This document shows positions 1 through 64,000 of a stretch of 64,000 nucleotides of DNA, one piece after another. How positions within the stretch are numbered: the first letter of the stretch is position 1; every line of letters starts with the position of its first letter. A program made the position numbers and the translations under genes. The stretch lies in the UHGV virus genome UHGV-1353844. One strand, 5' to 3'. The notes beneath the pieces are model-generated. The model had not been told where the DNA came from, searched no databases, and saw nothing but the letters and a program-made list of their open reading frames with translations. This stretch comes from a virus.

Positions 1-25
1 CTCCATTAGGAGAGAGGGGCACTGC

Positions 26-295
26 TTAAATCTTACGACTGCTACCGTAGCAGCCACGACCGGCTGTCGTTTTCGCAGCACTGACAGGTGCTAACGCAGC
101 CATCGTACCATCGGCCTTAACAATGTGTAAGTTACCTGCGCGAACCAGACCTTTAAAGGTAATCTTCACACCCTTGCGTAAACTCTTCACTTCATACCCG
201 TCGAGTTTGAGTGTTTTAACTTTTTCAGGTTTACCTTCTTCGTAATAGGAAAGAACATTACCCGCACGTTTCTCAACAATGTAAATCTTAGCCAT
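26..295 (-). CDS. hypothetical protein (89 aa, basic)
   Basis: ORF track; ATG at 293-295; GGAG ~11 nt upstream; last gene of a minus-strand operon. Confidence 0.5.
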   Translation of the reverse strand: MAKIYIVEKRAGNVLSYYEEGKPEKVKTLKLDGYEVKSLRKGVKITFKGLVRAGNLHIVKADGTMAALAPVSAAKTTAGRGCYGSSRKI

Positions 296-396
296 TTTAG
301 ATTACTCCATTTAGTTAAGTGAGAATTCTCACATAGATGAAATATATCTTAAATTTTTTAGACCATTAACAACACAATGCTGAAGTTATATCGAAA

Positions 397-729
397 TTAG
401 TGTGGTTCTGGTTCGACATAAATTTCCCCAAACACGTATGCGGTTCCGGCTTCATTCGTCGGTTTAGCAACACACCACATCCATTCTTTGGTTTCAGGTT
501 TTTGCCAGGACAACAAAAGAACACCGTCACAAATTTCAGAGGTATCCACTTCTGGATGATACAACATAAATTCGTTGTCGTTGCCATCCATTACAACAAA
601 CTGCCCTTCTTCGATTCTTTCGAATTTCGCGACGCCTACCGCGATCGGTGCGTCATCAACAGTAAACGACACGTCACGTTTTGGCAAATCACGGTGAATA
701 GCACTTAACCACATCAGATTGTTCCTCAA
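397..729 (-). CDS. hypothetical protein (110 aa)
   Basis: ORF track; GAGGA RBS 5 nt upstream of start at 729. Confidence 0.55.
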   Translation of the reverse strand: MRNNLMWLSAIHRDLPKRDVSFTVDDAPIAVGVAKFERIEEGQFVVMDGNDNEFMLYHPEVDTSEICDGVLLLSWQKPETKEWMWCVAKPTNEAGTAYVFGEIYVEPEPH

Positions 730-781
730 TTAATTTTGTTTACTTGTGCATAACTACGGCTATACGCGTAAAATAAATACA

Positions 782-805
782 CCCTCTCTCCAAACGGAGA
801 GAGGG
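782..805 (-). terminator. intrinsic terminator-like hairpin
   Basis: 10-bp stem CCCTCTCTCC/GGAGAGAGGG; A-rich on plus upstream gives U-tract on minus. Confidence 0.55.
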
Positions 806-810
806 GCAGC

Positions 811-1317
811 TTACAGCAGATTCTCTTCGCGATCATCTACCAAGATAGACGTAATGACATAACGCGCTAAGCGACTACGCGCTTCTTCAGTTTCTTCGTC
901 GGACGGTAATGGCTCACCTGCTGGCGCACACAACGTCAGTCCTGATTCACGAAGCTGTTCCGTGTACTCTTCTACGGCAGTTTCAAACGTACCACGAATA
1001 CCTGCGACAGTGTCCATAATCTCATCAGTTGGGATGATGGATTCTTTCAACACAGCATGGGCATCAGTAGGTTCGACGGAGTCTAAGTTCAGTTCGACCA
1101 GCAACGCTTTCTTCGCCAGACAGTCAGTGATAAAACACGACAGAGCTTTTTCAAACTCATCTAAACTGAATTCGGTGTCGTCAGAGGCACCGGTGATGAG
1201 CTGACCGTAACGGTTAAACAGCTCTTTACAACGTGTTTCATAATCAGCATCGATATCACGAACACCGAGGTCGAAATCGTGTTGTTCGAGCTGATTAAAA
1301 TCCAGAGTCTCACTCAT
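811..1317 (-). CDS. highly acidic hypothetical protein (168 aa; ~41 D/E vs ~14 K/R), candidate DNA-mimic
   Basis: ORF track; GGAG RBS; composition counted from translation; same operon as dam. Confidence 0.55.
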   Translation of the reverse strand: MSETLDFNQLEQHDFDLGVRDIDADYETRCKELFNRYGQLITGASDDTEFSLDEFEKALSCFITDCLAKKALLVELNLDSVEPTDAHAVLKESIIPTDEIMDTVAGIRGTFETAVEEYTEQLRESGLTLCAPAGEPLPSDEETEEARSRLARYVITSILVDDREENLL

Positions 1318-1356
1318 TATTAAAGTCTCCAGTTAAGAGGTCATATTACCTGCTGA

Positions 1357-1584
1357 CTAGAGGGCCAGCGTTAACCCCGTGTGGGTTTGTACTGAACCAA
1401 CACCGTCACGCGCTTTCGCTTTTGCGATAAGTTTGTCAATCACACGTTGGTGACTGCGCGTAATAACTTTACCCGGATAACCGATAATGAGCGCATTTTC
1501 GCTGTTGATTACCGCCGAGAATTCGTTATCACCTGCGACGTAAACAATCTGTTTGTTTTTGGTTACAATACGTTTGATTTCCAT
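1357..1584 (-). CDS. hypothetical protein (75 aa)
   Basis: ORF track; AAGGA RBS 5 nt upstream. Confidence 0.45.
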   Translation of the reverse strand: MEIKRIVTKNKQIVYVAGDNEFSAVINSENALIIGYPGKVITRSHQRVIDKLIAKAKARDGVGSVQTHTGLTLAL

Positions 1585-1593
1585 TCATCATCC

Positions 1594-2367
1594 TTAAAAG
1601 ATAAAGTGGCCGGTTAATGGTTCTACCTCAACTCCACCCATAGACGGTGGGGCTGTGTATGGAAACGTGAGGCGAACAGTTGCGCCTTTCAGATAAGCAA
1701 TACGGAAATACGTGGTTAGCAGTGCGTTTCCGTAAGTACAGTCGTTATAGAAAAAACCTTCGGTGGCAAACGTCTTTTCATTGATTTTCGAATAGACTAA
1801 GATACCTTCAACCTTACCGTCTTTACGACAACACAGCCCTTCTGCCGCACCTACGGCTAACAACCCTAAACAGTGCGTGTCGAGGCTGACATTAACAACC
1901 TTAGGAATCGTAAACGTCTCTTCTAACGTTAGGGATTCAACGTCGACCACGTCAGGTAAGTCAGTACGTACTTCTGGCTTCTCAGTAATCGTAAGGTCAT
2001 AATCGATAGACGTTGGTTGCATACCCAAAAACGTCATTAACTGATCACGACGTTTTAGGTCATTAGCAGGGTAGGTAACGTCAAACATCTTCACGTTTAA
2101 CAGACGTTTGAGTTGGGCGAAGTTGATGTTCTTCTTCGCAAACACAACGATTGCGGACATATAGAAAATCTTACCGTCTGCACGCCCTGAAAAGATGCCC
2201 TGTAATTGGTTAGTATTCGAAAGGATGATAAAGGTAGGGTCTTCAGATTCCCGAATGATTTCCTTTTCCATTAACCCTTTGCGTACACGGGTTAACGAAA
2301 CCATTTTACCTTCTACACCAATCGCTAAATGGTCATTACGATAATCGTGGATATCCACTATACGCAT
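1594..2367 (-). CDS. hypothetical protein (257 aa)
   Basis: ORF track; start overlaps dam stop at 2367 (translational coupling). Confidence 0.6.
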   Translation of the reverse strand: MRIVDIHDYRNDHLAIGVEGKMVSLTRVRKGLMEKEIIRESEDPTFIILSNTNQLQGIFSGRADGKIFYMSAIVVFAKKNINFAQLKRLLNVKMFDVTYPANDLKRRDQLMTFLGMQPTSIDYDLTITEKPEVRTDLPDVVDVESLTLEETFTIPKVVNVSLDTHCLGLLAVGAAEGLCCRKDGKVEGILVYSKINEKTFATEGFFYNDCTYGNALLTTYFRIAYLKGATVRLTFPYTAPPSMGGVEVEPLTGHFIF

Positions 2368-3182
2368 TAGAGCACTCCTAACAATTCCGTTACCGTTTTA
2401 CGAGCAGCACCTGACGCACCCATGTATCGCCCTACTTCTACAGAACGCCATTCGAACCCGTAATAAATCTCACGCGTTAGTAACGTATCTGCATTGGACA
2501 ACACAACGCTATTCCCCTTCTCAACCTGCTTAAACAGCGCTCTGGCGAGTTCTCGATGGTCAGCCTGGGAAAACTCCTTCCGATGGTATTGGGCGTGTTT
2601 AGCGGTCTCTGAGAGCGGTATATAAGGTGGGTCTGCGTAAATCACGCTGTCTTCCGGTGTACGCTCTAAAACTGTTCGGAAATCTTCACAAACAATTTCT
2701 AAGTATTCCGGTTCTTGACAACGTTTAGCCCAACCACGAATCTCTTCTAACGGGTAATACACACCGTTAGGATAGCGACCAAACGGAACGTTAAAACCAC
2801 CGCTGCCGTTGTAACGACACATCCCGTTAAAACCGTGACGCATTAAATACAGAAACATTGCAGCACGGTCTAACGGAGCCATATCCGTTTCGCGATTAAA
2901 CAGTTCTCGTCTCTCCATATACTTAATACAATCGTTACCGTCTTCGAATAGCGGTTTCGACTTTAAGATAAGTTCTTCAGGTTGGTCTTTCGCCACGTTC
3001 AGCAACTGAATTAAGTCAGGGTTAGAGTCAGCAAGAATGTAACGTTTATAACGTGTGTTCAAAAACACCGACCCTGCACCAACAAACGGTTCAACGAATG
3101 TTGTACGTTCAGGTAAGACTTGTAATAAGGTGTCGATAATCCGCGATTTGCCACCCATCCACTTTATAATTGGTTTATGCAT
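2367..3182 (-). CDS. dam: DNA adenine methyltransferase (Dam-like, orphan)
   Basis: Motif I FVEPFVGAGSV and catalytic DPPY (YADPPYIPL) in translation; no adjacent restriction endonuclease. Confidence 0.85.
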   Translation of the reverse strand: MHKPIIKWMGGKSRIIDTLLQVLPERTTFVEPFVGAGSVFLNTRYKRYILADSNPDLIQLLNVAKDQPEELILKSKPLFEDGNDCIKYMERRELFNRETDMAPLDRAAMFLYLMRHGFNGMCRYNGSGGFNVPFGRYPNGVYYPLEEIRGWAKRCQEPEYLEIVCEDFRTVLERTPEDSVIYADPPYIPLSETAKHAQYHRKEFSQADHRELARALFKQVEKGNSVVLSNADTLLTREIYYGFEWRSVEVGRYMGASGAARKTVTELLGVL

Positions 3183-4161
3183 TAATTCCGCCTTGTAACG
3201 ATGACATTTCGTCGCCTAACACTAACTCGACGCGGTTTTTCCGACGCTCCCAACTGACGACATCGTCGTCGCGCACTAAAACAAATTCGTACTCGTAGGG
3301 ACGGAATTTAAACAAATCTACAGCCAGGTGTCTAAATGCTGGGTTGTTATTGTAACACCCTATTTCTAATGGTGCTGCTGTTGTCGATGCAATCTGTAAA
3401 GCACGGTACAACAACGCACGCCCAATCCCACGGCCCCGGTGTGATTCACTTACCGCAATGGCTTTTAGTTCGCACTCGCTAAGATTGCGTGATTTAACTT
3501 GCACCACACCCACAATGTCGTTACCGTCCATCCAAACGTAAGTGTAGTGATTGACGTGACGCACTAACTCCACCAGCGTTTCAACTTGCGGCATTATTTG
3601 TCGAGAACGCGTCACAGGGTCAGCATTGATGTTTTCAACAACGCTAGTGCCAAACAACGTCATGAGCTGTTCACGTTGTGCTCTGGTTAAGTCTTTATAG
3701 AAGTCGCCGGAGACGTTCTTCACGTTCGTCGGTAAAGTGACATCCAGTAGCTTACGCGTACCTAAACGATATGCTGTGTGGGTATGTCTAAACCCTAAAT
3801 CGTTAAGCTCAGCAATTTCTTCCACACCTCTGGCAATTCGGTTAAGGTACGTAAACCCAGTATAGTCAAGTACCAATAGAAGGCTCAGTTTGTTCAAACA
3901 CCCAGGTACAATTTCATGCATATACAAGCAGTGTAACGTTGGGTCACCGTAAATGTGTTTTGTGATGATAAACCCTTGGATTGTTTTTCCTTTTTGTAAA
4001 GAGAACGTATTCAGCTCAGTATTGCACAGTGCTTCACGAATCGCCGCACCGTTAGGCCCCGTTAAACATGCCTGAAGCTGAGGATTGCGAATATCTCTAC
4101 GGGTTAAGCGTCCTACGGTTAAATCAGAAGAGGTTCTTTCTATCGTTTTACGATATACCAT
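3175..4161 (-). CDS. GNAT-family acetyltransferase domain protein (328 aa)
   Basis: C-terminal half has acetyl-CoA-binding-like motif AIAVSESHRGRGIGRALL; overlaps dam start by 8 nt; terminator downstream. Confidence 0.55.
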   Translation of the reverse strand: MVYRKTIERTSSDLTVGRLTRRDIRNPQLQACLTGPNGAAIREALCNTELNTFSLQKGKTIQGFIITKHIYGDPTLHCLYMHEIVPGCLNKLSLLLVLDYTGFTYLNRIARGVEEIAELNDLGFRHTHTAYRLGTRKLLDVTLPTNVKNVSGDFYKDLTRAQREQLMTLFGTSVVENINADPVTRSRQIMPQVETLVELVRHVNHYTYVWMDGNDIVGVVQVKSRNLSECELKAIAVSESHRGRGIGRALLYRALQIASTTAAPLEIGCYNNNPAFRHLAVDLFKFRPYEYEFVLVRDDDVVSWERRKNRVELVLGDEMSSLQGGINA

Positions 4162-4218
4162 TTTAATACTCCTTATCGGCTTTCCTCACAACAAAAGAAA
4201 AAGTTGTAAAAAGAAAAA

Positions 4219-4234
4219 GGGAGCCGAAGCTCCC
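4219..4234 (-). terminator. intrinsic terminator (UUCG loop on minus transcript)
   Basis: GGGAGC-cgaa-GCTCCC flanked by A-run; downstream of gene ending at 4248. Confidence 0.6.
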
Positions 4235-4247
4235 TGTTTGTTACAAA

Positions 4248-4931
4248 CTACCAAAGCTTAGAACTAGTGAATGCTGCACTAGAATCTGGAACTTTGCCTC
4301 TTAATTTATCACGCAGAAGTTCAAAGAACATGCGATGATAAGCGTAATATTTTTCCAACCGATTGTATTCAATCAGGTTTTCTAACGCCGGATGAAAGCG
4401 AAGATGTTTGTTAGGACTGGTAAGGGAAAACGGAACGACTTCTTCATTAAGCAAGATAGGATACTTAACACTATCGCCCATTTCAGCATACAACATTTTG
4501 GTGTCGAAAACGAAATAAGCCGTTGGGTGAAAGCCTAACCACGTTGAAGCCTCAACAAAGAAGTCAGTCAATTTACTAGCAATCTGGCTGATCATCTTAT
4601 CGTCTGATTTAAACATCAGGCGCAGGAAAATCTCGCTAATGACTGAACCCGTAAGCAGTTTTTCTTTGTGGATACCTGGCACGACTGCCAGTACCTCATC
4701 GTCGAGTCGACAGACAAGCGTGTACAGGTCGAATACCGGGTAATGGTAAATATCGATCGTTAAACTCGCACGCGGAGTGTAACTTAAGATTTTATCCCCG
4801 TGTATTTCTGTGGCGGGCGGCATAAGCGCAAGCTTCTTGCTAGGCCCACCCTGTTTAACTTCTGCTTCCTTAGTATCAATCGGTTTTTCTACAGTTTCTT
4901 TAACTTCAGTTTTCTTAGTTCTCGGTGCCAT
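4248..4931 (-). CDS. hypothetical protein (227 aa), downstream of early-promoter-like element
   Basis: ORF track; GAGGA RBS; conserved promoter element 4956-5020 upstream; terminator 4219-4234 downstream. Confidence 0.65.
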   Translation of the reverse strand: MAPRTKKTEVKETVEKPIDTKEAEVKQGGPSKKLALMPPATEIHGDKILSYTPRASLTIDIYHYPVFDLYTLVCRLDDEVLAVVPGIHKEKLLTGSVISEIFLRLMFKSDDKMISQIASKLTDFFVEASTWLGFHPTAYFVFDTKMLYAEMGDSVKYPILLNEEVVPFSLTSPNKHLRFHPALENLIEYNRLEKYYAYHRMFFELLRDKLRGKVPDSSAAFTSSKLW

Positions 4932-4955
4932 GATATTTAATCCTCATCTGTAGAA

Positions 4956-5020
4956 CAAGTCGTAAAGAGATTACGATGTAATCTCACTAAGGTAATATCT
5001 ATCTGAGAAAAAATTAAATA
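4956..5020 (-). promoter_or_regulatory. conserved early-promoter-like element, copy 1
   Basis: ~65-bp block near-identical to 40923-40990; minus-strand core AGATATTAC; palindrome GATTACGATGTAATC; ~27 bp upstream of start at 4931. Confidence 0.55.
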
Positions 5021-5022
5021 AC

Positions 5023-5042
5023 CCCCTACCCGAAGGTAGGGG
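5023..5042 (-). terminator. intrinsic terminator (UUCG loop)
   Basis: CCCCTACC-cgaa-GGTAGGGG; A-rich on plus upstream; downstream of tmk. Confidence 0.6.
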
Positions 5043-5049
5043 TATGTGA

Positions 5050-5673
5050 TTAATTCTCTAAAATACAAGCAACGATTTCAGCCGCTTTTAACCGGTAATC
5101 GTCGTCTTGCTTCACGGGTAATAAATGGTGCAGACAACCACCTTCAGTGAGGATGTGGTGGGCAAAGCGGTAGTGGTCACGTAACGCTTCCCAGCTTTGG
5201 TTATCTTTTAAATACTTAACGGTAAGGACTTCATCGTCCCAATTCTTACCTTGTTCTTCTACCCGTTTCTTAAAGCGTGCTACTGCGCCGTCGTAATCCA
5301 CATCTGTCCAAACGTACAAATCTGGTGCGTGGAAATGACGCGTTAGCTTACGTCGGAAAACTTCGTCTTTACCGTCGACGCCCTGGTAAACGACTGTAGA
5401 GGGACAGAACCTGTCGAAAATAACAACATCGTAATCGTCAACAACATGGTCTAACGTGTGAAGGAAATCGTCGCACATCGCTTCGGCAATTTTTGCTTTT
5501 GCTGCGGACTGAATGACTAAACTGCGTGCACGGATACCCGCCTCGGTCTCCGTCGTAGGGTGATTACGGATGCAGACCTTTAACCCCGCAGATTCCAGCA
5601 TACCTTTTACTATTTTGCACAACGTCGATTTCCCAGAAAAGTCAGGGCCATCAATAGACACTGTCTTAAGCAT
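5050..5673 (-). CDS. tmk: thymidylate kinase (dTMP kinase)
   Basis: P-loop DGPDFSGKST and lid motif FDRFCPSTVVYQ (DR-Y/F...YQ); start moved from track GTG (5694) to ATG at M8 with AAGG RBS. Confidence 0.75.
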   Translation of the reverse strand: MLKTVSIDGPDFSGKSTLCKIVKGMLESAGLKVCIRNHPTTETEAGIRARSLVIQSAAKAKIAEAMCDDFLHTLDHVVDDYDVVIFDRFCPSTVVYQGVDGKDEVFRRKLTRHFHAPDLYVWTDVDYDGAVARFKKRVEEQGKNWDDEVLTVKYLKDNQSWEALRDHYRFAHHILTEGGCLHHLLPVKQDDDYRLKAAEIVACILEN

Positions 5674-5784
5674 TATCGTTTTACCTTTACGCACAAAAAT
5701 TTAAACCGATACTTCTTTATTCCATACCGGCGTTCACATAATAGCTATTGGTTGTAATAAATTTTAGGATAAAAAAGAAACCCG

Positions 5785-5804
5785 CCCCTACCGATTGGTA
5801 GGGG
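5785..5804 (-). terminator. intrinsic terminator
   Basis: CCCCTACC-gatt-GGTAGGGG preceded by AAAAAAGAAA. Confidence 0.55.
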
Positions 5805-5811
5805 TAAGGTT

Positions 5812-6417
5812 TTATTGATGGTCAACAATCGGACCACTCCACACTTCTGACGTTTCCGGTGCGGTAAGATTAGCCGCCTGTGCTGACGGTACACACAGTA
5901 AAACTAACCCTTGCTTAGCAAGATAGTGCTGCATTCTTGCGGCCTGTACTGCGGTGTCCACAATAACGAGCTCAGCGCCACGTAGAAGCGCTAAAGCCGC
6001 TTGGCCTTCTTGCGGTGTGGTAAACGCGTCTGAGTCGTCCAGAATGCGTTTGAGGCGGTTATACGCAAGTCCTGTAACGTTACAGTGTTCGGTACGTAAA
6101 TCAACAACCATTTCGTTATAGACCCCCACAACCTGTTGCGTAGAGTTTGGATAAAAGCGAAACGAGGCACGACGACGCGCACGACGGACTTCAGAAATCG
6201 CACGTTGGAGTACCACTAATACGTACTTCGGTGCTGCGTCTGACGTCGGTCTACGCATCTTCGCTAACCGCGCTGCCAAATCGAGAACTTTCGTTAACGG
6301 GTAGCGGTGCTTAAACCCCTCCCGTTCAATCGTCACCCCACGCTTTGGTAGCTTACCGGTTTTGTTGATATACGCCACCGTAATCAGCAGTAATGAGTCG
6401 AGAATCATCTCTGACAT
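5812..6417 (-). CDS. hypothetical protein (~201 aa)
   Basis: ORF track; ATG at second codon with GAGGG RBS 7-8 nt upstream. Confidence 0.55.
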   Translation of the reverse strand: MSEMILDSLLLITVAYINKTGKLPKRGVTIEREGFKHRYPLTKVLDLAARLAKMRRPTSDAAPKYVLVVLQRAISEVRRARRRASFRFYPNSTQQVVGVYNEMVVDLRTEHCNVTGLAYNRLKRILDDSDAFTTPQEGQAALALLRGAELVIVDTAVQAARMQHYLAKQGLVLLCVPSAQAANLTAPETSEVWSGPIVDHQ

Positions 6418-6430
6418 CACAATACCCTCT

Positions 6431-6802
6431 TTAGAACCCCTCGAGAACAGCTTTCACAAATTCATAAACCGTGCGTCGGTGTTCTTCAAGTGGATAAACA
6501 AACTTAGAATAATCGTTGTTCCAGACAACCGGATAGAGGTCACCGTCACAACTTAAATAGCTCTTACGAACCATGTAATAATCTAAACCTACACGGAAGT
6601 TTAACGACAAACTGCCGTGTTTACTACAAACGTGTAGCTGGAGCGATTTCACACCGTCACGGGTTGGCGTTTCAATCGTTTCCGCATACAATACATCCGA
6701 ACACTGTTCTATAACGCTAACGACATCTCTGAGGTTGTTGTGAGCATCAATGGTCGCTTTTCGGAGAGCGTCGGTGTATTGCTGAAGTTCTCGATAGAAC
6801 AT
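6431..6802 (-). CDS. hypothetical protein (123 aa)
   Basis: ORF track; AGGAG RBS 9 nt upstream of ATG at 6802; overlaps 3' end of upstream gene by 94 nt. Confidence 0.5.
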   Translation of the reverse strand: MFYRELQQYTDALRKATIDAHNNLRDVVSVIEQCSDVLYAETIETPTRDGVKSLQLHVCSKHGSLSLNFRVGLDYYMVRKSYLSCDGDLYPVVWNNDYSKFVYPLEEHRRTVYEFVKAVLEGF

Positions 6803-7341
6803 CCTGCTAATCTCCTGTCTCTACCATAAGGCAGAGGAAATGCTTTGTGTTCGTATTCTGCAACGACGTAGGCAGGATAGAACAAAAGGTATTTATAGAA
6901 CGTGGCTAATGTAACGTCTTTCGGGGTAGCCAGAAAGTAATTAAGGTCAGGGTTATCTGGGAATGCAAAATGTATTCCGGTATACACCTGACCGTGATAT
7001 TCACCGTTAAAGGGCGTGACGGCACAACGGGGATGTGTTGGCTCAACGTGTAACCAACGACTCCCTACGTGATAAACACCACGTACCGTCGCGTTTCGTG
7101 TTTTACCCAAATAACGGCAACGAATATTCTTTTCCCACGCAGCACGTTGCGTGGGAGAACCCAGAGAAACAAACCGCGTTAAAGCTTCAGGTGTAAAGTA
7201 ATCAAAAATGCCGGTCGGTAAACACCAACACGCTTTATCGATTCGCACCACTCTCCAACCAGGACGAAAACCCACAGCGTAACGCTCTACACCAAAAGTA
7301 TATCTAGACCCGTCGTGAAACGGTACGAATCTTGCAGCCAT
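6709..7341 (-). CDS. hypothetical protein (210 aa)
   Basis: ORF track; abuts GNAT gene stop at 7343. Confidence 0.5.
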   Translation of the reverse strand: MAARFVPFHDGSRYTFGVERYAVGFRPGWRVVRIDKACWCLPTGIFDYFTPEALTRFVSLGSPTQRAAWEKNIRCRYLGKTRNATVRGVYHVGSRWLHVEPTHPRCAVTPFNGEYHGQVYTGIHFAFPDNPDLNYFLATPKDVTLATFYKYLLFYPAYVVAEYEHKAFPLPYGRDRRLAGCSIENFSNTPTLSEKRPLMLTTTSEMSLAL

Positions 7342-7342
7342 T

Positions 7343-7810
7343 TTAGATTTCCTTTATCATTTCCCTGCATTCGGTACGGAATCCCATTTTCTCATACAAG
7401 GAGATAGCTTTAACGTTGTTGTCTAACACATCCAGACTCATCCAACCACAACCTTTGGACTTTCCGTATTCACGGACTTTGTCCATAAGCGCACGCCCTA
7501 CCCCTTGAGAACGTGCTTCAGGAACCACATAGTAATTCCCGATGTAAACGAACGTGTCTTTTGAGCAAGAACCCAATGAGAACGTCATAAAGCCCAGAAG
7601 CTGTTCGTTATCATCCACCGCACACGCACAGAGATAATCTTGAGGCCAAATCTCTTCTAAACGTTCGATGGGGTTGAACGTGTCACGTCCAGTTAACTGA
7701 CTAATACGCACTTTCTCTTCTGCGAACAACATGTTGTGCAGTTTGAGTACCTGGTCGCCGTATAACTTTCCGTATTTACTGTCGGGTTTGAGAATAATAG
7801 TAATACGCAT
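7343..7810 (-). CDS. GNAT-family N-acetyltransferase (155 aa)
   Basis: Classic GNAT motif VVPEARSQGVGRALM ... AISLYEKMGF; start overlaps upstream stop at 7810. Confidence 0.75.
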   Translation of the reverse strand: MRITIILKPDSKYGKLYGDQVLKLHNMLFAEEKVRISQLTGRDTFNPIERLEEIWPQDYLCACAVDDNEQLLGFMTFSLGSCSKDTFVYIGNYYVVPEARSQGVGRALMDKVREYGKSKGCGWMSLDVLDNNVKAISLYEKMGFRTECREMIKEI

Positions 7811-8943
7811 TATTTAACCTCAATCAGCGACAACCTGCACCATTCCAGTAAGCCTTCCGCAACACGCACTAACGAGGTAGTAAACGCATCTTCTAAACGC
7901 AGTGCGTTCTTATACCGAACGGTAGCATCGCGTAACTCACGACCGTCTAACGACTTCAGCTCTTTTTTCATTCGCTGAACTTCATCGTAAATACCGGTAT
8001 AACCAACGCTACGTCGCTTCGTACCACGCTGACGTAAAGCTCGGATAATTTTTTCAACGGCTTCGAGAGCTGAACCGATTTCGTGTAAGTTCAGAGATTT
8101 GATTGTGTGGCCAAAATCACCATCACGGGCAATCGCCCACTCAATCTTACCGTTGTCGTGTTCAACGACCACCACGTTACCTGGCCACGGATACGCTTTC
8201 ACCGTTTTAAACGGATCGATAATACCGAACAACCCTGCACTACGTTTAATCGCCCAGTTCGTTGAGCGGCCTACTTTCTCCAAGCCACTCTCAGTAACTT
8301 TCTTGCTCTTACCGATAATGGTGCGCGTTTTAACGGTATACTCGTTGACCATCGCATCCATTGCGTTCAGGTTCTTACTGAACTCAATACACGCTTTTAC
8401 GTTAGGTTTGTCTTCTAAACAAACTTTGGTCGTCCAGCTTCCCGTGTCGCAGTCAACCGGTTTTAAGGTGTCTTTGTCACCGATTAAACTTAGACGAGCA
8501 TTTAACTTTTGCAGTTTGCGCTCTAAGGTCGTTGCTTTAGACGTCGCTTCTTTTAATTCCTTAATGACTTCTTTACCCGCAACTTCGGCAAAATCCACAA
8601 AACGTAAAGCAAGTTGTTTGGAATGTTTACCTGCGAAATTCGCTGATGCTTTTGCACCTGCACTGGCAGCACGCCCTGCTACCCGACTTACGCCACGAAC
8701 CGCACGTCCGGTGAGTCGTGCAGCCGCTTTGCCTATCCCTTTATCAGGTTCCGTGTCTGACAAAAACTGCGCACGGTGCATCATGGCCGCAGACTCTGAC
8801 GCAACAACCACATCATCCAAAAGCCAACGTTTACGGATAGCAACGATAGCCGGATAATTGTCTTTTACTCCAATGGATTCTAACGCTACGAGTCGGTCGT
8901 AATCGTCACAAAGCACTTCTAAGTCGCTATCTAACGTTGACAT
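7810..8943 (-). CDS. hypothetical protein, tandem paralog A (377 aa)
   Basis: ORF track; C-terminal ~150 aa alignable with the next gene (AYPWPGNVVVV / YTGIYDEV / RLEDAFTT). Confidence 0.6.
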   Translation of the reverse strand: MSTLDSDLEVLCDDYDRLVALESIGVKDNYPAIVAIRKRWLLDDVVVASESAAMMHRAQFLSDTEPDKGIGKAAARLTGRAVRGVSRVAGRAASAGAKASANFAGKHSKQLALRFVDFAEVAGKEVIKELKEATSKATTLERKLQKLNARLSLIGDKDTLKPVDCDTGSWTTKVCLEDKPNVKACIEFSKNLNAMDAMVNEYTVKTRTIIGKSKKVTESGLEKVGRSTNWAIKRSAGLFGIIDPFKTVKAYPWPGNVVVVEHDNGKIEWAIARDGDFGHTIKSLNLHEIGSALEAVEKIIRALRQRGTKRRSVGYTGIYDEVQRMKKELKSLDGRELRDATVRYKNALRLEDAFTTSLVRVAEGLLEWCRLSLIEVK

Positions 8944-8949
8944 GATAAT

Positions 8950-9834
8950 TTACTCGTTTGCTTTGATCGTCGCTTTCACCCAGGCTAACAACCCATCCGC
9001 TACTCGGTCGAGTGCAGTGGTCACCGCGTCTTCCAACTTAATAACGTTTTTGTAAGCGCGTTTAACCTCGGAGATTTCATCCCGATCGACTTTGTACATT
9101 TTATCTTTAATCTTTTCAGCTTCTTGGTAAATACCGCTGTAGCCAAAAAGTCCGTTTTTCGCGTTGCGGGATTCCATGATGTCTGCAATCTTACGCACCG
9201 CTTTTAATGCCTGGTGACATTCACGCTCGGTGAGTGCGGCAATAGTGTCTTTATACATCCCGCCGTTACCGATACCGAACGTAGTCTTACTTTTACCCAG
9301 TTCACCCTGCGTAACGACGTAGACGTTTCCTGCTAACGGATACGCAGTAACTTCCGTGCCCATCAAATTAGGGATATACCCCATCGCACGATGAATCGCT
9401 GAACTACTGGAGTAGCTCAATTCTTTTAACATCCCGTCTTCAACTTTACGGTGAACTTCTTTAGGACCGATAGCCATCGGGTTAGTCACAACCAGGAATT
9501 TCTTCGCAGCCGCCTCGAACCCGTTTACGGAATCGACTAACTTAAGACATTCTTTTAAATCAGGGACGTCTTCGTAACACACACGCGCACACCAGGTGCC
9601 CGCAGGAACCACTTTGGCAGAAAACGTTTTGACGTCTTTCAACCGATCTTCTAATCGGTCAGCGTCTTCTTTCATCGTTTTCATTTTGCCGGTGACGACA
9701 CGCTTAGCATCGTGTAATCGGTTGTTCACTAAACCGATAATTTCCAAATAGACCTGGTGGCCATACGAGGCAGAAGAGTCGGTGCGATCGCGAGACTCCT
9801 GTCCCACCTGTTGGCCAATCCAACTACGACGCAT
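8950..9834 (-). CDS. hypothetical protein, tandem paralog B (294 aa)
   Basis: ORF track; AAAGGA RBS; shares AYPLAGNVYVV / YSGIYQEA / KLEDAVTT and a Cys pattern with paralog A. Confidence 0.6.
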   Translation of the reverse strand: MRRSWIGQQVGQESRDRTDSSASYGHQVYLEIIGLVNNRLHDAKRVVTGKMKTMKEDADRLEDRLKDVKTFSAKVVPAGTWCARVCYEDVPDLKECLKLVDSVNGFEAAAKKFLVVTNPMAIGPKEVHRKVEDGMLKELSYSSSSAIHRAMGYIPNLMGTEVTAYPLAGNVYVVTQGELGKSKTTFGIGNGGMYKDTIAALTERECHQALKAVRKIADIMESRNAKNGLFGYSGIYQEAEKIKDKMYKVDRDEISEVKRAYKNVIKLEDAVTTALDRVADGLLAWVKATIKANE

Positions 9835-9870
9835 ATCAAGATTTCCTTTGTAAAACGGTTAAAGTCAAGT

Positions 9871-10425
9871 TCATAATAAACGAAGACTTTCCAACCACTT
9901 ATCCCGATCGGCGGTATGATAATAACAAGGAACATCGATTGACTTCGCGTATTTTACACCCATTGCGGTGCCACCTTTTGCGTTCCCGTGTTTGTCGTGG
10001 TCGCTAAAGTAATATACTGCGTCTACCGGTTCGTCTAAGCGGTCACCTGCGATGATGTTCAGATTACGACCGTGTAACGCCCAGGCAATCGGTGAGAGAT
10101 TATCTGGGTTTGGGTGGAGTGAAGCAACAACTGCTCGGTACTGCACGTCTTGTGGGATATAACGAAACTCTACCTTAGGGTGTATTTTCCCTAACCACAT
10201 TTTCTTTTCATCCGGCAGGTAACAAACGCTCTTAACGTCCTCGGTGCGTGCTAACATGAACTGAAGTTGGTCTGGGCCTTTATAACACCCTCCAGAACGG
10301 GTGGTAATCGTGTAGCCTTTCTTTCGTAAGATTCGAAACCCTTCCCGTAACGTGTCTAACATTTCCTGCATAACGTCTTCCGGTGTTTCTCGAGACCCGA
10401 TGATCGCGATTTTGTATTCTTTCAT
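9871..10425 (-). CDS. Rossmann-fold protein, DprA/SLOG-like (GSR motif)
   Basis: N-terminal IAIIGSR...TTRSGG and C-terminal GGTAMG motifs; start moved to M5 with strong GGAGGTGA RBS. Confidence 0.5.
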   Translation of the reverse strand: MKEYKIAIIGSRETPEDVMQEMLDTLREGFRILRKKGYTITTRSGGCYKGPDQLQFMLARTEDVKSVCYLPDEKKMWLGKIHPKVEFRYIPQDVQYRAVVASLHPNPDNLSPIAWALHGRNLNIIAGDRLDEPVDAVYYFSDHDKHGNAKGGTAMGVKYAKSIDVPCYYHTADRDKWLESLRLL

Positions 10426-10467
10426 GGTCACCTCCATAAAGACCGTCGATAATGAAAAAAAAGAAAA

Positions 10468-10495
10468 GTAGAGAGAGCCCGAAAGCTCTCTCTAC
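10468..10495 (-). terminator. intrinsic terminator
   Basis: GTAGAGAGAGC-ccgaaa-GCTCTCTCTAC preceded by A-run. Confidence 0.6.
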
Positions 10496-10507
10496 CCACC
10501 GTTACTA

Positions 10508-11170
10508 TTACATCTCCAGGCCGCTTAAGACGACTGTCTCAACCAACGCCTGGCCCATCCACACTTCTAACTCACCGTCCAAATCCGCCAATGGTTTCTT
10601 GTTCAGTTCGTTATTGTAATTAAGACCGTCTAATGTCGTGTCGTTAATCACCTGCCCTAAGTGTAGAGGTAAGATGAATCGGTTTCTCGCACTATAAATA
10701 AAAGAGTCGCACTCGTAAACAACCACATAGCGTTCGATAGACTCGTCAAACTCAACGTGACACTGTGAACCGGTGTCCCAAGCGCGCGACAACACCATAC
10801 CTCGGTCTTGGCACATTTTCTCTACGGCGACTTTAGCGGAAGCTGCCCACGTATCGTAGTTCTTAGGTTGACCGTTTTCGAAATCAAACCAATCCAGATA
10901 CTTGGCAGGAATCTCAAGGAAGTCGTTCAGTTGAAGCTTTGTGTAGGTAATCAGTACCGCATCGTTTATGTCGTTACGGTTCGTTAACTTTACCTTATAG
11001 CGCCCTTCAGGTGTTGGGGCACCGACAAGCGTAACGTCTACCTTTTCAGCCGAAAGCTTTTTCCGTACACTGTCGCTGTTACAATAACTAACGAGATTAA
11101 GTAAGTTCTGTCTGTGGCCAACGTCGAAATCAATTACAAAAGACATACGAACTCCGTGGGGGCTAATCAC
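10508..11170 (-). CDS. hypothetical protein (220 aa)
   Basis: ORF track; terminator hairpin 10468-10495 downstream. Confidence 0.55.
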   Translation of the reverse strand: MISPHGVRMSFVIDFDVGHRQNLLNLVSYCNSDSVRKKLSAEKVDVTLVGAPTPEGRYKVKLTNRNDINDAVLITYTKLQLNDFLEIPAKYLDWFDFENGQPKNYDTWAASAKVAVEKMCQDRGMVLSRAWDTGSQCHVEFDESIERYVVVYECDSFIYSARNRFILPLHLGQVINDTTLDGLNYNNELNKKPLADLDGELEVWMGQALVETVVLSGLEM

Positions 11171-11559
11171 TAATACCCGTATAACGGATAACGTGCTGTG
11201 ATTTCATCACCCGCATAAAAGGTTAAACGTTGTATATTAATGTTTTTATTCGTATAAGGTACGGTTTCTAACGTCACCTTAACCATTGCAGAGCAGCTAC
11301 CCGGATCAACAAACTGATAAGTTCGACGTTTGATGTTCACCAGATAAAATCCACCCGCAGGGCATAAGTCCGTTTTGCCGTAATTCACCACCGCAAACTC
11401 ATCGTTTTGAACCACAGTGACGGGTTGGTCATCTGCTTTAAACACAACCGGTTTATCGCCAGGGACAGCGGGTTCGTAACGACTGATATCGTAAGGTTTA
11501 AAATCCGCTAATACAGAAAACGAAAGTAACATTAGAAATGGGGTAATAAAACGTTTCAT
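11170..11559 (-). CDS. predicted secreted protein (129 aa, N-terminal signal peptide)
   Basis: N-terminus MKRFITPFLMLLSFSVLA|DF looks like a signal peptidase I signal; two Cys in mature part. Confidence 0.6.
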   Translation of the reverse strand: MKRFITPFLMLLSFSVLADFKPYDISRYEPAVPGDKPVVFKADDQPVTVVQNDEFAVVNYGKTDLCPAGGFYLVNIKRRTYQFVDPGSCSAMVKVTLETVPYTNKNINIQRLTFYAGDEITARYPLYGY

Positions 11560-12035
11560 CAGTTTACCTCATCGAGATAAACACGAAGCCAAGGCATTGA
11601 CTCTAAACGTGGCATCATATTCCGTGTGTTCGGAGACCAACGCAATGACTCGTGGTATTTCTTTTTGAAACGTTCCCAGTGATACGAGAACGGTTTGGGT
11701 TGAAAACCACGCTCTTTAAGCACTTCTTCCCAAACCAGGTCTTTAATGAAATCGTCAACTAACATTAACACCAGCACTTTCCATTTACTCCGGCGGTAGT
11801 GTCGTTGAAAACACTTACGGAGTTCTGAAAAGTCTTCTCGTTTACTGGAACGTACTACTGGGACAGCTTTCTCTTTATATTGCGAACAATGGCTGTGTTG
11901 TACGATCTTAACCGGAACGCCCCGAACCTTACCAGCATGAATATCCAGTTCGTGTTCGGGAACGATTTCAACACAACGTAATGCTTTTGCTCGATTGTCT
12001 TCTAAGCACCGCGTCTCATATTCGACACGTATCAT
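11559..12035 (-). CDS. hypothetical protein (158 aa)
   Basis: ORF track; stop overlaps next start (ATGA). Confidence 0.55.
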   Translation of the reverse strand: MIRVEYETRCLEDNRAKALRCVEIVPEHELDIHAGKVRGVPVKIVQHSHCSQYKEKAVPVVRSSKREDFSELRKCFQRHYRRSKWKVLVLMLVDDFIKDLVWEEVLKERGFQPKPFSYHWERFKKKYHESLRWSPNTRNMMPRLESMPWLRVYLDEVN

Positions 12036-12051
12036 TTTAGACTCTCAACGG

Positions 12052-12528
12052 TTAATAAATTTTATCCGCAACAGAGAGAAAGATGGGCGTGTTTTCGATA
12101 AAATCCACCAAATATCCTTCTTCCGGCGGGGCGTATGACGAAACAACGTTACCGTTCGTCATACGAAAATACCGACGAGAGTCGCTGGCGATATACCAAC
12201 GGTCAATCTGGTAGCCTTTTTTCGAAAAGAAACACAGGCCGTCAATGTTCGAAGGGTGGACACGACACGTCACCATTTGACGATCGGAATTCAGTTGAAC
12301 GTACTGCAATAAGAACGAACCCACACCGAAACGTCGAGAACCTTCTGCTACCACCAGATAGATAAGATTGCCCGGTTCCCAAATCGCGATACCGTGCGTA
12401 ATGTCGTCTTCTATCGCTAACGTAATACGAACAGGTGTTTCGCGTATCGAGTTTAAGTCCTTGATGTATTCGCGTAATTGTGGAAATTTAGCGGAGATTT
12501 TGTCTTCAGTAATATCTAACTGCTGCAT
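12052..12528 (-). CDS. GNAT-like acetyltransferase-fold protein (158 aa)
   Basis: Weak GNAT signature VVAEGSRRFGVGSFLLQYV; start overlaps upstream stop at 12528. Confidence 0.45.
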   Translation of the reverse strand: MQQLDITEDKISAKFPQLREYIKDLNSIRETPVRITLAIEDDITHGIAIWEPGNLIYLVVAEGSRRFGVGSFLLQYVQLNSDRQMVTCRVHPSNIDGLCFFSKKGYQIDRWYIASDSRRYFRMTNGNVVSSYAPPEEGYLVDFIENTPIFLSVADKIY

Positions 12529-13181
12529 TATTGTTCCCCAATTGACATAACGTTATTAACGAATTCAGCCCACGTAGTGTTCTCGCCGGAAGTAAATAAA
12601 CTGCTAAGCGGAACATTTCGGTGTTTTGGAATAACCGCATCGAGTTTATTTACTGGAACTTCGCTCCATAGCGCCCAGCCGTACAACCCCTCCACCGTTT
12701 TTCTCTCACCACGCAATACTGGTACCCACCAAGCAAACTGTACGAATCTTTTACCGCGACAAATTTTGAGGGTGGTGGTAAAACCGTGGTCTAACATCCG
12801 TACGTCATCAAATTTACAGTTAATTGAGAAAAGGCCGTAGCGGGTGAGTAATTTTCTTATCTGAAACGTCAGCTCAATCTGATAACTCTTCAGTTTATCG
12901 ACGTCCACATAAACCCGACCTTTCCCAACCCCGATTCCTTTCTGTTCTAAATACTCTGCGATTAACGCAGACGTACTCCCTTCTACACCAGGGCAATCTA
13001 ATCCGCCAGATAAAGGTACTGCATTATAATAACGATGCAGCGTCTCCTGGAAAGCCGTCAGCACAAATTCCTCGTCTTTAATAAAATCGATGACCTCCCC
13101 ATTAGAGGCGGACAACGGGGCAAGCTTCAATTCCCAGATAGGAATCAGTAGCGTTCTGGTCATTAAACGTAGTGGTTCCAT
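12528..13181 (-). CDS. hypothetical protein (217 aa)
   Basis: ORF track; GGAGA RBS. Confidence 0.55.
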   Translation of the reverse strand: MEPLRLMTRTLLIPIWELKLAPLSASNGEVIDFIKDEEFVLTAFQETLHRYYNAVPLSGGLDCPGVEGSTSALIAEYLEQKGIGVGKGRVYVDVDKLKSYQIELTFQIRKLLTRYGLFSINCKFDDVRMLDHGFTTTLKICRGKRFVQFAWWVPVLRGERKTVEGLYGWALWSEVPVNKLDAVIPKHRNVPLSSLFTSGENTTWAEFVNNVMSIGEQ

Positions 13182-13241
13182 GATAAGTCTCCATGTTCAA
13201 GTCTCACAGTATGATCAAAAATTGTAAAATAAAAAGAAGAA

Positions 13242-13265
13242 AACCTCTACCCGAAGGTAGAGGTT
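13242..13265 (-). terminator. intrinsic terminator (UUCG loop)
   Basis: AACCTCTACC-cgaa-GGTAGAGGTT flanked by A/T runs. Confidence 0.6.
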
Positions 13266-13269
13266 GGTT

Positions 13270-13848
13270 TTATTTCGTTGTCTTTGTTTCCGTCTTCGCG
13301 ACGACCTGACCTGATTTCTCAAGTTTCTTCTCGACAACTTTGGTAGCAATCTCCAACGACTTGTAAGCCAATGTTTTAATCGGCCACGTTGCGAATACTA
13401 CCAGTCCAAACAGCGGAAGTAAGGATACAAACAACACTTCCATGCTGTCTTTTGGAAAGTTCTGATGCGTGTCGTACGCTAAGAAGCCTGTCACGACCAC
13501 AGTGGCGAGTGCAAGCAGAACAATAATGAACTTCTGTGCACCGGCAAGTTTTGGCCACAGCGTCAACATCGTTTCTTTGCTTACTTCGTCACCTAAACTC
13601 TCTACAGCATTTGTGGCTTGCTGCTGAAAGTTTTCCGCCATCTTTCCAATGTTCTCAAGAAGCGTTGGACGTAGCTCCGACAGAATCTTTGTACCTGACC
13701 GCGTTACGTCTACAGAGACGTCGTCACCGAAGTTGTCTTTGAGAATCTTAGACAGTTCTTCGGACTGCTCTTTACTTAACTTTCTGTTTCCTGCTTGGAT
13801 AAGAATGTCAAGAATTGCGGCTGACACGTCTTGTGTTGGTTGCGACAT
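13270..13848 (-). CDS. membrane protein (2 predicted TM helices)
   Basis: Hydrophobic segments FIIVLLALATVVVTGFLAY and VLFVSLLPLFGLVVFATW; terminator 13242-13265 downstream. Confidence 0.6.
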   Translation of the reverse strand: MSQPTQDVSAAILDILIQAGNRKLSKEQSEELSKILKDNFGDDVSVDVTRSGTKILSELRPTLLENIGKMAENFQQQATNAVESLGDEVSKETMLTLWPKLAGAQKFIIVLLALATVVVTGFLAYDTHQNFPKDSMEVLFVSLLPLFGLVVFATWPIKTLAYKSLEIATKVVEKKLEKSGQVVAKTETKTTK

Positions 13849-13850
13849 CG

Positions 13851-14495
13851 CTATTTCCTCCGACGTCTTCTCCGCCGTTTTGCTGCCTTAGCAGACTTTT
13901 GTTTTGGCGGTAGGAGACTATTCAAGTTTAACAGGTTTACCCTGACAAAGATATTCCCCACCGCCACGGCATCGATACTGTGCTCATCCAACGTTGTAAT
14001 ATCAAACAACGCGTGGTCGCGATACAACTTCGTTACGGCACGAAACATATCTGTTTTGTCCGTTCCTTTCGCTTCCACACCGACGAATGATTTTACAATA
14101 ATCGGATTGAACCCGTGTAAGACTTTCTCTGGAAACACGTCCCATAACGCTCGTCTTAACATCAGCTGTAACTCTACGCCAGACTCATACGCGGAGAGTT
14201 TTGCTCGCCGCATAAACGGCGTTTCTGTTGCAACAAACGTCGGACGCGCAATCCGAAGAAACTCACGGTAGCACGCTTCGAGTTTTACTAAGCGATCGTC
14301 GCGTTTACCGACACACTCTGCAAACGCACTTGGATGTGTTGGGTCTAATACGTGCATGGTATCAGCCCACACCACTTCGGCTTGGTCGCTGCCATATTCC
14401 CAATCCAGCACCGCCATCCCGAGATGGCTCGTACCGGGGTCTATCGCCGCGATCCTGACCATTTTATCGGGAAGTCTCGGCTCAGGAATCAACAT
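13851..14495 (-). CDS. RuvC-like Holliday junction resolvase with poly-Arg C-terminal tail
   Basis: RuvC-like motifs IAAIDPGTSHLG, VATETPF, HSIDAVAVG; C-terminus KQKSAKAAKRRRRRRRK; start overlaps upstream stop (TAATG). Confidence 0.7.
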   Translation of the reverse strand: MLIPEPRLPDKMVRIAAIDPGTSHLGMAVLDWEYGSDQAEVVWADTMHVLDPTHPSAFAECVGKRDDRLVKLEACYREFLRIARPTFVATETPFMRRAKLSAYESGVELQLMLRRALWDVFPEKVLHGFNPIIVKSFVGVEAKGTDKTDMFRAVTKLYRDHALFDITTLDEHSIDAVAVGNIFVRVNLLNLNSLLPPKQKSAKAAKRRRRRRRK

Positions 14496-15382
14496 TAATT
14501 CGCTGTCCCTAAGAAGAACGGTGCAGGTTGACCGATACGGATTGTCAGTGACAGTTTATCGTTCGTCTGCGCCAGGTTAGTAAACATCGAAATGTAATAC
14601 AGGGCTTGTACACCGATAGCTTCAGTGTAGCTGAACTTCGAACCTGTGGCAGAGTCACCAGACGTTACCTGGTCTAAACCGGAGCACAGTGCCAGTTCAG
14701 AGATAATCGAACTACGAGGGCTACCGCGCATAATGCTGGTTACGTTCATGTACTCCTGAACGTCGAAGTCCGTCCACGGGATAACCAGGTCTGCACCTGA
14801 CTCCACATAACGGCCATCAGGGATTGCAACGGTACCGTCATCGTCGTAATCGTAATCCGGCAGCACTTTCGGTACCGGGTTCAGTTCAGTATCCGTATAA
14901 ACAAAGTCTTCTACAGTTTCAACACCGTTCTCACGCTTAATGTCGTAGTCGGTGGTTTTTACTGCACGCATGTCAATGCGTTTTAAGTAGTACGCCCAAT
15001 ACTCACGTTTGTTGATGGTTTCCAGAGTACGGAAAGCGTAGTTCTTACGCTGCTCATCAGACAAATCGTTGTCTTTAGTACGCAGGACAAACGGAACGCG
15101 TGAAAACATCCCGGACGCGATAGGTTCTTTAGCTACAGGAACAACATCAGCAACAACATCTGATGTGTCGACCATGTGGCCACGGTTACCAATCGCCATG
15201 TACTGCAAATGGGGACGTGCTTTACCATCCGGCACTGGGGTTTGCATGAGCTTATAAAACTCATTCAGTGTGGACTTCTGTGGGTATTGCACATCGGCAC
15301 CGGTAATTAATGCGGTAGCCAGACGCATCGCATTAAGTGTTACCGTCGAGAGTTTACCGTCGTAAACTTTGACATTAGACAT
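14495..15382 (-). CDS. hypothetical protein (295 aa)
   Basis: ORF track; operon with flanking genes (overlapping start/stop). Confidence 0.55.
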   Translation of the reverse strand: MSNVKVYDGKLSTVTLNAMRLATALITGADVQYPQKSTLNEFYKLMQTPVPDGKARPHLQYMAIGNRGHMVDTSDVVADVVPVAKEPIASGMFSRVPFVLRTKDNDLSDEQRKNYAFRTLETINKREYWAYYLKRIDMRAVKTTDYDIKRENGVETVEDFVYTDTELNPVPKVLPDYDYDDDGTVAIPDGRYVESGADLVIPWTDFDVQEYMNVTSIMRGSPRSSIISELALCSGLDQVTSGDSATGSKFSYTEAIGVQALYYISMFTNLAQTNDKLSLTIRIGQPAPFFLGTAN

Positions 15383-15929
15383 TGATTAATTCTCCAGGGC
15401 GGAACCCGTCCAACGCAAGTTTCGTCACAAGAGACGCCAACGTACGTGGTGTGGGGTCAGTAAATACGACCGGAATCGTTCCTTTAAAAGATAAGTGATT
15501 CGGGACTAAGCGAACATCATAAGAATCGAGTTCCTCACTGATAGGCTCGATCATAATGTCGTCTTGGGTCAAATCAATACCGGTCTGAGCAACGATATAG
15601 TCTGCCAGTTCTTGGCTGCTGGTTACTTCGCCTTTCGGTACTGTAACCGGTTCGTCAGCTAAGAACGTTGCCAGGTCAACACGGGTTAAGATGAATTCCT
15701 GGTTCCCTGTAACACCGTTTTTAAAGTCGGCCGCCACTTTCGATTCCAGTCCGTAACGACGGGCTTCGTCTTTCGTCAGTGGTTGCACACCTTTATCGTT
15801 AAAATCGATGTTGTCAGTGGTATAGGATACCCCGAAAACGTAGTTAATACGATCTACCAGAATTTGTTTCGGAGTTTTCGTTAAGTCGACGCGATATGCC
15901 ATGGTTTTCTCACTTAGGTAGCTGGTCAA
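15375..15929 (-). CDS. hypothetical protein (184 aa)
   Basis: ORF track; overlaps neighbours by 8 and 20 nt. Confidence 0.55.
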   Translation of the reverse strand: MTSYLSEKTMAYRVDLTKTPKQILVDRINYVFGVSYTTDNIDFNDKGVQPLTKDEARRYGLESKVAADFKNGVTGNQEFILTRVDLATFLADEPVTVPKGEVTSSQELADYIVAQTGIDLTQDDIMIEPISEELDSYDVRLVPNHLSFKGTIPVVFTDPTPRTLASLVTKLALDGFRPGELINV

Positions 15930-18093
15930 GCGTGAAGCCGTCCAGATCGTTAATTTTCACCTGTTCGTTTAACGTCCAATCGTCAAGCGAAGATTTCACT
16001 TTAACAACCCCGGTAGTCGGCTCGTTAATATCCACCACAACCTGCTGTGTTACTTTCACTCGGATACCCATGTAAATGTTCATCCTGAGTTTGATGTGCT
16101 GTGGCATCGACAGTTCTTTAATAACAGGCGCTGCCGGTAACACAGTGTCGGTGGACATATACTGGTGACGCGTAACTTGCTGTACGCCTAAGAGGGGTTC
16201 AATAATGGTAATCGACCCCTCCCCACTCATAGGGATATCCCCTAAGATAGGACAGAGCGGGTCCATAACGTCGTAAGAATCTGACCCCATTCGTGCAGCA
16301 AAATGTACGGTGTAGGATGACAACTTCGTCATCAGTCGTACCATTGCACGCTGAATCTCAGACTGTGAAATCGTTGCGCGGGTTTCCAGGTTAGTTGCGG
16401 TGTTAAATGCGTCAATAGCAATGTCTTGCCACGTCTCCGCCGAAACCAACGTATAGTCTAACCCAAACGTTTTAAAGAACTCATCGTAGTTACGATAGTT
16501 CAGTTTTAAATCGCAACGATAATCACGGTAATGGTAGTTAAACAGCATCATACCCGCTGCACGGTCAGGAATCTTCCGACGGTTTTGGCTATAACGCCAA
16601 CGACGTCGTTTCTGGGTAATGATTTCATTAACCGTGTCGTAAAGTTCATCAGCACTAAGAATCGTTCCGACGACTTCTGTGTGCGTATCGGTATAATAGT
16701 TAATCAACGCATCGAAACGGTTTTCCCAGCTCGGGATTAAATGTTGTTCCATTTCATCGAATGAAACCCAGCGTTTGATTAACACCCCGAACACGTTGAA
16801 CACAGGAATCTTTTCTAACGCAACGTCAGAATACCCTTTATACGCCGCGTACAAGAACAGCGCCAATAACTCTTTTGAGCTAAGCTTTAAGGTATCCCCG
16901 TTTGTTGGGTTAAGAATCTCGTGGTAAATGTTGTATTTCCCTTTCGCGACGAGATGTACCCATTCGTTAAAGAGGTTATGCAGATACTCGAAGCGCTCAA
17001 TCGCTTCTGGGTCGACTGCTGTAACTTCAATGAGTTTGGTTTTCAGGTTAGGGTATTGCGTTAAACTTAAACGGGTATCTAAGTCTTCCTGATACTCCGG
17101 TTCGTACGCCGGGTTATTGTACGCTAACGCGACTTCCTTCTGGATGATGTCCGTCGTTGTTACAATGTCAAGGTCTCGACCAGAGTCCTTTTCCGTATAG
17201 TTAAGCGATTGCTGATAACCGATCGGTAACGGCGTTAACGTGGAATCGTCATCATCCTTCGGTTCGTGTATTTGCTGCGCAACATTATACCCAACCGCAG
17301 GCATCCCCCAACCTGTCAGTAGCGCATCAATCTGCCAGTCGAAAATCTCCTCTTTCCCTGAGTTACGTTCCCAGTAACGAATATTCCGATAAAGAATGAA
17401 TTTCTGTTTCTGGGTCAAATACGGCATAAACTCGTGAAGTTCTTGGTGTGATGCTAAGAACTCTGTCACGTAAAACGAATGCGTTTCCGTGGTATGCTGT
17501 AAAGAAGAACGAATATACCCGATGATGCCGGGTAACTGCGGATACAGAATACAGTAGAATGCTAACACGAACGCATCGTTGTGAACTTTCCACCCTTCTG
17601 ACATATAGCGAACGTGAGCTGCCCTTATTCTGTCTTCCAATCTCGACATCAGTGACGTCTCTTGCGACTCCACTAATGAACTGTCGTAATAGAGGATAGA
17701 GCAGTCAGCCACACGGATGGCGTAGTTTATATCCACCGGATTAAACACACCCCGGATATAAATCGCGTAGTCAGGATACGTTCTGATCAGCTCCTCAATG
17801 TACCCGCCGTTCGAACGAAATACGTTTGAGGTCTTTTTATGACGGGACAGGTTGGCTGTCGTTAATTCTATCTGCTCTTGCGTGTCGAGCGACGTTATGT
17901 AAATGGGCTTATCCCATTCGTGACGTTGTCCTGCTAAATGCAGGTAGTATCGCCACGTACTTCGGTTATCGGAAACGAAACCGCCGTTCTCGGTTATTGC
18001 CAGATTCATCTGTTGTGCGATTGATTCTGATTTAATAATCAGTGATTTCGCCAACGCGATGTTCTGTTCACGAAATATGTTAAATCTCTGCAT
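15910..18093 (-). CDS. large hypothetical protein (~727 aa), possible virion protein
   Basis: ORF track; track start is TTG at 18105, first ATG is at 18093; head-to-head with plus gene at 18105. Confidence 0.6.
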   Translation of the reverse strand: MQRFNIFREQNIALAKSLIIKSESIAQQMNLAITENGGFVSDNRSTWRYYLHLAGQRHEWDKPIYITSLDTQEQIELTTANLSRHKKTSNVFRSNGGYIEELIRTYPDYAIYIRGVFNPVDINYAIRVADCSILYYDSSLVESQETSLMSRLEDRIRAAHVRYMSEGWKVHNDAFVLAFYCILYPQLPGIIGYIRSSLQHTTETHSFYVTEFLASHQELHEFMPYLTQKQKFILYRNIRYWERNSGKEEIFDWQIDALLTGWGMPAVGYNVAQQIHEPKDDDDSTLTPLPIGYQQSLNYTEKDSGRDLDIVTTTDIIQKEVALAYNNPAYEPEYQEDLDTRLSLTQYPNLKTKLIEVTAVDPEAIERFEYLHNLFNEWVHLVAKGKYNIYHEILNPTNGDTLKLSSKELLALFLYAAYKGYSDVALEKIPVFNVFGVLIKRWVSFDEMEQHLIPSWENRFDALINYYTDTHTEVVGTILSADELYDTVNEIITQKRRRWRYSQNRRKIPDRAAGMMLFNYHYRDYRCDLKLNYRNYDEFFKTFGLDYTLVSAETWQDIAIDAFNTATNLETRATISQSEIQRAMVRLMTKLSSYTVHFAARMGSDSYDVMDPLCPILGDIPMSGEGSITIIEPLLGVQQVTRHQYMSTDTVLPAAPVIKELSMPQHIKLRMNIYMGIRVKVTQQVVVDINEPTTGVVKVKSSLDDWTLNEQVKINDLDGFTLDQLPK

Positions 18094-18104
18094 CGGAGAC
18101 CCCA

Positions 18105-20822
18105 ATGGACGATATTAGTAAATTAACGGGCGACCCCGCCGTAGCTGCAATTCTTCGTAAAACTACGGGCCCAGCACCTCAGCAACAACGCGGTACGCGT
18201 AGCGAGGGTGGTTCTACGCCAACACGTCAAGAACTCACGGCAATTGCGAGTTCACGTATTCGTACTATCAAAAATGCGGAACGTATCTTTGATGCGTTAC
18301 CTGAACTCGAAACAATCGTTACTATTGCAACTTCGAGCCTGCTATCAACAAAAGACTTAATCAACACGACGTTGATTTACGACAACATCGCGGACATCCC
18401 CATTGATCTGCGTAACGCACTACTGACACCGACCCGTGATTATCACGATAACATTCGTCAGCTACCTAAGAAATTATATCAGTGGATTTACGATGCGTTA
18501 AAAACCAAAGGCGCAAGTCCAGTGATGATAATCTCGGATACCGGCTTCGACCAATTATTCGGTCTGAATACAAAGGTCGCTACTGAATCTGTTCGTCGTT
18601 CCCAAACGGCGTTCTTCGAACAACAGCTTGGTATTCTCGGGCCTATTAATGCGCCGAAAGAAGGGCAGCGAGTTGGTGTAGAATCAATTCTCAACCGTTT
18701 ACACGGAGCCGTTACTGGTCCTCAAACGTTGAAAATCGATTTCGGTAAACACGATTCGATGTTCTCGGATAAATTCCAGATGGAAATCACGATTACCGAT
18801 AACCCGCGCATTACCATGCTACCGGATTTGTATCGTCGTATTGCGCATGAGAACGCACGTACGGGATTGTACGGGCAATTAGAGCAAGCCGCATATGAAA
18901 AGCCGTCTACACCAAACGGTGGCAGTCCGTTCGACCCTAACCAATCTTTCGATGACCGTCAGCGTGACGCTGCTGAAAAAGGGTTCATTAACTTGGGTGA
19001 TTTAAACGAGGCGTATAAGTCAACACCGAAAACACAAACGTACGGTGATATTCCTATTATCTCAATGGATGAGAATAACAAAATCGAATACATCGAACGT
19101 TTACTGCCCGCAGAGTCAACGCTGCCACTGGTAATTGGCGATGACGTTCGTAACCCTATCGGTTATCTGACCATCGTAGATGACATGGGTAACTTCATCA
19201 ATGCTCGCTCCTCGCTGTACGGCGATGCGAACTTTATGAACTACCTGAATAACGACGGGATGACGGACAGCATCATTAACCGTTCTAATCTGGGCTTAGG
19301 GAACACTTCTCGTATTACCCCGGAAATCGCCAACCGTTTAAGTGCACGTTGTGGTGAAATCGCTGAAAACGAATTTGCCCGCGCATTAAGTCAGGCACTA
19401 GGTGGCGCAGAAATCAGCATGAATATTACCGAAACTTTCGGTCGTATTCTGTTAGCGCGTCATCTCGCAAAACGTCATACTCAGGTGGTTTACATTCCGG
19501 TTAATAACCTTTGCTATTTTGCAACCGACTTTAACGAAGATGGTATCGGGGTTTCTATTACTGAGCGCTCCTTTATTATCTCTACTGTCAGGATGGCGCT
19601 GCTGTTCGCAACGATGAACTCATCTGTACTGAACTCGGCACGTCACATGCAGTACGACATTGAGCTGTCACCAGATGATGCAAACGGTCAAAAAACCGTT
19701 GACCAAGTTAAATCAGATATCCTTAATTCCTACAATCGACGCCTGCCGATGTGGGGCGATATCAACGACGCCTGGTCAATGGGGGCTAACGCGGGGATTG
19801 CCTTTAACGTAACGGGTAACGATTACTACGCCAGCCACAAAGTGTCTGTGTCTGATACCACGCCGGAGTATAAAGTTCCTGATCAACAAATCGACGAGAA
19901 CCTGTTACGCCGTACATGTCACATCGCGTGTGTTGATCCTGACCTTGTACTTACCCCGGAGAACCTGGAGTTTGCTTCTCAGATTTATTCTAAATCGCTG
20001 TTGGTCACTCAACAGATTGTGAAGAAACAGGAAATCCTCTCAACCCCGCTTACGCGCTACGTTACAAACAGTCTGCAAGCTTCACCGAAACTGCAAGCAG
20101 AACTCATCCGTATTATCGTTGAGTATATCCGTGAGCAGAATCCGGATGTATCTAGCGAAGAGATGACAAAACAAACGTCAGAGTATATGGCGAAGTTTAT
20201 CAACGGTATGAAGGTCACCTTGCCACCGCCTGATACTTCTGCAACAGCATCTCAAGCTGATCTCTTCGATAAACGCTATGAATTTATCGAGAAACTTGCA
20301 GATCTGGTGGTCACGGATGACATTGCTAATATGCTTCAGAACGAAGGTATTGAAATGTCACCTGATGACCTCAAGACGATGGTTAAGACCTTCTACGCGC
20401 GCAACTGGCTACGTAATCAGGGCATCGAAACCGATCTGTTTGATTTGATCTACGATGAAGATAAACGTGGTGAAAACGTCAAGATGATTTCTGATGAGAT
20501 TGCAGCGGCATCGAAGACGCTGATTCAGTTAGCAAAACGTGCGACAGGTAAAGTTCAGACGTTAGCAAAAGCAGCCGATCTGAATCCTGAAGACGCCAAT
20601 AACTTCGGCGGTGGCGGCGACTTCGGTGGCGGCACTGAAGACGATGGTGGCTTAGGAGGCGATGAGGACTTAGGTGGTGACGATCTGGGCGGTGATGAAG
20701 ACTTGGACATGACCGATGATGAAACGACGGAAACCGATACGACGACGGAAGAAGACGTTTCAACTGAAGGCACGGACGAGACGGATACCGGCGCAGATGA
20801 CAACACCGATGAAACTCTCTAA
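18105..20822 (+). CDS. large hypothetical protein (905 aa) with acidic low-complexity C-terminal tail
   Basis: ORF track; GGAG RBS 6 nt upstream; C-terminus GGGGDFGGGTEDDGGLGGDEDLGGDDLGGDEDLD...; terminator 20851-20870. Confidence 0.65.
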   Translation: MDDISKLTGDPAVAAILRKTTGPAPQQQRGTRSEGGSTPTRQELTAIASSRIRTIKNAERIFDALPELETIVTIATSSLLSTKDLINTTLIYDNIADIPIDLRNALLTPTRDYHDNIRQLPKKLYQWIYDALKTKGASPVMIISDTGFDQLFGLNTKVATESVRRSQTAFFEQQLGILGPINAPKEGQRVGVESILNRLHGAVTGPQTLKIDFGKHDSMFSDKFQMEITITDNPRITMLPDLYRRIAHENARTGLYGQLEQAAYEKPSTPNGGSPFDPNQSFDDRQRDAAEKGFINLGDLNEAYKSTPKTQTYGDIPIISMDENNKIEYIERLLPAESTLPLVIGDDVRNPIGYLTIVDDMGNFINARSSLYGDANFMNYLNNDGMTDSIINRSNLGLGNTSRITPEIANRLSARCGEIAENEFARALSQALGGAEISMNITETFGRILLARHLAKRHTQVVYIPVNNLCYFATDFNEDGIGVSITERSFIISTVRMALLFATMNSSVLNSARHMQYDIELSPDDANGQKTVDQVKSDILNSYNRRLPMWGDINDAWSMGANAGIAFNVTGNDYYASHKVSVSDTTPEYKVPDQQIDENLLRRTCHIACVDPDLVLTPENLEFASQIYSKSLLVTQQIVKKQEILSTPLTRYVTNSLQASPKLQAELIRIIVEYIREQNPDVSSEEMTKQTSEYMAKFINGMKVTLPPPDTSATASQADLFDKRYEFIEKLADLVVTDDIANMLQNEGIEMSPDDLKTMVKTFYARNWLRNQGIETDLFDLIYDEDKRGENVKMISDEIAAASKTLIQLAKRATGKVQTLAKAADLNPEDANNFGGGGDFGGGTEDDGGLGGDEDLGGDDLGGDEDLDMTDDETTETDTTTEEDVSTEGTDETDTGADDNTDETL

Positions 20823-20850
20823 ATAGCAAAAAAAATAATTCGAGCTTACT

Positions 20851-20870
20851 CCGACCCTTCTGGGGTCGGG
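20851..20870. terminator. bidirectional terminator between convergent genes
   Basis: CCGACCCC-ttct-GGGGTCGG with A-run before and T-run after. Confidence 0.6.
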
Positions 20871-20884
20871 GTAGCTTTCTTTTT

Positions 20885-21184
20885 TCACCATGCTATTTCG
20901 TCTTTATTGATAGCAAGGTCTAACATAATTCCTATTGCTAAAGGATCGTTATCGTACGCCATCAGTTTCGCTAACAGTTCTGGCTGACCTGATTTCTTAA
21001 CGGCTTTCAGTAGTTCGTTACGGGCATTATAGTAGATAAGCCAGTATCTACCGTGATTGACTTTGGTGTTTGAGTGTTCTAATAAATAGCGATTAAACTC
21101 CATGGTTGCTTCGGTTTCAGGTAATTCGAAGCGAAAACGTGGACTACGTTCGTAGTTTACATTAATAACAACATATTTAATCAT
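20885..21184 (-). CDS. hypothetical protein (99 aa)
   Basis: ORF track; convergent with plus gene across shared terminator. Confidence 0.5.
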   Translation of the reverse strand: MIKYVVINVNYERSPRFRFELPETEATMEFNRYLLEHSNTKVNHGRYWLIYYNARNELLKAVKKSGQPELLAKLMAYDNDPLAIGIMLDLAINKDEIAW

Positions 21185-21240
21185 TTCCTCATTCCCTCAC
21201 TATAGTGGGCGGCTATAATAAATTGGGGAATAAAAAAGAA

Positions 21241-21264
21241 GGAGGAGAGCCGAAGCTCTCCTTG
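21241..21264 (-). terminator. intrinsic terminator (UUCG loop)
   Basis: GGAGAGC-cgaa-GCTCTCC preceded by AAAAAAGAAGGA. Confidence 0.55.
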
Positions 21265-21272
21265 TGTGGTGA

Positions 21273-21527
21273 TTAACCAATAGCAGCGATACGTTCTTCG
21301 AGTAACAGTTTCTCTGCGGTCATAACTTCTAACTCCGCAGTGATAAGTTTTACCTGCTTCTCGTCGATAAATAATGGACGTTTCTCAATAAGTTGTTCAC
21401 GCTCGTGAATACGGACGCGAAGTTGATATAACTCCAAAGAAAGTTGTTGCTTTAAACGCTCCACGGTATCAATTACGTTTAGCTCTATCTTGGCTTTACT
21501 GTAATCAACATAAGCGGCCATACGCAC
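21273..21527 (-). CDS. small coiled-coil protein (84 aa)
   Basis: ORF track; helical, heptad-like sequence; terminator 21241-21264 downstream. Confidence 0.5.
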   Translation of the reverse strand: MRMAAYVDYSKAKIELNVIDTVERLKQQLSLELYQLRVRIHEREQLIEKRPLFIDEKQVKLITAELEVMTAEKLLLEERIAAIG

Positions 21528-21565
21528 TCCTTAAAAATGGGGATGTTTCCACCCCCAATCCAAAC

Positions 21566-23176
21566 TTAATAACGAACTGGTGCAGTCACGTCACCTGTGC
21601 TCAGCAGCGAATAAACATGAGACGGGGTCTTAAGTTTAATGAACGCTTCTGGTGCTTTCTGGTTAATGACTTCGTAGATTGAAACAATCGGTTCGAAGCT
21701 GTTACCAAACGATGAGATTTCCACGATATGGCGATCGTTAGCGGATTGATAATCTGCTTGCAGAGAAATCGTGTACGTTACCTGAGACAGTTCAATAGCT
21801 TTATTATCGCAGGTCAGACGAATGTGCAGCTTACGCAGAGAACGCGCGATCAGCAGGAACATTTCACGAAAATAATCCGCAGACTTGCTCACACCATTTT
21901 CACCGATGGTACGACCATACACTGTCTCTTTAAAGTAGGTCATGTCATCCAGGCAGCATTCCAACTGTACGAATTTCGTACCCGGAACGTCTTTACCGTA
22001 AGCAGATGCCACGGAGATGGCGTTGTGAACCAGCACGGTTAATGTTGCAATGAAACGACGAGTAAACGCTGAACATTCGCTACGATACGTTTCATTCTCA
22101 TCAGATTTGGTGAGGAAGTACATTAACAAACGTTGTGCAAGGTCACGCAGTCTGAAGACGTCATTAGAAACACGCTCCATCAGCTTTTCAATATCGTCAA
22201 TATCACGTACGGTATCGAGATCGTCGATAATCTGGCGAACCGAACTATAAAACTCCTGGAGATACACCGCAGAAGTTTCAGTCTGTGCCATCGGATACAG
22301 ACGGTATTCGCTTTCGACTTTCACCATGATACCCGCATCGTCATACGAGCAATATTGTTTGTCGTTATCTTCAACCAGTTCACTAACCTTATCACCCCAG
22401 TCACGATGTTCTGCATACACAGAATTCTTGACGCGTGTGTTAGCTTCTTTCGGCGAAACAACGTTTTGCTGAATCTTTTCTTTCAGCTCGTGATCTAAAT
22501 AGTCTTCCACAATTTCTACCCGCAAAATGTCATGGTGAGGACGGTTAGCACGTTGAATGATATCATCCATCGTTTCCTTATTCATATCCACAGGCTTGCT
22601 TTTGTTCATCACTTCCTGCGGAACAGTCGGCTGAATAATAGCAGGCTGTGTTTGCGTTTGCGGTTGAGTTTGCGGAGTACCACCGAATACCGGAGCGGAT
22701 TGTACAGGTTGCACTGTTACACCGGCCGGAGTATAGCTGGCCATCGGTACAGAAGAACCCTGAATCGGTGCAGTTGGTTGCGCATTCTGCGAATTCTGAA
22801 TACCGAAGTTAACCGGTTCAGTACGCACACCGAATCCACCCTGCCCAGCACGACGTGCTTCTTCTGCAAGCTGATTCGCCAGCACAAACGCTTTCTCTAA
22901 CGCGCTATGAATGTCCGGCTGCAACGGAGTCAGACCTAAACCTAACAGACGGCTATAGAGCGTTGCCTTAAAGGTTTCGATAACCGCAACGTTAGTTTGG
23001 TCACTAGGGCGACGGTTTTGCAGATACCAGTTACCCACAATACACGCTGCATTAACAAACGGATCTTCTTTTATCCCCTTCGCGTTCATCGCGTCGACGA
23101 GATAGTTCAAAAGCTGATCCTGTTTAGCCATAAAAACTTTCAAGATAAATTCACGAGTTTCGCTGTAGCTTGCCAT
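21566..23176 (-). CDS. hypothetical protein (536 aa) with P/Q/T-rich linker
   Basis: ORF track; low-complexity segment TPQTQPQTQTQPAIIQPTVPQ. Confidence 0.6.
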   Translation of the reverse strand: MASYSETREFILKVFMAKQDQLLNYLVDAMNAKGIKEDPFVNAACIVGNWYLQNRRPSDQTNVAVIETFKATLYSRLLGLGLTPLQPDIHSALEKAFVLANQLAEEARRAGQGGFGVRTEPVNFGIQNSQNAQPTAPIQGSSVPMASYTPAGVTVQPVQSAPVFGGTPQTQPQTQTQPAIIQPTVPQEVMNKSKPVDMNKETMDDIIQRANRPHHDILRVEIVEDYLDHELKEKIQQNVVSPKEANTRVKNSVYAEHRDWGDKVSELVEDNDKQYCSYDDAGIMVKVESEYRLYPMAQTETSAVYLQEFYSSVRQIIDDLDTVRDIDDIEKLMERVSNDVFRLRDLAQRLLMYFLTKSDENETYRSECSAFTRRFIATLTVLVHNAISVASAYGKDVPGTKFVQLECCLDDMTYFKETVYGRTIGENGVSKSADYFREMFLLIARSLRKLHIRLTCDNKAIELSQVTYTISLQADYQSANDRHIVEISSFGNSFEPIVSIYEVINQKAPEAFIKLKTPSHVYSLLSTGDVTAPVRY

Positions 23177-23215
23177 TCTTAATTCTCCTAATAGGTCTTA
23201 ATACGTCTTTCGTGG

Positions 23216-24991
23216 TTAACGGCCAATCTTCGCAATATCTTCTTCGGTTGCTTGGATTAACTCGTCAAGTTTTGGATTACGAACCATCACTAACTGACGG
23301 CTAGTTTTCATGTACGGGTTAAGGATACCCCATTTGAACGGGGACGATTTCGGAATGTAATAAACGTTACCGCACTCCAGATGCGATGCAGAAGCGTGTT
23401 TCGTACGGTCATTAAGGTTAACCGTTTTACCGCCTTTGCTGTTACGTTTAGATTCCGTTTCAGTTTGACTAATCGCGTGTGTGGATACTCCTAGTACCAT
23501 GGACTCTGTTGATGCGTTGAAATAACTTACACCGCCGTTACCAGTGATATTACGCAACACCAGACTCGTGACAATTTCTTTATTGAGTGCGCTACGAATC
23601 ATATTCGCGCAGGATTCTGGCGAACGATTCTCCGTTTGTCCCAGATGGAAACGAATAGCCGCTACCGTTGGTGTAAACCCACGGTCACCTAACAGTAAGT
23701 AGTCAGTTACGGTTAAACGTTTTCCGTACATCGACGGAATGTCACCCTGTTTAGTCAAACGGGTACGTACCATCAGTTTCGTTGCATACCAGAAGAAATC
23801 AAACATATCCATGTCGTCTGGAATGTCAGGATCGGTCATCTTCAGTTCTGCACGGAACGTTGAGTTAACGTAGCGATCGCATTCAGTATAGTGTTTCGCC
23901 ATACTGTGCGCTAACTCAATATCGGAAGGTTTCAGTCCTACGATACTTCTTCCCAGAATCTCACGCCAAATCGGAGCAGAGTTCAGGTTAGCAATATCGT
24001 CTTCCATCGCTAACTCGTTAATTGCGGTAAACAGCGGCGGGAGCGGCGTGACGTTACCGTTCTTAATGGATTGTTTACTGCAATAGTAGTGAGCGGCTTT
24101 GAAGAACGCAGCAATTGCGGCCAGCAACAAATGCTCGTTTTGATCCCAACCAACTTTATCCACGTTCGGCAATGCTTCTGCGGGTACGACAACCGCGTAC
24201 ATTATCGAACGGTTATATTTCGATTCACCGGAACTGATTACAACTTTCTCGTTGAGATCGAGTTCTGGGATCTTAAACGATGGATAAATTTCTACGTCAA
24301 CACCAGTATAGCGTTTAATCGCTTCTTTAAATCCGTAACGTCCGAACAACCAATACATTAACGGTTTCTCGTCAGTATCAGGATGTGTTGCGTTCTTCGC
24401 TTTGAACAGGTTTTTGGTTCCTGGTAAGAATAGCTCCTCTTTTTTACCGTTGACTAACACACGGACAGGTTGCTTACAGAATTTCAACGAGGCTTTACGT
24501 TTAAAGTCAAAGTTAACAAATACCCCACCGTGTTCGCGACAGATACCTGGCTGGTGAATAACCGGTGCAACGTGATACGTCGTACCGTAATAGTTCATTA
24601 AACCACCACGACGGATAAAGGGTAAGTTAATCGGTCTTGAGATCGGTCGAGAATCTCCTGGAATACGGAATGTTGACATGACCATATACGCATCAGTATT
24701 CGCAATGGACATCACACCACGACGTCTATCCATTCTGCTGCTCTCAGAACGAGACAGCTTATAGATGAACGTTTCAAACGGTGACATTAACCGTACACCT
24801 AATACAGCCAGCCCTTCAGGAACACGCGGATTATCAACAGGATGATAATCCAGCTCACGTTTCAAGATAATCTGAACACGCTCGTGTATACCGTCTTTGG
24901 CCTGTGTATAACCGACACCTTCCGCAATCGCTCGGTTAAAGGGTACTATTTTGCCATCCTCTTTAAGCTTTCTGATTGCATCTTTAAACAC
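23216..24991 (-). CDS. hypothetical protein (591 aa)
   Basis: ORF track; operon context. Confidence 0.6.
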   Translation of the reverse strand: MFKDAIRKLKEDGKIVPFNRAIAEGVGYTQAKDGIHERVQIILKRELDYHPVDNPRVPEGLAVLGVRLMSPFETFIYKLSRSESSRMDRRRGVMSIANTDAYMVMSTFRIPGDSRPISRPINLPFIRRGGLMNYYGTTYHVAPVIHQPGICREHGGVFVNFDFKRKASLKFCKQPVRVLVNGKKEELFLPGTKNLFKAKNATHPDTDEKPLMYWLFGRYGFKEAIKRYTGVDVEIYPSFKIPELDLNEKVVISSGESKYNRSIMYAVVVPAEALPNVDKVGWDQNEHLLLAAIAAFFKAAHYYCSKQSIKNGNVTPLPPLFTAINELAMEDDIANLNSAPIWREILGRSIVGLKPSDIELAHSMAKHYTECDRYVNSTFRAELKMTDPDIPDDMDMFDFFWYATKLMVRTRLTKQGDIPSMYGKRLTVTDYLLLGDRGFTPTVAAIRFHLGQTENRSPESCANMIRSALNKEIVTSLVLRNITGNGGVSYFNASTESMVLGVSTHAISQTETESKRNSKGGKTVNLNDRTKHASASHLECGNVYYIPKSSPFKWGILNPYMKTSRQLVMVRNPKLDELIQATEEDIAKIGR

Positions 24992-25001
24992 GCCACGCTC
25001 C

Positions 25002-26012
25002 TTATTTTAGCATCCCTATAAATGCGACACCCGCCGCCAGATACGCAGGGACTGATTTAAATAGGTCTGACCCATCTTTACGAATGTAAGAACGAGTCTC
25101 GTAGAATTCTTTTCGTGCCTCTGCCCGAGACTTTGCTTCTAGTTCTTGTTGTTTATACGCTAGAGTCAAACGCTCCTTTTCCAAAGCCAAATTCTGTAGT
25201 TGTTTTTTGTGTTCTAATTCCAGTTTGTCTTTTGCCGAATCCAAACTTTCTAATTTTTCTCTGTATTGACTTTCCAGCTTTTCCTTTATCTCGTGAATAT
25301 CCGGTAACGTTTCTTGCCATCGAAACGCGGTGGCTGTTTCTTTATCTTTAAAAACACGGAACGGTGACAATAAGTCATCGAACTCGAAGTGAATCATCCT
25401 GCTCCCTTCTACTTTGTCTCCACCTCCGATTACCATATACACACCCGGTTCGTAATACCGTGATAGTATCGGTTGTACTTCCATGCGCGTTCCGTAGAAT
25501 CTAATCCAACGATATAGTTCGGGATCGTCGTAACGCTGCACAACAATAACACCTAATGTAAATTCAGTTCTCTCACCTCCTGGTCTTACGCTCGGTGGCG
25601 TACTTTCTAATCGAACTGGTGTAATTGAAAAAGCGAATCCTAGCTGCTTCAATACAACCAAGTCCCCACGTAATAAAGCACCGATATCGTCAACCACGTA
25701 TCGGAGTGTGACCTCTCCTTTCTCCTTTAAATCTGCACAAAATTTAGTGAATTGTTTTTCTGGTAAGACTTCTGCAAAGCCGTTCAGGTTAGCCAGATTT
25801 CCGAACGATTGATACGTTACATAAACAACAACCCCATGCTCATCAGCCGGGCTTTTGGACGGAGTTAAAATAAAGCTACCGCCACTGGTTTCAGTGACGT
25901 AAATTGGCACACCAGTATTATTCTCAAAAGTGATGAGTTTTTGTAGTCCTGACCTTTGATACAACGAACGGTCAGTAATACTGGGTACCACATCAATATC
26001 AAGACGGTTCAT
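25002..26012 (-). CDS. hypothetical protein (336 aa): coiled-coil region plus hydrophobic C-terminus
   Basis: ORF track; coiled-coil KEKLESQYREKLESLD...; C-terminus SVPAYLAAGVAFIGMLK; early-promoter-like element upstream. Confidence 0.6.
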   Translation of the reverse strand: MNRLDIDVVPSITDRSLYQRSGLQKLITFENNTGVPIYVTETSGGSFILTPSKSPADEHGVVVYVTYQSFGNLANLNGFAEVLPEKQFTKFCADLKEKGEVTLRYVVDDIGALLRGDLVVLKQLGFAFSITPVRLESTPPSVRPGGERTEFTLGVIVVQRYDDPELYRWIRFYGTRMEVQPILSRYYEPGVYMVIGGGDKVEGSRMIHFEFDDLLSPFRVFKDKETATAFRWQETLPDIHEIKEKLESQYREKLESLDSAKDKLELEHKKQLQNLALEKERLTLAYKQQELEAKSRAEARKEFYETRSYIRKDGSDLFKSVPAYLAAGVAFIGMLK

Positions 26013-26094
26013 GTAAGGGCCAGATTAAGTTTTAATAATGGTACATATCTTTAGTCTTAAATGTATTTTTTCCATAAAGTCTCCTTTAAACCAA

Positions 26095-26135
26095 CTGACA
26101 GTCTCCCATTGATAATATCTATCCAAAAAATAATA
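26095..26135 (-). promoter_or_regulatory. early-promoter-like element, copy 4 (more divergent)
   Basis: Plus-strand TTGATAATATCTATCCAAAAAATAATAG resembles copies 1-3; upstream of gene 25002..26012. Confidence 0.4.
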
Positions 26136-26156
26136 GAAAGAAAAAAAAATAAAAGG

Positions 26157-26178
26157 TCTAAGCCCCGAAGGGCTTAGA
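26157..26178 (-). terminator. intrinsic terminator after capsid-like gene
   Basis: TCTAAGCCC-cgaa-GGGCTTAGA; A-run upstream on plus. Confidence 0.6.
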
Positions 26179-26194
26179 CACTTTTTATTCGGTA

Positions 26195-28480
26195 TTATTT
26201 ACCAGCTTTGTCTTTACCGTCGCCAGCAACATTACCTGCTACACCACCTTCGGTTTGTTTCTGACCGTTCTGTTCTACAGAAACGTTGTAAGCCAGTTTT
26301 TCTTCAACCAGTTTGGTGATGCCTTTAACCCAAATCAGACCAGTGATCGGGCAGTGGCAGATATGCGCGTTACGCGGCTGTACAGCCAGTTCTTTAGAAG
26401 TAGAACCGTTACGCTGGATGTTGATGTTGGTAACCATGATCGGAGACCAGAAGTGGTTACCCCAGTTCAGTACGCAGTAGGAACCATCGTCCGCAGTCGG
26501 AACTTTCAGGAACCATTGCAGACGACGAGTCCAGGAATCGTCAGCTGCGTTGTAGATACGCCAGCGGTCATCGTTGGTGGTAACGACTTCGTATTCATAA
26601 CGGTCGCCCAGCAGACGTTGGTCGCCCTGAACCAGCAGCAGCATAGATGCAGTCGGTTCGTCAGTTGCGATAATAACTTTCGGCAGAATGTCCGGATCAG
26701 CGGTCAGCAGGCGCAGTGCAGGAATGAAACGAGAATCCTGGATAGCCTGAGTTACCTGGCTACCGATACGCTGCAACAGACCCTGACGAGCGTTGATCAG
26801 CGCTTCTTTGGTATCCAGAGACTGAACAACTTCATCGACTTTGTAGTCAGACTCTTTGAACCACGGAGCAACCCAGTGACGGCCCAGACCACGGATGGCC
26901 GGTTTGTCCCACGGAGTGATCATCGCAGCGGCTGCGTTACGTACTGCTTCGGTGTAAGACAGCGTCTGAGTAATCGCCAGCTGTTCGTTACGGATGTTCA
27001 CCGCAGAGATCAGGTCGTCCAGACGTTCAGTGTCGTCGTATTCAACACCAACTGGAGACTTGGTCAGAATCGGAGAACCGTATTGCAGTTTGTAGTTTTC
27101 CTGTTCCCAAATTGGGTCAAGCAGCAGACCCTGGGTACGACGGTTTTCGTTGGTACGAGTACCATCGAAGCGCCAGCCCATCAGTTCGAGCTTCAGGCCG
27201 TCCAGGATAACTTTACCGGTGCCAGACTTGGTATCAACTTTGTTACCAGTTGCATCGTACAGACCTTCGATTTCCAGTTTGTGGCCGGAAATGTCTACTT
27301 TACCACCGAACTGGCCGCTGGTGAACAGGGACATGGTGATGGTGATAACGTAGCGCAGGGTGTAGGAGTTCTGACCCAGTGCTTGCAGAGCCGGAATAGC
27401 TGCACCAGTCCAGTCGGTGGTTTTCGCATTCAGAGAGAACGCGGTACGACGGAATTGCAGAACCAGTTCACGGCCGTCACCTTCAGCAGGACGCTGGAAG
27501 GTTGCGAACTGCATGTCACGAACGTGCAGTTTGATGAATTTACCCGCTCTCGCTTCTTCGGTCGGTTTACGTACAGAAATCAGCAGGCTGCCCAGAGCAC
27601 AACCCGGTGCGATTTCATCAGTTTCATCGTAACCTTCCTGAACGATACCCGGATGCGCAGACAGCTGGAACAGGTTCAGCGTGTCGTTTGCAAAGCTCAG
27701 GTAGTTAGTCGGATACGGAGGTACACGACCCAGGCGAACGGTTTCGTTCGGAACCAGTTCTTCGCTTACGAAGTATTCCTGGTTTTCACCGGTTTCCATT
27801 ACGTAAGGAACGATGTTGATCGCTTCGTCCTGGAGAACGGTGTGGTCAGTCAGTGCGTTGTGCAGCGGACGACGATGGTCTTCAACCACGTCTTTGCTCA
27901 GCAGCGCGTTCATGATACCGCGAGAAACGGTAGTCACTTTAGTACGTACGGTAATACCAACATCGTTGGTGTCAACGGTAATGGTCGGGAACAGTGTTTC
28001 AGCAAACTTGGACTGAGTTTCCAGAGCACGTACGTTCAGGGTCCAGGTCAGGCCCAGGTTTTTGTCGTAGTCTTTGTTGCTATAGTATTCCTGAGCAACA
28101 ACCATGCGCTCACGACCCCAGTCACCACCTTGCGCACCAGGGATACCAATATCCAGGTTATACTTGCTGTGGAATTCCGGCTTAGCGTATTCCTGGGCAA
28201 CACGTTCTTGCAGGTCTTTACCGTGGTTAGCTGCGCCCAGAATCATTGCGGAGGCGACAGTCGCAGCATGAGACATTTTCTTGCCGCCAAAAGCGTTGGC
28301 ATAGTGCTGTGATGCTTCGTCACGCAGAGCGCCAAATACTTTTGCGTTGCTACGTACGGACTCGCCTGCAACAATCGTATTCCACATTTCGCTGGCGGTG
28401 TTGTTGCCGATGACGTTTTGGGCCAGACTAGTACCGGCTTCTACGAGTTTCTCTAAATTAGAGATTCGGGTATCTTTCAT
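26195..28480 (-). CDS. putative major capsid protein (761 aa, phiKZ-like size class)
   Basis: Strong host-optimal codon bias (CTG, CGT, GGT, ACC, GAA); size typical of jumbo-phage capsid proteins; N-terminal AGE|S and AQE|Y motifs; terminator 26157-26178. Product is inferred, not searched. Confidence 0.5.
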   Translation of the reverse strand: MKDTRISNLEKLVEAGTSLAQNVIGNNTASEMWNTIVAGESVRSNAKVFGALRDEASQHYANAFGGKKMSHAATVASAMILGAANHGKDLQERVAQEYAKPEFHSKYNLDIGIPGAQGGDWGRERMVVAQEYYSNKDYDKNLGLTWTLNVRALETQSKFAETLFPTITVDTNDVGITVRTKVTTVSRGIMNALLSKDVVEDHRRPLHNALTDHTVLQDEAINIVPYVMETGENQEYFVSEELVPNETVRLGRVPPYPTNYLSFANDTLNLFQLSAHPGIVQEGYDETDEIAPGCALGSLLISVRKPTEEARAGKFIKLHVRDMQFATFQRPAEGDGRELVLQFRRTAFSLNAKTTDWTGAAIPALQALGQNSYTLRYVITITMSLFTSGQFGGKVDISGHKLEIEGLYDATGNKVDTKSGTGKVILDGLKLELMGWRFDGTRTNENRRTQGLLLDPIWEQENYKLQYGSPILTKSPVGVEYDDTERLDDLISAVNIRNEQLAITQTLSYTEAVRNAAAAMITPWDKPAIRGLGRHWVAPWFKESDYKVDEVVQSLDTKEALINARQGLLQRIGSQVTQAIQDSRFIPALRLLTADPDILPKVIIATDEPTASMLLLVQGDQRLLGDRYEYEVVTTNDDRWRIYNAADDSWTRRLQWFLKVPTADDGSYCVLNWGNHFWSPIMVTNINIQRNGSTSKELAVQPRNAHICHCPITGLIWVKGITKLVEEKLAYNVSVEQNGQKQTEGGVAGNVAGDGKDKAGK

Positions 28481-28492
28481 TTGTTTAATACC

Positions 28493-29017
28493 TTAATGAG
28501 ATAAATGACATGCGTATAATTGCGTCAGCACTTCGTTAGCGGCAAACTGCGTTGAGGTACTGAAGCAGTCATCCACGACGCGAGTCTTGGTACGCATATA
28601 TTTAAAAAGTTCTGCGCAGAACATCTTTTTCGCAGCGTGGTCTTCACCCGAAGAAAAACCCGAACCGGACTTCGCTTCTGCAAATGACGCCACAATCGTA
28701 TCACCACGTTGGGTAAAGACCCAGCGTAAGCGACAAGGAATTGTTTCCCCATATAAATCGTCAAGGGAAACCTTTTCGCCTGATTCGACCAGACGTAACA
28801 CCTGATCATAATATTTACCTGGAAGTACAGGCGGAGCCATTAACGCTTTATAAATAGCAGAACGACTTACTTCAGGTATAATGATAGAACTGAAACCATT
28901 CGGACAGTCATATAACCAGTTAAAGAACCCTGCCTGGAGCAATTCTACACTTTTAACGGCAGCGCCTTTATCTATGTTAGGCTGAACTTCCCACGGTGGA
29001 CTAAAACGAATTTGCAT
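28493..29017 (-). CDS. hypothetical protein (174 aa)
   Basis: ORF track; start 13 nt from divergent plus gene. Confidence 0.55.
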   Translation of the reverse strand: MQIRFSPPWEVQPNIDKGAAVKSVELLQAGFFNWLYDCPNGFSSIIIPEVSRSAIYKALMAPPVLPGKYYDQVLRLVESGEKVSLDDLYGETIPCRLRWVFTQRGDTIVASFAEAKSGSGFSSGEDHAAKKMFCAELFKYMRTKTRVVDDCFSTSTQFAANEVLTQLYACHLSH

Positions 29018-29030
29018 TTAAGGATGCTCC

Positions 29031-30593
29031 ATGAATAACAAAATGATGTTGATAACCGCATTAGCCACACTATACACTGAAAGTCTGCTGACCGACCCTG
29101 AGAAGGATCACGAGGTCATAAGAAAAGTGCTGTTAGAGGCTAAGCTTCCTGATTACGTAGAGGAAGGTGACGAACGTGCCGCCCTCGTCGAAATCAAGGA
29201 TATCATCACATCCATCATAGACGGCGGTATGCCTTACGACCACACAAACGTCATGAAACGTTTGAAGTTGGCCACTACGCAAATACGTCCTCTATACGAT
29301 ACGATTACCAAATTCCTGGAAGATGATATTCCAGAAGAACCAGAAGCACGCATCGAGCATCTTAACCGTCAAGTAGCACAATACTACTTCCAATTACGTC
29401 AAGCTATTCAAGGCGTACAACTGAAACAAAAATTAGGTCGTACGTTAGGCGCACTGAACGGAACAGAAACGCGCGTTGATTTACAAACGGCGCTCAACGA
29501 CCTCAGAGATAGTCTCTCTACGTTCAGTGAACGCTCTCATAATAAGATTCCCTCACTAGTTGGTGAGCTTATTACGGATAACCGTGCACCGTTCGTACAT
29601 GTGTTCGACTCAATCAGTAAGAAAGCAGCGGGTAACGGTTTACGTACCGGATGGAAAGCCATTAACCAGATGCTGGGTTGTAACAAAGGGATTACCGAAG
29701 AACTTTGGCTGATGCCTGCACTGCCTTTTAACTGTAAATCACTTTTTAGTCTGTTGTTGTCTATCAGTATTCCGGTATTCAATACACCTGAAAAAGTAAT
29801 GGAAAACGTTAAAGGGGATTTGCAGCCGGTTATTCTCGATTTAAGTTTAGAGAACGAACTGGACGTTAACTTGGCGTATGCGTACCAAGCGCTCTACGGT
29901 CATTTTGAAGGTGAAGCGCCGGTTATGGTTGCTTCTGAAAACGCTACCGACGAAGAGAAAGCTTTGCACAACACAAAAATGTCGGACTACCTCTGTAGTA
30001 AAATGCGGGCTAACGGTTGGGAGTACATCTTTCAGAAACACACAAACTCAGATTTTAAAATACACTACTTAAACGACTTAATACTGGACTTAAAGCGTCG
30101 AGGTTATCATGTAGCTGGGATTCGCGGAGACTATTTCGGGACTATCAGTAAAGCAGGTCACGGTAACGGGATTGCCGGTAGCGACATTAAAGAAATTTAT
30201 CGTATCGCTCGAAACATCCAGGTAGTACGTAACCGTGGTTTCTTGTTAGCACCACACCAAATCTCACCAGAAGGCAAAAAATTAAAAGCGTTAGACCCAG
30301 CAAGTTTCTGTAAGAACTTGCCAGGTCGCGGTCTTTACGATAACTGCTCCAGCTTGGATAACGAAGCTGACGGTGAGATGTATTTTAACAAACGTGTTGT
30401 CAATGGGCATAGTTACTTAGAAGTACAACGTGGTAAACACCGTACAATTATCGATACTAAAGAAGCTTACCATTATACAGTAATACCTTTCCGTGAAGTT
30501 GGCATTCTGCCATGGGATTGCGATAAAGAAGAAACAGTAACTGCATCGTCGATAAACGTCTTTACAGGCGGTATGGGTGACGAACTCTTTTGA
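29031..30593 (+). CDS. hypothetical protein (520 aa)
   Basis: ORF track; AAGGA RBS; followed by UUCG hairpin and U-tract terminator. Confidence 0.6.
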   Translation: MNNKMMLITALATLYTESLLTDPEKDHEVIRKVLLEAKLPDYVEEGDERAALVEIKDIITSIIDGGMPYDHTNVMKRLKLATTQIRPLYDTITKFLEDDIPEEPEARIEHLNRQVAQYYFQLRQAIQGVQLKQKLGRTLGALNGTETRVDLQTALNDLRDSLSTFSERSHNKIPSLVGELITDNRAPFVHVFDSISKKAAGNGLRTGWKAINQMLGCNKGITEELWLMPALPFNCKSLFSLLLSISIPVFNTPEKVMENVKGDLQPVILDLSLENELDVNLAYAYQALYGHFEGEAPVMVASENATDEEKALHNTKMSDYLCSKMRANGWEYIFQKHTNSDFKIHYLNDLILDLKRRGYHVAGIRGDYFGTISKAGHGNGIAGSDIKEIYRIARNIQVVRNRGFLLAPHQISPEGKKLKALDPASFCKNLPGRGLYDNCSSLDNEADGEMYFNKRVVNGHSYLEVQRGKHRTIIDTKEAYHYTVIPFREVGILPWDCDKEETVTASSINVFTGGMGDELF

Positions 30594-30597
30594 GTCT

Positions 30598-30615
30598 GGG
30601 GAGCTTCGGCTCCCC
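30598..30615 (+). other. UUCG stem-loop immediately after stop of plus gene (no U-tract)
   Basis: GGGGAGC-ttcg-GCTCCCC starting 5 nt after stop; likely 3' stability element. Confidence 0.4.
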
Positions 30616-30699
30616 CTACGACCCCTTATGCGTCCCGAAAAGCAAAAAAAAACAAGACATCTAATATTTATGAACGAAAGTCAACTACTGAACTAAGTA

Positions 30700-30725
30700 G
30701 GGGGTGGTAGCACACCCCCTTTTAT
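30700..30725 (+). terminator. intrinsic terminator (GGGGTG...CACCCC family)
   Basis: Hairpin followed by TTTTATT; same stem as hairpins at 31031 and 31367. Confidence 0.55.
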
Positions 30726-30728
30726 TAG

Positions 30729-30902
30729 TTAGTAGCGTTCACTCCTTTTTTCAGTGATTATCTGTGTGAAACGGTTGGTTGATGGTTTTAATCGTTTATT
30801 CGCACCGAGTTGACTATACTCGTAGATACGTTGCTGTAAATTGGTTTTTGCTGCATATTGTTCTGCAAGCATTTTGTCAGTAAAGTAGTAACCATTGTTC
30901 AT
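30729..30902 (-). CDS. small hypothetical protein (57 aa)
   Basis: Track ORF shortened to M14, where AAAGAGGG lies ~10 nt upstream; sits between structured RNA modules. Confidence 0.4.
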   Translation of the reverse strand: MNNGYYFTDKMLAEQYAAKTNLQQRIYEYSQLGANKRLKPSTNRFTQIITEKRSERY

Positions 30903-30937
30903 GGTATAAGCCCTCTTTGTAGGGTGATTAAAGAAAT

Positions 30938-31055
30938 CCATTACGTTTCCGTAATGGTGCTGTAAAAGGTACGCTGCACCAACAGCGTACCTTGCTTTAA
31001 CTTCTCTTTGGAAAAGTTAAAGCGTAAAAAGGGGTGTGACAGCACCCCTTTTTAT
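30938..31055. other. four-hairpin structured intergenic module 1
   Basis: Consecutive hairpins at 30938-30957, 30968-30991, 30995-31022 and 31031-31048 followed by T-run; homologous to module 2. Confidence 0.55.
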
Positions 31056-31060
31056 TACAC

Positions 31061-31246
31061 CTACGACCACCAACTCGGCAGGTTACTGTACGAAGCTTTA
31101 CGCTTCACAGTCCCACAGCTGGGCTGTGGTCCAGGGGCAGTAATCAGACCACGCATGGCGTAGTCGTTCATGTGTGCCTTGAACCTACTTTCCCTAAACT
31201 GTGTTAATTTCGTTTGTTTTAAAACTTCCTTACGTAAATCAGGCAT
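31061..31246 (-). CDS. small hypothetical protein (61 aa)
   Basis: ORF track; GAGGT 8 nt upstream; flanked by four-hairpin modules. Confidence 0.35.
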   Translation of the reverse strand: MPDLRKEVLKQTKLTQFRESRFKAHMNDYAMRGLITAPGPQPSCGTVKRKASYSNLPSWWS

Positions 31247-31276
31247 TTTGATACCTCACTTAGTGTCTTAATGTTA

Positions 31277-31395
31277 GGCTAACAGTTCGTTAGCCGCCTA
31301 AGTAGGGACTGCCTATACAGTCCCTACTGCTTTATCTTCTCTTTCGAAAAGATAAAGCTATGATAAGGGGTGTGTCACCACCCCTTGTTTTTTTA
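31277..31395. other. four-hairpin structured intergenic module 2
   Basis: Hairpins at 31277-31295, 31302-31327, 31330-31357 and 31367-31384 followed by T-run; hairpin 3 differs from module 1 by compensatory changes (aac/gtt vs atc/gat). Confidence 0.55.
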
Positions 31396-31554
31396 TCAGT
31401 TACTTCTCCTTTCAACTATCAACTGGGTGTTTCTTGGATAAGCAACTTTGGGCTGAGTTAACGTTGGTTGCGCTATTTCACTAACCCTACGTTGAAATTC
31501 GAGCTGTTTTACGGACAACTCGTTTAACCTTTGAAACAACTGTTCATGTTTCAT
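31396..31554 (-). CDS. small hypothetical protein (52 aa), not in ORF track
   Basis: Hand-translated MKHEQLFQRLNELSVKQLEFQRRVSEIAQPTLTQPKVAYPRNTQLIVERRSN; GGAG ~9 nt upstream. Confidence 0.3.
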   Translation of the reverse strand: MKHEQLFQRLNELSVKQLEFQRRVSEIAQPTLTQPKVAYPRNTQLIVERRSN

Positions 31555-31598
31555 GAACTTTTCTCCTATGTTGAAGTTGCGAAAATAAATAAAGTGTA

Positions 31599-31624
31599 CC
31601 CCTAATCCCGAAAAGGATTAGGGG
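31599..31624 (-). terminator. intrinsic terminator
   Basis: CCCCTAATCC-cgaaaa-GGATTAGGGG; A-rich upstream on plus. Confidence 0.6.
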
Positions 31625-31630
31625 TTGCTT

Positions 31631-32446
31631 TTATTTAATCGCTACGTATTGAACATGACCACATTCCTTACATTGCACGTTGGCTTGCGGGAATGTTAGG
31701 CCGGTTAAAGGAACACGGATTCGATACTGTGCACCACATTCTTCACAAACAAAATCGTGTTCTGGATAAACACGACCTTTCAATTTCTCATCCTTCCTTA
31801 ACGTTTCAGCCAGGAAATGCATGGCTCCTAACGCTTCATTAATCTGCTGTTCCCATTCACCGTCTAACGGATATGCGAACGCTCGAATCAACGTTTCCAC
31901 CATCTCCGGTTTATTGCTCACGTAGACGTGTTTCAATTCAAACTCTACGCGTTGTAGACCGAACAGCACACGTGCAGTTACCGTTACATTATCTAACGTT
32001 TGTGCAAACGCAACGGGATTATCATCACCGTACATTGCGAATAACCCAGCACGTTCGTATTCGATATCGCTCCACTCGATTAGTTCTACAGATTTAATCG
32101 CTTCCGCAATCTCAGCTTTACCGAACGTTTCATGTTCCAATAATCCGACGATAACTTCATTCAACGATTTCAATTGCTGTAAACGAATCACAGGATCGGT
32201 ATTCACGATAAGCAAACGATGCATTCTGGATTTCAACCAGTTAATCGTTCCTTCTACACCACCCCCAAACGAGCAGATGCTTATCACTTCAGGTTCACGA
32301 AGGATAAGAGTGGATTTTCCTGCTGCCGTACTCAAGTAGAGTTTAAAAGACTTATCGCTGGACTCTGCAACGATGGCAATGTCTTCAGTTGGAACGAAGT
32401 TTTCATTGCTCAGCCCACGCGGAAAATAATCTTTAATAGTAATCAT
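31631..32446 (-). CDS. hypothetical protein with C-terminal zinc-ribbon (CxxC...CxxC)
   Basis: ORF track; C-terminus FVCEECGAQYRIRV...QCKECGHVQY; GGAG RBS; terminator 31599-31624. Confidence 0.6.
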   Translation of the reverse strand: MITIKDYFPRGLSNENFVPTEDIAIVAESSDKSFKLYLSTAAGKSTLILREPEVISICSFGGGVEGTINWLKSRMHRLLIVNTDPVIRLQQLKSLNEVIVGLLEHETFGKAEIAEAIKSVELIEWSDIEYERAGLFAMYGDDNPVAFAQTLDNVTVTARVLFGLQRVEFELKHVYVSNKPEMVETLIRAFAYPLDGEWEQQINEALGAMHFLAETLRKDEKLKGRVYPEHDFVCEECGAQYRIRVPLTGLTFPQANVQCKECGHVQYVAIK

Positions 32447-32477
32447 CTTTTATGCTCCAATTAATAAAAAAATTAAG

Positions 32478-32493
32478 GGCACCCGAAGGTGCC
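32478..32493 (-). terminator. intrinsic terminator (UUCG loop) after lipoprotein gene
   Basis: GGCACC-cgaa-GGTGCC preceded by AAAAAAATTAA. Confidence 0.55.
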
Positions 32494-32500
32494 TTATACA

Positions 32501-32644
32501 TTAACCACGACCAGTGCACTGCGCAACGGAATTACCGTTGTCGATGCAAGTGTCGTAGCCTTTATCGATGTCCAGGTACAGGCAACCCAGAACAACAGCG
32601 ATAACAACAGCGAAGATAGCTTTTTTGTGTTTTACAGAAATCAT
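32501..32644 (-). CDS. small lipoprotein (47 aa precursor, lipobox VLG|C), not in ORF track
   Basis: Hand-translated MISVKHKKAIFAVVIAVVLGCLYLDIDKGYDTCIDNGNSVAQCTGRG; AGGAG 7 nt upstream; early-promoter-like element upstream; UUCG terminator 32478-32493. Confidence 0.55.
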   Translation of the reverse strand: MISVKHKKAIFAVVIAVVLGCLYLDIDKGYDTCIDNGNSVAQCTGRG

Positions 32645-32671
32645 GATATAGCTCCTAATTAGGTATTCGAT

Positions 32672-32735
32672 AAATGAGTATTACGTAATTCTCTCACCTA
32701 AGTAATATATATCTGAAAATATTTTAATTAAAACA
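32672..32735 (-). promoter_or_regulatory. conserved early-promoter-like element, copy 3
   Basis: Divergent copy (ATTACGTAAT palindrome, core TATATATTAC) upstream of lipoprotein gene. Confidence 0.5.
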
Positions 32736-32849
32736 CCCTCTAAAACGCGCTGTATCGCATTCTGACAGCCTTTTATTTTTTTAAACACCATTAATCGTCT
32801 TAAGGTGTAAAACAGCGTCTAAGACGCATTCACGAGTAAATAAAAGGAC

Positions 32850-32877
32850 ATCCCGTTACCCACAAAGGTAACGGGAT
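32850..32877 (-). terminator. intrinsic terminator
   Basis: ATCCCGTTACC-cacaaa-GGTAACGGGAT preceded by A-rich tract. Confidence 0.55.
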
Positions 32878-32881
32878 AATT

Positions 32882-33688
32882 TTACATCACTTGCATTTTG
32901 TTCACGACCGCAAGTTCTTCATCAGCAATACCGCTTTTCGATGAGATCGTAAAACGTTTATCGTTGATGACTTCTACGGCGTCACGAATATGCAGACCTT
33001 TCTCTTCAGTAATCGGGAGGATAGAATCGTTATCCTGCGGGCCGATTAACTGACAAGTAAACGGTACGTACGCGTTAAACGTGATATACGGACCTAGTTG
33101 CATAACCGGGAACACTTCGTTGAAGTTGCTTGCCATTCCGCTGTCAGACGAAATTACTGCGTAACGAACAACAGCACGTAACGCAATGGTGTTTTCAGGA
33201 TCGCGTGCTTCGCCAATCATCGTGAAACGGAAAGCGTTGAACTCATAATCGTCAGATTCAGCAAAGTGCGTCGGAAGCAAACGTTCGATATACTTCGGAT
33301 ACGTTTCTGGTTCTCCTGGAACTACCGCATTCGCCAACTTCTGTGCGTAGAAATAACAATACGCGAAACCGTACTGCGCTTCCAGTGCTCCCGTCACTAC
33401 CGCAGTCGTGATTGCGTGCAAGAACAACAAATTACCCAAAGAACCTTTTTCTTCAATCGGTAATAAGCGATGGCCCTGTACTCCGTCAACCGTGTAGATA
33501 ACAGAGACCGTTTTGTCAGCAGAAGACGCCATGACGAAATCTAGCTGACAATGCTCGCCGCCTGGAATAACCTTTAAGCAACGTTCTAACAGTTTGGACG
33601 GTTTAGCGAAATGTTCTTTTTCGTACTCGTCAATCTGCATTAACGTTTGACCAGACATGCGGAAAGTAAGTAAATTGCTCATTAACAA
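32882..33688 (-). CDS. hypothetical protein (268 aa)
   Basis: ORF track; terminator 32850-32877 downstream. Confidence 0.6.
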   Translation of the reverse strand: MLMSNLLTFRMSGQTLMQIDEYEKEHFAKPSKLLERCLKVIPGGEHCQLDFVMASSADKTVSVIYTVDGVQGHRLLPIEEKGSLGNLLFLHAITTAVVTGALEAQYGFAYCYFYAQKLANAVVPGEPETYPKYIERLLPTHFAESDDYEFNAFRFTMIGEARDPENTIALRAVVRYAVISSDSGMASNFNEVFPVMQLGPYITFNAYVPFTCQLIGPQDNDSILPITEEKGLHIRDAVEVINDKRFTISSKSGIADEELAVVNKMQVM

Positions 33689-33714
33689 ATCCTTTAGGTT
33701 GCTGTCGACATAAC

Positions 33715-35034
33715 TTACGTTGTGGATGTAAAATTTTCATTAGTCAGCCACAACGTCAACTGACTAATGGTATTAAACCGTGGTGAAGCCGCTGAACCAC
33801 CATCAATTGCACCTTGGAAAACTTCTGCAACTAATGTTCCGTAACGCGTGTATACACCATAGTTATTCGCATAAATGTATTTTACTGCCATCCCAGGACG
33901 GAGTAAGCCGTACGTTGATGCGTTCCAGGTTGTTGCTGTTAGCGTCCCTTTCGCCGCCGCCAACTTAGACCGTTGCGGTTTATCTGTGTCCGAGAAGTGT
34001 TGGTTCGGGTCTATTGGTGCGTTAACCACCCCACCTGGATATTGCGTCGGATCAGCCGCTGACACGAACGAATCAGACGTTGTAGCAGAAACATCACCTG
34101 ACGAGAACGAGGACGCACGACCATCCAAAGCACGGATAGACCCCACACGATAACCGGTACCTTGGTTTAGTGCTAAGGAGTCTTTATCTTCGAAGGTGTG
34201 GACATCACCCCCACATATCAGGTAAATCACGTCACCGTCAATGTGGCAGGTCTTATTCAGATACGCTGCTTTCTCTTTCGGTAGGTTTATAATCACCAGC
34301 TTATTCTTCGCTGATGAAAACTTCTTAGAGTCCCAAGGTTGGAAAATATACCAACGGTGTTTGTAGAGGAACACCCCCAGCCCTTGGCTATAAACCCCGT
34401 AACGATTCTGAAGGTAATCGAACACAGACAGGAAACTTTCCGAGTCAGGAATCAAAATATCCCGATACGGTTGTTGCTCCTCTTCCTCGTATTCCACGCC
34501 CACCAACTGACCTTCTGGCGCATCACCAGTAGGTAACGTATCTGCCAGCAGCGCACGAACAACACTAAGACCATCTGTCTCGTGATAAATCCCACCGACT
34601 TGACGGCAACGTAAGAACCACATTGACTCGTCCATCAGTTCCAGGGTGACGACCGCTAACGCTTTCTGGTCAGACTCACCTAAGAACATCGTGGGCGATT
34701 CCATATCAGGATCGTGGTTGTTTACGACGATACCCCGATAGTCGAGTTTCGCAACGGTTTTCTTGTTCATTGTCCGCATTAGAATTTTCACGGACAAATC
34801 CCCGTCTGCGGAAGACGTTAACACACGCTGTTGGCTTAACGGTATCATCACGGTAAGATGGGTGATAGTCGTTAAGTCCTGTGCGAAGTTACTGGCATGG
34901 ATTATCGACAACGTTTTAAATACGCTGATAACTGTGCCACGTACCGTAATGATAGGTACGTATTCGATGGCCGGTAATCCCGCCGCTTGTGCGATATGCA
35001 CGTTTGCTATGTTCTGTAACCGACCAAACGACAT
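33715..35034 (-). CDS. hypothetical protein (439 aa)
   Basis: ORF track; operon with downstream genes. Confidence 0.6.
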   Translation of the reverse strand: MSFGRLQNIANVHIAQAAGLPAIEYVPIITVRGTVISVFKTLSIIHASNFAQDLTTITHLTVMIPLSQQRVLTSSADGDLSVKILMRTMNKKTVAKLDYRGIVVNNHDPDMESPTMFLGESDQKALAVVTLELMDESMWFLRCRQVGGIYHETDGLSVVRALLADTLPTGDAPEGQLVGVEYEEEEQQPYRDILIPDSESFLSVFDYLQNRYGVYSQGLGVFLYKHRWYIFQPWDSKKFSSAKNKLVIINLPKEKAAYLNKTCHIDGDVIYLICGGDVHTFEDKDSLALNQGTGYRVGSIRALDGRASSFSSGDVSATTSDSFVSAADPTQYPGGVVNAPIDPNQHFSDTDKPQRSKLAAAKGTLTATTWNASTYGLLRPGMAVKYIYANNYGVYTRYGTLVAEVFQGAIDGGSAASPRFNTISQLTLWLTNENFTSTT

Positions 35035-35573
35035 TACAGTATACCTCCCCTTTTACGATAAATCGTTTCTATACGTCGCATTATCGTATCGTTAAAACGG
35101 TGTTGCTGCGTTTCTAAACGCACCTCTCCAAATAACGCTTGTACCGACGTCGCCATCGTCACTTCCGGTTTCTTAAAGTAACCGTATCGGTTAGCAACGG
35201 GAAAAAGTTTACATGCTAAGGCGTTGAACTGGCGGAGTCCTTCTATCGGTACTTTACGCGTCGTCAGATGAGGTTCTTGCATGTAATGTAACCAATCTGC
35301 CAGGTGTTCCATGATATACCCGTAAACGATAATACCGTCATTCGGATCGTGGACATCTAACGCAGCACCGGTTTCTGCGTACACCGCCACTTCAAATGGC
35401 CGCATATACACCGTTTTCTTGTTCAACAAAATCGCTCGTGCTTTCTTTTCGTCATCCGGCAAGAACAATCCGTGTTCTTGCGACATATACTGGGTAATGG
35501 TTGTCCATTCAGGAACCCGCCATGCTACCCACTTATGGAACAGCATAAACGCTGCACTACGTTTCACTGACAC
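35034..35573 (-). CDS. hypothetical protein (179 aa)
   Basis: ORF track; start/stop overlaps with neighbours. Confidence 0.55.
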   Translation of the reverse strand: MSVKRSAAFMLFHKWVAWRVPEWTTITQYMSQEHGLFLPDDEKKARAILLNKKTVYMRPFEVAVYAETGAALDVHDPNDGIIVYGYIMEHLADWLHYMQEPHLTTRKVPIEGLRQFNALACKLFPVANRYGYFKKPEVTMATSVQALFGEVRLETQQHRFNDTIMRRIETIYRKRGGIL

Positions 35574-35574
35574 A

Positions 35575-36945
35575 TTAATCCCTCGAATATCTTAAAAGCA
35601 GATACACCATCGGAATGTAATAGAACTGTGCGTCTTTCGGGAGCTTATAAACTTCCTCAAACAGTTTTAACGCAATTACCGACGGTAGCGGACGTTTATG
35701 CAGGTACAAGTACAAGCCGTATTCCAACAACGAACTGTAAGAACCGTCGTAGAACGTCTCGCTCAGCAAATACGGTTTAAAGGACAGCGGTAGGAAGGCC
35801 GGAATAGACTCCCCTTCGTTCCCACGATAGTTTTCAACTTCAACCGGTTCAAACGGTTTCCATTCTGGCCACTGACCGGGAAAACGTTGCGCCATCCCGT
35901 AACCTGGCTTTAACTCTTCCGTAAAGAACCGGGTATCAGAGATCAATGACCACGTTACCGAGTTACGATGTTGCATCGTACGGAAAGTTTTCGTTTGCCA
36001 CACCGTGCTGTCACGTTTGTAATCTGCTAAGAACGTTGGCGACTGTTGCAGCAGCGCTGTCCACACCGTTTCAATGTCTTCCACGTTCATCGGTGGATGC
36101 GGATAAATCTGAATATCCTTACCTACGGTACGTAACCCCAGCGCGCGCACAAACAGCGCTAAGAACACGTCGTAGTAAGCACGGCTACGCAAACCGTCGC
36201 TGTGACGATCGTGTGGGAACAACAACGTGGCCGTTTCACCGTCGTAGAAACGTTTCACATACGTCTGTTCAATGTCTTCAATCGCGTCAACGACTTCCAG
36301 GAACGCACGGTACTCTTTCGGTGTGAGAAGTGTATCACCACCTGTCCAGGCACGCTCTGCAACGTAGTAGTATTCACGTACGGTACAACGACGAATCGTT
36401 TCTGCGGTTTCTGGGTCAACTTCGAAAAGTAACGTGTATTCGATGTTGTACGTCGCGACTTTGTTATTCGACATACGCACAACGTTGGTAACGTTAAACA
36501 ACGCAAAACGACCGTCACCGATAGGGGCGATGAAAAAGCAACCCTCGTTAGGGATAATCGAGTTTGCAATTGTTGCAGCGCCTGACATGCTGAACGTTTT
36601 GTTCGTGGTGTCTTGGCTGCGATCGAGTGGTGTCGTTACACGCAGTTCCAACCCGATGATTTTCTCTACCTGTTGGTCAGGTGTAAGCACTTTCGAATCG
36701 AAAAACTTCTTGGCGTCGTTTCTTCCTTTCAGGAAGTTAAAGAAGTCCACCGTCCACGCTGACCCTTCCAGATACTTCATTAGGTATTGCTTTGGAATAC
36801 GGTCTAAATCAGTAACGGTAGTGCGTGTAGGTTGCGTAACGATGTTGGTGGTTTCTTTTACGCCGTCCTGGGGTTTATTTAATTCGGGGATAGGCCGGTC
36901 TACAGGTTCAAATGTTGACGGCTTATCACGCTTCGCTTTGAGCAT
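35575..36945 (-). CDS. hypothetical protein (456 aa)
   Basis: ORF track. Confidence 0.6.
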   Translation of the reverse strand: MLKAKRDKPSTFEPVDRPIPELNKPQDGVKETTNIVTQPTRTTVTDLDRIPKQYLMKYLEGSAWTVDFFNFLKGRNDAKKFFDSKVLTPDQQVEKIIGLELRVTTPLDRSQDTTNKTFSMSGAATIANSIIPNEGCFFIAPIGDGRFALFNVTNVVRMSNNKVATYNIEYTLLFEVDPETAETIRRCTVREYYYVAERAWTGGDTLLTPKEYRAFLEVVDAIEDIEQTYVKRFYDGETATLLFPHDRHSDGLRSRAYYDVFLALFVRALGLRTVGKDIQIYPHPPMNVEDIETVWTALLQQSPTFLADYKRDSTVWQTKTFRTMQHRNSVTWSLISDTRFFTEELKPGYGMAQRFPGQWPEWKPFEPVEVENYRGNEGESIPAFLPLSFKPYLLSETFYDGSYSSLLEYGLYLYLHKRPLPSVIALKLFEEVYKLPKDAQFYYIPMVYLLLRYSRD

Positions 36946-38434
36946 TCTCTGTCCCTCGCATGGTAATCACGGTCGAGTTCAGCACCGTCAGCAAGACACG
37001 GGCTTCTACGTTAGGAATCAGTTTATTAATGTCGTCGACAACACTAGGCGGTAATACGGGTTTATCCCACCACCAGTCCGGTACATCCCATTTCGGGAAT
37101 AACCATTCTATCAACACCTTCGCAGCTTTAGGATAGAGCTGGAGTGGCCACAGGTTCATCCCTCGCCAGTCGAACATCACCGATTCGGTTAGGTAGTAAC
37201 TCTTGTTAACTTTTAAATCACGTCCTTTCAAAAAGAAGGTATTGTCTTCCCAATGATAGAAACGCGGTTCGATGATTTGTCCTTCTTCGAACAGCTCCAC
37301 ACGGAAGACACCTGTCTGTCCGGTAGGGTCTATTGCACGACAGTGTTCGATATACGGCAACAAATCTGGATTCCACTCGTACGGTAAATCCTCCACAGAT
37401 AACACTTTCGGTGAGCTCATGTTGTCTTCATCGAATACAACGTCTGTGCCGAAAACGTGTAAGAGTTTATCTTTTAACGGGGAATGTGTACGGTGGAACT
37501 GTTCTGTCGGTGACAGTAGATACGGTAAACGAATATACTGACGAGTTTCGTTAATCCACCACGTTGAATCGAGATTCTTTTGTTGCGGATGACGATACAC
37601 CAGTTCTTCGTTAGACACCCACGGTGGATCTATCTCTGGCCAGTATTCATCAGGGAGCGGTGTCTGGTTGATGATATACGGATACGAAACCACAATCTCT
37701 TCAGGACGTTGATAAGAGAAACGCACGACGAATGTAGCTTCCCAGTGGTTCTCGTCTTTATCCCAGGCAGGTGTCTGAACGTCGTATACAGTCTCTAAGC
37801 GAGTAGGTGCATAGCGAACCGCAATAGATTCCTGTCCACCGGCAACGTTAGCAGCGCGAAACACGTCTGGTGTAAAGTACGCCTTGAGATAGGCTTTAAA
37901 ATCGTCAAACGTCGGTACACGTGTCCCTGCGGCGACATAACAGGCATTCAACAGTTTCAGTGCTGGCTTCGGAATATAATAAAACGCTTCTGACTCGGTC
38001 ATGGTCGAATAACGACCCATGTCCACTAACGAGTCCAAACGGTTTGTCCAGCGCAATAACTCATCGCGTGAGGCACTGGTACGTCGTAACGTTACCGTTA
38101 CGTTATACATCGTTCTAACGGGCCAGGCGCGTACCTGATCGACGGAGTTTTCAAAGAAGTACGGTTCGGCTTGCTGACCAACCTGACGATTGATTCTGGC
38201 CCACTCATCGCGTTCTTCTTCTACTTCAACATACACCTTTTCAGGCGAGCTGTACTCAACTTCTGTACCGTCGCCTAACGTGGAATCGGGTTGATGTGCG
38301 CTATTGAATTCATCAAGGAAAACAACCGCTGCTTTATCAATACCTGATTCATTAAGTACACGTTGTATAACGCCATCGATTATCGGTTTGCGAATGGTCG
38401 CGTCTAACGACGGAATTTCAAAATACTGTTGCAT
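36926..38434 (-). CDS. hypothetical protein (502 aa)
   Basis: ORF track; overlaps downstream gene start by 20 nt. Confidence 0.6.
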   Translation of the reverse strand: MQQYFEIPSLDATIRKPIIDGVIQRVLNESGIDKAAVVFLDEFNSAHQPDSTLGDGTEVEYSSPEKVYVEVEEERDEWARINRQVGQQAEPYFFENSVDQVRAWPVRTMYNVTVTLRRTSASRDELLRWTNRLDSLVDMGRYSTMTESEAFYYIPKPALKLLNACYVAAGTRVPTFDDFKAYLKAYFTPDVFRAANVAGGQESIAVRYAPTRLETVYDVQTPAWDKDENHWEATFVVRFSYQRPEEIVVSYPYIINQTPLPDEYWPEIDPPWVSNEELVYRHPQQKNLDSTWWINETRQYIRLPYLLSPTEQFHRTHSPLKDKLLHVFGTDVVFDEDNMSSPKVLSVEDLPYEWNPDLLPYIEHCRAIDPTGQTGVFRVELFEEGQIIEPRFYHWEDNTFFLKGRDLKVNKSYYLTESVMFDWRGMNLWPLQLYPKAAKVLIEWLFPKWDVPDWWWDKPVLPPSVVDDINKLIPNVEARVLLTVLNSTVITMRGTENAQSEA

Positions 38435-38525
38435 TGGCTTGTTCCTTCGTTATAGTCATATCACAGGCGCGAAATGAAAAAAAAAAATAAAAGGGAACCG
38501 AAGTCCCCTTTTATGTTTATCTGTG

Positions 38526-38822
38526 CTATAACAGATAAGGTATACCCTCAAAGATAACCTCATCGTTAGCAAAGCCAACAGATGCTTCCTCGCCACCAGA
38601 TGTGGTCGCCCAGATTTCCGCCGCAAAACGATGATTATTAATCAACAATCCGCGTTTATTTTCGAACAACACGACCAAGACCAGCTTGATGCTTTTCTCG
38701 TAGTGTAAACGACGTAGAAACGCGTATTTTACGGGAGTACGGTTCCAAGTGAAACTGGCTATCTTCCCTTTCGCGACGCTGCCTAAAAAGAGTTTTTCTA
38801 AGGTTACAAACTCAGTTTCCAT
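38526..38822 (-). CDS. hypothetical protein (~98 aa)
   Basis: Track ORF (GTG at 38861) shortened to first ATG (M14); overlaps DHFR 3' end by ~11 nt. Confidence 0.45.
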   Translation of the reverse strand: METEFVTLEKLFLGSVAKGKIASFTWNRTPVKYAFLRRLHYEKSIKLVLVVLFENKRGLLINNHRFAAEIWATTSGGEEASVGFANDEVIFEGIPYLL

Positions 38823-39348
38823 CTCTTTTCCAAATCTGATAATGCCAACGCGGAATATCACTTTCTGGTTTCGAGCAGTGTGTTAAGTTATAAGTCAATT
38901 TAAACACGTCACGATCGATTTCAGGGAAGAACGCATCCGCGTCCTCTACCTTAACCTCAACACGAGACAAGTAAATCTTATCCGCATAAGGCATCGCCTG
39001 TTGGTAAATCTCTGCGCCGCCAATAATAAAGATTTCTTTCGGGTAATCTTTCTCCACGACTTCTTTCTTGAGAAACTCAATAACAGACCCCATGTCACCT
39101 TTAAGGTTCAACACACCGTCGATGTCAGGAACACCGCCTTGTTTTCGTGTTAAGATAACGTGGTGACGGTTCGGTAAGGGTTTATACCCCAACGACTCCC
39201 ACGTCTTACGTCCCATCACGATAACCTTACCTGACGTAAGAGCTTTGAAGTTCTTCAAGTCATCGGGAATATGCCAAGGGAGTTTATTGTCTTTCCCTAT
39301 TTCATTATTAAGTCCCGCTGCTGCAATCAAAGATACAGTAACTGTCAT
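38812..39348 (-). CDS. folA: dihydrofolate reductase
   Basis: DHFR motifs LIAAAGLNNEIGKDNKLPW, VIVMGRKTWESLG, LPNRHHVILTR, IFIIGGAEIY; start overlaps upstream stop (ATGA). Confidence 0.85.
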   Translation of the reverse strand: MTVTVSLIAAAGLNNEIGKDNKLPWHIPDDLKNFKALTSGKVIVMGRKTWESLGYKPLPNRHHVILTRKQGGVPDIDGVLNLKGDMGSVIEFLKKEVVEKDYPKEIFIIGGAEIYQQAMPYADKIYLSRVEVKVEDADAFFPEIDRDVFKLTYNLTHCSKPESDIPRWHYQIWKRDGN

Positions 39349-39650
39349 TTCACAACTCCCATCGACTTTCTTAATTTCCGAATAAATGCTTTACGTGTAA
39401 GCTGACTGGTTTTGTAACCGTCAGCAAGATGCCAAACGGTTACTTTTCGACCGGCCGCCTCTAAATGGAGATAATTAATCTCACCTGCCCCCGATTTAAT
39501 TGGTTCGGCGAGCGGTACCATCAGCTCACCGCTCCACTCAGGTTCGTTTAGCTTAGGGATAACTAAACGTAATTCGATACGTTTAACCTGGTACTCGGTT
39601 TCACACTCTTCAAAATGTATTACGTCTACTCGGTCGGCTCTCGGTTTCAT
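39345..39650 (-). CDS. hypothetical protein (101 aa)
   Basis: ORF track; translationally coupled to DHFR gene. Confidence 0.5.
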   Translation of the reverse strand: MKPRADRVDVIHFEECETEYQVKRIELRLVIPKLNEPEWSGELMVPLAEPIKSGAGEINYLHLEAAGRKVTVWHLADGYKTSQLTRKAFIRKLRKSMGVVK

Positions 39651-39651
39651 C

Positions 39652-40203
39652 TTAACCTTCCATGTATTGTCTTATTCCGTACTCTGGTTCAATGTTCGAG
39701 ATAGTTGAAGAAGGCACCACGGACAACTGGTTATAGATTTTCAGTAAGTCGTCACGCAGCAGTTTCTGCTCAATATCCAGTTTGTAGGAAGCCAATTCTT
39801 TCGTTAACGGCGCAGTTAACACAACTCGGGTCTGGTATCCGTCGAACGGTTGCGGAACACGGAGACCACGAGCACGATAGAAAGATTCTAACTTCGAGTA
39901 GTCACGAATATACGTTTTGGTTAGAATCGAGTAGCCCGCATCAAGCATGAACTTATAGAACGGTTTAAGTTCAATAAAACGATTATACTCGAGATGCTCT
40001 GGAATATAGAACTGATAGTTACCGTACTCAAGAACTGACAACGCCGAACCGTTGCAATGACTGTTGTTAACGAATATCGCTAAGCCAATCATAACTGGGC
40101 GTGGAATATTCAGAACTTTCTCACCGAACTGAACACGAAAGATTTCTTGCTGAATAGAAGACTCGGATACGATTTTAGCGTCTAAGATATTAAATTTGTT
40201 CAT
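39652..40203 (-). CDS. hypothetical protein (183 aa)
   Basis: ORF track; terminator 40232-40253 upstream of its start region. Confidence 0.55.
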   Translation of the reverse strand: MNKFNILDAKIVSESSIQQEIFRVQFGEKVLNIPRPVMIGLAIFVNNSHCNGSALSVLEYGNYQFYIPEHLEYNRFIELKPFYKFMLDAGYSILTKTYIRDYSKLESFYRARGLRVPQPFDGYQTRVVLTAPLTKELASYKLDIEQKLLRDDLLKIYNQLSVVPSSTISNIEPEYGIRQYMEG

Positions 40204-40231
40204 TTCTATTCTCCTAAAGGTCGAAAAAATA

Positions 40232-40253
40232 AAAGCCCTCCGTAGAGGGCTTT
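40232..40253 (-). terminator. intrinsic terminator (UACG loop)
   Basis: AAAGCCCTC-cgta-GAGGGCTTT; A-run upstream. Confidence 0.55.
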
Positions 40254-40257
40254 GTAT

Positions 40258-40899
40258 TTAAATGGATGCAGCGAATTGTTTTACAGACGCAGCCATCGAA
40301 CCATTAAACAGGACGAATGTACACTCCTCTTCATGGTCCTTACTATAAATCAATGGTAGGATTTTAAAGCTATCCATAGGTCCTTCACTTATTTCTAACA
40401 CACGTGGAATAGAGCGCATCTCTTCGAAAAGTTCAACAATCGTTTCCATAACCGCTTCTGCCGAATCCTTCGCGATTTCAAACAGTAAATCTTTCTGTTT
40501 CGGCGCGATTAAATGGAAGAAACATACGGCGACGAATCTTCCGTTATCTTTCTCACACAACGCAACATGGGCATCAGTAAACGCATGATATTTTTCACCA
40601 CTGAATTCGCGCATACCGACATCACCGTCTGTACGTGGATTAGCCATCTGTTTTGAGAAAGCTTCTAATTTTTCGCTGTCGATTTCTTTAAAGACGAACT
40701 CACGAGAGTTAACGGTTAGAGATTCTTTCTCTAACCCTTCAAATTTCTTGTCGTAAGACAAACGTAGCCAAGTAGAAATAGCAACCACTTCTACAGGATT
40801 TAAATCCAGCTCTTTGGCATTTGGAGCAACTAAGGTCGCGCCTTTGCTTTCTAAAGTTACAACACTATCAACAAAATCAGTTAAATTAATGCGGCTCAT
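40258..40899 (-). CDS. hypothetical protein (~213 aa), downstream of early-promoter-like element
   Basis: Track ORF shortened to M20 (MSRINLTDF...) with AGGAG RBS; conserved element 40923-40990 upstream. Confidence 0.6.
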   Translation of the reverse strand: MSRINLTDFVDSVVTLESKGATLVAPNAKELDLNPVEVVAISTWLRLSYDKKFEGLEKESLTVNSREFVFKEIDSEKLEAFSKQMANPRTDGDVGMREFSGEKYHAFTDAHVALCEKDNGRFVAVCFFHLIAPKQKDLLFEIAKDSAEAVMETIVELFEEMRSIPRVLEISEGPMDSFKILPLIYSKDHEEECTFVLFNGSMAASVKQFAASI

Positions 40900-40922
40900 G
40901 TTATTTCTCCTAAACGTAATAA

Positions 40923-40990
40923 ACAAGTCGTAAAAAAGATTACGATGTAATCTCACTAAGGTAATATATATCTGAAATTATTTTTAATCG
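40923..40990 (-). promoter_or_regulatory. conserved early-promoter-like element, copy 2
   Basis: Near-identical to copy 1; minus-strand core TATATATTAC; same palindrome; upstream of gene starting at 40899. Confidence 0.55.
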
Positions 40991-41009
40991 AAAAAAAAAG
41001 AAAAAGAAA

Positions 41010-41030
41010 TCACCCCGCGATGCGGGGTGA
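41010..41030 (-). terminator. intrinsic terminator after head-protein paralog 1
   Basis: TCACCCCGC-gat-GCGGGGTGA preceded by long A-run. Confidence 0.55.
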
Positions 41031-41052
41031 TTCTACGCTAAATAATCAACGA

Positions 41053-42315
41053 TTATTTAGACTTTTCGTACGCTGCGATACCGGCGCTGATATAACCGTT
41101 AACACCGCTAACCAGGTTTTTCTGAGTAGAAGCAACAACCTTCTCGCACAGGGATACTGCGCCGCGAATGCTGTTAACATAGCGACGTGCAACACGTACG
41201 CCTTCAGTCAGTTCTGGTTTTTCATCGATCTTAACGTTATCGATTTCTTTCAGCAGTTTCTCGATAGACTGAGCGAACTTCTCACGAGCCTGCTCGGTCT
41301 TACGGTATTCGAGAACGTTCTTCTCAATCTGTTTGCCCAGATCGGTGAAGAAGCTGTTCAGTTTAGCCAGTTCGCTTACAGACGGAGTTTTCACGCTGGT
41401 TTCAACAGAGTTTTCTGCTTCAACGTGAGTGAAGCTAAAGCCACCATCTTCATCGAAGTGGGTCTGCATAACCATGTTGCCCAGACGGAATTCTTTGTCG
41501 CCGTCTTCTTTAGAAAGCGCAGCAAATTCAGCACGCAGTTGCTCAGCCTGAACACCATTAGCTTTGGATACGCCTGCAACCAGAGCGGTACCAGAAGCCA
41601 GCAGTGTCGGAACGTGTTTGCTGTAGAAAGAAGAAACACGGCTCATCGCGTCTTTCAGGCGCGGTACATCGTTACCAACGAATTTACCGTCAACTGACAG
41701 GCACTTGATGAAACCACCAGAGATTTCATCTTTCTTCTGTTTGCCCAGCTTACGAATAGCTTCGTCGTATTTCTTCGCACGACCCTGGATAGATTTACCC
41801 TGGTTGTGGAATTTCAGCCAACGATCTTTCAGTTTGCGGCCTTGCTCTTTCAGCCATTCCCAGAAACGTTTCAGGAAGGCTTTAATGTCATCCCACAGGG
41901 ATTCACGAGCAACCTGACGACGGTTACGAGCGCCGTAGGATTCGTGAGCGACGGAGGAACGGTGTTCGAAGTTCCAGCGAGAACGGATAGATTCCTGAGC
42001 AACATCCAGCGCTTTAGCAGCGTCGTCCGGCATGTCTTCTTCAGCATCCATCGGGTCTTCGCCATCTTCAGCACCTTCGCCGTCAGCGGAAGCCTGAGCT
42101 TCGTCCAGAACGTCCAGCTGCGCATCGGTTTCGTCGCCGTCTTCCGCCAGCAGCTCTGCGTCAGCGTCCAGCGCTTCGATCGGTTTAGTGTCGTGCTCGA
42201 TATCAGCCAGAGTACCTTCGATAGACTCTGCTGGCAGCTCAATACCATCTGGAACGACAGTAGAGTTCGCTTCCATTGACTCACGAGCAATTTTGTTTTT
42301 GTAGAAATTCGCCAT
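41053..42315 (-). CDS. abundant virion (head) protein candidate, paralog 1 (420 aa)
   Basis: Strong optimal-codon bias; acidic N-terminal region with repeated A-x-E|S motifs (ARES, AQES, AHES); conserved termini MANFxK... / ...AGIAAYEKSK shared with paralog 2. Confidence 0.6.
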   Translation of the reverse strand: MANFYKNKIARESMEANSTVVPDGIELPAESIEGTLADIEHDTKPIEALDADAELLAEDGDETDAQLDVLDEAQASADGEGAEDGEDPMDAEEDMPDDAAKALDVAQESIRSRWNFEHRSSVAHESYGARNRRQVARESLWDDIKAFLKRFWEWLKEQGRKLKDRWLKFHNQGKSIQGRAKKYDEAIRKLGKQKKDEISGGFIKCLSVDGKFVGNDVPRLKDAMSRVSSFYSKHVPTLLASGTALVAGVSKANGVQAEQLRAEFAALSKEDGDKEFRLGNMVMQTHFDEDGGFSFTHVEAENSVETSVKTPSVSELAKLNSFFTDLGKQIEKNVLEYRKTEQAREKFAQSIEKLLKEIDNVKIDEKPELTEGVRVARRYVNSIRGAVSLCEKVVASTQKNLVSGVNGYISAGIAAYEKSK

Positions 42316-42331
42316 TTTAAGCTTTCCTCTA

Positions 42332-42352
42332 AGGGGAGCGTTTCGCTCCCCT
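42332..42352 (-). other. stem-loop between the two head-protein paralogs
   Basis: AGGGGAGCG-ttt-CGCTCCCCT; no clear U-tract, possibly a processing or attenuation site. Confidence 0.4.
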
Positions 42353-42395
42353 GATGATTTATTTCAAGAACTGTTCGGAACCGTAAACCTAAGTA

Positions 42396-43667
42396 TTACT
42401 TAGATTTTTCGTAAGCACCGATACCAGCACCCAGGTAACCGTTCAAACCGCTAATTACGGTGTTAGCAACATAACTAACGGCACGGTTCAGGGTCTGGTA
42501 GTTCTTAACAGACTGGTCAGCAGCTTGGCGTGCATTACGCAGACCATCCCACTTGCTTTCGTCTTTTTCGCTGTTCAGCGCGTTAGCAGCTTTCTCAGCG
42601 GCCTGTTGCAGTTTTGCAATCTCTGCATCGTAAGCACGGAAGTCTTTCAGTACAGCTTCGAAGCCTTTACCGATAGATTCCAGAGAAGAAGCAGCGCCAG
42701 CCATTTCAGAAACAGACGGAGTTTTCACGTCTTTATCGTCAGAGGCATCGCCAGTGCTCATGAATGCAACAGCGGTAAATTTGTGACCGCCAGCCAGTTC
42801 TTTAGTACCGGACTGAACGTATGCGTTACCCGGCAGAGCCAGAAGTTTGGACGCATCGCCGTTTTCAAAGTTCGGCAGGTTATGCAGTTTAGAAGCTGCT
42901 TTACCGAACAGTTCTACCGGCTGATCGCCACGCATTGCTTTGAATGCTTCGTCATCGCCTTTGGTTACAGCAGTAACAGCTTCACCAGCTTGTTTTTCCA
43001 GTGCGCTGATAGCACCTTTAGCTTTACCAGAGGTTACTTCTTTCGCGATAGCGATAGAGCCAGCTGCATCGAATTTACCTTCAATGGACAGCTTAGTAAT
43101 GAAACCACCGGAGATGGTATCATTTTTCTGTTTGCCCAGCTTGCGCAGCATTTCCTGATATTTCTTCGCACGTTTCTGTGCGGTCTTACCGACGTTGAAA
43201 TATTTCAGTTTCAGGTCTTTGATCTTCGCAATCACTTCTTTACAGAACTGAATGAAACGCTCGTAAAGACCTTTCAGGGTTTCTTTCCAGCCTTCCTGCG
43301 CAGCAGCAGTCATGCCACGGCCACGGCGATAGGATTCGCGAGCCAGTTTGGTGCGTTCCAGGTTCCAACGACGTGCGATGGATTCCTGAGCCACTTCTTG
43401 CAGGGCAACCGCTTCTTCCGGCATTTCTTCACCGTTAGCAACGGCTTCTTCCGCCTGATCGATAGCGTCTTCAGTACGCTCAGTATCGGCGGCCAGAGTT
43501 TCACCGTCGGTTTCCAGCTGTTCGAGCTGACCGTCGATAGAGGCTACGTCTGCAAGCTGGACGTCCAGGTTCTCTTCTGCCGGTTCAACGTTGCTGATAC
43601 CGTCGATTACTTCATCGGCCGCTTCCATTGATTCACGAGCGGCGCGAGTTTTTGCGAAATTTGCCAT
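42396..43667 (-). CDS. abundant virion (head) protein candidate, paralog 2 (423 aa)
   Basis: Same architecture and termini as paralog 1; AAGGAAA RBS; palindrome GGTTATATAACC upstream. Confidence 0.6.
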   Translation of the reverse strand: MANFAKTRAARESMEAADEVIDGISNVEPAEENLDVQLADVASIDGQLEQLETDGETLAADTERTEDAIDQAEEAVANGEEMPEEAVALQEVAQESIARRWNLERTKLARESYRRGRGMTAAAQEGWKETLKGLYERFIQFCKEVIAKIKDLKLKYFNVGKTAQKRAKKYQEMLRKLGKQKNDTISGGFITKLSIEGKFDAAGSIAIAKEVTSGKAKGAISALEKQAGEAVTAVTKGDDEAFKAMRGDQPVELFGKAASKLHNLPNFENGDASKLLALPGNAYVQSGTKELAGGHKFTAVAFMSTGDASDDKDVKTPSVSEMAGAASSLESIGKGFEAVLKDFRAYDAEIAKLQQAAEKAANALNSEKDESKWDGLRNARQAADQSVKNYQTLNRAVSYVANTVISGLNGYLGAGIGAYEKSK

Positions 43668-43726
43668 TTCGTTTATTTCCTTTGGTTATATAACCCAATT
43701 ACACGCCCCTAGAATGAGGGGCCCCC

Positions 43727-44287
43727 TTAGGGACGTGCGATTTTCAAAAACACTGCTAACGACGAGATCATGTCGGACAACCCGTTCGGGCGTGTCATCC
43801 AGCGTGCCAGCAGTTCATGGTCTGCATAAGATAAAAGACGTTTGCTACACTCAACAGACTGGTGAGCGGAACCCATATTACGTACAGTACCCCGGCGACC
43901 AAACGCAGCAGCAAGAAGACGCGCACCCAATGAGCCCGTCTGTTCAACGTTCTTCGTATTGCGAACATCATTCATGTACGACGACAGCAATACGGACCAC
44001 TGTCCTAACGTCACGGTGCGTCGTTTACCATCAAGCAGGAAGGCTACGCTTTCGTTATAAAACGTATTAAAGGTAAATCCGACCTGCGGATATTCGTCAT
44101 ATAATACCTGCTGCACAGAGTCAGCAGCGAACAGACGAAAATACGGTAATACAACCGCACACGCTTCCAGCGTTTTGTGAATAAGCTCGTCATCGTGTGT
44201 GTCGATTGGGTTTTTTGATAAAATCGACATATAGGTTTTAATGCGCTCTACGGCCACATTAAAATCGGGACTATCGTGCTCAAACAT
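43727..44287 (-). CDS. hypothetical protein (186 aa)
   Basis: ORF track. Confidence 0.55.
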   Translation of the reverse strand: MFEHDSPDFNVAVERIKTYMSILSKNPIDTHDDELIHKTLEACAVVLPYFRLFAADSVQQVLYDEYPQVGFTFNTFYNESVAFLLDGKRRTVTLGQWSVLLSSYMNDVRNTKNVEQTGSLGARLLAAAFGRRGTVRNMGSAHQSVECSKRLLSYADHELLARWMTRPNGLSDMISSLAVFLKIARP

Positions 44288-44304
44288 GAGGCTCTCCTAA
44301 CGGT

Positions 44305-45240
44305 TTACACTAAACCGTATTTCTTCTCAAGACGCTCACGCTTATGCTTGAGTTCCAACAGATGCTTTTCACTTAGCTCGATGAGTTTTTCGATATGCGC
44401 ATCTCCCTTACCTTCCGCTAATTGCTTTTTGTAAAGCAGGATACGCAACTCCGCAGCTTTCGCTGCTTCTACGCACTCGTCGTATTTATCCATCTGCCTT
44501 TCAGCAATATTCAAACGAACGCGAAGTACCAGTGAGATCGGGAACGGTACACTGCTCATTCCCAGCGGGTCAGTCGAGCCCGAACCGAACTGCTGAACCA
44601 ACTCACCGTAAGTTTCGTCGTTGAAAATCGCTTCTGGGATTTCAGCATAATCCGCTTTCAGTTTATTTACCGGCGTTGCCAAAACACGGATGGCGATGCA
44701 GTAAGAGACCGAACGAGTATTGAGGTATTGAAGGTCATTCGGACCGATGCCCTTCACTTCAATATTCGAGCCTTCAACAGCGGCAATCTCTTCTGCGGTA
44801 ACGTAGTTAAGTAACGTAGCACTGTAACCTGTGAAGAAATCAATCAGGTCAAGCAGTCTGAGCACCGTTAATTTATTAAACGTCATTGAAGACGTGACTA
44901 ACGATTTACCAATGTCACGCGCAATACATTGGTCTAAGAAAGAACGCAACTGCAACACGTTTTCCATCGAGGAAACGATGTACTCTAACATCGATGGATT
45001 GCGGAGACCTTTGGCTTCCAGACCGGAAGTCCGCAGGTAGTTAACCACTTCATCGGATATTTCTTGTACCGTTTTCGATTTAAACGGTTTGCCTTCTTTC
45101 GACGCTACCAGTTCTTGTAAAGACTGGAAACGTGGTAAAAGTTGTTCGCCAATTGCATCGCAGTTGGACGAAAGCTGATTTTTCAAGTTTGTTGCTTCAA
45201 AGCTCGGCAACAACATAGCGAGCATATTCGGGAATGCCAT
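44305..45240 (-). CDS. hypothetical protein (311 aa)
   Basis: ORF track. Confidence 0.55.
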   Translation of the reverse strand: MAFPNMLAMLLPSFEATNLKNQLSSNCDAIGEQLLPRFQSLQELVASKEGKPFKSKTVQEISDEVVNYLRTSGLEAKGLRNPSMLEYIVSSMENVLQLRSFLDQCIARDIGKSLVTSSMTFNKLTVLRLLDLIDFFTGYSATLLNYVTAEEIAAVEGSNIEVKGIGPNDLQYLNTRSVSYCIAIRVLATPVNKLKADYAEIPEAIFNDETYGELVQQFGSGSTDPLGMSSVPFPISLVLRVRLNIAERQMDKYDECVEAAKAAELRILLYKKQLAEGKGDAHIEKLIELSEKHLLELKHKRERLEKKYGLV

Positions 45241-45250
45241 GCCTTACCCC

Positions 45251-46357
45251 TTAAAGAACTGGCTGTGCGCCAGAGCGATACGCTTCAATGATTTTGTTCA
45301 CATCGGCGCTACCGGACTTCGCTTTGCTGAAATCGGATTTATCAAGTTCCTGAGAACCGTTCTGACCACGAGTATAAATAGTAACGCGGTTCCACGCGGT
45401 GTCCACTACCACGTAATAGACGGTTAAGGTGTCTTTGAAGACACGTTGACGAATATTGAAATCGTCAAACTCACCGCCTAGCTGGGCAGTCAGGCCGTCG
45501 ATAGTGTCTTGAGAAACCACCATAACAGAAGAAGCGTTATTAATAGACGGTGCCAGCGTCAGCAAGCCAGACAGCCAGTTGCCGTTTTTCTTCTCCATCA
45601 TCTTACGATAGTAACCTGACTTATCGCGATAACGGTTCTTACGGTATTCTTCTACCAGGTCGTTACAGAACGCAATGTCTTTAACATAGCTCAGTGCACC
45701 TACACGCGCACGCAGCCAACGTTCCCAGAACGTTTTCGTCTGGTCGCTGAATGCAATCAGGGTTTCAATCTGCTCAGTCGGAAGAGACTTAACGTCCAAA
45801 CGTAAACGCATTGGAAGTTCGACTTTATTACCGTCACGTTCAAACGTTACAGAGAACATTTTCCCGTTAGACAGCCCTTCCTGATCGAACAGTTGTTTAA
45901 TCGGGTCTGCTTTACCACCGGTAACGGAACCTTTGGATTCCTGTGCGACACGGCGGGTGGATTCACCCACAGCAATGCCGATTTTATCGTATGATGGTAA
46001 TCCGAGGCGGGAAGATTCGCCGACTGCCAGTGCTGCTAAGCGTGAGCCGCTACGCACTGCGTTATCGAGTGCGCTACGACGGGTACTTACTTGATCTAGC
46101 GTACCGATAATATCAACGTCAGGCACACCCGTTAACAGCGAGATTGCAGTAAGTTGGTTTCCTGCCAGCAAAACTTGGATTTTCTCCAGAATTCCCGGAA
46201 GGTAATCTAAACCCAGCAGGCTTTGTTCGACTAAGGTAATGTGCTCGTTATAGAGCACTGAGTTAAATTCCTCCGTCGACTCCGCACGCGAACGAAACAG
46301 CATGGGAAGTCTGGAGAGGAAAGAGACAACGCTTGTCTCAAACGTTTTTTCTAACAT
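45251..46357 (-). CDS. hypothetical protein (368 aa)
   Basis: ORF track; divergent from plus gene at 46384. Confidence 0.6.
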   Translation of the reverse strand: MLEKTFETSVVSFLSRLPMLFRSRAESTEEFNSVLYNEHITLVEQSLLGLDYLPGILEKIQVLLAGNQLTAISLLTGVPDVDIIGTLDQVSTRRSALDNAVRSGSRLAALAVGESSRLGLPSYDKIGIAVGESTRRVAQESKGSVTGGKADPIKQLFDQEGLSNGKMFSVTFERDGNKVELPMRLRLDVKSLPTEQIETLIAFSDQTKTFWERWLRARVGALSYVKDIAFCNDLVEEYRKNRYRDKSGYYRKMMEKKNGNWLSGLLTLAPSINNASSVMVVSQDTIDGLTAQLGGEFDDFNIRQRVFKDTLTVYYVVVDTAWNRVTIYTRGQNGSQELDKSDFSKAKSGSADVNKIIEAYRSGAQPVL

Positions 46358-46383
46358 TTTCCTAATGAACTCCGGAGTTAAAG

Positions 46384-47688
46384 ATGAGTGACGAGACAGA
46401 TAAGAACGATCCGGGGTATGACCCGAATACTGATTACGACGATTCTCTCCACAATCCGAATAACGCAGATGCGGTGCCTTCTGTTGCCGGGTATTTTAAT
46501 AACCGACTCAGCAACAACAATCCGGCGACACCTTACGATGCAAACACCGAACTTACGGCATGGAACGATCGTATTCGCCTTACTGTAGGTTTGGGTCTTG
46601 CTGCGCAGCGTTTGACCAACCCCTACATGGGGTTCAACCATATGATGGCGTCTAACCCCACGCCAATCAACCGAGAATACGGTGGTCTAACATTTATTAC
46701 CCGGCCCGATTTCAACCTGTGCTACGACAACATTGCCAAGTCGCGTAAAATGTCAAACATGGCATTGCAGCCGAAGGACTCTTTAGATTATTCGATACTT
46801 GCTGCTCTCGACCCTGATTTCGAATTAGGGTTTTCGGACTCACCTGTTGAGAGCAAAACGGGGATACGAAGAAACCGCTTAGGTACTCCGTTTATGCCGC
46901 AGGTAAGATTCGATAATCTACAAGCGTTCATACCAATACTCAGTACACAGCTGATCAGTTTAAGCGGAACACCCGATCAGTCCGTCGATAACTGGATGGC
47001 CAGTGAAGGTTTGATGCGTGAACAATGGGGTATGGTTGATTCTACGCACGAAATCAACAACGCGTTCTCTGTGTCAATGTCCCTAAACAACCCCTACGGT
47101 GACCCATTAATGAGAATGATGGGCGTGTGGTTGGAGTATATGGCGGGTGTTAAGATGGGTAAGTTCCGTCCGAAGATGCGCAACTCCATCCAACGACGCA
47201 TTGATTACCAGTCACGTATCTACGGTCTACGTTACGATGCGTTAGGGAACATTACCCGTTTCTGGACAATTTGTGTGGCCTGGCCGATGAACGATAATGC
47301 GGGACAAATGGCGAACGTCGATAACTCAAAACCGCAGTTAAACGACGACGTGACGATTAACATCAACTGGCAAGCAATCGGGGCACGGTTTAACGATCCG
47401 CTTTACATGGAGATGTTCAACAAAACCGTTGGGATGTTTAACCCAGATATGCTCCCACAACCCGGCTCAGTCGCTTCGGGGAATTTTATCCCGATGGCCA
47501 GCAGCCAACTTGTTCCTATCGCGCCACAGTTATTGCCTTTATTTAACTATTACGGTTATCCACATATCGATTCCGTACGGCGCAAGCTTACCTGGTATGT
47601 CTACCAAGCAGACTATCAATATATTCTCAAGAAAGCAGGATTACTTGACAGTGTCAATGGTCTTGTTACAGAGGCAGGTACTAACTGA
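46384..47688 (+). CDS. hypothetical protein (434 aa, N/Q/P-rich), possible virion protein
   Basis: ORF track; GGAG RBS; stop overlaps next start (ATGA). Confidence 0.6.
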   Translation: MSDETDKNDPGYDPNTDYDDSLHNPNNADAVPSVAGYFNNRLSNNNPATPYDANTELTAWNDRIRLTVGLGLAAQRLTNPYMGFNHMMASNPTPINREYGGLTFITRPDFNLCYDNIAKSRKMSNMALQPKDSLDYSILAALDPDFELGFSDSPVESKTGIRRNRLGTPFMPQVRFDNLQAFIPILSTQLISLSGTPDQSVDNWMASEGLMREQWGMVDSTHEINNAFSVSMSLNNPYGDPLMRMMGVWLEYMAGVKMGKFRPKMRNSIQRRIDYQSRIYGLRYDALGNITRFWTICVAWPMNDNAGQMANVDNSKPQLNDDVTININWQAIGARFNDPLYMEMFNKTVGMFNPDMLPQPGSVASGNFIPMASSQLVPIAPQLLPLFNYYGYPHIDSVRRKLTWYVYQADYQYILKKAGLLDSVNGLVTEAGTN

Positions 47689-50642
47689 TGAGTTCAACAA
47701 CTTACGATACTTTGGCAAAGAAACTTCTGCTGTTCGCACACAACCCTGCGGCGATGCAGACAATGCTGCTAAACCAGCTTCAAGATGTTGAAGATGCCGA
47801 TGGTCAGATTTATCTCCGCGACCCTACCGACCCTGTCGTTTATTTGGCAGAAATGGGAACAATGATGGGACACGCTACATTGATGGGACTCCAGGAATCT
47901 ATTCCTAAAACGTTCCCGTCAATGGCGCAGACGTACGATGACCTGTTCCGACACATGTCAGACGTGGATTACGTTGACGTCTTTGCACAACCTGCTACTA
48001 CAGAGCTGTTACTGTTAATTGACGTTGACAGCTTAATCTCAAAAGCGTACCCGTTGCAAATCGCAGGGGTTCGTAAAGTCGTTATCCCACGTGACACGGT
48101 CTTTACGGTTTCTGGTTACACGTTTGCTATTCAATATCCAATTGAAATCCGTGTGCTTCCATACGGAACGAACGAGAACCCGGCTTTCCAGGTACTGTGG
48201 ATTACTGAAACACAATCGCCGATTTCACCGGTTTCCACAAACGCACTGGAATGGGAACTAACGTCCACTAACACAACGTCCTCACAACTGCTGGCTATCC
48301 ATATCCCGGTGATGCAGTATGCAGTGAAAGAAGAAAGTAACACCGTCGAAGGTAACAACACTTTCGTCATGACCCGTGCTTACACTAACAAGTTCTTCTA
48401 CGTTCGTGTTTGGATGAAGGCAACGGGCAGCAACAAGTGGGTAGAGATTCAGCACACCCACAGTCGCGATGTTTACGACCCGAACACACCAACGGCATTG
48501 ATTCAGGTGGGTAACGGTAATATCCGTTGTACGATTCCGTCTATTTACATGGCGAAGAATCTCGTCAGTGGGACTATCAGGATGGACGTCTATACGACCT
48601 TAGGGCCGTTGGAGCTGGACATCTCTGCATACCCGTCTGATGAGTATAGTTTCAGTCTACGTGACCTAAACGAAGAGTACGACGCGAACTATATCAACCC
48701 GATTAAGGCGTTCTCTATTAAACAGCTTGCAGCAAAAGCTGGGAAGATGCTATCGGGTGGTCGAAGTCAGCTTTCGTTCAGTGATTTACGTACTCGTGTT
48801 GTTAACAACGCCGTGGGTGCACGTAAACTGCCCGTGACAGAAAAGCAGCTTGAGGCTACGGTTTCTGATTACGGTCTCACGTTGTCTAAACCTAACGACT
48901 ACGTGACCAGTCGTACGTACTTCATGACCGCACCGATGTTGGAATCGACGATTGCTAACGTCAGTTCACCGATAGGGACGATTACTGCCCCGTTCTATTT
49001 CTCCTGGAACGAGCTGGTTAATCTCCCGACAGTGAAAGTTAACGGTAATCGCCTGACCATTCTTCCTGACACGCTGTATCGTTTTACGGATACCAGCCTG
49101 ACTGTAGATGCCGAAATGACGGTGTTAGCGAAGACCATGCGTAAGGAAGACCTGATTAACGCAGCAAACACCAACCGGTATTTGTTTACACCGTTCCATT
49201 ACGTTGTCGACATTAACAACAAAGCGATTGACGTGCGTATTTACCAGTTGGATAAACCGCTATTAAACTCCAAACGCTTTATTGCGACCAACGTCTCGAC
49301 GGAGCTCAGCGTCGTTACCGCTGACTACACTATCGAGAAAACGGAAGCAGGTTATGTGTTGCGTACGGTCACAAAGTCAGAAGCACCTTACCAAGCACTG
49401 ACTGATGATCAAGTTTTTGCGCAGCTGTCTTTCCGTCCTCGTAATTCCGATAACACCTTGGCGTACATTAACGGTACGTTAGTCGGTAAGCAAGGCAGTG
49501 AACGTGTTTGGGAGTTCTTGCTAGAAACTAACCTGGACGTTGACCGTAACGACGAACTGGTACTGACCAACACCCGTATTAACGGAAGTAACCCAACGGA
49601 AACCCCTGTCGCACTGCTGACAGATTTTAACCTGTTCTACGGTTGTACAGGTTATTACCCTGGGAACTACGAACGTGTAGAGATGGATTCGTTAATCACA
49701 GCGCCTTCTCGCGACGCTATCGGTATTACTCACGAGATATTCAAAATCGAACTGGGTAAAGCAATGACGTACTATTGGCGTAAAGCTCGTGCTGTTACTG
49801 ACAGCATCAACTACGAGTATTACGACAAAGACGTGTTAGCGACGTGGGAAATTGACGTGGTGAAACGTGATGAGAATGGGGTTCCGGTTTACACGTACGA
49901 CGCAGGCCGTACACCACCGCTACAAATCACTTACGAACACCGTAAAGGCGATCCTAAGCTTGACGAAACCGGCCAACAGATTATCCTCCACCACGAAGGG
50001 GACTTAGTAAAAGACGAGTACGGTAATCCTAAGATTGCGAAATCTCGTTCTATTAAGTTCCGTAGTGAAATGGCGGTCTTCGACGCGCGGTATAAATTCG
50101 CTACCACAGCGTCCGCGAAATCCTATCTGAACGCAGTTATTGAGAATATCGTTAACTACGTGACCGTGGTTCTACCGACGTTAAAACCGATGTTGTTAGA
50201 GCGTACGGAAGGGTATTTCGTTCCTATCACCACGATGGGTTATATCGATGCACGTACCGAAGACGGGGTGGTTACGCCGATACCGGCTGAAAACCAGTTT
50301 ACCGTTCGTTATTACCTGACTGCGGCTAACCGTAGCAACAGCGATCTGTTAACGCAGATTCGTAAGAAAACGTCTCAAGTTATCAACGACTACTTGGGTT
50401 CACATCTTACTATCTCGGCAACAGAGATTGGTAATAAGCTCAGCGAAACGCTTGACACGTCGATTATCGGCGTTGAGTTGGATGCGATGGGGCCAGACAA
50501 AGACATGCGTCTGTTTACTGTGGTATCCGAAGCTGCACGCGCAACGATTGGTAAGAAACTGGATATTGAAGCCAGTGGAGACATCGGTCTGAAAGACGAT
50601 GTTGTTATCGTTTACAACCGTCACGACACCACCGCAGACTAA
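47688..50642 (+). CDS. large hypothetical protein (984 aa), possible structural protein
   Basis: ORF track; coupled to upstream gene; bidirectional terminator 50657-50684. Confidence 0.65.
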   Translation: MSSTTYDTLAKKLLLFAHNPAAMQTMLLNQLQDVEDADGQIYLRDPTDPVVYLAEMGTMMGHATLMGLQESIPKTFPSMAQTYDDLFRHMSDVDYVDVFAQPATTELLLLIDVDSLISKAYPLQIAGVRKVVIPRDTVFTVSGYTFAIQYPIEIRVLPYGTNENPAFQVLWITETQSPISPVSTNALEWELTSTNTTSSQLLAIHIPVMQYAVKEESNTVEGNNTFVMTRAYTNKFFYVRVWMKATGSNKWVEIQHTHSRDVYDPNTPTALIQVGNGNIRCTIPSIYMAKNLVSGTIRMDVYTTLGPLELDISAYPSDEYSFSLRDLNEEYDANYINPIKAFSIKQLAAKAGKMLSGGRSQLSFSDLRTRVVNNAVGARKLPVTEKQLEATVSDYGLTLSKPNDYVTSRTYFMTAPMLESTIANVSSPIGTITAPFYFSWNELVNLPTVKVNGNRLTILPDTLYRFTDTSLTVDAEMTVLAKTMRKEDLINAANTNRYLFTPFHYVVDINNKAIDVRIYQLDKPLLNSKRFIATNVSTELSVVTADYTIEKTEAGYVLRTVTKSEAPYQALTDDQVFAQLSFRPRNSDNTLAYINGTLVGKQGSERVWEFLLETNLDVDRNDELVLTNTRINGSNPTETPVALLTDFNLFYGCTGYYPGNYERVEMDSLITAPSRDAIGITHEIFKIELGKAMTYYWRKARAVTDSINYEYYDKDVLATWEIDVVKRDENGVPVYTYDAGRTPPLQITYEHRKGDPKLDETGQQIILHHEGDLVKDEYGNPKIAKSRSIKFRSEMAVFDARYKFATTASAKSYLNAVIENIVNYVTVVLPTLKPMLLERTEGYFVPITTMGYIDARTEDGVVTPIPAENQFTVRYYLTAANRSNSDLLTQIRKKTSQVINDYLGSHLTISATEIGNKLSETLDTSIIGVELDAMGPDKDMRLFTVVSEAARATIGKKLDIEASGDIGLKDDVVIVYNRHDTTAD

Positions 50643-50656
50643 AAAAATAAAAAGCT

Positions 50657-50684
50657 ACCCTACTCCCGAAAAGGAGTAGGGTAC
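50657..50684. terminator. bidirectional terminator (twin of 56016-56042)
   Basis: TACCCTACTCC-cgaaaa-GGAGTAGGGTA flanked by A-run and T-run; between convergent genes. Confidence 0.6.
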
Positions 50685-50693
50685 TTCTTTTTT

Positions 50694-52367
50694 TTAGTCG
50701 ACGAGTTTATTAAACTTCCCACCTTTTACCAGTGGGTTGTTCTTAGCCCGTTTCAGAATCGTCGCCAGCGCACCGGCGGCAGTTGTCCAGGACTTAATCA
50801 GTTCCGTCGTAAACGCAACAGAATCCCACACGTTTCGGTCTGGGTCCATCACGGTCATCGTCGTCAATTCACGACCAAAGCCCAATTCGTACAGATCTGA
50901 ACGTTGTGCTTCATCACGGAACGCTTGTTCCATCATCTGCCAAGCTTTGCTGTTCATACCAGAACGCGATTGGCGAGACATGTCTTTCAACTGGCTAACC
51001 ACTTTCTCGATCTGTTTCTCCACCACTTTGAAGCGGTCGAGAGACGTATCGGCCGGTCCTTTAGTAATCCCGCTACGGACTAACGTAATCAGACACGCTA
51101 ACAGTTCACGAGAATCACCGCTGGTAAAGCTCAGCTCCTGGCGCATAATTTCCATGTTAGCCGCAGAACCGAAATACGAGTTAACCCCCGCAGAAGCGAT
51201 GATGAATCCATTACCGAACTCGCGAGACGAATAGCCGATTAAGTCACGATCGGATTTCACCATAATCGTTGGTAGCGGTGCACCACGACACGATGCAAAA
51301 TCGGTTAACGCTATTTCAATTTCACCGTTAAGCAACGCCAGTGCTTGAACGATGCCCGTTGCACTAATGCGGTTTTCTTGATCCGTACCCAGCGTGCGGT
51401 CACCCGAGAAGTAATACGTCTTGAGGTCTTTTAACGACTGTTCTAGACGTTTTAACCCTGCGGAGAAGTTCTCCAGGTTTCTTCCCATCTGGCGGTAGAA
51501 CGCTTCGTTAGGAATGTTGACACCTGCTTTACGAACGTCCGCCGGTAAACCTTTGTACACTTCGTCACAAACCTGCTGACTGAATACCGCACAACCGATA
51601 TTAGTACGCAGCAACGTATCGAGGATATCGTGGATAACCTGCTGTTCATTCTGACGACGTTTCGTGTAGTCTTTAAACATCCCTACGAACGGAGAACGTC
51701 CCAGAGCTGCGCTAAGCTTATTCAACAGGTCTTCTGCGTTCATGTTCGTCAGGACTTCATCGGCCATCAGAATAGCCAATTCCAGGTTATTCAGTTCGCC
51801 GTCCTTCAGTCCCTTCGACGCGTCCATATACGCTTCTTTCAGCGCGGTAATTTTCAGACGTTCAATGAAAGGAACCGCATCGATCTTCTCTAAGAGCTTG
51901 TCACGATACTCGTCCCCATCCACGTCAGCAGCCCCTGCAAACGGTACAGCGTTACTGATAATCCAGTTCAGGATTTTCATAATCCCCATCATTACCATCA
52001 CGATAAGACTGATCTTACCGAAGTTTGCGTAAGACTCTAACGCGATGACGGTTTCTTTCTGATGGGTACGGCTGTAATTCGACGTCAGGATGCTTTGCAC
52101 TGCTTTTGGAATAGTACCCGGACGCAAAGATTCCGTCGCTACGGCAACGTCACGGTTTAGACCCGCTTTACGAACTTCACGAAGAATCGCTTCAATCTGC
52201 GCGATAATACGTGAACCGTAAATCAAATCGGCTTCGTTACGCTGCATGTAGAGGTTGAGCTGGCTGACAGAATCGATACGTTCTTCCATTCGCTGTTCGA
52301 TAATGGTTGGAAGTTCGTCGAGTTTCCATTGCGGCTGTGCAATGTTTGCTGTCATTTCCATGCTCAT
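50694..52367 (-). CDS. hypothetical protein (557 aa)
   Basis: ORF track; convergent with plus gene across terminator. Confidence 0.6.
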   Translation of the reverse strand: MSMEMTANIAQPQWKLDELPTIIEQRMEERIDSVSQLNLYMQRNEADLIYGSRIIAQIEAILREVRKAGLNRDVAVATESLRPGTIPKAVQSILTSNYSRTHQKETVIALESYANFGKISLIVMVMMGIMKILNWIISNAVPFAGAADVDGDEYRDKLLEKIDAVPFIERLKITALKEAYMDASKGLKDGELNNLELAILMADEVLTNMNAEDLLNKLSAALGRSPFVGMFKDYTKRRQNEQQVIHDILDTLLRTNIGCAVFSQQVCDEVYKGLPADVRKAGVNIPNEAFYRQMGRNLENFSAGLKRLEQSLKDLKTYYFSGDRTLGTDQENRISATGIVQALALLNGEIEIALTDFASCRGAPLPTIMVKSDRDLIGYSSREFGNGFIIASAGVNSYFGSAANMEIMRQELSFTSGDSRELLACLITLVRSGITKGPADTSLDRFKVVEKQIEKVVSQLKDMSRQSRSGMNSKAWQMMEQAFRDEAQRSDLYELGFGRELTTMTVMDPDRNVWDSVAFTTELIKSWTTAAGALATILKRAKNNPLVKGGKFNKLVD

Positions 52368-52807
52368 GATAATTTGCCTCGCGTTTCATCCATGTAGAAT
52401 TTCACTGCGTCGACAAAACGTTCCAGCCACAGGTTGACGGTGTTCCAAACGTCATCACCTAAGGCTTCGTTGAAAATCTCACGTACGGAGAAATTTTCAA
52501 TTGCACGACGTCCGCCCCAGGCGCTGTCGTAACGGTTACAGAACAACGCAACGGTCAGGTCTTCAATAGTACCTAAGTCAACGCAGTAAAGTTCGTTAAC
52601 GTCGGATACCACGTTTTTCATCAGTGGTCGAAGTTTGATTTGTGAAACTTCGTTAGAACCATACGGTCCGTTGTCCGGCATATCAGCATTATACGCCAGC
52701 GAGAATGCAACCAGGCCAGTCAGGGCACGCTGCGCCTGAACACCTTTACCTTCGTTAGCACGTTTAAAATCCAGAACTAACGAATTCAGAGAAACTTTAT
52801 GCGTCAT
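52364..52807 (-). CDS. hypothetical protein (147 aa)
   Basis: ORF track; stop overlaps next start. Confidence 0.5.
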   Translation of the reverse strand: MTHKVSLNSLVLDFKRANEGKGVQAQRALTGLVAFSLAYNADMPDNGPYGSNEVSQIKLRPLMKNVVSDVNELYCVDLGTIEDLTVALFCNRYDSAWGGRRAIENFSVREIFNEALGDDVWNTVNLWLERFVDAVKFYMDETRGKLS

Positions 52808-52821
52808 GGTTTTACCTTTAC

Positions 52822-54189
52822 TTAATCGACGTTAAACATGGCAGATGCGATACGGAGGTCATTCGACATATACTTCCCGATAGCGCGCTGATAATCCACC
52901 GCAGCGCGGTCACGACGCCCTTTCGGTGTCAGCGTCTTCCAGATAAACTGATACAGGTTATCTTTGTCTTTAACCGTAAGGAGAATTCGATCAATTACCG
53001 CGATACCATCCAGAATACGTTTACGTTGCTCGTTAGCCGCTTTCGTGTTTTTGTCTTTGATGGTATTCAGTTCTTCTACCAGCGTACGGCGCATCGCTTC
53101 AAAACGTTCCTGCGGCGGATCGTAGATGGTGTTATCTGGGTCGTTCAGAATCATGCCAAACGTAACAGAGATAACCGGAAGAATCGGAATGGCGGCTTGG
53201 GCAATCAGCGCAGTCACACGGAACAACTCAATCGTCAAATGGACACCCATGTTCATATACGACGAGTTACGCAGTAGATAGAACGGGCTGGTTTCCATTT
53301 TGTACAGCGCGGAAGCTAAGTACGGGGCCGCACCGAAGCGGGCAGCGAAGTCGTCAGCAGCACGTTCCCAGGTACGGTTTGCAAAGCCTTGACTACCGGT
53401 AATGAACGGACGGTCTAGCAGCAAATCTGTTACCAGATGCATGTAGACGTTTTCTTTCTTGTACTCAGTGCAGATGGTCTCAGGCTGATTCACTTTCGTG
53501 TTCAGCATTCGTTCAACGTCTTTAACCACACGTAAACGAACAGCTGGGTCTTCGCTTTCCATGATGCGGTTAGCCGCAGCGTCTGCCAGTAAATCCGTTA
53601 CCACGGTACGCATTAGCGTACGGAAGTAATAATAAACGTGCCCGACTTCGTGAAGGATTACCGAAGCAACTTCCAAATCGGTGAGCTCCAGTTTCTCCAA
53701 CAGCACCGGAGTCAGGTAAAGCGGGGAACTGACTTTGCTCAAGTCGCCGCTGATTTTCGCACTGGAATCGTCAATGCTGCTGTTCAGTTCGTTTTCTTTA
53801 ATAAACTTACTGTACATGTCCAGGTCTTTATTGCCTGCGTACAGTGCACGCGCCATTGACGCAATGACCGGACTGTTCGCGTCCAGCTTAGGCGGTTCTA
53901 TGCCTGCGAAGGCAACGTCGAATAATCCGAGTTCGCTACCGTTCTTAAAGTTAATGCTAATGCCGTTGGTTTTAAATACCCAATCAGAAACGCCAGAGCT
54001 CTCGTAACCGGCCGGACTGAAGTCTCCGGCTGCACGAAATTTAGCAATAATGTCTGCCAGTTCTGCGAGTTTCTTTTTATCTTGGAATTTAATTGATTCT
54101 GCGGCTACAACCTTTGCATCCGCAACTGATGCAATGTGATTTTGCCAGTATCCCATTTGTGTTTCCTTTTGAGAAATTACATTACCCAC
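52822..54189 (-). CDS. HExxH zinc-metallopeptidase-like protein with hydrophobic segment
   Basis: Motif VASVILHEVGHVYYYF; downstream acidic WERAADDF; hydrophobic stretch LTIELFRVTALIAQAAIPILPVISVTFGMIL. Confidence 0.55.
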   Translation of the reverse strand: MGNVISQKETQMGYWQNHIASVADAKVVAAESIKFQDKKKLAELADIIAKFRAAGDFSPAGYESSGVSDWVFKTNGISINFKNGSELGLFDVAFAGIEPPKLDANSPVIASMARALYAGNKDLDMYSKFIKENELNSSIDDSSAKISGDLSKVSSPLYLTPVLLEKLELTDLEVASVILHEVGHVYYYFRTLMRTVVTDLLADAAANRIMESEDPAVRLRVVKDVERMLNTKVNQPETICTEYKKENVYMHLVTDLLLDRPFITGSQGFANRTWERAADDFAARFGAAPYLASALYKMETSPFYLLRNSSYMNMGVHLTIELFRVTALIAQAAIPILPVISVTFGMILNDPDNTIYDPPQERFEAMRRTLVEELNTIKDKNTKAANEQRKRILDGIAVIDRILLTVKDKDNLYQFIWKTLTPKGRRDRAAVDYQRAIGKYMSNDLRIASAMFNVD

Positions 54190-54227
54190 AAATCAGTATA
54201 GCAGCCGCTAGATTTGAGAGTGAAAAC

Positions 54228-56009
54228 ATGAATAACTATTACGCACCGGAAGACGTTATTGCCAAAGAGTGCAAATTTGTTTCGTACGCAACCGATCAGC
54301 AGAAAGAAAACGACTTCGTGCTCATAAAGGAGGTCGTCCATACTAAAGATGGCAGATTCATCCCGCGTATCGTCATGCGTGAAAATCTGAAACGGCCTAT
54401 CTACATTACTTTACCACAACACCGTAACCATCAAGAAAAGAAAGAATACGAAGAACGTAGCAAGTGTCAGGAATACATGACCACGGATGTGATGATGTCG
54501 CAAACTATCCAGATGGGTCTAGGGGCAAGATTTCCTGACAAAAAACGTTCATTACGTCAAGTCTGTACCTCTCCGTACGTTTACTGGGCTGACTTACCTA
54601 TCACCAGCTGGATTAAAGAAAGGTATGTAAAGAAATGGCCTAACGCTGTTTCACCTAACCGTATTTGTGTATACGACGTGGAAACTCGAGAAGAAGACAA
54701 ATCTCGAGACCCTTGGATTATGAGTTTTGTTTTGGATGACGAAATTCATTTCTTCGCAACGAAAGACTACGTTGCGCGTTGTGGTCGTGAGAACTTCGAA
54801 ACGCGACTAATTAAACGTGCTCAGGAGTTACTTTCTAAAATTGCTTTTCGTGGCAAAGACAAAGAAGGCAATTCTAAGACCGAAATCAAGGACGTTATCG
54901 CTGGATATAAAATCTTCGTTTACGAATGCTTAAACTCTGGCTGCTGTATTCAACGCATGTTTGAAGAGATTCACCCTCGTCTACCTGACTTATTAGTTGC
55001 ATGGAACCACGAGTTCGATATTTCACGCATGTTAGAAGCACTAGAAGCCGCAGGGATTCCACCGGAAGACGTCTTTTGTCATCCTGATGTACCGAAACAA
55101 TACCGTCGTGTTTACTTCAAGAAAGACGAAGCATCGAAGAAAACGGAATCGAAATCACTGACCAAAGCGCCTTCACAACAGTGGCACGTACTTTATTGTA
55201 CCGCATCGTTCTACTGTGTGGATGCAATGTGTCTGTTCCGTTCACTGAGGGTTCACGAAGGTCAACGTCCTTCTTACAAACTTAACGCTATTCTGGAAAC
55301 CGAACTGGGCTTAAACAAGTTAGACTTGCCAGAGCTGCCTTACGAGGAGAAACTGGAATGGCACTTAAAAGCACAGAAAGAGTTCCCGCTCGAATACTGC
55401 GTTTATAACATCTTCGATAACCTAATGATTGTGTTGTTGGATAAAAAGACGAACGACTTGTCTTCGGCAATTTCCGTACTGGCAGGTTATTCGATGTACG
55501 ATATCTTCCCTTCGTTACCGAAACGTATTTGTATTGCTTACACCTATTACCTTTATGAACAAGGATTAGTTATCGGTTGTGTAGGTAGTGCAATGCGTAA
55601 TGATTTCGATGAAGAGGTTATCGGTACGGACGGTTGGATTGTTACGTTAACTGCGTGTATGAACGCAGAAAACGGGCTAAGAGGAATCATTAAAGAGTTT
55701 GATGATTTCTACACTGCTTTCCGTGGGCAAACCGCAGATGCGGACTTAACTCAGGCGTATCCTTCTGCAACGAACATGATGAACCAGTCTCGTGAAACAA
55801 CGTTAATCGAGTTGCTGAGTATTCATGGTGTTCCTGAAGAAGTACGACGTCGCGTAGGGATTAACCTTACCGCAGGACGAGTTAATGCAATGGAAATCGC
55901 AACAGACTTCTTCTTACTGCCAGATAAGAACGTTGTGCTAGAAGCGTTCTTACGTCGTCAGGGAGAAACCATTACCGATCCGTTTGAATACATCAAAACC
56001 ACTCACTAA
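54228..56009 (+). CDS. hypothetical protein (~593 aa) with DxE and YNxFD exonuclease-like motifs
   Basis: Track ORF shortened to M46 (MNNYYAPEDV) to clear the divergent minus gene; motifs VYDVETREED and YNIFDNLMIV; function speculative. Confidence 0.55.
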   Translation: MNNYYAPEDVIAKECKFVSYATDQQKENDFVLIKEVVHTKDGRFIPRIVMRENLKRPIYITLPQHRNHQEKKEYEERSKCQEYMTTDVMMSQTIQMGLGARFPDKKRSLRQVCTSPYVYWADLPITSWIKERYVKKWPNAVSPNRICVYDVETREEDKSRDPWIMSFVLDDEIHFFATKDYVARCGRENFETRLIKRAQELLSKIAFRGKDKEGNSKTEIKDVIAGYKIFVYECLNSGCCIQRMFEEIHPRLPDLLVAWNHEFDISRMLEALEAAGIPPEDVFCHPDVPKQYRRVYFKKDEASKKTESKSLTKAPSQQWHVLYCTASFYCVDAMCLFRSLRVHEGQRPSYKLNAILETELGLNKLDLPELPYEEKLEWHLKAQKEFPLEYCVYNIFDNLMIVLLDKKTNDLSSAISVLAGYSMYDIFPSLPKRICIAYTYYLYEQGLVIGCVGSAMRNDFDEEVIGTDGWIVTLTACMNAENGLRGIIKEFDDFYTAFRGQTADADLTQAYPSATNMMNQSRETTLIELLSIHGVPEEVRRRVGINLTAGRVNAMEIATDFFLLPDKNVVLEAFLRRQGETITDPFEYIKTTH

Positions 56010-56015
56010 GAAAAA

Positions 56016-56042
56016 ATAAAAGCTACCCTACTCCTTTCGGGA
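56016..56042. terminator. bidirectional terminator (twin of 50657-50684, loop inverted)
   Basis: Same 24-nt upstream flank and stem, loop tttcg instead of cgaaaa. Confidence 0.6.
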
Positions 56043-56057
56043 GTAGGGTAATGCTTA

Positions 56058-56567
56058 TTAAGCCGCGTTGAAGCAGTACGCCAGCAGCTGTTGCAGTTCT
56101 GGGTCAGTTACACGTTGCAGCAGACGGTTAACGTTGTCACGCTGTGCGAAGTTTGCTTTATCTTGAGAGTTAGCAAAACGTACCAGCATGTTGATAAACA
56201 CCACGTAAGTTTCACGTTCAGCAGAATCGTGGAACCAATCCAGGTGGTAGTTCACATTCGGGTAATAGAAGATGCTACGCTTGTGTTTAATCGCAGCAGC
56301 AACGAAAACGTTAAAAGCATCGATAAATGCCTGACCACGCAGTTCAAACAGGCTACGGAAAGACTGGTGCAATTTACGGAAAGCGTCGTCTGCTTCCGAC
56401 GTATTTTTCGGTTTGTTGGTACCGATGGTATTCCCTGCTTCGTCTAACTGCGCAGCAATAAGGTTTACCTGATAAGAGTCATCTTGGCTATAAGCTACTG
56501 CCGCTTCTGCGGAGCGCTTAACAGCAGCGGGACGAGCATCTTGGGTAGAAATGTCTTTGGTTGCCAT
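56058..56567 (-). CDS. hypothetical protein (169 aa)
   Basis: ORF track; bidirectional terminator 56016-56042 downstream. Confidence 0.55.
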   Translation of the reverse strand: MATKDISTQDARPAAVKRSAEAAVAYSQDDSYQVNLIAAQLDEAGNTIGTNKPKNTSEADDAFRKLHQSFRSLFELRGQAFIDAFNVFVAAAIKHKRSIFYYPNVNYHLDWFHDSAERETYVVFINMLVRFANSQDKANFAQRDNVNRLLQRVTDPELQQLLAYCFNAA

Positions 56568-56579
56568 TACTAATAATCC

Positions 56580-57881
56580 TTAGGTGATATGGATCAACGG
56601 ATCGTATTCTTGAACGACGGTTTCTTTACCGTGCATTGCGGCCATTGCCACGGACATAACGTTAGAGAACGCTGACGAAATATCCGCCGCGATAGCGCGA
56701 GGTTCTTCACCTTTCGCTTCGGAGGAGCACGCAGTGCAGCAGTCGATGTGGCCGTATTGACATAAGATGGGTCGGCGTAGACGCACAACTTTCCCTAGCT
56801 GACTATTCAAAAACTCTTCCGTCAGGGAGGTTAACTTCCCATTAACCATCGCGTTCATGCCAACGTAACGTTTTACGTTGTCTTTTGTGATAACCACAGG
56901 GTGCGTGAGTTTCGTCCCACAGTCACCTGCAACGATTCGGTGGTTCTGGAAAATCATCTGGATGATACGTACCTGTTCCCCACCTTTCGCGGTTTCTGCA
57001 CCACGCGAGAACGAACCTTCACGAATAGAGTTAAACTTCGCGACCAGATTATCCATTCCCGCTTTATCGACTTCCACCAATGCGTTAGGAATTAACGTAT
57101 AGTTACCCCCTTCCTGGAAAGACGATTCAATCCCGTACATCAGCATCAACTTACGACGACGCATTCGCGATTTCGGTGAGTTATAGAACTCGATAGATTG
57201 GTCACCCGACAACCACTGTTTATCCAGTTCGTCCAGTGCTTTTTCTATCTTAACAATCACTGCTGGGTCGTCTAACTCGTCCTTATGCTTTAACAGCAAC
57301 GCATCACGTATTTTATACGCATCAGGATGCACTGTAAGGCTTCTAAGTGTACCTGTTGGTGCAATACCAGCGGTTAGTGGTGCAAGCTCGTGTAAGCCGC
57401 TTACAAAGCGTTCTATCATGCTCGGACGAATAGCACCTTCGTTCTCAGGTTCATCGGTCTCGTGATCCAAACAACGGCGGTGCATCTCTTTTCGATACTC
57501 TAACGGGTTTTGTGAAATACCCATATACGGCAAGCGTGTACCAAACGCATACCAGATAACAACCCAGTTAAAGATATAACGTCCTACGGTAGTAGGAATC
57601 GGTCCTTCTAATCCTGGGTAGTCATCGACTTTCAACTCAAACTGTTCTTCAGGAATAAACAGTTCTTGGTCTTTTACACCATCAGTAATGGGCTGCCAAA
57701 CGCCTTTCCCATCTTCTACCGCGTAGTAGTGCGGCATTCCGTCAATATACGTAATATCGAACGCTTCGGGTTCTTCACGATTCGACGGGAACACTGACAT
57801 GTTGAATATTGCAATACGCCACACTAAACGACGCCAGGCTTCGGCTTTACACGCCGCCACCAGAAACTCAAATCTCGTCAT
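56580..57881 (-). CDS. hypothetical protein (433 aa)
   Basis: ORF track. Confidence 0.6.
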   Translation of the reverse strand: MTRFEFLVAACKAEAWRRLVWRIAIFNMSVFPSNREEPEAFDITYIDGMPHYYAVEDGKGVWQPITDGVKDQELFIPEEQFELKVDDYPGLEGPIPTTVGRYIFNWVVIWYAFGTRLPYMGISQNPLEYRKEMHRRCLDHETDEPENEGAIRPSMIERFVSGLHELAPLTAGIAPTGTLRSLTVHPDAYKIRDALLLKHKDELDDPAVIVKIEKALDELDKQWLSGDQSIEFYNSPKSRMRRRKLMLMYGIESSFQEGGNYTLIPNALVEVDKAGMDNLVAKFNSIREGSFSRGAETAKGGEQVRIIQMIFQNHRIVAGDCGTKLTHPVVITKDNVKRYVGMNAMVNGKLTSLTEEFLNSQLGKVVRLRRPILCQYGHIDCCTACSSEAKGEEPRAIAADISSAFSNVMSVAMAAMHGKETVVQEYDPLIHIT

Positions 57882-58719
57882 TGTCTTCCTCCGCTACCTT
57901 ATAAATCTCCTTCAAGCTTTCCAGAGCAGGTTGCAAGATAGGAATAGGTTTTAACCCTTCGTTGTTGAGCTTCTCCAGGTTCTCTGATAACGCACCATAC
58001 GCATCTTCGTAATCCTCGTTATCGATAATCGATAAACCCACTGCATACATTTCCAACAGCTCGGCTTCCGTGTAGTCTTCAACATCGAAGACCAGCGACT
58101 GCTGAACTACGGTCAAATCAGGCAGGTCTGGTAAGTTAAGGAATACGAACGCTGATGGGTTTTGAGGATATAGACGAAGGTAATCAGCGATACGTGACAA
58201 ACGTCTGTCGTTACCTGCCGCTAATTGTTCGTCTACGGTCACAGAAGACAGGTAGTTTCTCATCACGGTCATTACGCGAGGAGACACCCGAACAACCAAA
58301 TCTTCGAAATGGATATTCTCATCACCGTAAACATAACGACAGATACTTTCCAGAATGTATTCTGGCGTCTCGCCAGACATCACAATACCGTAAAGCGTAT
58401 CGGTGTCTTCAAACTCTTCAAACTTGGAAGTAATACCGTCCAGAATACGTACGGTCTCTTTGGGTTTATGGTAAACTTCCTGGGGATTTAACGCTATCCC
58501 TAAACGGTTACCTAACGCTACCGCACACTTAACGATAATGCCTTCTAATCGAACCGTTTCGTCTGCCGGGTCAGAAGACGGTTGCCAGTACACATCACTT
58601 AACGCAACGTCGTATCCGTAGTCCATGCAAAGCGTGACTAAATCCAGAAACGGTGCAGCACGTTCCTCCGAACGATTGACGGTAAGAACGGCGGCGTAAT
58701 CTGTATAAATGTCAATCAT
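57868..58719 (-). CDS. hypothetical protein (~283 aa)
   Basis: Track ORF (start 58803) shortened to M29, because the track N-terminus would run through terminator hairpin 58772-58795. Confidence 0.5.
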   Translation of the reverse strand: MIDIYTDYAAVLTVNRSEERAAPFLDLVTLCMDYGYDVALSDVYWQPSSDPADETVRLEGIIVKCAVALGNRLGIALNPQEVYHKPKETVRILDGITSKFEEFEDTDTLYGIVMSGETPEYILESICRYVYGDENIHFEDLVVRVSPRVMTVMRNYLSSVTVDEQLAAGNDRRLSRIADYLRLYPQNPSAFVFLNLPDLPDLTVVQQSLVFDVEDYTEAELLEMYAVGLSIIDNEDYEDAYGALSENLEKLNNEGLKPIPILQPALESLKEIYKVAEEDNDEI

Positions 58720-58771
58720 AGCCTTTTCCAATACAAGGGGTTCATACCAAAGCAAAAAAAAAGAAAAAGCT

Positions 58772-58795
58772 AAGGGAGTCTTAATAGACTCCCTT
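58772..58795 (-). terminator. intrinsic terminator
   Basis: AAGGGAGTC-ttaata-GACTCCCTT preceded by AAAAAAAAAGAAAAAG. Confidence 0.55.
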
Positions 58796-58799
58796 AAAT

Positions 58800-59108
58800 T
58801 CAACCTTTCAACTTAAGCTCTTTCTCAAGATTTTGCAGTTCTGGATCACTGCCAGCAACATCGTTCATGATTTTCTTAATCGACGCTTTACGACGATTAA
58901 GCACACGGAGCATCATCATAATCTCCCAACGAGGACGATTAAGCCACTCGTCAAACGAGAGTCGATAATGTTCATTTATCTGCTCACGCAAATAAACTTC
59001 CATCCAGATTTCGTGTAAGCTCCCGTATTCCGGGTTTTCGAAATCTGACAAACCGACGTGCTTTGAACCGGTGTCCAACCCTATCGACAAATCGTAGGCA
59101 CCTAACAA
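58800..59108 (-). CDS. hypothetical protein (102 aa)
   Basis: ORF track; terminator hairpin immediately downstream. Confidence 0.5.
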   Translation of the reverse strand: MLGAYDLSIGLDTGSKHVGLSDFENPEYGSLHEIWMEVYLREQINEHYRLSFDEWLNRPRWEIMMMLRVLNRRKASIKKIMNDVAGSDPELQNLEKELKLKG

Positions 59109-59221
59109 TTCGTCATGCGCTTCTTGATAAGTGATAGGGCGGGTACTGCGTTGCTTGAATAAAGAGGTGGTGTCTAACTTAAGCGTGTTAATGACGTGGT
59201 CTGAAGGAATCTCTCTCGGGT

Positions 59222-61180
59222 CTAGCCAGTAACGCCGAATTGATCCCTCATAAACCGCTGAATCTCGAACACCACTCGAGATAGCTCGAAAAAAACGCGG
59301 TCCGGGGAAATCGTTACGATACCACGATACACACCTTCTTTCTCGCCTTCATCGGCTTTACCACATGCTGGGCAACGTTGACCCATATACCCGAACACCG
59401 CCAGACGGCTGCGGTCGTTGTACGTCGCAATAGCACCTTCGAAGTTAGCCACGTATTTACGATCGGACGACAGTTCTTCCAGCATCTGGACGATCTTATC
59501 GTAATCTTTCTCTACGATAGGTTCTTCGTGGGATTCTTCACCGTCGTAGATTTCTTCCATAACGGTGATAGATTCAACCATGTGCGCATAACGGGTTAGA
59601 CGACGTGCCTCAGCGGTTAAGCGTAAATGGTCTTCACGCTCACGTTCTGTCCCCTTCTCTGCCAACGCAGAGGTCGTGGCCGCGTTGGTTTCTTCAATCC
59701 AACGTTCAGTGTTGTCGAAGAATTTACCTAATGTAGAACGACCGAACTTAACGATAATACCGTCTTGTTCGAAAATCGCTGATGGGTCTTTGATGTGTTC
59801 TTCAACGAACTTACGCTGGTCAGCACGGGTGATCGTCGCGTCGTCTTTACCGCGTTGAAGTGCCCACAGATTACGCTGAATGTCCGTATACAAAGAAGTC
59901 CCCATACGGATACAACGTGCCAGGTTCAGACGAACGTCTTCCTGATGACCACAACCTTCGTGACCACAAATCAGCGTCCACGGTAAACCGCCCGGGAACT
60001 TCGCCTGCATAACACCGATTAACAGTAACCAGTAGTCTGCAATGTCGATGGTATCCATCAGTACGGTCTTCATGTCGTTACCTTCGCAGTCTAAGCTACA
60101 ATCGGTAACAAACCGTAAAGCAAATTCGATCATGTGGCTTAGGTACACACCAGAAGATGCAGAGAGCATCAGACCGTAAGTCTGCATCCCAATCTTCGCG
60201 GTTTCTAACGCCAGTTCAATATCGAAGTCACAAATCTCGCGTTCCAGCGGTGCACGGAAGCCGACGAAGATACCCGTAGCAGGTAACCATACCCAGTTAG
60301 GAATACCAGATTTACGACGACGGCGCAGGGCTGCAATTGCACCTGTCTGCTGGTTGAGACGGGTACTAATCAGACCTACCGGTTTATTCATCCCCGGCAA
60401 CTGTACTCGCTGTTCCCATGCTGTGTCGTCACGCGACAGGGCCACATCGAACGCTTGCAGGTTATTCTGCAAACGCGGTGGCGTCATGTTCAGAGCACGC
60501 CGCAGACGCTCGTACAAATCTCGCTGTTCTTCGGACTTGAACAACAGACGTCCGTCTTTGCTCGTTGGGATACTTGAGAAGAATTTCTTCAGATCGTTTC
60601 CAACCAGGTTCGGGTCCTGGCAAAGACCGATAAGCGTACGGAAGCTGGCCATAATCGCCGCTTCTGAATCCTCTTCCATTTCCGAGAACTCTTCGTGAAC
60701 GGGCTGATCGCCGAAGTTGATACGATCGGTAGAAGCTTTCTCTTTTACTGCGGGAGTCGCTTCTGGTTCGTGATCCGCCGCAGGTGCATGAGGCTCAGGA
60801 GACGGTGGAACATATTCTTCCCGCGTTTTCTCCGCTACCAGGACAGGTTCCGGTTTACGTTCTTCAACGACCACTTCTTTACGCTCTACAACTTCAGCAA
60901 TGACAGGATGCCCAGTCAGTTCGGTCTGTAGAGATTCAGGAAGGGGTTCTTCTTCGAACGTAGGCGGTTGAAGAATAGGTTCTTCTTTCACCACGTTCAG
61001 TCCTTTGTACGCTTCTTCAGCTTCTGCAAAGGACAGTTGTGGGTTGGCACGTTTAATGGCCATAATCCCATCGTCCGCTGACATAGTGCTGTAGTCGAGC
61101 TCAGGGATGTGAACCTGTACAGGTTCCGTCTGTAGACGACGGCGTCCATTACCAGGACGTTGGTCTAATGAATCAGACAT
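59222..61180 (-). CDS. large hypothetical protein (652 aa)
   Basis: ORF track; acidic N-terminal half; Cys clusters CGHEGCGH and CPACGK. Confidence 0.6.
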   Translation of the reverse strand: MSDSLDQRPGNGRRRLQTEPVQVHIPELDYSTMSADDGIMAIKRANPQLSFAEAEEAYKGLNVVKEEPILQPPTFEEEPLPESLQTELTGHPVIAEVVERKEVVVEERKPEPVLVAEKTREEYVPPSPEPHAPAADHEPEATPAVKEKASTDRINFGDQPVHEEFSEMEEDSEAAIMASFRTLIGLCQDPNLVGNDLKKFFSSIPTSKDGRLLFKSEEQRDLYERLRRALNMTPPRLQNNLQAFDVALSRDDTAWEQRVQLPGMNKPVGLISTRLNQQTGAIAALRRRRKSGIPNWVWLPATGIFVGFRAPLEREICDFDIELALETAKIGMQTYGLMLSASSGVYLSHMIEFALRFVTDCSLDCEGNDMKTVLMDTIDIADYWLLLIGVMQAKFPGGLPWTLICGHEGCGHQEDVRLNLARCIRMGTSLYTDIQRNLWALQRGKDDATITRADQRKFVEEHIKDPSAIFEQDGIIVKFGRSTLGKFFDNTERWIEETNAATTSALAEKGTEREREDHLRLTAEARRLTRYAHMVESITVMEEIYDGEESHEEPIVEKDYDKIVQMLEELSSDRKYVANFEGAIATYNDRSRLAVFGYMGQRCPACGKADEGEKEGVYRGIVTISPDRVFFELSRVVFEIQRFMRDQFGVTG

Positions 61181-61182
61181 CT

Positions 61183-61755
61183 TTATACCTCGGTAACGAC
61201 TTCAGTGTCGGGTTGTTTTACTGCGGCTTCAGCTTGTTGAAGCAGTTCGTAGGCTTCTGCGAAGGTGTGACCCTGGTGCATAGCACGTTTTACAAAATCA
61301 GCGCGGCCGTTATACAGCGACAGGATTTCAATGGCAGCGCCCTGGATATCTTTGCCCAGCCACACAGCTTCGGTCTCTAACGTGGTCACGTTCATGCTTT
61401 CCACGCTAAACTCGTCTTTCACAGACGCCCAGCTGTTGTTTTCCAGCATGGTTTTTGCATTGGTTGCAACCTTATCGATCTCAATAAGTTTTGCACCCAG
61501 TTTTTCTTTCCCTTCTGCCATCAGGCCAACAAACGCAGCTTTGGCTTCGTCCAACGCTTTAATAGCAAAGGCTTTGTATTCTGGCTCCTCCAGAGCTTCC
61601 AGGACTTCGCGTTCTTTGTCGATACGCTCCGCCAGAATCTTCATCTGTTCTTCAAAGATAACCAGTAGTTTATACACTGATTTCACGCTATCGCGAAGTT
61701 CTTTTTTCGCCAGAGCACGTGGGTTATAAGCGGGTTTCTTCTTACGACGAGACAT
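61183..61755 (-). CDS. hypothetical helical protein (190 aa)
   Basis: ORF track; terminator 61784-61804 upstream of start. Confidence 0.55.
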   Translation of the reverse strand: MSRRKKKPAYNPRALAKKELRDSVKSVYKLLVIFEEQMKILAERIDKEREVLEALEEPEYKAFAIKALDEAKAAFVGLMAEGKEKLGAKLIEIDKVATNAKTMLENNSWASVKDEFSVESMNVTTLETEAVWLGKDIQGAAIEILSLYNGRADFVKRAMHQGHTFAEAYELLQQAEAAVKQPDTEVVTEV

Positions 61756-61783
61756 TTTAATATTCCTTTAACAAAAAAAGAAA

Positions 61784-61804
61784 GGGTGTACACAATATAC
61801 ACCC
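61784..61804 (-). terminator. intrinsic terminator
   Basis: GGGTGTA-cacaata-TACACCC preceded by AAAAAAAGAAA. Confidence 0.5.
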
Positions 61805-61816
61805 GTTCTGTACTTT

Positions 61817-62200
61817 TTAATTGCTATCGTGAGGAACGGCTACCCAACTGTGCCATTTCTCAGAGTATAGTCGATAAGCCACCTTCGGGTTTTCATCGAT
61901 ATTGCCCGCAGGGTTTTCAGACCACAGCACCCAGCTGTAAAGCTCGTAGGACGAGGTATTGCGGATACTGGAGTTACGCGTAATGTAATAACATTTACCA
62001 CGTTGGAAAATCTGCATACCGGCGAAGTGTTCCGTTACCATATAGTAGTGGAACGCCACGGACATCGTTGGGTCGGTACACAGTTTATCGACGACGTTTT
62101 CGACGTCTGGGTATGCCTTTAAAACCTTTTCGAGAAAACTTGCTAAGTTCAGCCCGGCATACGGTGCTGTTGGCTCGGTCGGCTGCGGCGGTAGTAACAT
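61817..62200 (-). CDS. hypothetical protein (127 aa)
   Basis: ORF track; AAGGA RBS 5-6 nt upstream of ATG at 62200; overlaps helicase 3' end by 116 nt. Confidence 0.5.
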   Translation of the reverse strand: MLLPPQPTEPTAPYAGLNLASFLEKVLKAYPDVENVVDKLCTDPTMSVAFHYYMVTEHFAGMQIFQRGKCYYITRNSSIRNTSSYELYSWVLWSENPAGNIDENPKVAYRLYSEKWHSWVAVPHDSN

Positions 62201-63794
62201 TGGTTTTCCTTACAACATACGGTGAAGAGGCTATCTTAAACGACAACACAGAATCACTCAGCGACTTTTGACGCGCATTCAAGTAATTACAGTGTTTCCC
62301 TATCGAGAGTGAATGGAATAACCACACAACGGGATCGAGTTCACCCCAATCGTTGTGAAGTATCTTACGCGGTCGACCGGCCATCTGACGGTTTAACTGT
62401 TGGTCTTCCACAGGCGTTGTGATGTACATGTGGACCAACCCCGGTTTGTCAACCGCAGTGCCTGCTTTCCCTGGTGTTGAAATCGAGAAATCCGCTTGAA
62501 TAAAGTCGTCATACGAATCCCCCGCGTTGTATTTCGCAACCATCAGCGCGTGGAACTTATCAGACTGTGCCAGTTTCTCTCGCACGTACTCTGTAAAGAA
62601 CTCACACATCGCAACGGTTGCAAACAACACCAACACTTTCTGACCAGGTTGGTAACTCGCCAGATACGTTCGCTCGATGACGTCCCACACCATATCCGCG
62701 TAAGATAAGTGCATGTTCTCACTTATTAACTTACCTTCGAATAGCTTGTGGTTATACGGCGTCATCTTATTCGCCCACCACGCAAACCGTTTATTCTCAA
62801 TGCTGTAGTACAACGCTTTAACGTGTACAGCAGGAATAATCGGAATGAATATACGTGACTCTTGTGGGAAACGCTCTCGATACCGTTCGGCTAAAAACGC
62901 TTTTGATTCACCCGGCTGTAACGTCGCAGACATCTCAACAGACGGTGGTGGGTTGAGCATTATTCCTGCCATGTACACCAGATGGAAATGCTCATGCACC
63001 TCATCCATTGACAAAAACCCAACGCCTAAGGTGTTGTAGAAATCATCAATGTTCACTGGGTTAGTTGCGGCAGTGTTAATGTACTCTTTAAGGAATCGTT
63101 GCAACGTTACCGTCGAGATAATGATAACCTTAATCCCACGTTTGTCTAATTCGCCTGATTCCCCCATCTCTAACGCTTCGTAGATAGCCTGAACGCCTTG
63201 GATAACCAAAACATCATCTTTCGACTCACGTAAGCCCGTTGGGTCTTCAGTTAAATCAAACAACCATTTTGAGATGTACGTCGGACGGTGAATCAGTAGC
63301 GTCCTGACACCCTTACGTACCATTACTTTCATGTTCGTTTTCGACTTACCCATCCCTGTACCAATTTCAAAGATGGTTTGAAAACGATTTGGTTCGCAAG
63401 CCGTTTCAACCACAGCATTCTGGTAAAAGAAACGTGATTTCTCATCGTCCTCCACCATCTTAAAGCCGTAGTTTTCAAACTTACACCGATAAGGTGTTCC
63501 CTGCGTTAAGTAATGCTCGTAAAGCTTATACTCAATGCCAAATTCGGTGGCCGTACGATTAATAATAATGCGTAAACGCTCAGAAAAGTTCCTGTGGAAG
63601 ATAAACGAGCGGAGAGAAGGTATATGCGCGTAATACGGATCGCCACGTTCAGTGAATATACGACCGTAATGCTTGCCCATCTTAGGAGCGTGCATATGTT
63701 CTTCTGCCCACTTAAGTATCGCCGACTCTATCTGTCGGCACGGGACTTCAACCCTCACCCCCATGCTGGTAAAGGTCATGTGGAATTCGTACAT
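62085..63794 (-). CDS. SF2 DExH-box helicase with poly-basic C-terminal tail
   Basis: Walker A GTGMGKSKT, motif II MDEVHE, motif III SAT, motif VI RQMAGRPRK; C-terminus GIPRRRKRRR; strong AGAGGGGAG RBS. Confidence 0.7.
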   Translation of the reverse strand: MYEFHMTFTSMGVRVEVPCRQIESAILKWAEEHMHAPKMGKHYGRIFTERGDPYYAHIPSLRSFIFHRNFSERLRIIINRTATEFGIEYKLYEHYLTQGTPYRCKFENYGFKMVEDDEKSRFFYQNAVVETACEPNRFQTIFEIGTGMGKSKTNMKVMVRKGVRTLLIHRPTYISKWLFDLTEDPTGLRESKDDVLVIQGVQAIYEALEMGESGELDKRGIKVIIISTVTLQRFLKEYINTAATNPVNIDDFYNTLGVGFLSMDEVHEHFHLVYMAGIMLNPPPSVEMSATLQPGESKAFLAERYRERFPQESRIFIPIIPAVHVKALYYSIENKRFAWWANKMTPYNHKLFEGKLISENMHLSYADMVWDVIERTYLASYQPGQKVLVLFATVAMCEFFTEYVREKLAQSDKFHALMVAKYNAGDSYDDFIQADFSISTPGKAGTAVDKPGLVHMYITTPVEDQQLNRQMAGRPRKILHNDWGELDPVVWLFHSLSIGKHCNYLNARQKSLSDSVLSFKIASSPYVVRKTNVTTAAADRANSTVCRAELSKFSRKGFKGIPRRRKRRR

Positions 63795-63814
63795 GCTCCC
63801 CTCTTACAAAAAAA

Positions 63815-63832
63815 GAGGGGCGCAGGCCCCTC
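63815..63832 (-). terminator. intrinsic terminator
   Basis: GAGGGGC-gcag-GCCCCTC preceded by AAAAAAA; overlaps RBS of helicase gene. Confidence 0.55.
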
Positions 63833-63836
63833 TCGT

Positions 63837-64000
63837 TTACTCAATAATCGTTGCCGCGACAGAATTGTCGTACAACGAAGCAGGACGTTTACGTGACGTA
63901 TAGAAACGTACGTTGTCCAAGTTCTTCTGTTGTCCCTCAAACAGCAACATCGGAATCGCAGAACGCATCGCAATCAGCGTATTGTGATCTTCGAAGCGTT
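63837..64000 (-). CDS. partial CDS (C-terminal ~53 aa; gene continues beyond window)
   Basis: Hand-translated open frame ending ...SVAATIIE* with stop at 63837-63839; terminator 63815-63832 downstream. Confidence 0.4.
   Translation of the reverse strand, partial: RFEDHNTLIAMRSAIPMLLFEGQQKNLDNVRFYTSRKRPASLYDNSVAATIIE

Follow-up and report, generated by a model that had tools for sequence, protein, structure and literature searches.

Does this phage genome carry an anti-restriction module built from a Dam-like DNA methyltransferase and a strongly acidic protein? Such a pairing had been proposed in a sequence-only reading of positions 811 to 3,182 of the window, that is, of the whole 64,000-nucleotide stretch of virus genome UHGV-1353844 that we analysed. 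To answer this question, we consider the extent and relatives of the gene block, then the methyltransferase, the acidic protein and the neighbouring proteins.

A five-gene block shared with SPN3US-like phages

The four open reading frames proposed for this region were all confirmed on the minus strand: 2367-3182 (271 aa), 1594-2367 (257 aa), 1357-1584 (75 aa) and 811-1317 (168 aa). NCBI PGAP calls identical ORFs in an E. coli 'plasmid' record whose identity to the region is 97%. The 5' limit of the unit, however, is not at 3182, where it had been placed. A gene for a 328-aa GNAT acetyltransferase (3175-4161, minus strand; Pfam Acetyltransf_1, E 5.4e-12; phrog_8663) comes first and runs 8 nt past the start of Dam. 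The 257-aa gene, in turn, shares 1 nt of its start with the stop codon of Dam (TAATG).

Two hairpins flank these five genes (GNAT, Dam, 257-aa, 75-aa and acidic). On the downstream side, an intrinsic-terminator-like hairpin with a T-rich tail (782-805, minus strand; RNA fold -22.6 kcal/mol, z -5.9) lies 6 nt past the stop codon of the acidic gene and forms the 3' boundary of the unit. On the upstream side, a terminator-like UUCG-loop hairpin with a T-run (4218-4235, minus strand; RNA fold -13.6 kcal/mol, z -3.7) terminates the preceding gene, ORF227. The promoter is presumed to lie in the stretch of 56 nt (4162-4217) that separates this hairpin from the GNAT start. A promoter motif scan found no enrichment of sigma-70-like sites, and neither the phiKZ-early-like GATATATTAC motif nor a shared TTTTACAAYTTTT...TGTGAG element was above chance. 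We propose that the five genes form one transcript between the two hairpin terminators, and that the first three are translationally coupled.

A megablast search of the phage collection with this region found no match, meaning that nothing there reaches roughly 85% identity at the DNA level, and thus protein-level searches were needed. The block corresponds to gp104-gp109 of SPN3US (GNAT, Dam, gp106, gp107, gp108, gp109), which it matches in gene order, strand and both terminator boundaries. Two SPN3US genes have no counterpart in the window: gp107 and, upstream, the HTH gene gp101. Identities to the SPN3US proteins are 67.5% for Dam (gp105), 43% for the acidic protein (gp109), 42% for the 75-aa protein (gp108), 30% for the GNAT protein (gp104) and 24-26% for the 257-aa protein (gp106). 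The same block is present in Erwinia phages Machina and pEa_SNUABM_6 (Machinavirus), Wellington (Wellingtonvirus), Asesino and phiEaH2. The hairpin boundaries recur in two other genera; a hairpin follows the acidic-gene homologue at the equivalent position in SPN3US and pEa_SNUABM_6, and equivalent hairpins lie upstream of SPN3US gp104 and pEa_SNUABM_6 gene 120. The five-gene block is a conserved, already annotated feature of SPN3US-like phages. We propose that it is the counterpart of gp104-gp109 in an SPN3US-like jumbo phage that is not yet represented. We place the probability of our best explanation, which takes in the block, Dam and the acidic protein, at about 0.6; the decoy role proposed below for the acidic protein has a clearly lower probability of its own.

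A stand-alone Dam methyltransferase

The 271-aa protein (2367-3182, minus strand) had been described as a Dam-like methyltransferase without a partner endonuclease, and our results bear this out. It matches the Pfam D12 family MethyltransfD12 (PF02086) with an E-value of 1.3e-57 and 195.9 bits (cut-off 22), NCBIfam TIGR00571 'dam' with 254.7 bits (cut-off 114.85), and the E. coli Dam structure 2g1p with an E-value of 1.1e-63 over residues 3-269. The SAM-binding motif I (FxGxG) reads FVGAG at residues 33-37 and the catalytic motif IV, DPPY, is found at residues 184-187. In the 2g1p alignment, E. coli Dam residues K9, Y119, N120, L122, R124, P134 and Y138, whose roles in GATC contact are given in PMC4417163, align with K7, F118, N119, M121, R123, P133 and Y137 of the phage protein. 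Five of the seven GATC-recognition residues are identical and the other two are conservative replacements (Y119F and L122M). From these matches, the protein is probably a GATC-specific Dam-family N6-adenine methyltransferase, and the assignment of specificity rests on conserved contact residues that include the two conservative substitutions. Pfam and NCBIfam searches revealed no nuclease domain in any of the nine neighbouring ORFs. By these searches, Dam is solitary, without a cognate nuclease, and does not belong to a type II restriction-modification system.

The phage enzyme resembles E. coli Dam (2g1p) in its D12-class fold, its FxGxG and DPPY motifs and its identical contact residues K, N, R, P and Y. 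This likeness would extend to T4, T2 and P1, which encode further phage orphan Dam methylases. The phage enzyme differs from E. coli Dam in falling under the NCBIfam equivalog cut-off (255.6 compared with 441 bits) and in carrying a phenylalanine in place of the intercalating Tyr119 and a methionine in place of Leu122. It also differs in setting: the phage that encodes it has relatives that replicate in a protein nucleus, and the enzyme would then need to enter this nucleus before it could act. In sum, there is nothing exceptional about this Dam, a stand-alone DNA methylase that probably acts on GATC.

We propose that the phage Dam acts on the GATC sites in the phage's own DNA, and that their methylation would serve as a solitary form of self-protection against GATC-directed nucleases, such as DpnII/MboI-type enzymes and MutH. 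As for other phage-encoded Dam enzymes, such protection would add to the strong avoidance of GATC in the genome. The window contains 113 GATC sites compared with 293 expected, a ratio of 0.39, which makes GATC the second-lowest of the 256 tetramers. The ratio in the Dam-less Cronobacter phage CR5 is 0.17. A search for GATC clusters that might mark an origin or a pac-like site found none.

SPN3US belongs to the nucleus-forming phiKZ-like phages. Formation of the nucleus by SPN3US is covered in a review (PMC13282480), and the shell of nucleus-forming phages largely excludes DNA-targeting nucleases, according to PMC9365700. This exclusion reduces the need for a protective methylase and for a DNA mimic, and it leaves the selective advantage of Dam without an explanation. 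A Dam enzyme carried by phages whose DNA is kept away from host enzymes, probably including host Dam, raises the question of whether GATC methylation serves protection, mismatch-repair evasion, packaging or regulation.

The acidic protein and what it may do

The last gene of the unit (811-1317, minus strand; phrog_8221) encodes a 168-aa polyanionic protein that is predicted to be all-alpha. Its position two genes downstream of Dam was confirmed from the ORF order, and its net charge, previously given as about -27, was computed as -26 (40 D/E and 14 K/R; D+E 23.8%; pI 4.10). At -15.5 per 100 residues, its charge is the most negative among the 65 non-overlapping ORFs in the window, for which the median is -1.1. 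The protein itself matched no Pfam family at E<=0.1 and no NCBIfam family, and searches of PDB sequences, with the protein alone and with a profile, returned chance-level matches only. When the 15 family members were searched against Pfam, GatC (E 3e-4, 3/15 members) and NAP (E 0.017, 2/15 members) were below threshold, and both matches are probably driven by composition.

The family is rare: only 11 representatives were found among 1.84 billion (1.84e9) proteins. Relatives occur in 62 phage records, all from SPN3US-like enterobacterial jumbo phages and all annotated as hypothetical, and a look-up of the exact sequence among contigs returned no record. The members of this phage clade that have been studied, SPN3US and Asesino, form a nucleus. 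A genetic system is available for SPN3US (PMC5105663). Literature searches covering SPN3US gp109, Dam and transcriptomes turned up no functional data.

What the family conserves is charge. The 14 full-length members, at 31-59% identity, have net charges of -20 to -26, and one 122-aa fragment has a net charge of -14. Acidic residues reach 80% or more in only 15 columns; the 27-40 acidic residues of each sequence are distributed across 85 columns, and every 20-residue segment carries a charge of -1 to -5. As judged from this alignment, selection keeps the bulk negative charge of the family, evenly along the chain. Additionally, two motifs are strongly conserved in the family, DFxQLxQHDFDL at the N-terminus and LVDDREE at the C-terminus. 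An AF2 model of the protein (pLDDT 83) contains predicted helices at residues 26-42, 52-75, 83-91, 98-125 and 140-160.

Because the conserved feature is bulk negative charge with few fixed acidic columns, our best guess, which is a tentative one, is that the protein acts as a polyanionic decoy, similar to a DNA or RNA mimic and outside the known mimic families. Such a decoy would occupy the nucleic-acid-binding surface of some host or phage protein. The protein has the small size, high D+E content and low pI of DNA/RNA mimics, and its family maintains negative charge across homologues, as is typical of these mimics, which form a functional class and not a homologous family. The evidence that suggests a decoy is composition and charge conservation, and the pTM of the model is only 0.58. 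If the decoy hypothesis is correct, the protein would represent a new mimic fold, and nucleus-forming phages would still require cytoplasmic counter-defence.

It is rather unlikely, in our estimation, that the 168-aa family is a new, structurally unrelated mimic family that occurs only in enterobacterial SPN3US-like phages and acts in the cytoplasm against a host defence or a nucleoid protein. This mimic would target a host DNA- or RNA-binding protein where the shell gives no cover, either at the pre-nucleus stage or on exported mRNA.

Acidic helical proteins often serve as chaperones, scaffolds or adaptors. Instead of targeting the host, the acidic protein might act on a basic phage protein as its partner, chaperone or antagonist, with the 75-aa protein and a DNA-binding or packaged protein as candidates, although we give this a low probability. 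The 75-aa protein (1357-1584, minus strand; phrog_7896, E 2.1e-21) has a pI of 9.9 and a net charge of +5. Like the 257-aa protein it had been listed as an unknown; this holds for the 75-aa protein, which has homologues in SPN3US (gp108) and CR5 (CR5_102, 42%) and no Pfam, NCBIfam or PDB match, but not for the 257-aa protein, which has a GNAT fold. The 75-aa and acidic genes lie side by side in SPN3US, pEa_SNUABM_6 and Wellington as they do in the window, they are the only two of the five genes that are detectable in CR5, and the two conserved terminal motifs of the acidic family resemble protein-protein contact sites. However, about 9 kb of inserted genes separate the two in CR5, and a partner with a charge of +5 would not call for a charge of -26.

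The original suggestion was that the acidic protein is a DNA mimic like Ocr or ArdA and could form an anti-restriction module together with Dam. In this model it would be directed against type I or BREX-type restriction, and with Dam it would guard injected DNA. We consider this improbable. The mimic-like composition stands: T7 Ocr (117 aa) has a computed net charge of -28 and a pI of 4.05, so that both proteins are small and highly negative with a pI of about 4, and the acidic protein is likewise predicted to be compact and helical, with its charge conserved across the family. Homology to Ocr or ArdA does not stand. At E<=1, the Pfam matches of all 15 family members included no anti-restriction family, neither Ocr (PF08684) nor ArdA (PF07275). 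An hhalign comparison of the family with T7 Ocr gave a probability of 0.9% over 11 columns, and the family profile matched nothing among PDB sequences below an E-value of 0.048, and no ArdA. The fold check that had been suggested was also negative, as the predicted fold matches neither that of Ocr nor the elongated fold of ArdA. By sequence, profile and predicted fold, the protein is a homologue of neither. It also differs from Ocr in its lower charge density (-15.5 compared with -23.9 per 100 residues) and from both Ocr and ArdA in that its gene ends an internal operon and is not the first to enter the cell. We know of no anti-restriction activity of the acidic protein.

A functional tie between the acidic protein and Dam could be seen in the terminator-bounded operon that their genes share in 53 of the 62 phage records. 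The similarity pattern of the acidic gene is unlike that of the flanking genes, which would fit exchange or a fast-evolving host-interaction gene. The acidic protein shares more identity with Machinavirus (56-59%) than with SPN3US, and its closest relatives are not those of Dam. On the other hand, nine of the 62 records contain the acidic protein without a close Dam, and the Derbicusvirus-like clade keeps the acidic gene and lacks Dam. In CR5 the acidic gene is present (42%) and a genome-wide search at E<=1e-2 found no Dam. Thus, the acidic protein is independent of Dam, because it persists in Dam-less relatives, and its retention in CR5 argues against the proposed anti-restriction module. None of the 62 family records has been functionally characterised, and the protein shell that this phage family places around its replicating DNA excludes restriction enzymes, as stated in PMC9365700. 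Nothing that we computed supports Dam and the acidic protein as a dedicated two-part anti-restriction module. For the acidic protein itself, an anti-restriction function is at most a lead, which none of our computations shows.

The GNAT-fold neighbours of Dam

The first protein of the unit, ORF328, is a GNAT protein (PF00583, 46.4 bits compared with a cut-off of 20.7) with an acetyl-CoA loop, RGRGIG, at residues 242-247 of its C-terminal domain. Its best matches are acetyltransferases of the RimI and MshD types, which act on proteins or small molecules. The 257-aa protein, ORF257 (1594-2367, minus strand), is a distant homologue of SPN3US gp106. Alongside its GNAT fold, it has no Pfam match and no Q/RxxGxG/A acetyl-CoA loop motif, and in these two respects it differs from GNAT acetyltransferases, including tandem-GNAT proteins such as PDB 2wpw and MshD. 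An hhalign comparison gave a weak link between ORF257 and the ORF328 family (E 2e-4, probability 47%). The C-terminal half of ORF257 was modelled at a pLDDT of about 30, from a shallow alignment. ORF257 is probably a degenerate tandem GNAT, and it may be non-catalytic.

Phage Mu Mom is an acyltransferase-fold enzyme with a GNAT-like fold. In all relatives, two to three GNAT-fold paralogues adjoin the DNA methylase near a thymidylate kinase, so one could imagine a DNA-modification cluster in which these proteins modify DNA or nucleotides as Mom does. We regard this as very improbable, since the acetyl-CoA loop of ORF328 is a standard one, its best matches are of the RimI/MshD type, and CR5 carries a GNAT array without Dam. 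Least probable of all is that the phage carries a type II restriction-modification system in which the 257-aa protein is the cognate GATC endonuclease of Dam. In favour of this, the 257-aa gene is coupled to Dam by the overlap at the Dam stop, DpnII/MboI-class enzymes are similar to the protein in size and restriction endonucleases are often missed by sequence detection, but we rejected this reading on the GNAT fold of the protein.

Two genes past the 3' end of the unit, the window ORF at 26-295 is a homologue of SPN3US gp112, which has been reported as a non-virion protein (PMC5105663).

An operon of five genes in a jumbo phage

The acidic gene (811-1317, 168 aa) is the last of five minus-strand genes, following ORF328 (3175-4161, 328 aa), which encodes a GNAT, the Dam gene ORF271 (2367-3182, 271 aa), ORF257 (1594-2367, 257 aa) and a 75-aa ORF (1357-1584). 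The 328-aa and 271-aa genes overlap by 8 nt, the Dam stop codon overlaps the start codon of the 257-aa gene by one base (TAATG), and the other gaps are 9 and 39 nt. Terminator-like hairpins with T-tails flank the block at 4218-4235 (-13.6 kcal/mol, z -3.7) and 782-805 (-22.6 kcal/mol, z -5.9), and no further such hairpin was found between them. Thus, the four genes of the sequence-only reading are real, but the unit has five, as it includes the 328-aa ORF. Homologous blocks in SPN3US and Erwinia phage pEa_SNUABM_6 have hairpins at the same two positions; the operon boundaries are kept across genera. A GC-rich hairpin followed by a T-run, often with a UUCG-type tetraloop, opens nearly every gap between minus-strand genes in the window (e.g. 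782-805, 4218-4235, 5023-5042, 5785-5804, 13182-13269 and 21185-21272). The motif TTTTACAAYTTTT...YTGTGAGR, common to gaps 4162-4247 and 13182-13269, was not above chance.

Part of a jumbo-phage genome, the window codes for jumbo-phage families that include a phiKZ-type major head protein (phrog_3231, E 6e-279) and a DnaB-like helicase. Of its 67 ORFs, 59 are on the minus strand. The five-gene block is the orthologue of the already annotated SPN3US-type operon. The region (window 700-4300) is 97% identical to the E. coli 98232 'plasmid' NZ_CP173450.1 (examined as locus L011, 55672-67273), where NCBI PGAP calls the same five genes. That 221,873-bp circular record (p98232-contig_4), from a urinary isolate of E. 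coli, evidently represents the genome of a jumbo phage deposited as a plasmid. Contigs of 187-226 kb labelled Salmonella Dublin and Shigella sonnei carry near-identical proteins. At megablast level no relative of the region was found in the phage collection, where this lineage is not yet represented.

The window lacks two SPN3US genes. The SPN3US block contains gp107 (4877-5689 of locus L001), also found in pEa_SNUABM_6 and Wellington, whereas in the window the gp106-like gene is followed directly by the gp108-like gene (site 1585-1593). In SPN3US (gp101, L001 695-1060) and NZ_CP173450.1 (8255-8614 of locus L011), an XRE/HTH regulator gene separates thymidylate kinase from the 227-aa ORF; the window has only a 118-bp spacer there (4932-5049).

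Dam and GATC avoidance

The 271-aa protein matches Pfam PF02086 (E 1.3e-57) and TIGR00571 'dam' (254.7 bits; cut-off 114.85), aligns end to end with the E. coli Dam structure 2g1p (E 1.1e-63), and has the motifs FVGAG at residue 33 and DPPY at residue 184. These matches establish its family membership; as a Dam, the enzyme is ordinary. Seven residues read GATC in E. coli Dam (K9, Y119, N120, L122, R124, P134 and Y138; PMC4417163); five are identical here and two are conservative replacements (F118, M121). As the motifs are kept and the GATC-reading residues are identical or conservatively replaced, the enzyme is likely to be GATC-specific.

Pfam and NCBIfam profile searches found no nuclease domain in the Dam neighbours. 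The sole plausible hidden endonuclease was ORF257, which is translationally coupled to Dam, and here the evidence points to a GNAT fold: an hhalign link, colinear, joins it to the GNAT family next to it (E 2e-4, probability 47%), and CR5_099 and CR5_100, two genes of the counterpart array downstream of thymidylate kinase in Cronobacter phage CR5, are annotated GNATs that pass Pfam. The acetyl-CoA loop motif is absent from ORF257, which may be a degenerate GNAT paralogue. Thus, the claim of a methyltransferase lacking a partner endonuclease is supported. We infer that this solitary Dam would methylate the phage's own GATC sites, to the phage's benefit.

The window holds 113 GATC sites against 293 expected under a second-order model (ratio 0.39), the second-lowest ratio among 256 tetramers after CTAG. 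GATC is therefore depleted despite the phage's own Dam, and no clustering of the remaining sites was found. The 224-kb CR5 genome contains no Dam (tblastn, E<=1e-2) and is more depleted (0.17). Therefore, GATC avoidance characterises the clade as a whole, and most members carry Dam in addition. The avoidance fits selection by GATC-directed nucleases of some kind.

A family that conserves charge

The acidic protein has 40 D/E and 14 K/R residues, giving a net charge of -26 (about -27 had been claimed) and a pI of 4.10, and is the most acidic among 65 window ORFs. It belongs to phrog_8221, annotated as function unknown, and is homologous to SPN3US gp109 (43% identity). When 1.84 billion representative proteins were scanned exhaustively with HMMER, only 11 relatives came up; tblastn found the gene in 62 phage records, all annotated hypothetical and all jumbo phages of Erwinia, Salmonella, Escherichia, Cronobacter and Proteus. 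Net charge stays between -20 and -26 in full-length members at 31-59% identity. The 27-40 acidic residues of each protein are distributed across 85 alignment columns, only 15 of which are at least 80% acidic. Each 20-residue segment carries -1 to -5. Judged from these alignments, charge is what the family conserves; DFxQLxQHDFDL at the N-terminus and LVDDREE at the C-terminus are strongly conserved too. AlphaFold, given a 15-sequence alignment, predicts an all-alpha protein (pLDDT 83, pTM 0.58).

Membership of the Ocr or ArdA families is refuted. The protein has no match in Pfam or NCBIfam, neither family is among the Pfam hits of any of its 15 family members, hhalign against T7 Ocr gives a probability of 0.9%, the family profile finds nothing below E 0.048 among PDB sequences, and Foldseek against viral models returned only its own family. 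Because all these tests are negative, we place the protein outside both families; it is a genuine, uncharacterised lead.

Two other window ORFs are strongly acidic. ORF 397-729 is homologous to SPN3US gp110 (68% identity) and has a net charge of -11 over its 110 aa; it opens the next unit after terminator 782-805 and probably starts at ATG 714 (105 aa), as PGAP calls in the relative. ORF 57868-58803 (311 aa) has a net charge of -33.

Linkage and possible roles

Of the 62 records, 53 carry both Dam and the acidic gene in one operon, separated by about 3 kb, as the proposed two-part anti-restriction module would have it. However, nine records (CR5, EarlPhillipIV, Derbicus, Phobos, pEa_SNUABM_38) carry the acidic gene without a close Dam. 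The order in CR5 is tmk, GNAT1, GNAT2, CR5_101 and CR5_102, the last being the 75-aa homologue; the acidic gene, CR5_119, follows after an insert of about 9 kb of other genes. CR5 genes 114-118 (L005 3342-6949) lie in that insert, which includes thymidylate synthase, a 448-aa protein with a Walker-A-like GPPGTGKS motif read by eye rather than matched by profile, and a gene that carries the annotation 'similar to Arn.3'.

The nearest relatives are also discordant. Dam is closest to phiEaH2 (73%), Asesino (71%) and SPN3US (67.5%; Machina-type 49%), and the acidic protein to Machinavirus (56-59%; Asesino 46%, SPN3US 43%, phiEaH2 41%). Thymidylate kinase (5050-5694) and ORF110 (397-729) are closest to SPN3US among SPN3US, pEa_SNUABM_6 and Wellington. 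At the acidic gene, the discordance suggests either recombination or a change of rate specific to the lineage. As the gene is kept in Dam-less records and its nearest relatives differ, it is clade-wide rather than Dam-dependent, which argues against an obligate module. The observation (a Dam with no nuclease and, in the same operon, an acidic protein) is confirmed, and its interpretation is upheld in part: the orphan Dam is supported, Ocr/ArdA membership is refuted and an obligate module is disfavoured.

We propose, at a probability of roughly 30%, that the acidic protein is a polyanionic decoy that would occupy a nucleic-acid-binding surface, the best-supported inference. Less probably, it would serve a basic phage protein as partner or chaperone; one candidate is the adjacent 75-aa protein (pI 9.9), whose CR5 homologue lies about 9 kb from the acidic gene. 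The specific anti-type-I mimic first proposed is more doubtful still, having the acidity in its favour and the failed Ocr/ArdA searches against it. SPN3US and Asesino, relatives carrying the operon, form a phage nucleus (PMC13282480), and PMC9365700 describes the shell of such phages as excluding host nucleases. On that account, a DNA-protective role for Dam and the acidic protein has a lower prior, except before the shell forms. The literature searched contained no functional mention of SPN3US gp105-gp109; the nearby gp112, whose homologue is window ORF 26-295, is reported to be non-virion (PMC5105663).

Follow-up and report, generated by a model that had tools for sequence, protein, structure and literature searches.

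Three GNAT genes in an SPN3US-like jumbo phage

The window (the whole 64-kb stretch of DNA that was analyzed) contains three open reading frames (ORFs) for GNAT-type proteins, here called GNAT A, GNAT B, and GNAT C. The original prediction had placed three such ORFs in the window, and all were found exactly in place on the minus strand:

3175-4161, minus strand: GNAT A, a 328-aa ORF, predicted tandem GNAT, positional orthologue of SPN3US_0104
7343-7810, minus strand: GNAT B, a 155-aa ORF, canonical single-domain GNAT, orthologue of SPN3US_0095
12052-12528, minus strand: GNAT C, a 158-aa ORF, SPN3US gp88-type phage acetyltransferase

As superfamily profiles we used Pfam Acetyltransf_1/7/10, with a score above the curated gathering score as the criterion, and motif A was defined as R/Q-x-x-G-x-G/A in the β4-α3 loop. 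The assignment of all three proteins to the GNAT type was upheld, with the fold and an acetyl-CoA motif in each. This pyrophosphate-binding motif is intact in GNAT A (C-terminal domain), GNAT B, and GNAT C and is kept in the family alignments. A check of folds and catalytic residues gave a mixed result: the folds validated for all three proteins, but the canonical α4 general-acid tyrosine is present only in GNAT B (Y139), its position being occupied by Ala280 in GNAT A and Phe101 in GNAT C. No significant pairwise similarity was detected among the three proteins (best E, 0.036), and the remaining large ORFs of the window yielded no further GNAT.

The source of the window is an undescribed jumbo phage of enterobacteria, phiKZ-type and resembling SPN3US and Asesino. 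Megablast against deposited phages gave no match to any. The region shows full-length protein matches of 30-67% to SPN3US, Asesino, phiEaH2, and Caitlin and has its genes in the same order, and phiKZ families (major capsid, internal head protein, and tail tube) occur in the same window. The order of GNAT A, B, and C is that of SPN3US gp104, gp95, and gp88, and the three genes have orthologues already annotated in Salmonella phage SPN3US and in the Erwinia phages related to it. The observation of three acetyltransferases is therefore correct but ordinary.

With uniform gene placement, three genes would share a 9.4-kb stretch of the 64-kb window with a probability of ~6% by simple arithmetic, so the clustering is not compelling from the window alone. 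In SPN3US, whose genome has 240 kb, the same three genes fit into 10.5 kb, indicating that their proximity is conserved. GNAT A is missing from Asesino and phiEaH2, both of which keep GNAT B and GNAT C. With this pattern, and with no pairwise similarity, the idea of a functional cluster of three GNATs was not borne out. It is likely that the three ORFs are evolutionarily independent GNAT-fold accessory genes of an SPN3US/Asesino-like phage, long held at fixed positions, rather than members of one duplicated family or parts of a co-regulated module.

Transcription units and neighboring genes

The GNAT genes adjoin virion-structural genes, with the major capsid gene ~14 kb further along the window. 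Two genes for phiKZ-type internal head proteins and one for a thymidylate kinase are interspersed among them. GNAT A, B, and C fall in three transcription units split by strong hairpin/T-run terminators (13265-13242, 10497-10466, 5804-5785, 5042-5023, and 4235-4218). The features around them are as follows:

2367-3182, minus strand: Dam-type N6-adenine DNA methyltransferase (Pfam MethyltransfD12, 1.3e-57)
4186-4209, minus strand: promoter-like TTAC-N15-TGTGA element after a T-run, upstream of GNAT A
4218-4235, minus strand: terminator (hairpin and T-run) that parts gene 4248-4931 from GNAT A
4992-5004, minus strand: AT-rich class I motif, AGATAGATATTAC followed by CTTAGTGAGA, candidate virion-RNA-polymerase early promoter
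5785-5804, minus strand: terminator closing the GNAT B unit (about 10437 down to 5812)
7810-8943, minus strand: phiKZ-type internal head protein, SPN3US gp94 orthologue (phiKZ_IP, 32.6 bits; PHROG 2497, 5e-74)
8950-9834, minus strand: second, shorter internal-head-protein paralogue in the GNAT B unit (phiKZ_IP, 24.5 bits, under the 27-bit cut-off)
10466-10497, minus strand: terminator with a 14-bp stem, closing the GNAT C unit (about 13227 down to 10508)
13204-13227, minus strand: promoter-like TTAC-N15-TGTGA element upstream of both 12528-13181 and GNAT C; terminator 13242-13265 comes before it

SPN3US and Asesino keep the element at 4186-4209 at the orthologous position, which lies upstream of gp104 in the former and upstream of Dam in the latter. 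As a bare pattern, TTAC-N15-TGTGA was not enriched (4 found versus 4 expected), nor were sigma-70-like promoters (15 found versus 14.9 expected). The interval has a single AT-rich early-type promoter-like motif, the one at 4992-5004, for which we used a review of the class I early-promoter motif (PMC7598289); it drives gene 4248-4931, which is not a GNAT.

The internal-head-protein gene at 7810-8943 lies immediately upstream of GNAT B and is coupled to it, its stop codon overlapping the GNAT B start codon by 1 nt. GNAT C has the same 1-nt overlap with the stop codon of gene 12528-13181. Peptide coverage of gp94 is given in a mass-spectral analysis of SPN3US head proteins (PMC10052503). The paralogue at 8950-9834 is missing from the near-identical relative L007, as judged by gene calls and blastn.

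GNAT A and GNAT C

In a model built on a shallow alignment of 11 sequences, GNAT A is a predicted tandem GNAT, in agreement with its original description as two-domain. Acetyltransf_1 matched only aa 198 to 279 (46.4 bits; cut-off, 20.7). The C-terminal GNAT domain (aa 147 to 296, ~nt 3274-3723) has motif A as R242-G-R-G245-I-G247, and the N-terminal pseudo-GNAT (aa 14 to 133, ~nt 3763-4122) has E83-I-V-P-G-C-L-N in place of the acetyl-CoA motif. Comparable tandem GNATs are the mycothiol synthase MshD (1OZP), MAB_4324 (7Q3A), VipF (6WQB), and clavulanate ORF14 (2WPW). MshD and GNAT A are 8% identical and have the tandem architecture alone in common; the MshD equivalog TIGR03448 scored 22.7 bits on GNAT A against a cut-off of 163.1. 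Unlike these tandem GNATs, GNAT A has an N-terminal domain without any cofactor motif, a replaced catalytic tyrosine, a phage-specific insertion, a C-terminal tail, and an operon context with a Dam methylase. The Dam gene and the 3′ end of GNAT A share 8 nt, in the order of SPN3US gp104-gp105, which suggests that the two are co-transcribed. As in MshD, the noncatalytic N-terminal pseudo-GNAT may shape the acceptor site, and the C-terminal domain would carry acetyl-CoA. The position of the catalytic tyrosine is Val or Phe in closer relatives of GNAT A and Tyr in the SPN3US clade and bacterial tandem GNATs. Since the residue has been lost in the GNAT A lineage, the enzyme may be slow or may use another mechanism.

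GNAT C had been called weak. It is indeed the most divergent of the three and falls below the Pfam cut-off (Acetyltransf_7, 19.9 bits; cut-off, 27), but it matched PHROG 7861 “acetyltransferase” (5.6e-69, over residues 1 to 158) and the crystal structure of SPN3US gp88 (chain 7DQG; E, 7e-61; 58% identity over the full length). The AF2 model of GNAT C has a pLDDT of 91.4 and a Foldseek TM score of 0.82 to 7DQG. SPN3US gp88 (SPN3US_0088, “Salmonella phage acetyltransferase”) comes from a different phage species and shares its locus with GNAT C, with homologues of gp87, gp89, and gp90 as neighbors. The gp88-type family is very small, with 19 cluster representatives among 1.84 billion proteins. 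GNAT C has motif A as R65-R-F-G68-V-G70 and an invariant D41-D42 pair, and F101 is a near-invariant Phe in the family. After its own orthologue, the structural neighbors of GNAT C include the protein N-terminal acetyltransferases Ard1 and RimI. GNAT C would bind acetyl-CoA like its crystallized orthologue and may act on a narrow acceptor; a cationic substrate would go well with the invariant Asp41-Asp42 pair.

GNAT A, GNAT C, or both might instead be catalytically dead GNAT-fold proteins that only bind acetyl-CoA and serve as sensors or scaffolds. The Ala and Phe at the tyrosine position are in line with this idea, although the general-acid tyrosine is absent from many active GNATs. Despite its solved structure, SPN3US gp88 has, to our knowledge, no reported substrate. 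However, motif A is intact and conserved in both proteins, the D41-D42 pair suggests a conserved functional site in GNAT C, and both genes are conserved across many phage genera. We consider loss of catalysis unlikely.

GNAT B and spermidine

The description of GNAT B as canonical held: it scored 69.3 bits with Acetyltransf_1 (cut-off, 20.7), matched PHROG 3810 (2.5e-44), and has motif A (R100-S-Q-G103-V-G105) and an invariant Y139. It is 45-51% identical to its orthologues (phiEaH2, 50%; SPN3US, 48%; Caitlin, 45%). The phiEaH2 (YP_007237670) and Caitlin (YP_009292176) proteins yield N-acetylspermidine in E. coli ΔspeG (Li et al., PNAS 2023, PMC9992855), and small molecules are hence a reasonable target class for GNAT B. 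The SPN3US orthologue (YP_009153389) gave no N-acetylspermidine in that assay (PMC9992855), so spermidine may be a side substrate or the activity may vary by lineage.

Both active enzymes have the same length as GNAT B, align with it over all 155 aa, match PHROG 3810, and share motif A, Y139, N132, and E147; in all genomes inspected, the GNAT B gene lies right after the internal-head-protein gene. The two active enzymes differ from GNAT B at position 91, where they have His and GNAT B has Gly; the inactive SPN3US protein has Tyr there, and the column is variable family-wide. At position 130, most of the family carries Asp and the SPN3US clade Gly. Sequence matches to solved structures included SSAT2 (2BEI; 8e-10), 5C82, and Dpa (8A9O), with a nourseothricin acetyltransferase among them. 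The best-scoring solved relatives are human SSAT2/thialysine acetyltransferase (2BEI), whose catalytic Tyr140 aligns with Y139, and the polyamine acetyltransferase Dpa of Acinetobacter baumannii (8A9O); the similarity is limited to the C-terminal half, and the position of SSAT Glu92 is Gly91 in GNAT B. Among bacterial SpeG/PaiA NCBIfam equivalogs, no SpeG model was listed, and PaiA NF053587 stayed below its cut-off of 250 with 25.8 bits.

GNAT B is probably a polyamine acetyltransferase, of which orthologues have been tested. Its most likely substrate would be a small polycationic amine, either spermidine or a related polyamine, with acetyl-CoA as the donor and Tyr139 as a putative general acid as in SSAT-type enzymes, and the effect would be less free spermidine in the infected cell. 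The suggestion that the GNATs act on small molecules thus stands for GNAT B, through the spermidine data on its orthologues, but not for GNAT A or GNAT C.

GNAT B could alternatively be a head-assembly protein acetyltransferase that modifies internal head or ejection proteins, or is packaged with them, its spermidine activity being a side reaction of overexpression. In the relatives inspected, the internal-head-protein gene is followed by GNAT B without exception, with codons that overlap or nearly abut in the window, SPN3US, Asesino, phiEaH2, and Caitlin, and the SPN3US orthologue was negative on spermidine. However, two orthologues acetylate spermidine in vivo, and the best solved sequence matches are small-molecule (diamine, nourseothricin, polyamine, and aminoglycoside) acetyltransferases. 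Moreover, the mass-spectral SPN3US paper mentions no acetylation, and gp95 is mentioned neither in three papers on the SPN3US head proteome or head genetics nor in one supplement of the mass-spectral paper. This head-assembly reading of GNAT B appears quite improbable.

Host takeover and other readings

The original prediction saw in the three genes a single early region for host takeover or antidefense. In such a module, GNAT A, B, and C would acetylate host proteins, tRNAs, or defense proteins, as exemplified by action on RNA polymerase (phiKMV Rac), tRNAs (TacT/AtaT), and defense proteins (AcrVA5). Reviews have suggested that jumbo-phage GNATs may act in a Rac-like manner on host transcription or translation machinery (PMC7824862, PMC13282480), Ard1 and RimI are among the nearest structural neighbors of GNAT C, and the authors of the polyamine study speculate that CRISPR and restriction could become less effective when spermidine is depleted (PMC9992855). 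Against this, the three units that hold the genes are separate, bounded by terminators, and set among head-protein genes, the only early-type motif drives another gene, and GNAT A is dispensable in the Asesino/phiEaH2 lineage. For these reasons the claim of an early region was not supported. Expression timing was judged only from promoter-like motifs and gene neighbors, a literature search for a transcriptome of this phage group having found none; because GNAT B would be made together with internal head proteins, it is probably not an immediate-early gene. Host-protein, tRNA, and antidefense targets likewise found no backing: a PADLOC defense search gave no match, no curated NCBIfam model reached its cut-off on the GNATs, and no tRNA-acetylating toxin (TacT/AtaT), Rac, or AcrVA5-type protein was named among the structural neighbors listed. 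We regard a takeover module, including one built on these precedents, as very unlikely.

A joint reading ties GNAT B functionally to the head module and, separately, gives GNAT A a Mom-like acylation. It draws on the translational coupling of GNAT B to internal-head-protein genes in every relative inspected. GNAT B could adjust the polyamine counter-ions when the genome of 220+ kb is packaged or ejected, or could itself be packaged and ejected, acting before any phage gene expression; for tandem GNAT A, whose operon includes Dam, the acylated target could be DNA or a nucleotide precursor. The combination is highly unlikely. That GNAT B is a phage-borne antibiotic resistance enzyme of the aminoglycoside 6′-N or streptothricin type is hardly credible: it weakly matches AAC(6′) and STAT models and a nourseothricin acetyltransferase structure but is far below the NCBIfam AMR cut-offs (AAC(6′) group E, 41.3 bits versus 140; STAT, 35.6 versus 420), and its gene is vertically inherited and core-like in a virulent jumbo-phage lineage.

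We retain the reading of three independent accessory genes. Alone, the finding is of little weight; its main value is the correct annotation of three genes of an undescribed SPN3US-like jumbo phage, in which three “acetyltransferase” cases are told apart, namely, a probable polyamine enzyme, a gp88-type protein, and a tandem GNAT with a degenerate N-terminal domain. Natural variation in GNAT B at positions 91 and 130 could help define the determinants of spermidine activity in this phage family.

Identity of the genes and of the phage

The three acetyltransferase genes lie among tightly packed minus-strand genes spanning 1 to 18 kb of the window. Each proved to be an open reading frame (ORF) exactly where the original prediction had put it, as follows.

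GNAT A: 3175-4161, minus strand, ORF of 328 aa
GNAT B: 7343-7810, minus strand, ORF of 155 aa
GNAT C: 12052-12528, minus strand, ORF of 158 aa

All three are of the GNAT type, as had been proposed: the cofactor motif R/Q-x-x-G-x-G/A was found in each. Pfam Acetyltransf_1 matched B with 69.3 bits and A with 46.4 bits, in the latter case over aa 198-279 only, within the C-terminal half. The description of C as weak was borne out by its score on Acetyltransf_7 (19.9 bits, below the gathering score of 27). The proteins fall into three separate PHROGs: 8663 (unknown function) for A, 3810 (acetyltransferase) for B, and 7861 (acetyltransferase) for C, with end-to-end matches for B and C. Pairwise BLASTP among B, C, and the C- and N-domains of A gave a best E value of 0.036; with no pairwise similarity, recent duplication was rejected as the origin of the trio. 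No fourth GNAT emerged when A, B, and C were run with phmmer against all ORFs of the window, or when its other large ORFs were scanned with Pfam.

Megablast of 3000-13000 against deposited phages gave no match; hence, the phage was identified through its proteins. With tblastn, full-length matches at 30-67% identity came from two groups: Salmonella phages resembling SPN3US, and jumbo phages of Erwinia (Asesino, phiEaH2, Caitlin, and Machina types). The annotated SPN3US, Asesino, phiEaH2, and Caitlin regions share a gene order: virion structural proteins, gp85-87, GNAT C (SPN3US_0088), gp89-91, a DprA-like gene, one or more internal head proteins, GNAT B (SPN3US_0095), gp96-99, thymidylate kinase, a helix-turn-helix (HTH) gene, GNAT A (SPN3US_0104; absent from Asesino and phiEaH2), and the methyltransferase gene Dam. 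Elsewhere, the window encodes a phiKZ-type major capsid protein, more internal head proteins, a tail tube, a head-tail joining protein, a divergent DnaB-like protein, and DHFR. ARAGORN and Rfam returned nothing for the window. We concluded that the window is from a phiKZ-like jumbo phage.

Near-identical copies (~97% DNA identity) were present on contigs of several sequencing runs. The host is probably an enterobacterium, since assemblies of Salmonella enterica and E. coli supply the NCBI names of proteins sharing 90-99% identity with A or B. P0023, P0026, and P0003, which are 90-98% identical to B and A, come from such records, those of S. enterica being assigned to serovar Wangata or Braenderup, with contigs as long as 220 kb. 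Evidently, the phage turns up in data labelled as enterobacterial isolates, through a carrier state or contamination.

GNAT B and its possible role in spermidine acetylation

B is a textbook GNAT of one domain. Among solved structures, the highest-ranking matches to B were diamine acetyltransferase 2 (2BEI, 8e-10), nourseothricin acetyltransferase, the polyamine acetyltransferase Dpa, and AAC(6')-Iy; none of the NCBIfam equivalog cut-offs for RimI, AAC, STAT, and PaiA was reached. Tyr140 of 2BEI pairs in the alignment with Y139 of B, which is invariant in 24 family members.

Candidate phage spermidine N-acetyltransferases have previously been expressed in E. coli ΔspeG (Li et al. 2023; PMC9992855). 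In that study, N-acetylspermidine was made by phiEaH2 YP_007237670 and Caitlin YP_009292176, whereas SPN3US YP_009153389 made none. All three are positional orthologues of B, to which they are 50%, 45%, and 48% identical, respectively, and each directly follows an internal-head-protein gene. Orthology to two active proteins and one inactive protein places B, as judged from sequence, in a family with demonstrated, though not universal, spermidine acetyltransferase activity. Two positions that are otherwise conserved set the SPN3US protein apart from its two active orthologues (H91Y and D130G); B has retained D130, with Gly at position 91. We rejected position 91, the equivalent of SSAT Glu92, as a predictor of activity: the column holds H, Y, G, S, and L across the family, too variable for a catalytic base, and so supports no activity prediction for B.

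GNAT C has a relative of solved structure

A search of C against solved chains gave one match, 7DQG (E 7e-61), titled "Crystal structure of Salmonella phage acetyltransferase" in Foldseek. The aligned chain has the sequence of SPN3US_0088, which shares 58% identity with C, and an AF2 model of C (pLDDT 91.4) superimposed on 7DQG with a TM of 0.82. The next structural neighbours of the model in Foldseek were generic GNATs (IAA acetyltransferase, archaeal Ard1 N-terminal acetyltransferases, PA4794, and RimI). The abstract of the gp88 structure paper reportedly identifies no substrate and speaks of "very narrow specificity." When 1.84 billion cluster representatives were scanned exhaustively with HMMER, only 19 relatives were found; the family is thus small and essentially phage-restricted. 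D41, D42, R65, and G68 are invariant throughout, and F101 of C occupies the position where many GNATs carry a general-acid Tyr.

GNAT A is variable among lineages

A second profile search with A retrieved homologues of the SPN3US and Erwinia phage types and two bacterial proteins of ~290 aa. Opposite E83-I-V-P-G-C-L-N of A, the alignment places the N-terminal motif A of these two bacterial proteins, EHRRRGIG and EHRGRGIG; we infer from this that the phage N-domain has lost the cofactor motif. The C-domain retains R242-G-R-G-I-G247. A Tyr of the SPN3US clade and of bacterial tandem GNATs is replaced by Ala280 in the window and by Val or Phe in closer relatives. Membership of A in the MshD family was rejected (22.7 bits versus a cut-off of 163).

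A is missing from the Erskinevirus relatives Asesino and phiEaH2, and the Asesino promoter-like element abuts Dam, which points to lineage-dependent insertion or loss of A between the promoter and Dam. In Asesino (L002, 18055-18342), the element found upstream of A elsewhere is retained directly before Dam; the gap corresponding to the missing gene in phiEaH2 is at ~14864-15062 of L004.

Transcription units and promoter-like motifs

Hairpin/T-run terminators split the GNAT interval into separate units.

13265-13242, coding strand, terminator (strong hairpin/T-run)
10497-10466, coding strand, terminator (strong hairpin/T-run)
5804-5785, coding strand, terminator (strong hairpin/T-run)
5042-5023, coding strand, terminator (strong hairpin/T-run)
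4235-4218, coding strand, terminator (strong hairpin/T-run)

Unit 1: gp87-like gene, C, three unknown genes
Unit 2: DprA-like gene, small ORF, two internal head proteins, B, three unknown genes
Other units: tmk alone; gene 4248-4931 alone; A, Dam, and downstream genes

Both B and C share one base with the stop codon of the gene before them; the overlap between A and Dam is 8 nt. In nearly all intergenic gaps, a terminator comes first and then either of two promoter-like motifs; each motif is also conserved at orthologous sites of SPN3US and Asesino. Sigma-70-type promoters were not enriched, in keeping with a phage that, like phiKZ, transcribes with polymerases of its own (PMC7598289).

Class I, conserved and AT-rich, spans ~20 nt (YAGATAKATATTAYnTTAGKGAGA). 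The window has five such sites, each intergenic and on the coding strand, and most come shortly after a terminator hairpin.

337-349, minus strand, class I motif
4992-5004, minus strand, class I motif, the only one in the GNAT interval; drives gene 4248-4931
26112-26124, minus strand, class I motif
32702-32714, minus strand, class I motif
40961-40973, minus strand, class I motif

In SPN3US, class I precedes gp99, gp101, and one further downstream gene; in Asesino, it precedes gp115 and gp118. Early promoters of the virion polymerase are recognisable by bioinformatic search in every jumbo phage that encodes an RNAP (PMC7598289). Class I matches their published description and is a candidate early promoter of this phage group. 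The short core GATATTAC was rejected as too unspecific. The start listed for ORF 40258-40956, a GTG at 40956, falls within a promoter-like motif (...ATATTACCTTA-GTGAGA), and this gene probably begins further downstream.

Class II (a T-run, TTAC, N13-15, and TGTGA) precedes A, the C-containing unit, and tmk. The bare pattern TTAC-N12-17-TGTGA was not enriched (4 found, 4 expected), and we retain class II solely as a positionally conserved feature.

A literature search for a transcriptome of SPN3US-like phages found none. The proposal that the three genes share one early region is unsupported, since the units are bounded by terminators, the sole class I site in the interval drives another gene, and B, which has no promoter of its own, comes after internal-head-protein genes. 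The evidence is that A, B, and C do not form a module.

Variation among close relatives

Four relatives (L006-L009; ~97% DNA identity) carry a 119-aa HTH_37/HTH_3 gene (8884-9257 in L006) between tmk and the 227-aa gene, where SPN3US has gp101, a "putative transcriptional regulator." Exactly this ORF (~375 bp) is missing from the window, with the junction at 4929-4935 in similar RBS-ATG contexts, so that the early-type promoter and 5' leader now join straight onto the 4248-4931 start codon, ATG. In the near-identical L007 (~4767-4829), the second internal-head-protein paralogue (294 aa; 8950-9834 in the window) is absent, which indicates that this paralogue is dispensable and variable within the species. 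At ~30600-31600 lie three tandem ~333-bp units, each with a small ORF of some 50-70 aa. Hairpins occur in runs of two or three in both of the units that were fully read, with repeats at 30699/31029/31365 and 30993/31328, and no tRNA or Rfam family matched.

Possible targets

The most unusual reading, an improbable one, would link B to head assembly or packaging, or the A-Dam operon to nucleic-acid acylation. The internal head protein gp94, encoded upstream of the B orthologue, has peptide coverage in the SPN3US head analysis (PMC10052503); gp88, gp95, and gp104 go unmentioned in the SPN3US head-proteome and head-genetics literature examined. A concerted role in takeover or anti-defence, as originally envisaged, was not upheld: PADLOC gave no hit on the window, the structural neighbours listed for A and C include no tRNA-acetylating toxin, Rac, or AcrVA5, and the evidence speaks against a module. 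A Rac-like action of jumbo-phage GNATs is raised in reviews only as speculation (PMC7824862, PMC13282480). Among the proposed targets, small molecules gained support for B only, from its two spermidine-active orthologues. The original observation was right in every particular and its interpretation partly right, in the enzyme class and in the small-molecule role for B. Orthologues of A, B, and C have been annotated ever since the SPN3US genome; a solved structure exists for one of the families, and members of another have been assayed.

Follow-up and report, generated by a model that had tools for sequence, protein, structure and literature searches.

Here, five promoter-like elements were identified in a 64,000-nt stretch of DNA from the virus genome UHGV-1353844 (the window), and strong inference from homology makes them very probably early promoters read by a virion RNA polymerase (RNAP). 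In related phages, the predicted transcription start of most copies opens into a short hairpin, and compensatory changes show that its pairing is under selection. On balance, the best explanation of the whole is probably one in which virion-RNAP early promoters carry a stabilizing hairpin at the 5' end of the transcript and also serve as a patch for recombination.

The promoter class is already known for phiKZ-like phages, and its occurrence in another uncultured relative is ordinary. A fixed GKGAGA start with a selected hairpin at +1, and the association with gene swapping, were not found described in the literature; the +1 hairpin and the cassette behavior are modest new variants. The results provide a precise 47-nt early-promoter model for the SPN3US/Erwinia-phage clade, by which the early regulon can be recognized in other genomes of this kind. 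The unit is also of interest for engineering, as a candidate for a compact expression cassette independent of the host polymerase.

Probable early promoter elements of an SPN3US-like jumbo phage

By protein homology, the window belongs to an SPN3US/phiEaH2-like chimallivirus (jumbo phage). In a protein search, its phiKZ-type major capsid protein (761 aa; 26195-28480, minus strand) shared 78-80% identity with its counterparts in Erwinia phage phiEaH2 and Salmonella phage SPN3US. The 50-99 kb region of SPN3US is collinear with the window in reversed orientation, and IMG/VR contigs match the window at 80-98% identity. A megablast search of 5 kb of the window against GenBank phages gave no match, the DNA of the phage being too diverged, so the clade was identified by the protein search instead. 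Two genes for homologues of phiKZ RNAP subunits were located:

56580-57881, minus strand: gene for a homologue of phiKZ gp80, a virion-RNAP subunit (tblastn against phiKZ 75037-76323)
23216-24991, minus strand: gene for a homologue of phiKZ gp123, a non-virion RNAP subunit (PDB 7OGP chain E, E = 1.8e-17)

The gp80 homologue was 26.5% identical to the phiKZ protein over 434 aa (tblastn, E = 4e-40), and gp80 is annotated in phiKZ as RNA polymerase beta subunit/structural head protein. It is the one virion-RNAP subunit in the window, with packaging in the virion predicted, and would be part of the enzyme expected to read AT-rich core promoters. The gp123 homologue matched a solved structure whose chain E is named PHIKZ123, as well as phrog_2943 ('polymerase') and phiKZ itself by tblastn.

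Exact copies of the 22-nt core GATAKATATTAYNNNNGKGAGA are located at 4982-5003, 26102-26123, 32692-32713 and 40951-40972, on the minus strand in all cases, and a fifth core site at 327-348 has 2 mismatches. In the window, the core takes the form CAGATAKATATTAY-N4-GKGAGA, which can also be given as GATAKATATTAY-N4-GKGAGA. Dinucleotide shuffles averaged 0.26 core matches, and in none of the 100 were there as many as 5. When a weight matrix made from 61 copies in related phages was applied to the window, it matched exactly five sites (63.8, 61.2, 51.2, 37.4 and 21.2 bits), the maximum after shuffling being 0.9 bits. The same five sites were found with a matrix restricted to -42..-7, with GKGAGA left out. 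The octamer TATATTAC alone was not enriched in the window (3 found, 1.8 expected), and neither was an 11-mer around it with one mismatch allowed; only the extended motif is informative, not the bare octamer. The clade consensus over -42..+5 is ATTaaAAATnaTTTCAGATATATATTACCTAgGTGAGAg.

The five sites all lie between genes, on the same strand as the neighboring coding genes. At each site, the upstream gene ends in a GC-rich terminator hairpin with a T-run; then come an A/T tract and the core, and a 30-55-nt leader precedes a Shine-Dalgarno sequence and the ATG. The terminators are 20-50 nt upstream of the promoters. The sequence-only reading had placed four such blocks upstream of minus-strand genes; all four are present, with an exact core in each, and they align over about 90 nt when read on the minus strand. 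The near-identity that it had seen between the blocks at 4956-5020 and 40923-40990 was borne out from about -25 to +37. The promoters (copies 1 to 5) and the genes behind copies 1 to 4 are as follows:

4986-5027, minus strand: predicted promoter of copy 1, core CAGATAGATATTACCTTAGT exact, 51.2 bits; predicted +1 the G at 4985
4248-4931, minus strand: single gene behind copy 1, 227 aa, with terminators upstream (5023-5042) and downstream (4218-4235)
40955-40996, minus strand: predicted promoter of copy 2, the best-scoring in the window, 63.8 bits; predicted +1 at 40954
40258-40899, minus strand: single gene behind copy 2, 213 aa, then a terminator at 40232-40253
32696-32737, minus strand: predicted promoter of copy 3, 61.2 bits; predicted +1 at 32695
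32501-32644, minus strand: gene behind copy 3, 47 aa, phrog_8574
26106-26147, minus strand: predicted promoter of copy 4, 37.4 bits; predicted +1 at 26105
21566-26075, minus strand: operon behind copy 4, with a 16-codon upstream ORF (26025-26075), a gp122-like gene (25002-26012), the gp123 homologue and a 536-aa gene
331-372, minus strand: degenerate predicted promoter of copy 5, GATATATTTCAT replacing GATATATATTAC, 21.2 and 11.4 bits with two matrices; predicted +1 at 330

The 227-aa gene behind copy 1 had no Pfam or PHROG match, and Pfam and PHROGs gave no function for the 213-aa gene behind copy 2. Copy 2, with its upstream terminator at 41007-41033, is located after the internal-head-protein genes, as in SPN3US (56,313), and just upstream of a cluster containing dihydrofolate reductase; the terminator at 40232-40253 closes the copy-2 cassette before this cluster. 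Copy 4 lies directly after the terminator of the major-capsid gene (26156-26179). Copy 5 precedes an 89-aa gene at 26-295, and it contains TATG, the phiKZ late-promoter motif.

The sequence-only reading had pointed to early promoters of phiKZ-like phages, and comparison with the published motifs gave a near base-for-base match to those of phiKZ, 201phi2-1 and N1M2 (PMC7058600). The published consensus, derived from predicted or mapped early promoters, is TBYAWWWWWTTTCARRYAKATATTATYWAAGTGWA for N1M2, ends in ...TATATTACDWHDGTG for 201phi2-1 and ...TTTYARRYAKATATTATYWWADTG for OBP, and is TATATTAC for phiKZ (PMC7058600); the core of the window element matches that of all four phages. Shared features are the core KATATTAY (TATATTAC), the upstream TTTCA and A/T tracts, which provide conservation at -20/-30 (the N1M2 counterpart is WWWWWTTTCARRYAKATATTATYWAAGTGWA), and a downstream GTG that sets a purine 7 nt after the core. 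In these phages, as here, the promoters are intergenic, follow terminators and stand ahead of a gene for a non-virion-RNAP subunit and of small genes without known function. Unlike in phiKZ, the initiation region GKGAGA is fixed in the SPN3US-like clade, and about three-quarters of the copies run into a hairpin at the predicted +1.

As reported previously, the motif of the phiKZ group is centered at about -10 of early transcripts and is read by the virion RNAP (PMC7598289). According to reviews and transcriptome papers, such a motif is present in every RNAP-encoding jumbo phage. The injected virion RNAP expresses, among others, the subunits of the non-virion RNAP, which are early genes in phiKZ (PMC7598289). 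Copy 4 precedes the operon with the gp123 homologue, which would presumably be early as well, and a promoter is found at this position also in SPN3US (72,505) and in phiKZ (120,657, between gp120 and gp121). Thus, the early-promoter reading gained support from the chimallivirus genome, the gp80 and gp123 homologues and the match to the consensus. It is a strong inference rather than a demonstration, because no transcript map or other transcript data for any SPN3US-like phage were found in the literature.

For the transcription start, 24 phiKZ sites with the motif and its A/T context were compared. The base 7 nt after TATATTAC was a purine in every one (21 G and 3 A) and was always preceded by T, and this invariant T-purine step fits a conserved +1. 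The 201phi2-1 consensus ends in ...GTG, and strong conservation at -2 has been reported. By analogy with phiKZ and 201phi2-1, the +1 is most likely the first G of GAGA, 7 nt after TATATTAC. The exact offset rests on statements in published texts together with the T-purine step in phiKZ; the prediction is probably accurate to about 2 nt, though the start could be a few bases off or elsewhere.

The predicted leader hairpin and its conservation in the clade

When IMG/VR was scanned with the 22-nt core, 111 loci were obtained. Sixty-one non-redundant copies were in SPN3US-like jumbo contigs, SPN3US and phiEaH2 included, and 28 copies in unrelated contigs, mostly within genes, served as chance controls. 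For each copy, 30 nt from the predicted +1 were folded, and z scores were calculated against shuffles that kept GAGA. Pairing started at nt 0-2 of the predicted +1 in 58 of the 61 jumbo-phage copies, with a mean minimum free energy (MFE) of -5.6 kcal/mol and a mean z of -2.25, compared with -1.4 kcal/mol and -0.07 in the 28 controls. A fold of -4 kcal/mol or lower beginning at nt 0-2 was present in 45/61 copies versus 1/28 controls (Fisher p = 1.4e-10). The single folding control is a fragment of a jumbo phage.

In the window, the clearest hairpins are those of copies 1 and 2:

4967-4985, minus strand: predicted leader hairpin of copy 1, GAGAUUAC-AUC-GUAAUCUC, MFE -8.2 kcal/mol, z = -3.83
40936-40954, minus strand: predicted leader hairpin of copy 2, GAGAUUAC-AUC-GUAAUCUU, MFE -5.5 kcal/mol, z = -3.09, closing pair G.U

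The copy-1 hairpin begins at the predicted +1, and the 5' untranslated region (UTR) continues to the ATG at 4931. The palindromes of the sequence-only reading were recovered as described, namely GAGATTAC-ATC-GTAATCTC(T) in copies 1 and 2 and ATTACGTAAT in copy 3. The latter (32676-32695) is weak, with a hairpin of -1.5 kcal/mol. Copy 4 has just a 9-nt palindrome, ACTGTCAGT, and no convincing hairpin, and copy 5 has a perfect 14-nt palindrome, GTGAGAATTCTCAC, at 319-332, overlapping GTGAGA. Within the window, the hairpin clearly beats shuffles in two mutually paralogous copies, 1 and 2, and does not in copies 3 to 5.

Across the clade, the sequence of the stem changes freely while its pairing is kept. 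There are about 20 different stems with 23 distinct 5' arms, the loops range from 3 to 11 nt, and positions +5 to +8 carry TA, GC, CG, AT or GU pairs among the copies. Among the orthologues of copy 2, the loop differs at all three bases (AUC, ACA, GCU) and the closing base also varies, with the stem kept. In the SPN3US orthologue of copy 3 (65,432), the predicted transcript starts with GAUAGA...UCUAUC, so that pairing is kept despite the altered GAGA. A covariance model consisting of the promoter and a 7-bp stem recovered 66 sites; it matched copy 1 at 4961-5009 (48 bits), copy 2 with 58 bits and copy 3 with 41 bits, and missed copy 5. In the model-based alignment, 91.7% of the cells were paired versus 80.1% in shuffles and 44 cells were changed on both sides versus 17, counts that lean towards structure, the alignment having been fitted to it. 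With the same leaning, the covariation score was 0.292 versus 0.128 after shuffling, a value that 0 of 500 shuffles reached, and slid registers scored at most 0.068.

Copy 4 and its orthologues had no hairpin, and the 24 phiKZ early promoter sites had no tendency to form one at +1 (mean z = -0.5). A +1 hairpin general to chimallivirus early promoters was rejected on the latter result; as judged from the genomes compared, the hairpin characterizes the SPN3US/Erwinia-phage clade rather than the promoter class.

The palindrome had been proposed to be an operator or an RNA structure. Since pairing is kept while sequence and spacing are free, a common protein operator is excluded and a single-stranded structure is indicated, most readily one of RNA; the operator half of the proposal failed because stems and loop lengths vary. 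The sense strand was more stable than the antisense strand in 49 copies versus 11, an excess partly due to the terminal G.U pair. Sense-strand G.U pairs in AGAUUGC/GUAAUCU (L037, L057 and L103) correspond to A.C mismatches on the template strand. The G.U pairs and the excess in sense-strand stability appear to favor RNA. A strand-specific wobble test on internal mismatches was not significant (G.U 4 versus A.C 1, p = 0.375).

Possible functions of the leader hairpin

The enzyme that reads the elements would be a multisubunit RNA polymerase carried in the virion and injected alongside the DNA. After the GC-rich terminator of the preceding gene, each unit would start with an A/T-rich -35/-20 region, ATTAAAAATAATTTCA; next would come a -10-like core, GATAKATATTAY, and then an initiation region in which N4-GK precedes GAGA. 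The virion RNAP would start at the G of GAGA, and the first 19-21 nt of most early transcripts would then fold back, leaving the 5' end base-paired. In most copies of the clade, including copies 1 and 2, this would place a hairpin of 6-9 bp at the start of the transcript, with the first paired base at +1 to +3.

There is a phage precedent in T7, whose phi10 late leader starts with GGGAGA and folds, and T7 late transcripts also begin purine-rich, like the G(G/U)GAGA-type start here. In enterobacteria, a 5'-terminal stem-loop blocks the 5'-end-dependent decay that proceeds via RppH and RNase E, according to the ompA and papA work as cited in PMC3997798, and such stem-loops stabilize Escherichia coli mRNAs (Emory et al. 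1992; Bouvet and Belasco 1992; both as cited in PMC3997798). The leaders described here would resemble those of ompA, papA and T7 phi10 in that a short hairpin 0-2 nt from the 5' end, which here is predicted, is followed by an unstructured spacer and the ribosome binding site (RBS). Unlike in those leaders, the stems are AU-rich and weaker, with a modest stability of -5 to -8 kcal/mol. Between the hairpin and the RBS there are 15-25 nt, so that the hairpin would not block translation. A 5'-terminal stem-loop of this kind could hide the 5' end from RppH and RNase E and give a longer-lived early mRNA. By analogy, stabilization of early mRNA by the hairpin is a tentative proposal with somewhat less than an even chance of being correct. 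A selected hairpin at the predicted 5' end of early transcripts, present in this clade and not in phiKZ, is relevant to the survival of early mRNA before the phage nucleus forms.

Alternatively, the hairpin might belong to the promoter or to initiation itself, either as a hairpin in the single-stranded DNA of the open complex, as in phage N4, or in the nascent RNA, where it would aid promoter escape and release of the hybrid. Such a role would agree with a structure that is conserved while its sequence is not, with a hairpin that always abuts the conserved GKGAGA and with a trait confined to one clade, as expected of a feature that co-evolved with the polymerase; moreover, RNA and DNA pairing are not clearly separated. 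However, by homology to phiKZ and 201phi2-1, the AT-rich core is the -10 element and the hairpin is at +1 to +20. Copy 4, which is conserved from phiKZ to this phage in front of the RNAP-subunit operon, does without a hairpin, and the sense-strand G.U pairs would be mismatches on the template strand. Because phiKZ early promoters work without hairpins, the hairpin is not generally required by this polymerase class. The virion RNAP of N4 is a single-subunit enzyme that recognizes a DNA hairpin with specific bases, and the N4 hairpins are located upstream of +1. The two systems are alike in their virion-injected polymerase, their early genes and a small promoter-associated hairpin. Unlike in N4, the polymerase here is of the multisubunit beta/beta' type, recognition is most likely via the AT-rich -10 core, and the downstream location of the hairpin puts it within the transcript; its inner stem and loop have no conserved bases, unlike those of an N4-type hairpin promoter. 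An N4-type promoter (5-7 bp stem, 3-nt loop, upstream of +1) was rejected, the hairpin being downstream of the core with loops of 3-11 nt. Overall, a role in initiation is unlikely.

Compared with protection of the 5' end, it is also quite unlikely that the hairpin and the U-rich tract UCUUUUAC that often follows it form a regulatory site in the leader, that is, a site of pausing or attenuation or one bound by an RNA-binding protein of the phage. The constant base of the stem, GAGA/UCUC, and the T-rich stretch or YTTWAC commonly next to it would suit such a site, and abundant short 5'-UTR-derived RNAs made by premature termination are known in phiKZ and 201phi2-1. Against this, the loops have neither conserved sequence nor conserved length (3-11 nt), and the AU-rich stems are much weaker than the real terminators of the phage, none of them passing a terminator scan. 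No match to an Rfam family was obtained, the whole window giving 0 matches to Rfam 15 at the gathering score. An RNA-binding protein acting here would shut early genes off or route early transcripts.

A double-stranded DNA operator, bound by a dimeric repressor of the early regulon, is a far more remote prospect. Copies 1 and 2 do share an identical inverted repeat of 15-19 bp beside the promoter, and a helix-turn-helix (HTH) protein is encoded directly behind copy 1 in relatives. Across the clade, however, the half-sites are wholly different (ATTAC, ATTGG, GTTAA, GTAC, TGAG and others, 23 arms in all) and their spacing is 3-11 nt. Complementarity alone is conserved, and copy 4 is without the palindromic repeat. 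The operator reading was rejected on this variation of half-sites and spacing among clade copies. It is very unlikely, too, that the blocks are host sigma-70 promoters or recently duplicated DNA without function. The core does hold a TATATT hexamer, and the near-identity of copies 1 and 2 across about 90 nt is what a recent duplication or gene conversion would leave. However, no sigma-70-like -35/-10 pair was detected at the elements, and the sigma-70 reading was rejected on this result. Conservation also covers bases that sigma-70 ignores, namely GKGAGA and the C of TATATTAC, and it is seen in phages that infect Salmonella, Erwinia, Klebsiella and Pseudomonas. Furthermore, phiKZ infection is independent of host RNAP (PMC7598289), and neutral hitch-hiking is opposed by the compensatory changes in the stem.

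Probable gene exchange behind the promoter-leader units

Copies 1, 2 and 3 are single-gene units in which terminator, promoter, leader, gene and terminator follow one another. Copies 1 and 2 are near-identical to +37 and the proteins encoded downstream are unrelated, which suggests exchange between copies; the possibility that the two copies stand ahead of paralogous genes was rejected for the same reason. Insertions and deletions were compared between the window and contigs of at least 90% identity. Four of the five large differences were directly behind a promoter-leader unit, the exception being at 30732-31299, in a sample that is biased because the loci were fetched via promoter matches.

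Behind the copy-2 leader, an unrelated 58-aa gene replaces the 213-aa gene in one relative (L001), and in another (L080) the stretch has given way to about 620 bp for which no nucleotide match to the window was detected. In relatives, an extra HTH gene is present between the copy-1 leader and the 227-aa gene; in the window, it is deleted at the microhomology ATCATGGC. The terminator-promoter-leader unit may act as a patch of homology that allows related phages to insert, delete or exchange small early genes. Promoter-leader units that mark swap sites of early accessory genes would be an aid to reading the variable part of jumbo-phage genomes.

The PeSLs of T4-like phages are composite terminator/promoter cassettes that mediate modular gene shuffling (PMC2839356, PMC4122927). 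Like the PeSLs, the units described here are repeated and intergenic, are made up of a terminator stem-loop and an early promoter, and border on insertions, deletions and replacements that distinguish close relatives. Unlike the PeSLs, which have host sigma-70 early promoters, they carry virion-RNAP promoters with no sigma-70 match and a second hairpin in the leader, and the phage family is unrelated. Judged by sequence comparison, the elements work like PeSLs without belonging to the PeSL family. A more far-reaching reading, in which the +1 hairpin is an obligatory, co-evolved tag of virion-RNAP transcripts (for promoter escape or for handling of early mRNA in the injected-genome (EPI) vesicle before the phage nucleus) and the terminator-promoter-hairpin unit is a recombination module for chimallivirus early accessory genes, is improbable.

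One locus appears to be the remnant of a sixth unit:

5750-5779, minus strand: putative scar of a sixth promoter, of which the upstream A/T half CTAAAATTTATTACA alone remains (repeat family D17)

At this locus (5695-5811), the window retains the upstream half of the promoter, and in a relative (L005, 780-1660) the promoter is complete and is followed by a gene for about 230 aa. Around copy 4, 11.5 kb are collinear with the relatives.

Half-promoters and sequences flanking the early-type promoters

Two minus-strand copies of repeat family D17 in the window consist of the early promoter's upstream A/T half and lack the TATATTAC core.

5750-5779 (-): D17 copy, in region 5695-5811
21211-21240 (-): D17 copy, in region 21185-21272

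The first copy is a deletion scar, because the relative L005 retains both the promoter and a gene. In the second, a GC-rich stretch occupies the expected place of the -10 element and is followed by TATAGTGAGGGA; this copy could be a dead promoter or belong to another promoter class.

Non-coding DNA lies upstream of promoter copy 3, and a small open reading frame (ORF) lies behind promoter copy 4.

32738-32881 (-): non-coding stretch of ~145 nt upstream of promoter copy 3
26025-26075 (-): 16-codon ORF (product MEKIHLRLKICTIIKT, then stop) downstream of promoter copy 4, ahead of the gp122-like gene

The non-coding stretch holds a hairpin, GCGTCTTAGACGC, and the motif GCGCGTTTTAGAGGGTG. Similar motifs, CGTTTTAGAGGG, are also found directly upstream of promoters in other SPN3US-like contigs (L015, L030, L060, L066, and L093). 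The 16-codon ORF is preceded by a strong ribosome-binding site (RBS). Its peptide is kept in relatives with amino acid changes, the version in L066 and L091 being MEKIQFKLKICVIIK. The ORF could encode either a small protein or a leader peptide. In SPN3US, the interval separating the gp122-like gene from the capsid gene holds two tandem early-type promoters (at 72,505 and 72,703), whereas the same interval of the window contains one promoter and the small ORF.

Terminator families and candidate middle or late promoters

Near-identical intrinsic terminators in the window fall into families, which are similar to the conserved terminator motifs reported in phiKZ and 201phi2-1.

5023-5042, 5785-5805, 13244-13264: family CCCCTACC-TTCG-GGTAGGGG
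50643-50693, 56010-56057, 31583-31623: bidirectional hairpin family GCTACCCTACTCC...GGAGTAGGGTAGC, between convergent genes

Four minus-strand intergenic regions that follow terminators contain TGTGAG or TATG ~25-30 nt upstream of the RBS and lack the AT-rich core.

13182-13269 (-): TGTGAG or TATG region
4162-4247 (-): TGTGAG or TATG region
21185-21272 (-): TGTGAG or TATG region
38435-38525 (-): TGTGAG or TATG region

TATG is the late consensus of phiKZ, and these regions are candidate promoters for the non-virion RNA polymerase (middle or late).

A replaced segment and paralogous head protein genes

30594-31630: gap of ~1 kb without long ORFs, from the helicase-like gene to the next minus-strand gene
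41053-42315, 42396-43667 (-): tandem pair of paralogous genes for internal head proteins (phrog_2497)

Within the gap, the relative L064 (95-99% identity) has unrelated sequence in place of 568 bp at 30732-31299, and this replacement was the sole large difference not associated with an early promoter. The internal head protein paralogues share ~71% nucleotide identity in stretches, which correspond to repeat families D1, D9, and D11.

Follow-up and report, generated by a model that had tools for sequence, protein, structure and literature searches.

Two DNA-processing enzymes encoded in the 64,000-nucleotide stretch of viral DNA analyzed here (the window; UHGV virus genome UHGV-1353844), a RuvC-like resolvase of Holliday junctions and a helicase, both end in a run of arginines and lysines, which raises the question of where these tails came from and what they do for the phage. 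A sequence-only reading of the window had offered two possibilities, a nucleic-acid clamp or a localization signal, the latter for example into the nucleus-like compartment of a nucleus-forming jumbo phage.

The two tailed enzymes and their phage

The resolvase reading frame ends in KQKSAKAAKRRRRRRRK (in longer stretches, LLPPKQKSAKAAKRRRRRRRK and NLNSLLPPKQKSAKAAKRRRRRRRK) and the helicase reading frame in IPRRRKRRR (in a longer stretch, SKFSRKGFKGIPRRRKRRR), so that both the poly-arginine tail first noticed on the resolvase and the similar one noticed on the helicase are real, with net charges over the last 15 residues of +11 and +10, respectively. The next best value among the 71 window ORFs, which were called mechanically as a greedy, non-overlapping set, was +6. 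The same measure applied to the whole 246-kb genome of phage Asesino, assembled and with 316 ORFs called mechanically, singled out the orthologues gp101 (+10) and gp53 (+9), with all others at +6 or below. The resolvase and the helicase thus carry the only strongly polybasic C-termini in the window (~70 ORFs) and, as orthologues, in Asesino. With K + R accounting for ~11-12% of residues, at least 10 of them in 15 positions are expected at a rate of ~1e-6 per protein by our own estimate, and two such C-termini are therefore not attributable to chance. The C-terminal charge scan found no basic tail on the window DnaB-like helicase, DNA polymerase parts, RNAP beta, or DprA-like protein, nor, across the 316 ORFs of Asesino, on UvsX gp238 or nvRNAP gp040. 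Obligate co-occurrence of the two tails was rejected, as the Vibrio phage pVp-JHP1101 carries a tailed RuvC and a tail-less helicase.

At ~74% nucleotide identity, Asesino, phiEaH2, and SPN3US are the closest named relatives of the window, and its PHROG matches comprise chimallivirus core genes, including a split RNAP beta, a phiKZ-type major head protein, a DnaB-like helicase, and a DNA polymerase. By sequence, the window is assigned to an SPN3US/Asesino-type chimallivirus of the clade without PhuZ. The earlier guess at a nucleus-forming jumbo phage is borne out by these relatives, as Asesino has been demonstrated experimentally to build a chimallin nucleus and belongs to a clade, termed the 'phuzzywuzzyvirus' clade, from all members of which PhuZ is missing (PMC11724907). 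Asesino gp039, its orthologue of ChmA, maps at ~16.5 kb, beyond the Asesino region that is homologous to the window.

Table 1. Features of the two tailed genes and of the genes that follow them (window coordinates)
Feature	Position	Strand	Basis or remark
Downstream gene of RuvC, predicted membrane protein, 192 aa	13270..13848	-	PHROG 8722; ATG at 13848
RuvC-like Holliday-junction resolvase, 214 aa	13851..14495	-	PHROG 159, fold, motifs
Catalytic core with RNase-H-like fold, residues 1 to ~190	13926..14495	-	pLDDT; tail-less orthologues end there
Disordered C-terminal extension of RuvC (predicted), residues 191-214	13854..13925	-	low pLDDT, orthologue alignment
K206-K214 run KRRRRRRRK	13854..13880	-	end of extension
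GGAGGAAA, Shine-Dalgarno-like site in last tail codons	13854..13861	-	cgg agg aaa tag cg ATG
Conserved small protein downstream of helicase, 127 aa, MLLPPQPTEPTAPYAGLNLASFLEKVLKAYPDVENVVDKL	61817..62200	-	PHROG 9835
SF2 (XPB/Rad25-like) helicase, 569 aa	62085..63794	-	PHROG 16, motifs, model
116-nt dual-coding overlap	62085..62200	-	helicase tail frame and first 38 codons of downstream gene
Disordered helicase extension (predicted), residues 531-569, TNVTTAAADRANSTVCRAELSKFSRKGFKGIPRRRKRRR	62088..62204	-	low pLDDT; lacking in tail-less orthologues
RRRKRRR end of helicase	62088..62108	-	sequence
TAAGGAAAA, Shine-Dalgarno site of 127-aa gene (ATG at 62200)	62204..62212	-	sequence

The 214-aa protein is, on its model and motifs, a RuvC-fold Holliday-junction resolvase with predicted activity, in keeping with the identity first given to it. 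It matches PHROG 159 ('RuvC-like Holliday junction resolvase') at E 8e-39, and the best 12 Foldseek matches of its AF2 model (pLDDT 87.6) in the PDB are all bacterial RuvC (E 8.5e-10 to 4.7e-8). The sequence match to T. thermophilus RuvC is weak (E 0.004), with D19 and E91 aligning to the motifs of that protein. The full tetrad of D19, E91, H172, and D175 is invariant in 33 orthologues and provides the equivalents of Asp7, Glu66-70, His/Asp139-143, and Asp142-146 of the RuvC family. Pfam returned zero matches for either the resolvase or the helicase at E ≤ 0.1. Residues 1-190 of the model lie mostly at pLDDT 86-98 per 10-residue block, with three blocks at 70-80, and the final helix spans residues 171-188. 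The phage resolvase shares the RNase-H-like fold (TM-target ~0.75) and the positions of the catalytic Asp/Glu/His/Asp residues with the bacterial RuvC proteins of E. coli (1HJR), T. thermophilus (4LD0), and D. radiodurans (7W8D), whereas identity is only ~20% and the phage protein adds a polycationic tail of ~24 residues that is predicted to be disordered. A longer C-terminal tail is present in the RuvC of D. radiodurans as well, though it is not called polybasic (PMC9228767), and, unlike bacterial RuvC, the resolvases of these phages come without a RuvAB partner (PMC7824862). Asesino gp101, phiKZ gp140, and PhiPA3 gp159 are orthologues; the gene sits in the late/structural module, and the RuvC orthologues of other Chimalliviridae likewise adjoin virion structural genes. 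Its task is probably to debranch phage DNA that has been replicated.

The second enzyme, called a helicase in the sequence-only reading, is a helicase of SF2 on the strength of its match to PHROG 16 (E 6e-51), the invariant Walker A (G147/G149/K150) and DExH (D264/E265/H267) residues, and ResIII/DEAD matches in 14 of 22 homologues. Foldseek searches with the AF2 model (pLDDT 86.8) gave XPB II, TFIIH XPB/Ssl2, and T4 UvsW as the top matches, each at E ~1e-13 and with a TM score of just 0.26-0.51; a plain sequence search of the PDB returned nothing, and a profile search returned a weak XPB match (E 0.25). Its orthologues include Asesino gp53, PhiPA3 gp068, and phiKZ gp075, and the gene follows the nvRNAP beta' genes in every relative examined. 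Iyer et al. described a Rad25-related, RNAP-linked helicase in group 1 (phiKZ-like) jumbo phages and proposed it as a partner of RNAP (PMC7824862). The window helicase probably belongs to this same Rad25/XPB family and occupies the same nvRNAP beta'-adjacent position, from which the window clade departs by adding an extension of ~39 residues, predicted to be disordered, with a poly-Arg end. The notion that a resolvase and a branch-migration helicase form a pair sharing a tail is weakened by this Rad25/XPB-like, nvRNAP-adjacent, and RNAP-linked (PMC7824862) character of the helicase.

The RuvC tail: anatomy and occurrence

The extension of the resolvase is built from a conserved hinge, LNSLLPP (LLNLNSLLPP), a K/P/A/G-rich linker, and a run of 7-12 consecutive Lys/Arg. 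The last three 10-residue blocks of the model fall to pLDDT 73, 56, and 50, with values of 50-56 starting at about residue 195, and contain no secondary structure; with low pLDDT read as a proxy for disorder, both this tail and that of the helicase are predicted to be disordered. Alignment of orthologues, which had been named as a way of checking the tail, found it in all 48 full-length orthologues that the protein search recovered at identities as low as ~40%, with a net charge of +8 to +12 over the last 15 residues, the exceptions to this count being truncated or frameshifted entries only. The residues, length, and order of the tail vary among these proteins and its charge and composition are kept, a pattern of selection on charge and not on exact sequence.

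The tail codons (aaa cgg cgg aga aga cgt cgg agg aaa tag) carry features of their own at the nucleic-acid level. Six of the seven tail arginines are specified by the rare codons CGG, AGA, and AGG, which account for 14.5% of usage across 14 window genes, and the last codons contain a Shine-Dalgarno-like site placed immediately ahead of a predicted membrane protein gene that starts 2 nt past the RuvC stop. This arrangement, CGT CGG AGG AAA TAG CG ATG, is identical in Asesino. The Shine-Dalgarno site nevertheless accounts for at most the last 2-3 tail residues, and the proposal that the whole tail is a mere ribosome-binding site was rejected on that ground; the tails of the Vibrio phages are AAA/AAG-rich and those of other relatives are variable. 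The tail codons may add translational coupling or throttling of the next gene.

Among 147 representatives of clusters at 50% identity, strong RuvC tails occur mainly among the closest relatives. In a neighbor-joining tree of RuvC cores from which the tails had been cut off, a tree without bootstrap values, the window resolvase falls in a clade of 23 leaves, 21 of them with strong tails and the other two with weaker basic tails, and the Vibrio phage pVa-21 lies inside this clade. PhiPA3, 201phi2-1, EL, Noxifer, Moabite, Ea35-70, Miami, RP12, MJ359, PhiEaH1, PDCC-1, and SNUABM_54 lie outside it, and in 12 of 13 named chimallivirus orthologues of other genera the tail is missing, the proteins stopping soon past the catalytic helix. 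This applies to well-studied relatives too: phiKZ gp140, PhiPA3 gp159, 201phi2-1 gp225, and EL gp108 are products of the orthologous gene in the same neighborhood as the window RuvC, yet at 174-201 aa they break off soon past the DEHxxDA helix, without a basic tail. The tailed set comes from hosts (Erwinia, Salmonella, Proteus, Escherichia, Cronobacter, and Vibrio) that agree by genus with the membership published for the PhuZ-less clade, and pVa-21 is listed in a table of the paper that describes that clade (PMC11724907). On this distribution the RuvC tail looks like a derived character of the PhuZ-less clade, with a handful of sporadic, independent gains outside it.

The helicase tail and the gene it overlaps

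The fold of the helicase closes with a strand at residues 518-528, and residues 537-569 of the model have pLDDT < 50. A basic tail is present in the full-length orthologues found within the tailed group, down to ~37-42% identity, and is missing from four orthologues, PhiPA3 gp068, RAY gp250, EL gp040, and the helicase of pVp-JHP1101. In the window, the tail is encoded on top of another gene, an arrangement that the sequence-only reading had missed; the ATG of this gene precedes the helicase stop by 116 nt. The product of this gene, a protein of 127 aa, is matched by PHROG 9835 at E 1.7e-60 over residues 8-125, and its N-terminus is homologous to the products of non-overlapping genes in pVp-JHP1101 and in a related contig, L031 (FLEKVLKAYPDVENVVDKL vs FLHFVLKAYPSVEDVIDKI). 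The helicases of these two end in SFKILNSKFIIK or SNYII, with the start of the small conserved gene following after 7-9 nt. In the window, an out-of-frame TAA occurs 9 nt before the ATG at 62200, at the site of the in-frame helicase stop of L031, which suggests that this TAA is a fossil helicase stop and that a small indel arose just upstream. A frame change just ahead of the ancestral stop would have led the helicase to read 38 codons of its neighbor.

An overlap of 113-116 nt is kept in nine divergent lineages, and the helicase frame is open in all nine, whereas several stops close that frame in the tail-less relatives. Each helicase codon combines one downstream codon's third base with the first two bases of the codon after it, so that GAC GTC GAA AAC GTC GTC GAT AAA (DVENVVDK) in the downstream gene is read as AGA CGT CGA AAA CGT CGT CGA TAA (RRRKRRR*) in the helicase. 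Because of this frame offset, Arg in the helicase requires that synonymous positions in the downstream gene carry C or A, and the choice made at these positions can be compared with expectation. For each lineage, we resampled the synonymous codons 20,000 times according to local usage while holding the downstream protein fixed. The last 10 residues of the helicase frame are then expected to contain 1.4-3.4 K/R (2.2-3.4 in eight of the nine lineages), as against observed counts of 4-7 over all nine and of 5-7 in the strongest seven. An open frame combined with a K/R count no lower than that observed has a joint probability of ≤0.0003 in five lineages and ≤0.03 in three more, with the remaining one not significant, these nine lineages being related to one another and not independent. 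Mean pairwise identity over the overlap is 58% in the downstream frame and 26% in the helicase frame; the downstream frame keeps its sequence and the helicase frame keeps its composition only. The synonymous sites of the downstream gene are tuned toward Arg/Lys in the helicase frame and the tail is under selection, and the synonymous-codon randomization rejects the explanation of the helicase tail as a passive result of the overlap.

In one more distant relative, contig L030, the helicase has a K/N-rich tail free of overprinting, and this indicates a convergent gain. On these gene comparisons, the origin of the helicase tail is separate from that of the RuvC tail. The arrangement has the marks of overprinted viral genes, in that 113-116 nt are used in two frames and the newer frame is compositionally biased and predicted to be disordered. 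It differs from them in that overprinting here extends the C-terminus of an existing enzyme, with selection for Arg/Lys, rather than making a new gene.

What the tails may do

Composition, predicted disorder, and conservation of charge lead us to propose that the tails serve as sequence-independent electrostatic tethers to DNA or to another polyanion, a reading to which we give a probability of about one half. The simplest polyanion target would be the phage's own DNA, and such a tether would be expected to raise the DNA affinity and the residence time of both enzymes in a replication compartment packed with DNA. A generic role of this kind fits best because the resolvase, which would act in junction resolution and is encoded in the late module, and the RNAP-associated helicase belong to different pathways. 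On the other side, the orthologues in other chimallivirus clades work without a tail, which is therefore dispensable for catalysis. Lys/Arg-rich disordered tails are familiar from DNA-binding proteins, among them histone H1-like proteins and the mycobacterial HU, Ku, and topoisomerase I. By analogy, both these tails and classical eukaryotic nuclear localization signals resemble the phage extensions in being short and disordered and in keeping charge over sequence; to our knowledge bacteria have no importin system, unlike the setting in which the eukaryotic signals operate. Electrostatic tethering has two awkward corollaries: a generic need for it in the nucleus leaves its restriction to two enzymes unexplained, and a polycation would bind host DNA and RNA too, in the cytoplasm before import.

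The nucleic-acid clamp of the sequence-only reading would agree with the evidence, whereas its localization signal fares less well. In a clade-specific version, the tails would be targeting, import, or retention signals that dock on the negative chimallin shell or the import machinery, or that hold the enzyme inside, and we rate this as unlikely to improbable. The genome does come from a nucleus-forming lineage, both enzymes with a tail work on DNA and would be expected in the nucleus, a negative charge has been ascribed to the shell (PMC12908238; PMC13282480), import specificity varies among chimallivirus species (PMC12908238), and the distribution of the RuvC tail coincides with the PhuZ-less clade, with the same host genera and pVa-21 included (PMC11724907). 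Against this stand UvsX gp238 and nvRNAP gp040 of Asesino, which are demonstrated nuclear proteins (PMC11724907) and have no basic tail, the absence of tails from the orthologues in PhiPA3, 201phi2-1, EL, an Ea35-70/RAY-type phage, and other nucleus formers, and the combination of a tailed RuvC with a tail-less helicase in pVp-JHP1101. Bioinformatic searches have moreover yielded no conserved signal sequences, and nuclear import is described as using folded surface patches, recognized on the cargo via PicA/Imp1, and not terminal signals (PMC11087766; PMC12908238; PMC13282480). Because the Asesino nuclear proteins are tail-less and this published work finds no terminal signal, a general nucleus-localization signal is disfavored. 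It is improbable, in the most specific form of the idea, that the tails of the PhuZ-less clade constitute a linear, transferable element that docks the resolvase and the helicase on the shell or import site or traps them on DNA; were this true, a terminal sorting signal would have been described for a phage nucleus for the first time, and in one case it would have arisen by the overprinting of a neighbor gene.

Electrostatics could also operate between proteins. Acidic-tail/basic-patch contacts are known from the T7 replisome, and the tails might dock on an acidic partner, for which a poly-acidic tail like that on the DNA polymerase, a protein of SSB-like type, the portal/terminase, and ChmB are candidates; we regard this as unlikely. 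The Asesino DNA polymerase gp35 ends in NDEREDEDEDEDEGGEE, at a net charge of -11 the most acidic C-terminus in that genome, and this acidic tail is conserved in the closest relatives (P0328-P0342). Phobos- and Derbicus-like phages and contig 111454, however, have no acidic tail and keep both basic tails, and the gene for gp35 lies outside the window; with a distribution narrower than that of the basic tails, the poly-acidic polymerase tail is unsupported as an obligate partner. It is quite improbable that the tails are functionless by-products of constraints on the nucleic acid, namely Shine-Dalgarno and rare-codon throttling for RuvC and passive read-through for the helicase. The GGAGGAAA site 2 nt ahead of an ATG and identical in Asesino, the rare codons of six of seven tail arginines, and the placement of the helicase tail wholly within another gene whose frame is the better conserved (58% vs 26%) would all be in its favor. 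It is opposed by the reach of the Shine-Dalgarno site, which covers at most the last 2-3 codons; by RuvC tails that down to 40% identity stay at +8 to +12 even though their residues, lengths, and codons differ, the AAA/AAG-rich Vibrio tails included; by K/R and an open helicase frame far from what the downstream protein would lead one to expect in the randomization; and by L030, which gained a basic tail even without the overlap. Very improbable, finally, is a function as arginine-rich RNA-binding motifs like those of lambda N and HIV Tat, tethering the enzymes to nascent transcripts or R-loops, which the composition of the tails and the genomic linkage of the helicase to nvRNAP would accommodate, but for which the tails offer no conserved sequence pattern beyond charge and the Holliday-junction resolvase no rationale.

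Both proteins are known chimallivirus core genes. Literature searches on RuvC or Holliday-junction resolvases together with the phage nucleus or chimallin turned up no work on this protein, and those on nuclear localization signals in phage nuclei found just the work on GFPmut1 surface residues; the literature searched contains no description of the tails, of their confinement to the PhuZ-less clade, of their presence on only two proteins, or of the way in which the helicase tail arose by overprinting. For annotation, the locus carries a warning, in that the gene downstream of the helicase is often missed or truncated. Current work sees no terminal signal for the sorting of proteins into the phage nucleus or their retention there, and Asesino in Erwinia amylovora, for which GFP-fusion plasmids exist, is a tractable model at hand. 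Even if the tails do no more than tether the enzymes to DNA, that of the helicase is a compact case of selection on an overprinted frame. For the family, they amount to a natural experiment in which one clade, about one quarter of the known chimalliviruses, added a disordered polycation to two DNA enzymes, reaching the same kind of tail by two independent genetic routes, while its sister clades manage without.

Charged termini beyond the resolvase and helicase tails

The gp35 DNA polymerase of the Erwinia phage Asesino, whose orthologue lies outside the window, ends in the most acidic C-terminus of the Asesino genome, and this type of polymerase tail is kept only in the closest relatives (≥72% identity), being absent in Phobos- and Derbicus-like phages even though the basic tails are present there. 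An acidic tail similar to that of the virion structural protein in the window is found in its Asesino orthologue, gp97. On the basic side, the K/R-rich N-terminus of the PHROG 8045 protein recurs in CR5, Asesino and contigs L024-L029; we note this as a third conserved polybasic terminus, albeit an N-terminal one. By basic charge, the C-terminus of the PHROG 9893 ORF ranks third in the window.

Features discussed here, with net charges of C-termini
Feature	Location	Strand	Remarks
gp35 DNA polymerase	Asesino L014:12216-14501		C-terminus ...NDEREDEDEDEDEGGEE, net -11
Virion structural protein, 905 aa	18105..20822	(+)	acidic low-complexity C-terminal tail ...STEGTDETDTGADDNTDETL, net -7
101-aa ORF, PHROG 9893 (unknown function)	39345..39650	(-)	C-terminus RKAFIRKLRKSMGVVK, moderately basic (net +6)
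Tandem paralogues, 420 and 423 aa	41053..42315 and 42396..43667	(-)	common start MANF.K, common end ...AYEKSK
190-aa protein, PHROG 8045 (unknown function)	61183..61755	(-)	two genes downstream of helicase; basic N-terminus MSRRKKKPAYNPRALAKK
Helicase tail/small-gene overlap	62085..62200	(-)	same annotation problem in loci L024, L026, L028, L029

Annotation of the helicase and its overlapping neighbor

Where the small gene 3' of the helicase overlaps the helicase tail, gene callers skipped it or began it too late. It was left uncalled in four contigs (L024, L026, L028 and L029) and shortened in L025 and L027, while the annotated start of Asesino gp54 is an internal ATG, which gives an overlap of 83 nt rather than 113 nt. 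Many helicase orthologues are ~910 aa long and contain intein/homing-endonuclease domains (PF05203, PF05204, PF14528), among them the proteins P0106, P0107, P0121, P0124-P0128, P0132, P0142 and others; the window copy (569 aa) lacks an intein.

Head protein paralogues and relatives in Salmonella assemblies

The tandem paralogues are the counterparts of Asesino gp70 and gp71, two 'internal head protein' genes. Contigs of 50-244 kb filed under Salmonella enterica encode near-identical proteins (92-99%; P0002, P0061 and many others), deposited there as 'hypothetical proteins', and because of these deposits we infer that phages of the window type are carried along in many Salmonella isolate assemblies. 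Persistent virulent phages are the topic of a preprint (10.1101/2024.12.31.630880).

Rare arginine codons in the RuvC tail

Within the polybasic tail of the RuvC-like resolvase (13857..13877, (-)), arginine is encoded seven times, six of them by rare codons (three CGG, two AGA and one AGG); in 14 window genes, 63% of the arginines are specified by CGT. These rare codons could make ribosomes pause, or could hold expression back, directly before the start of the next gene.
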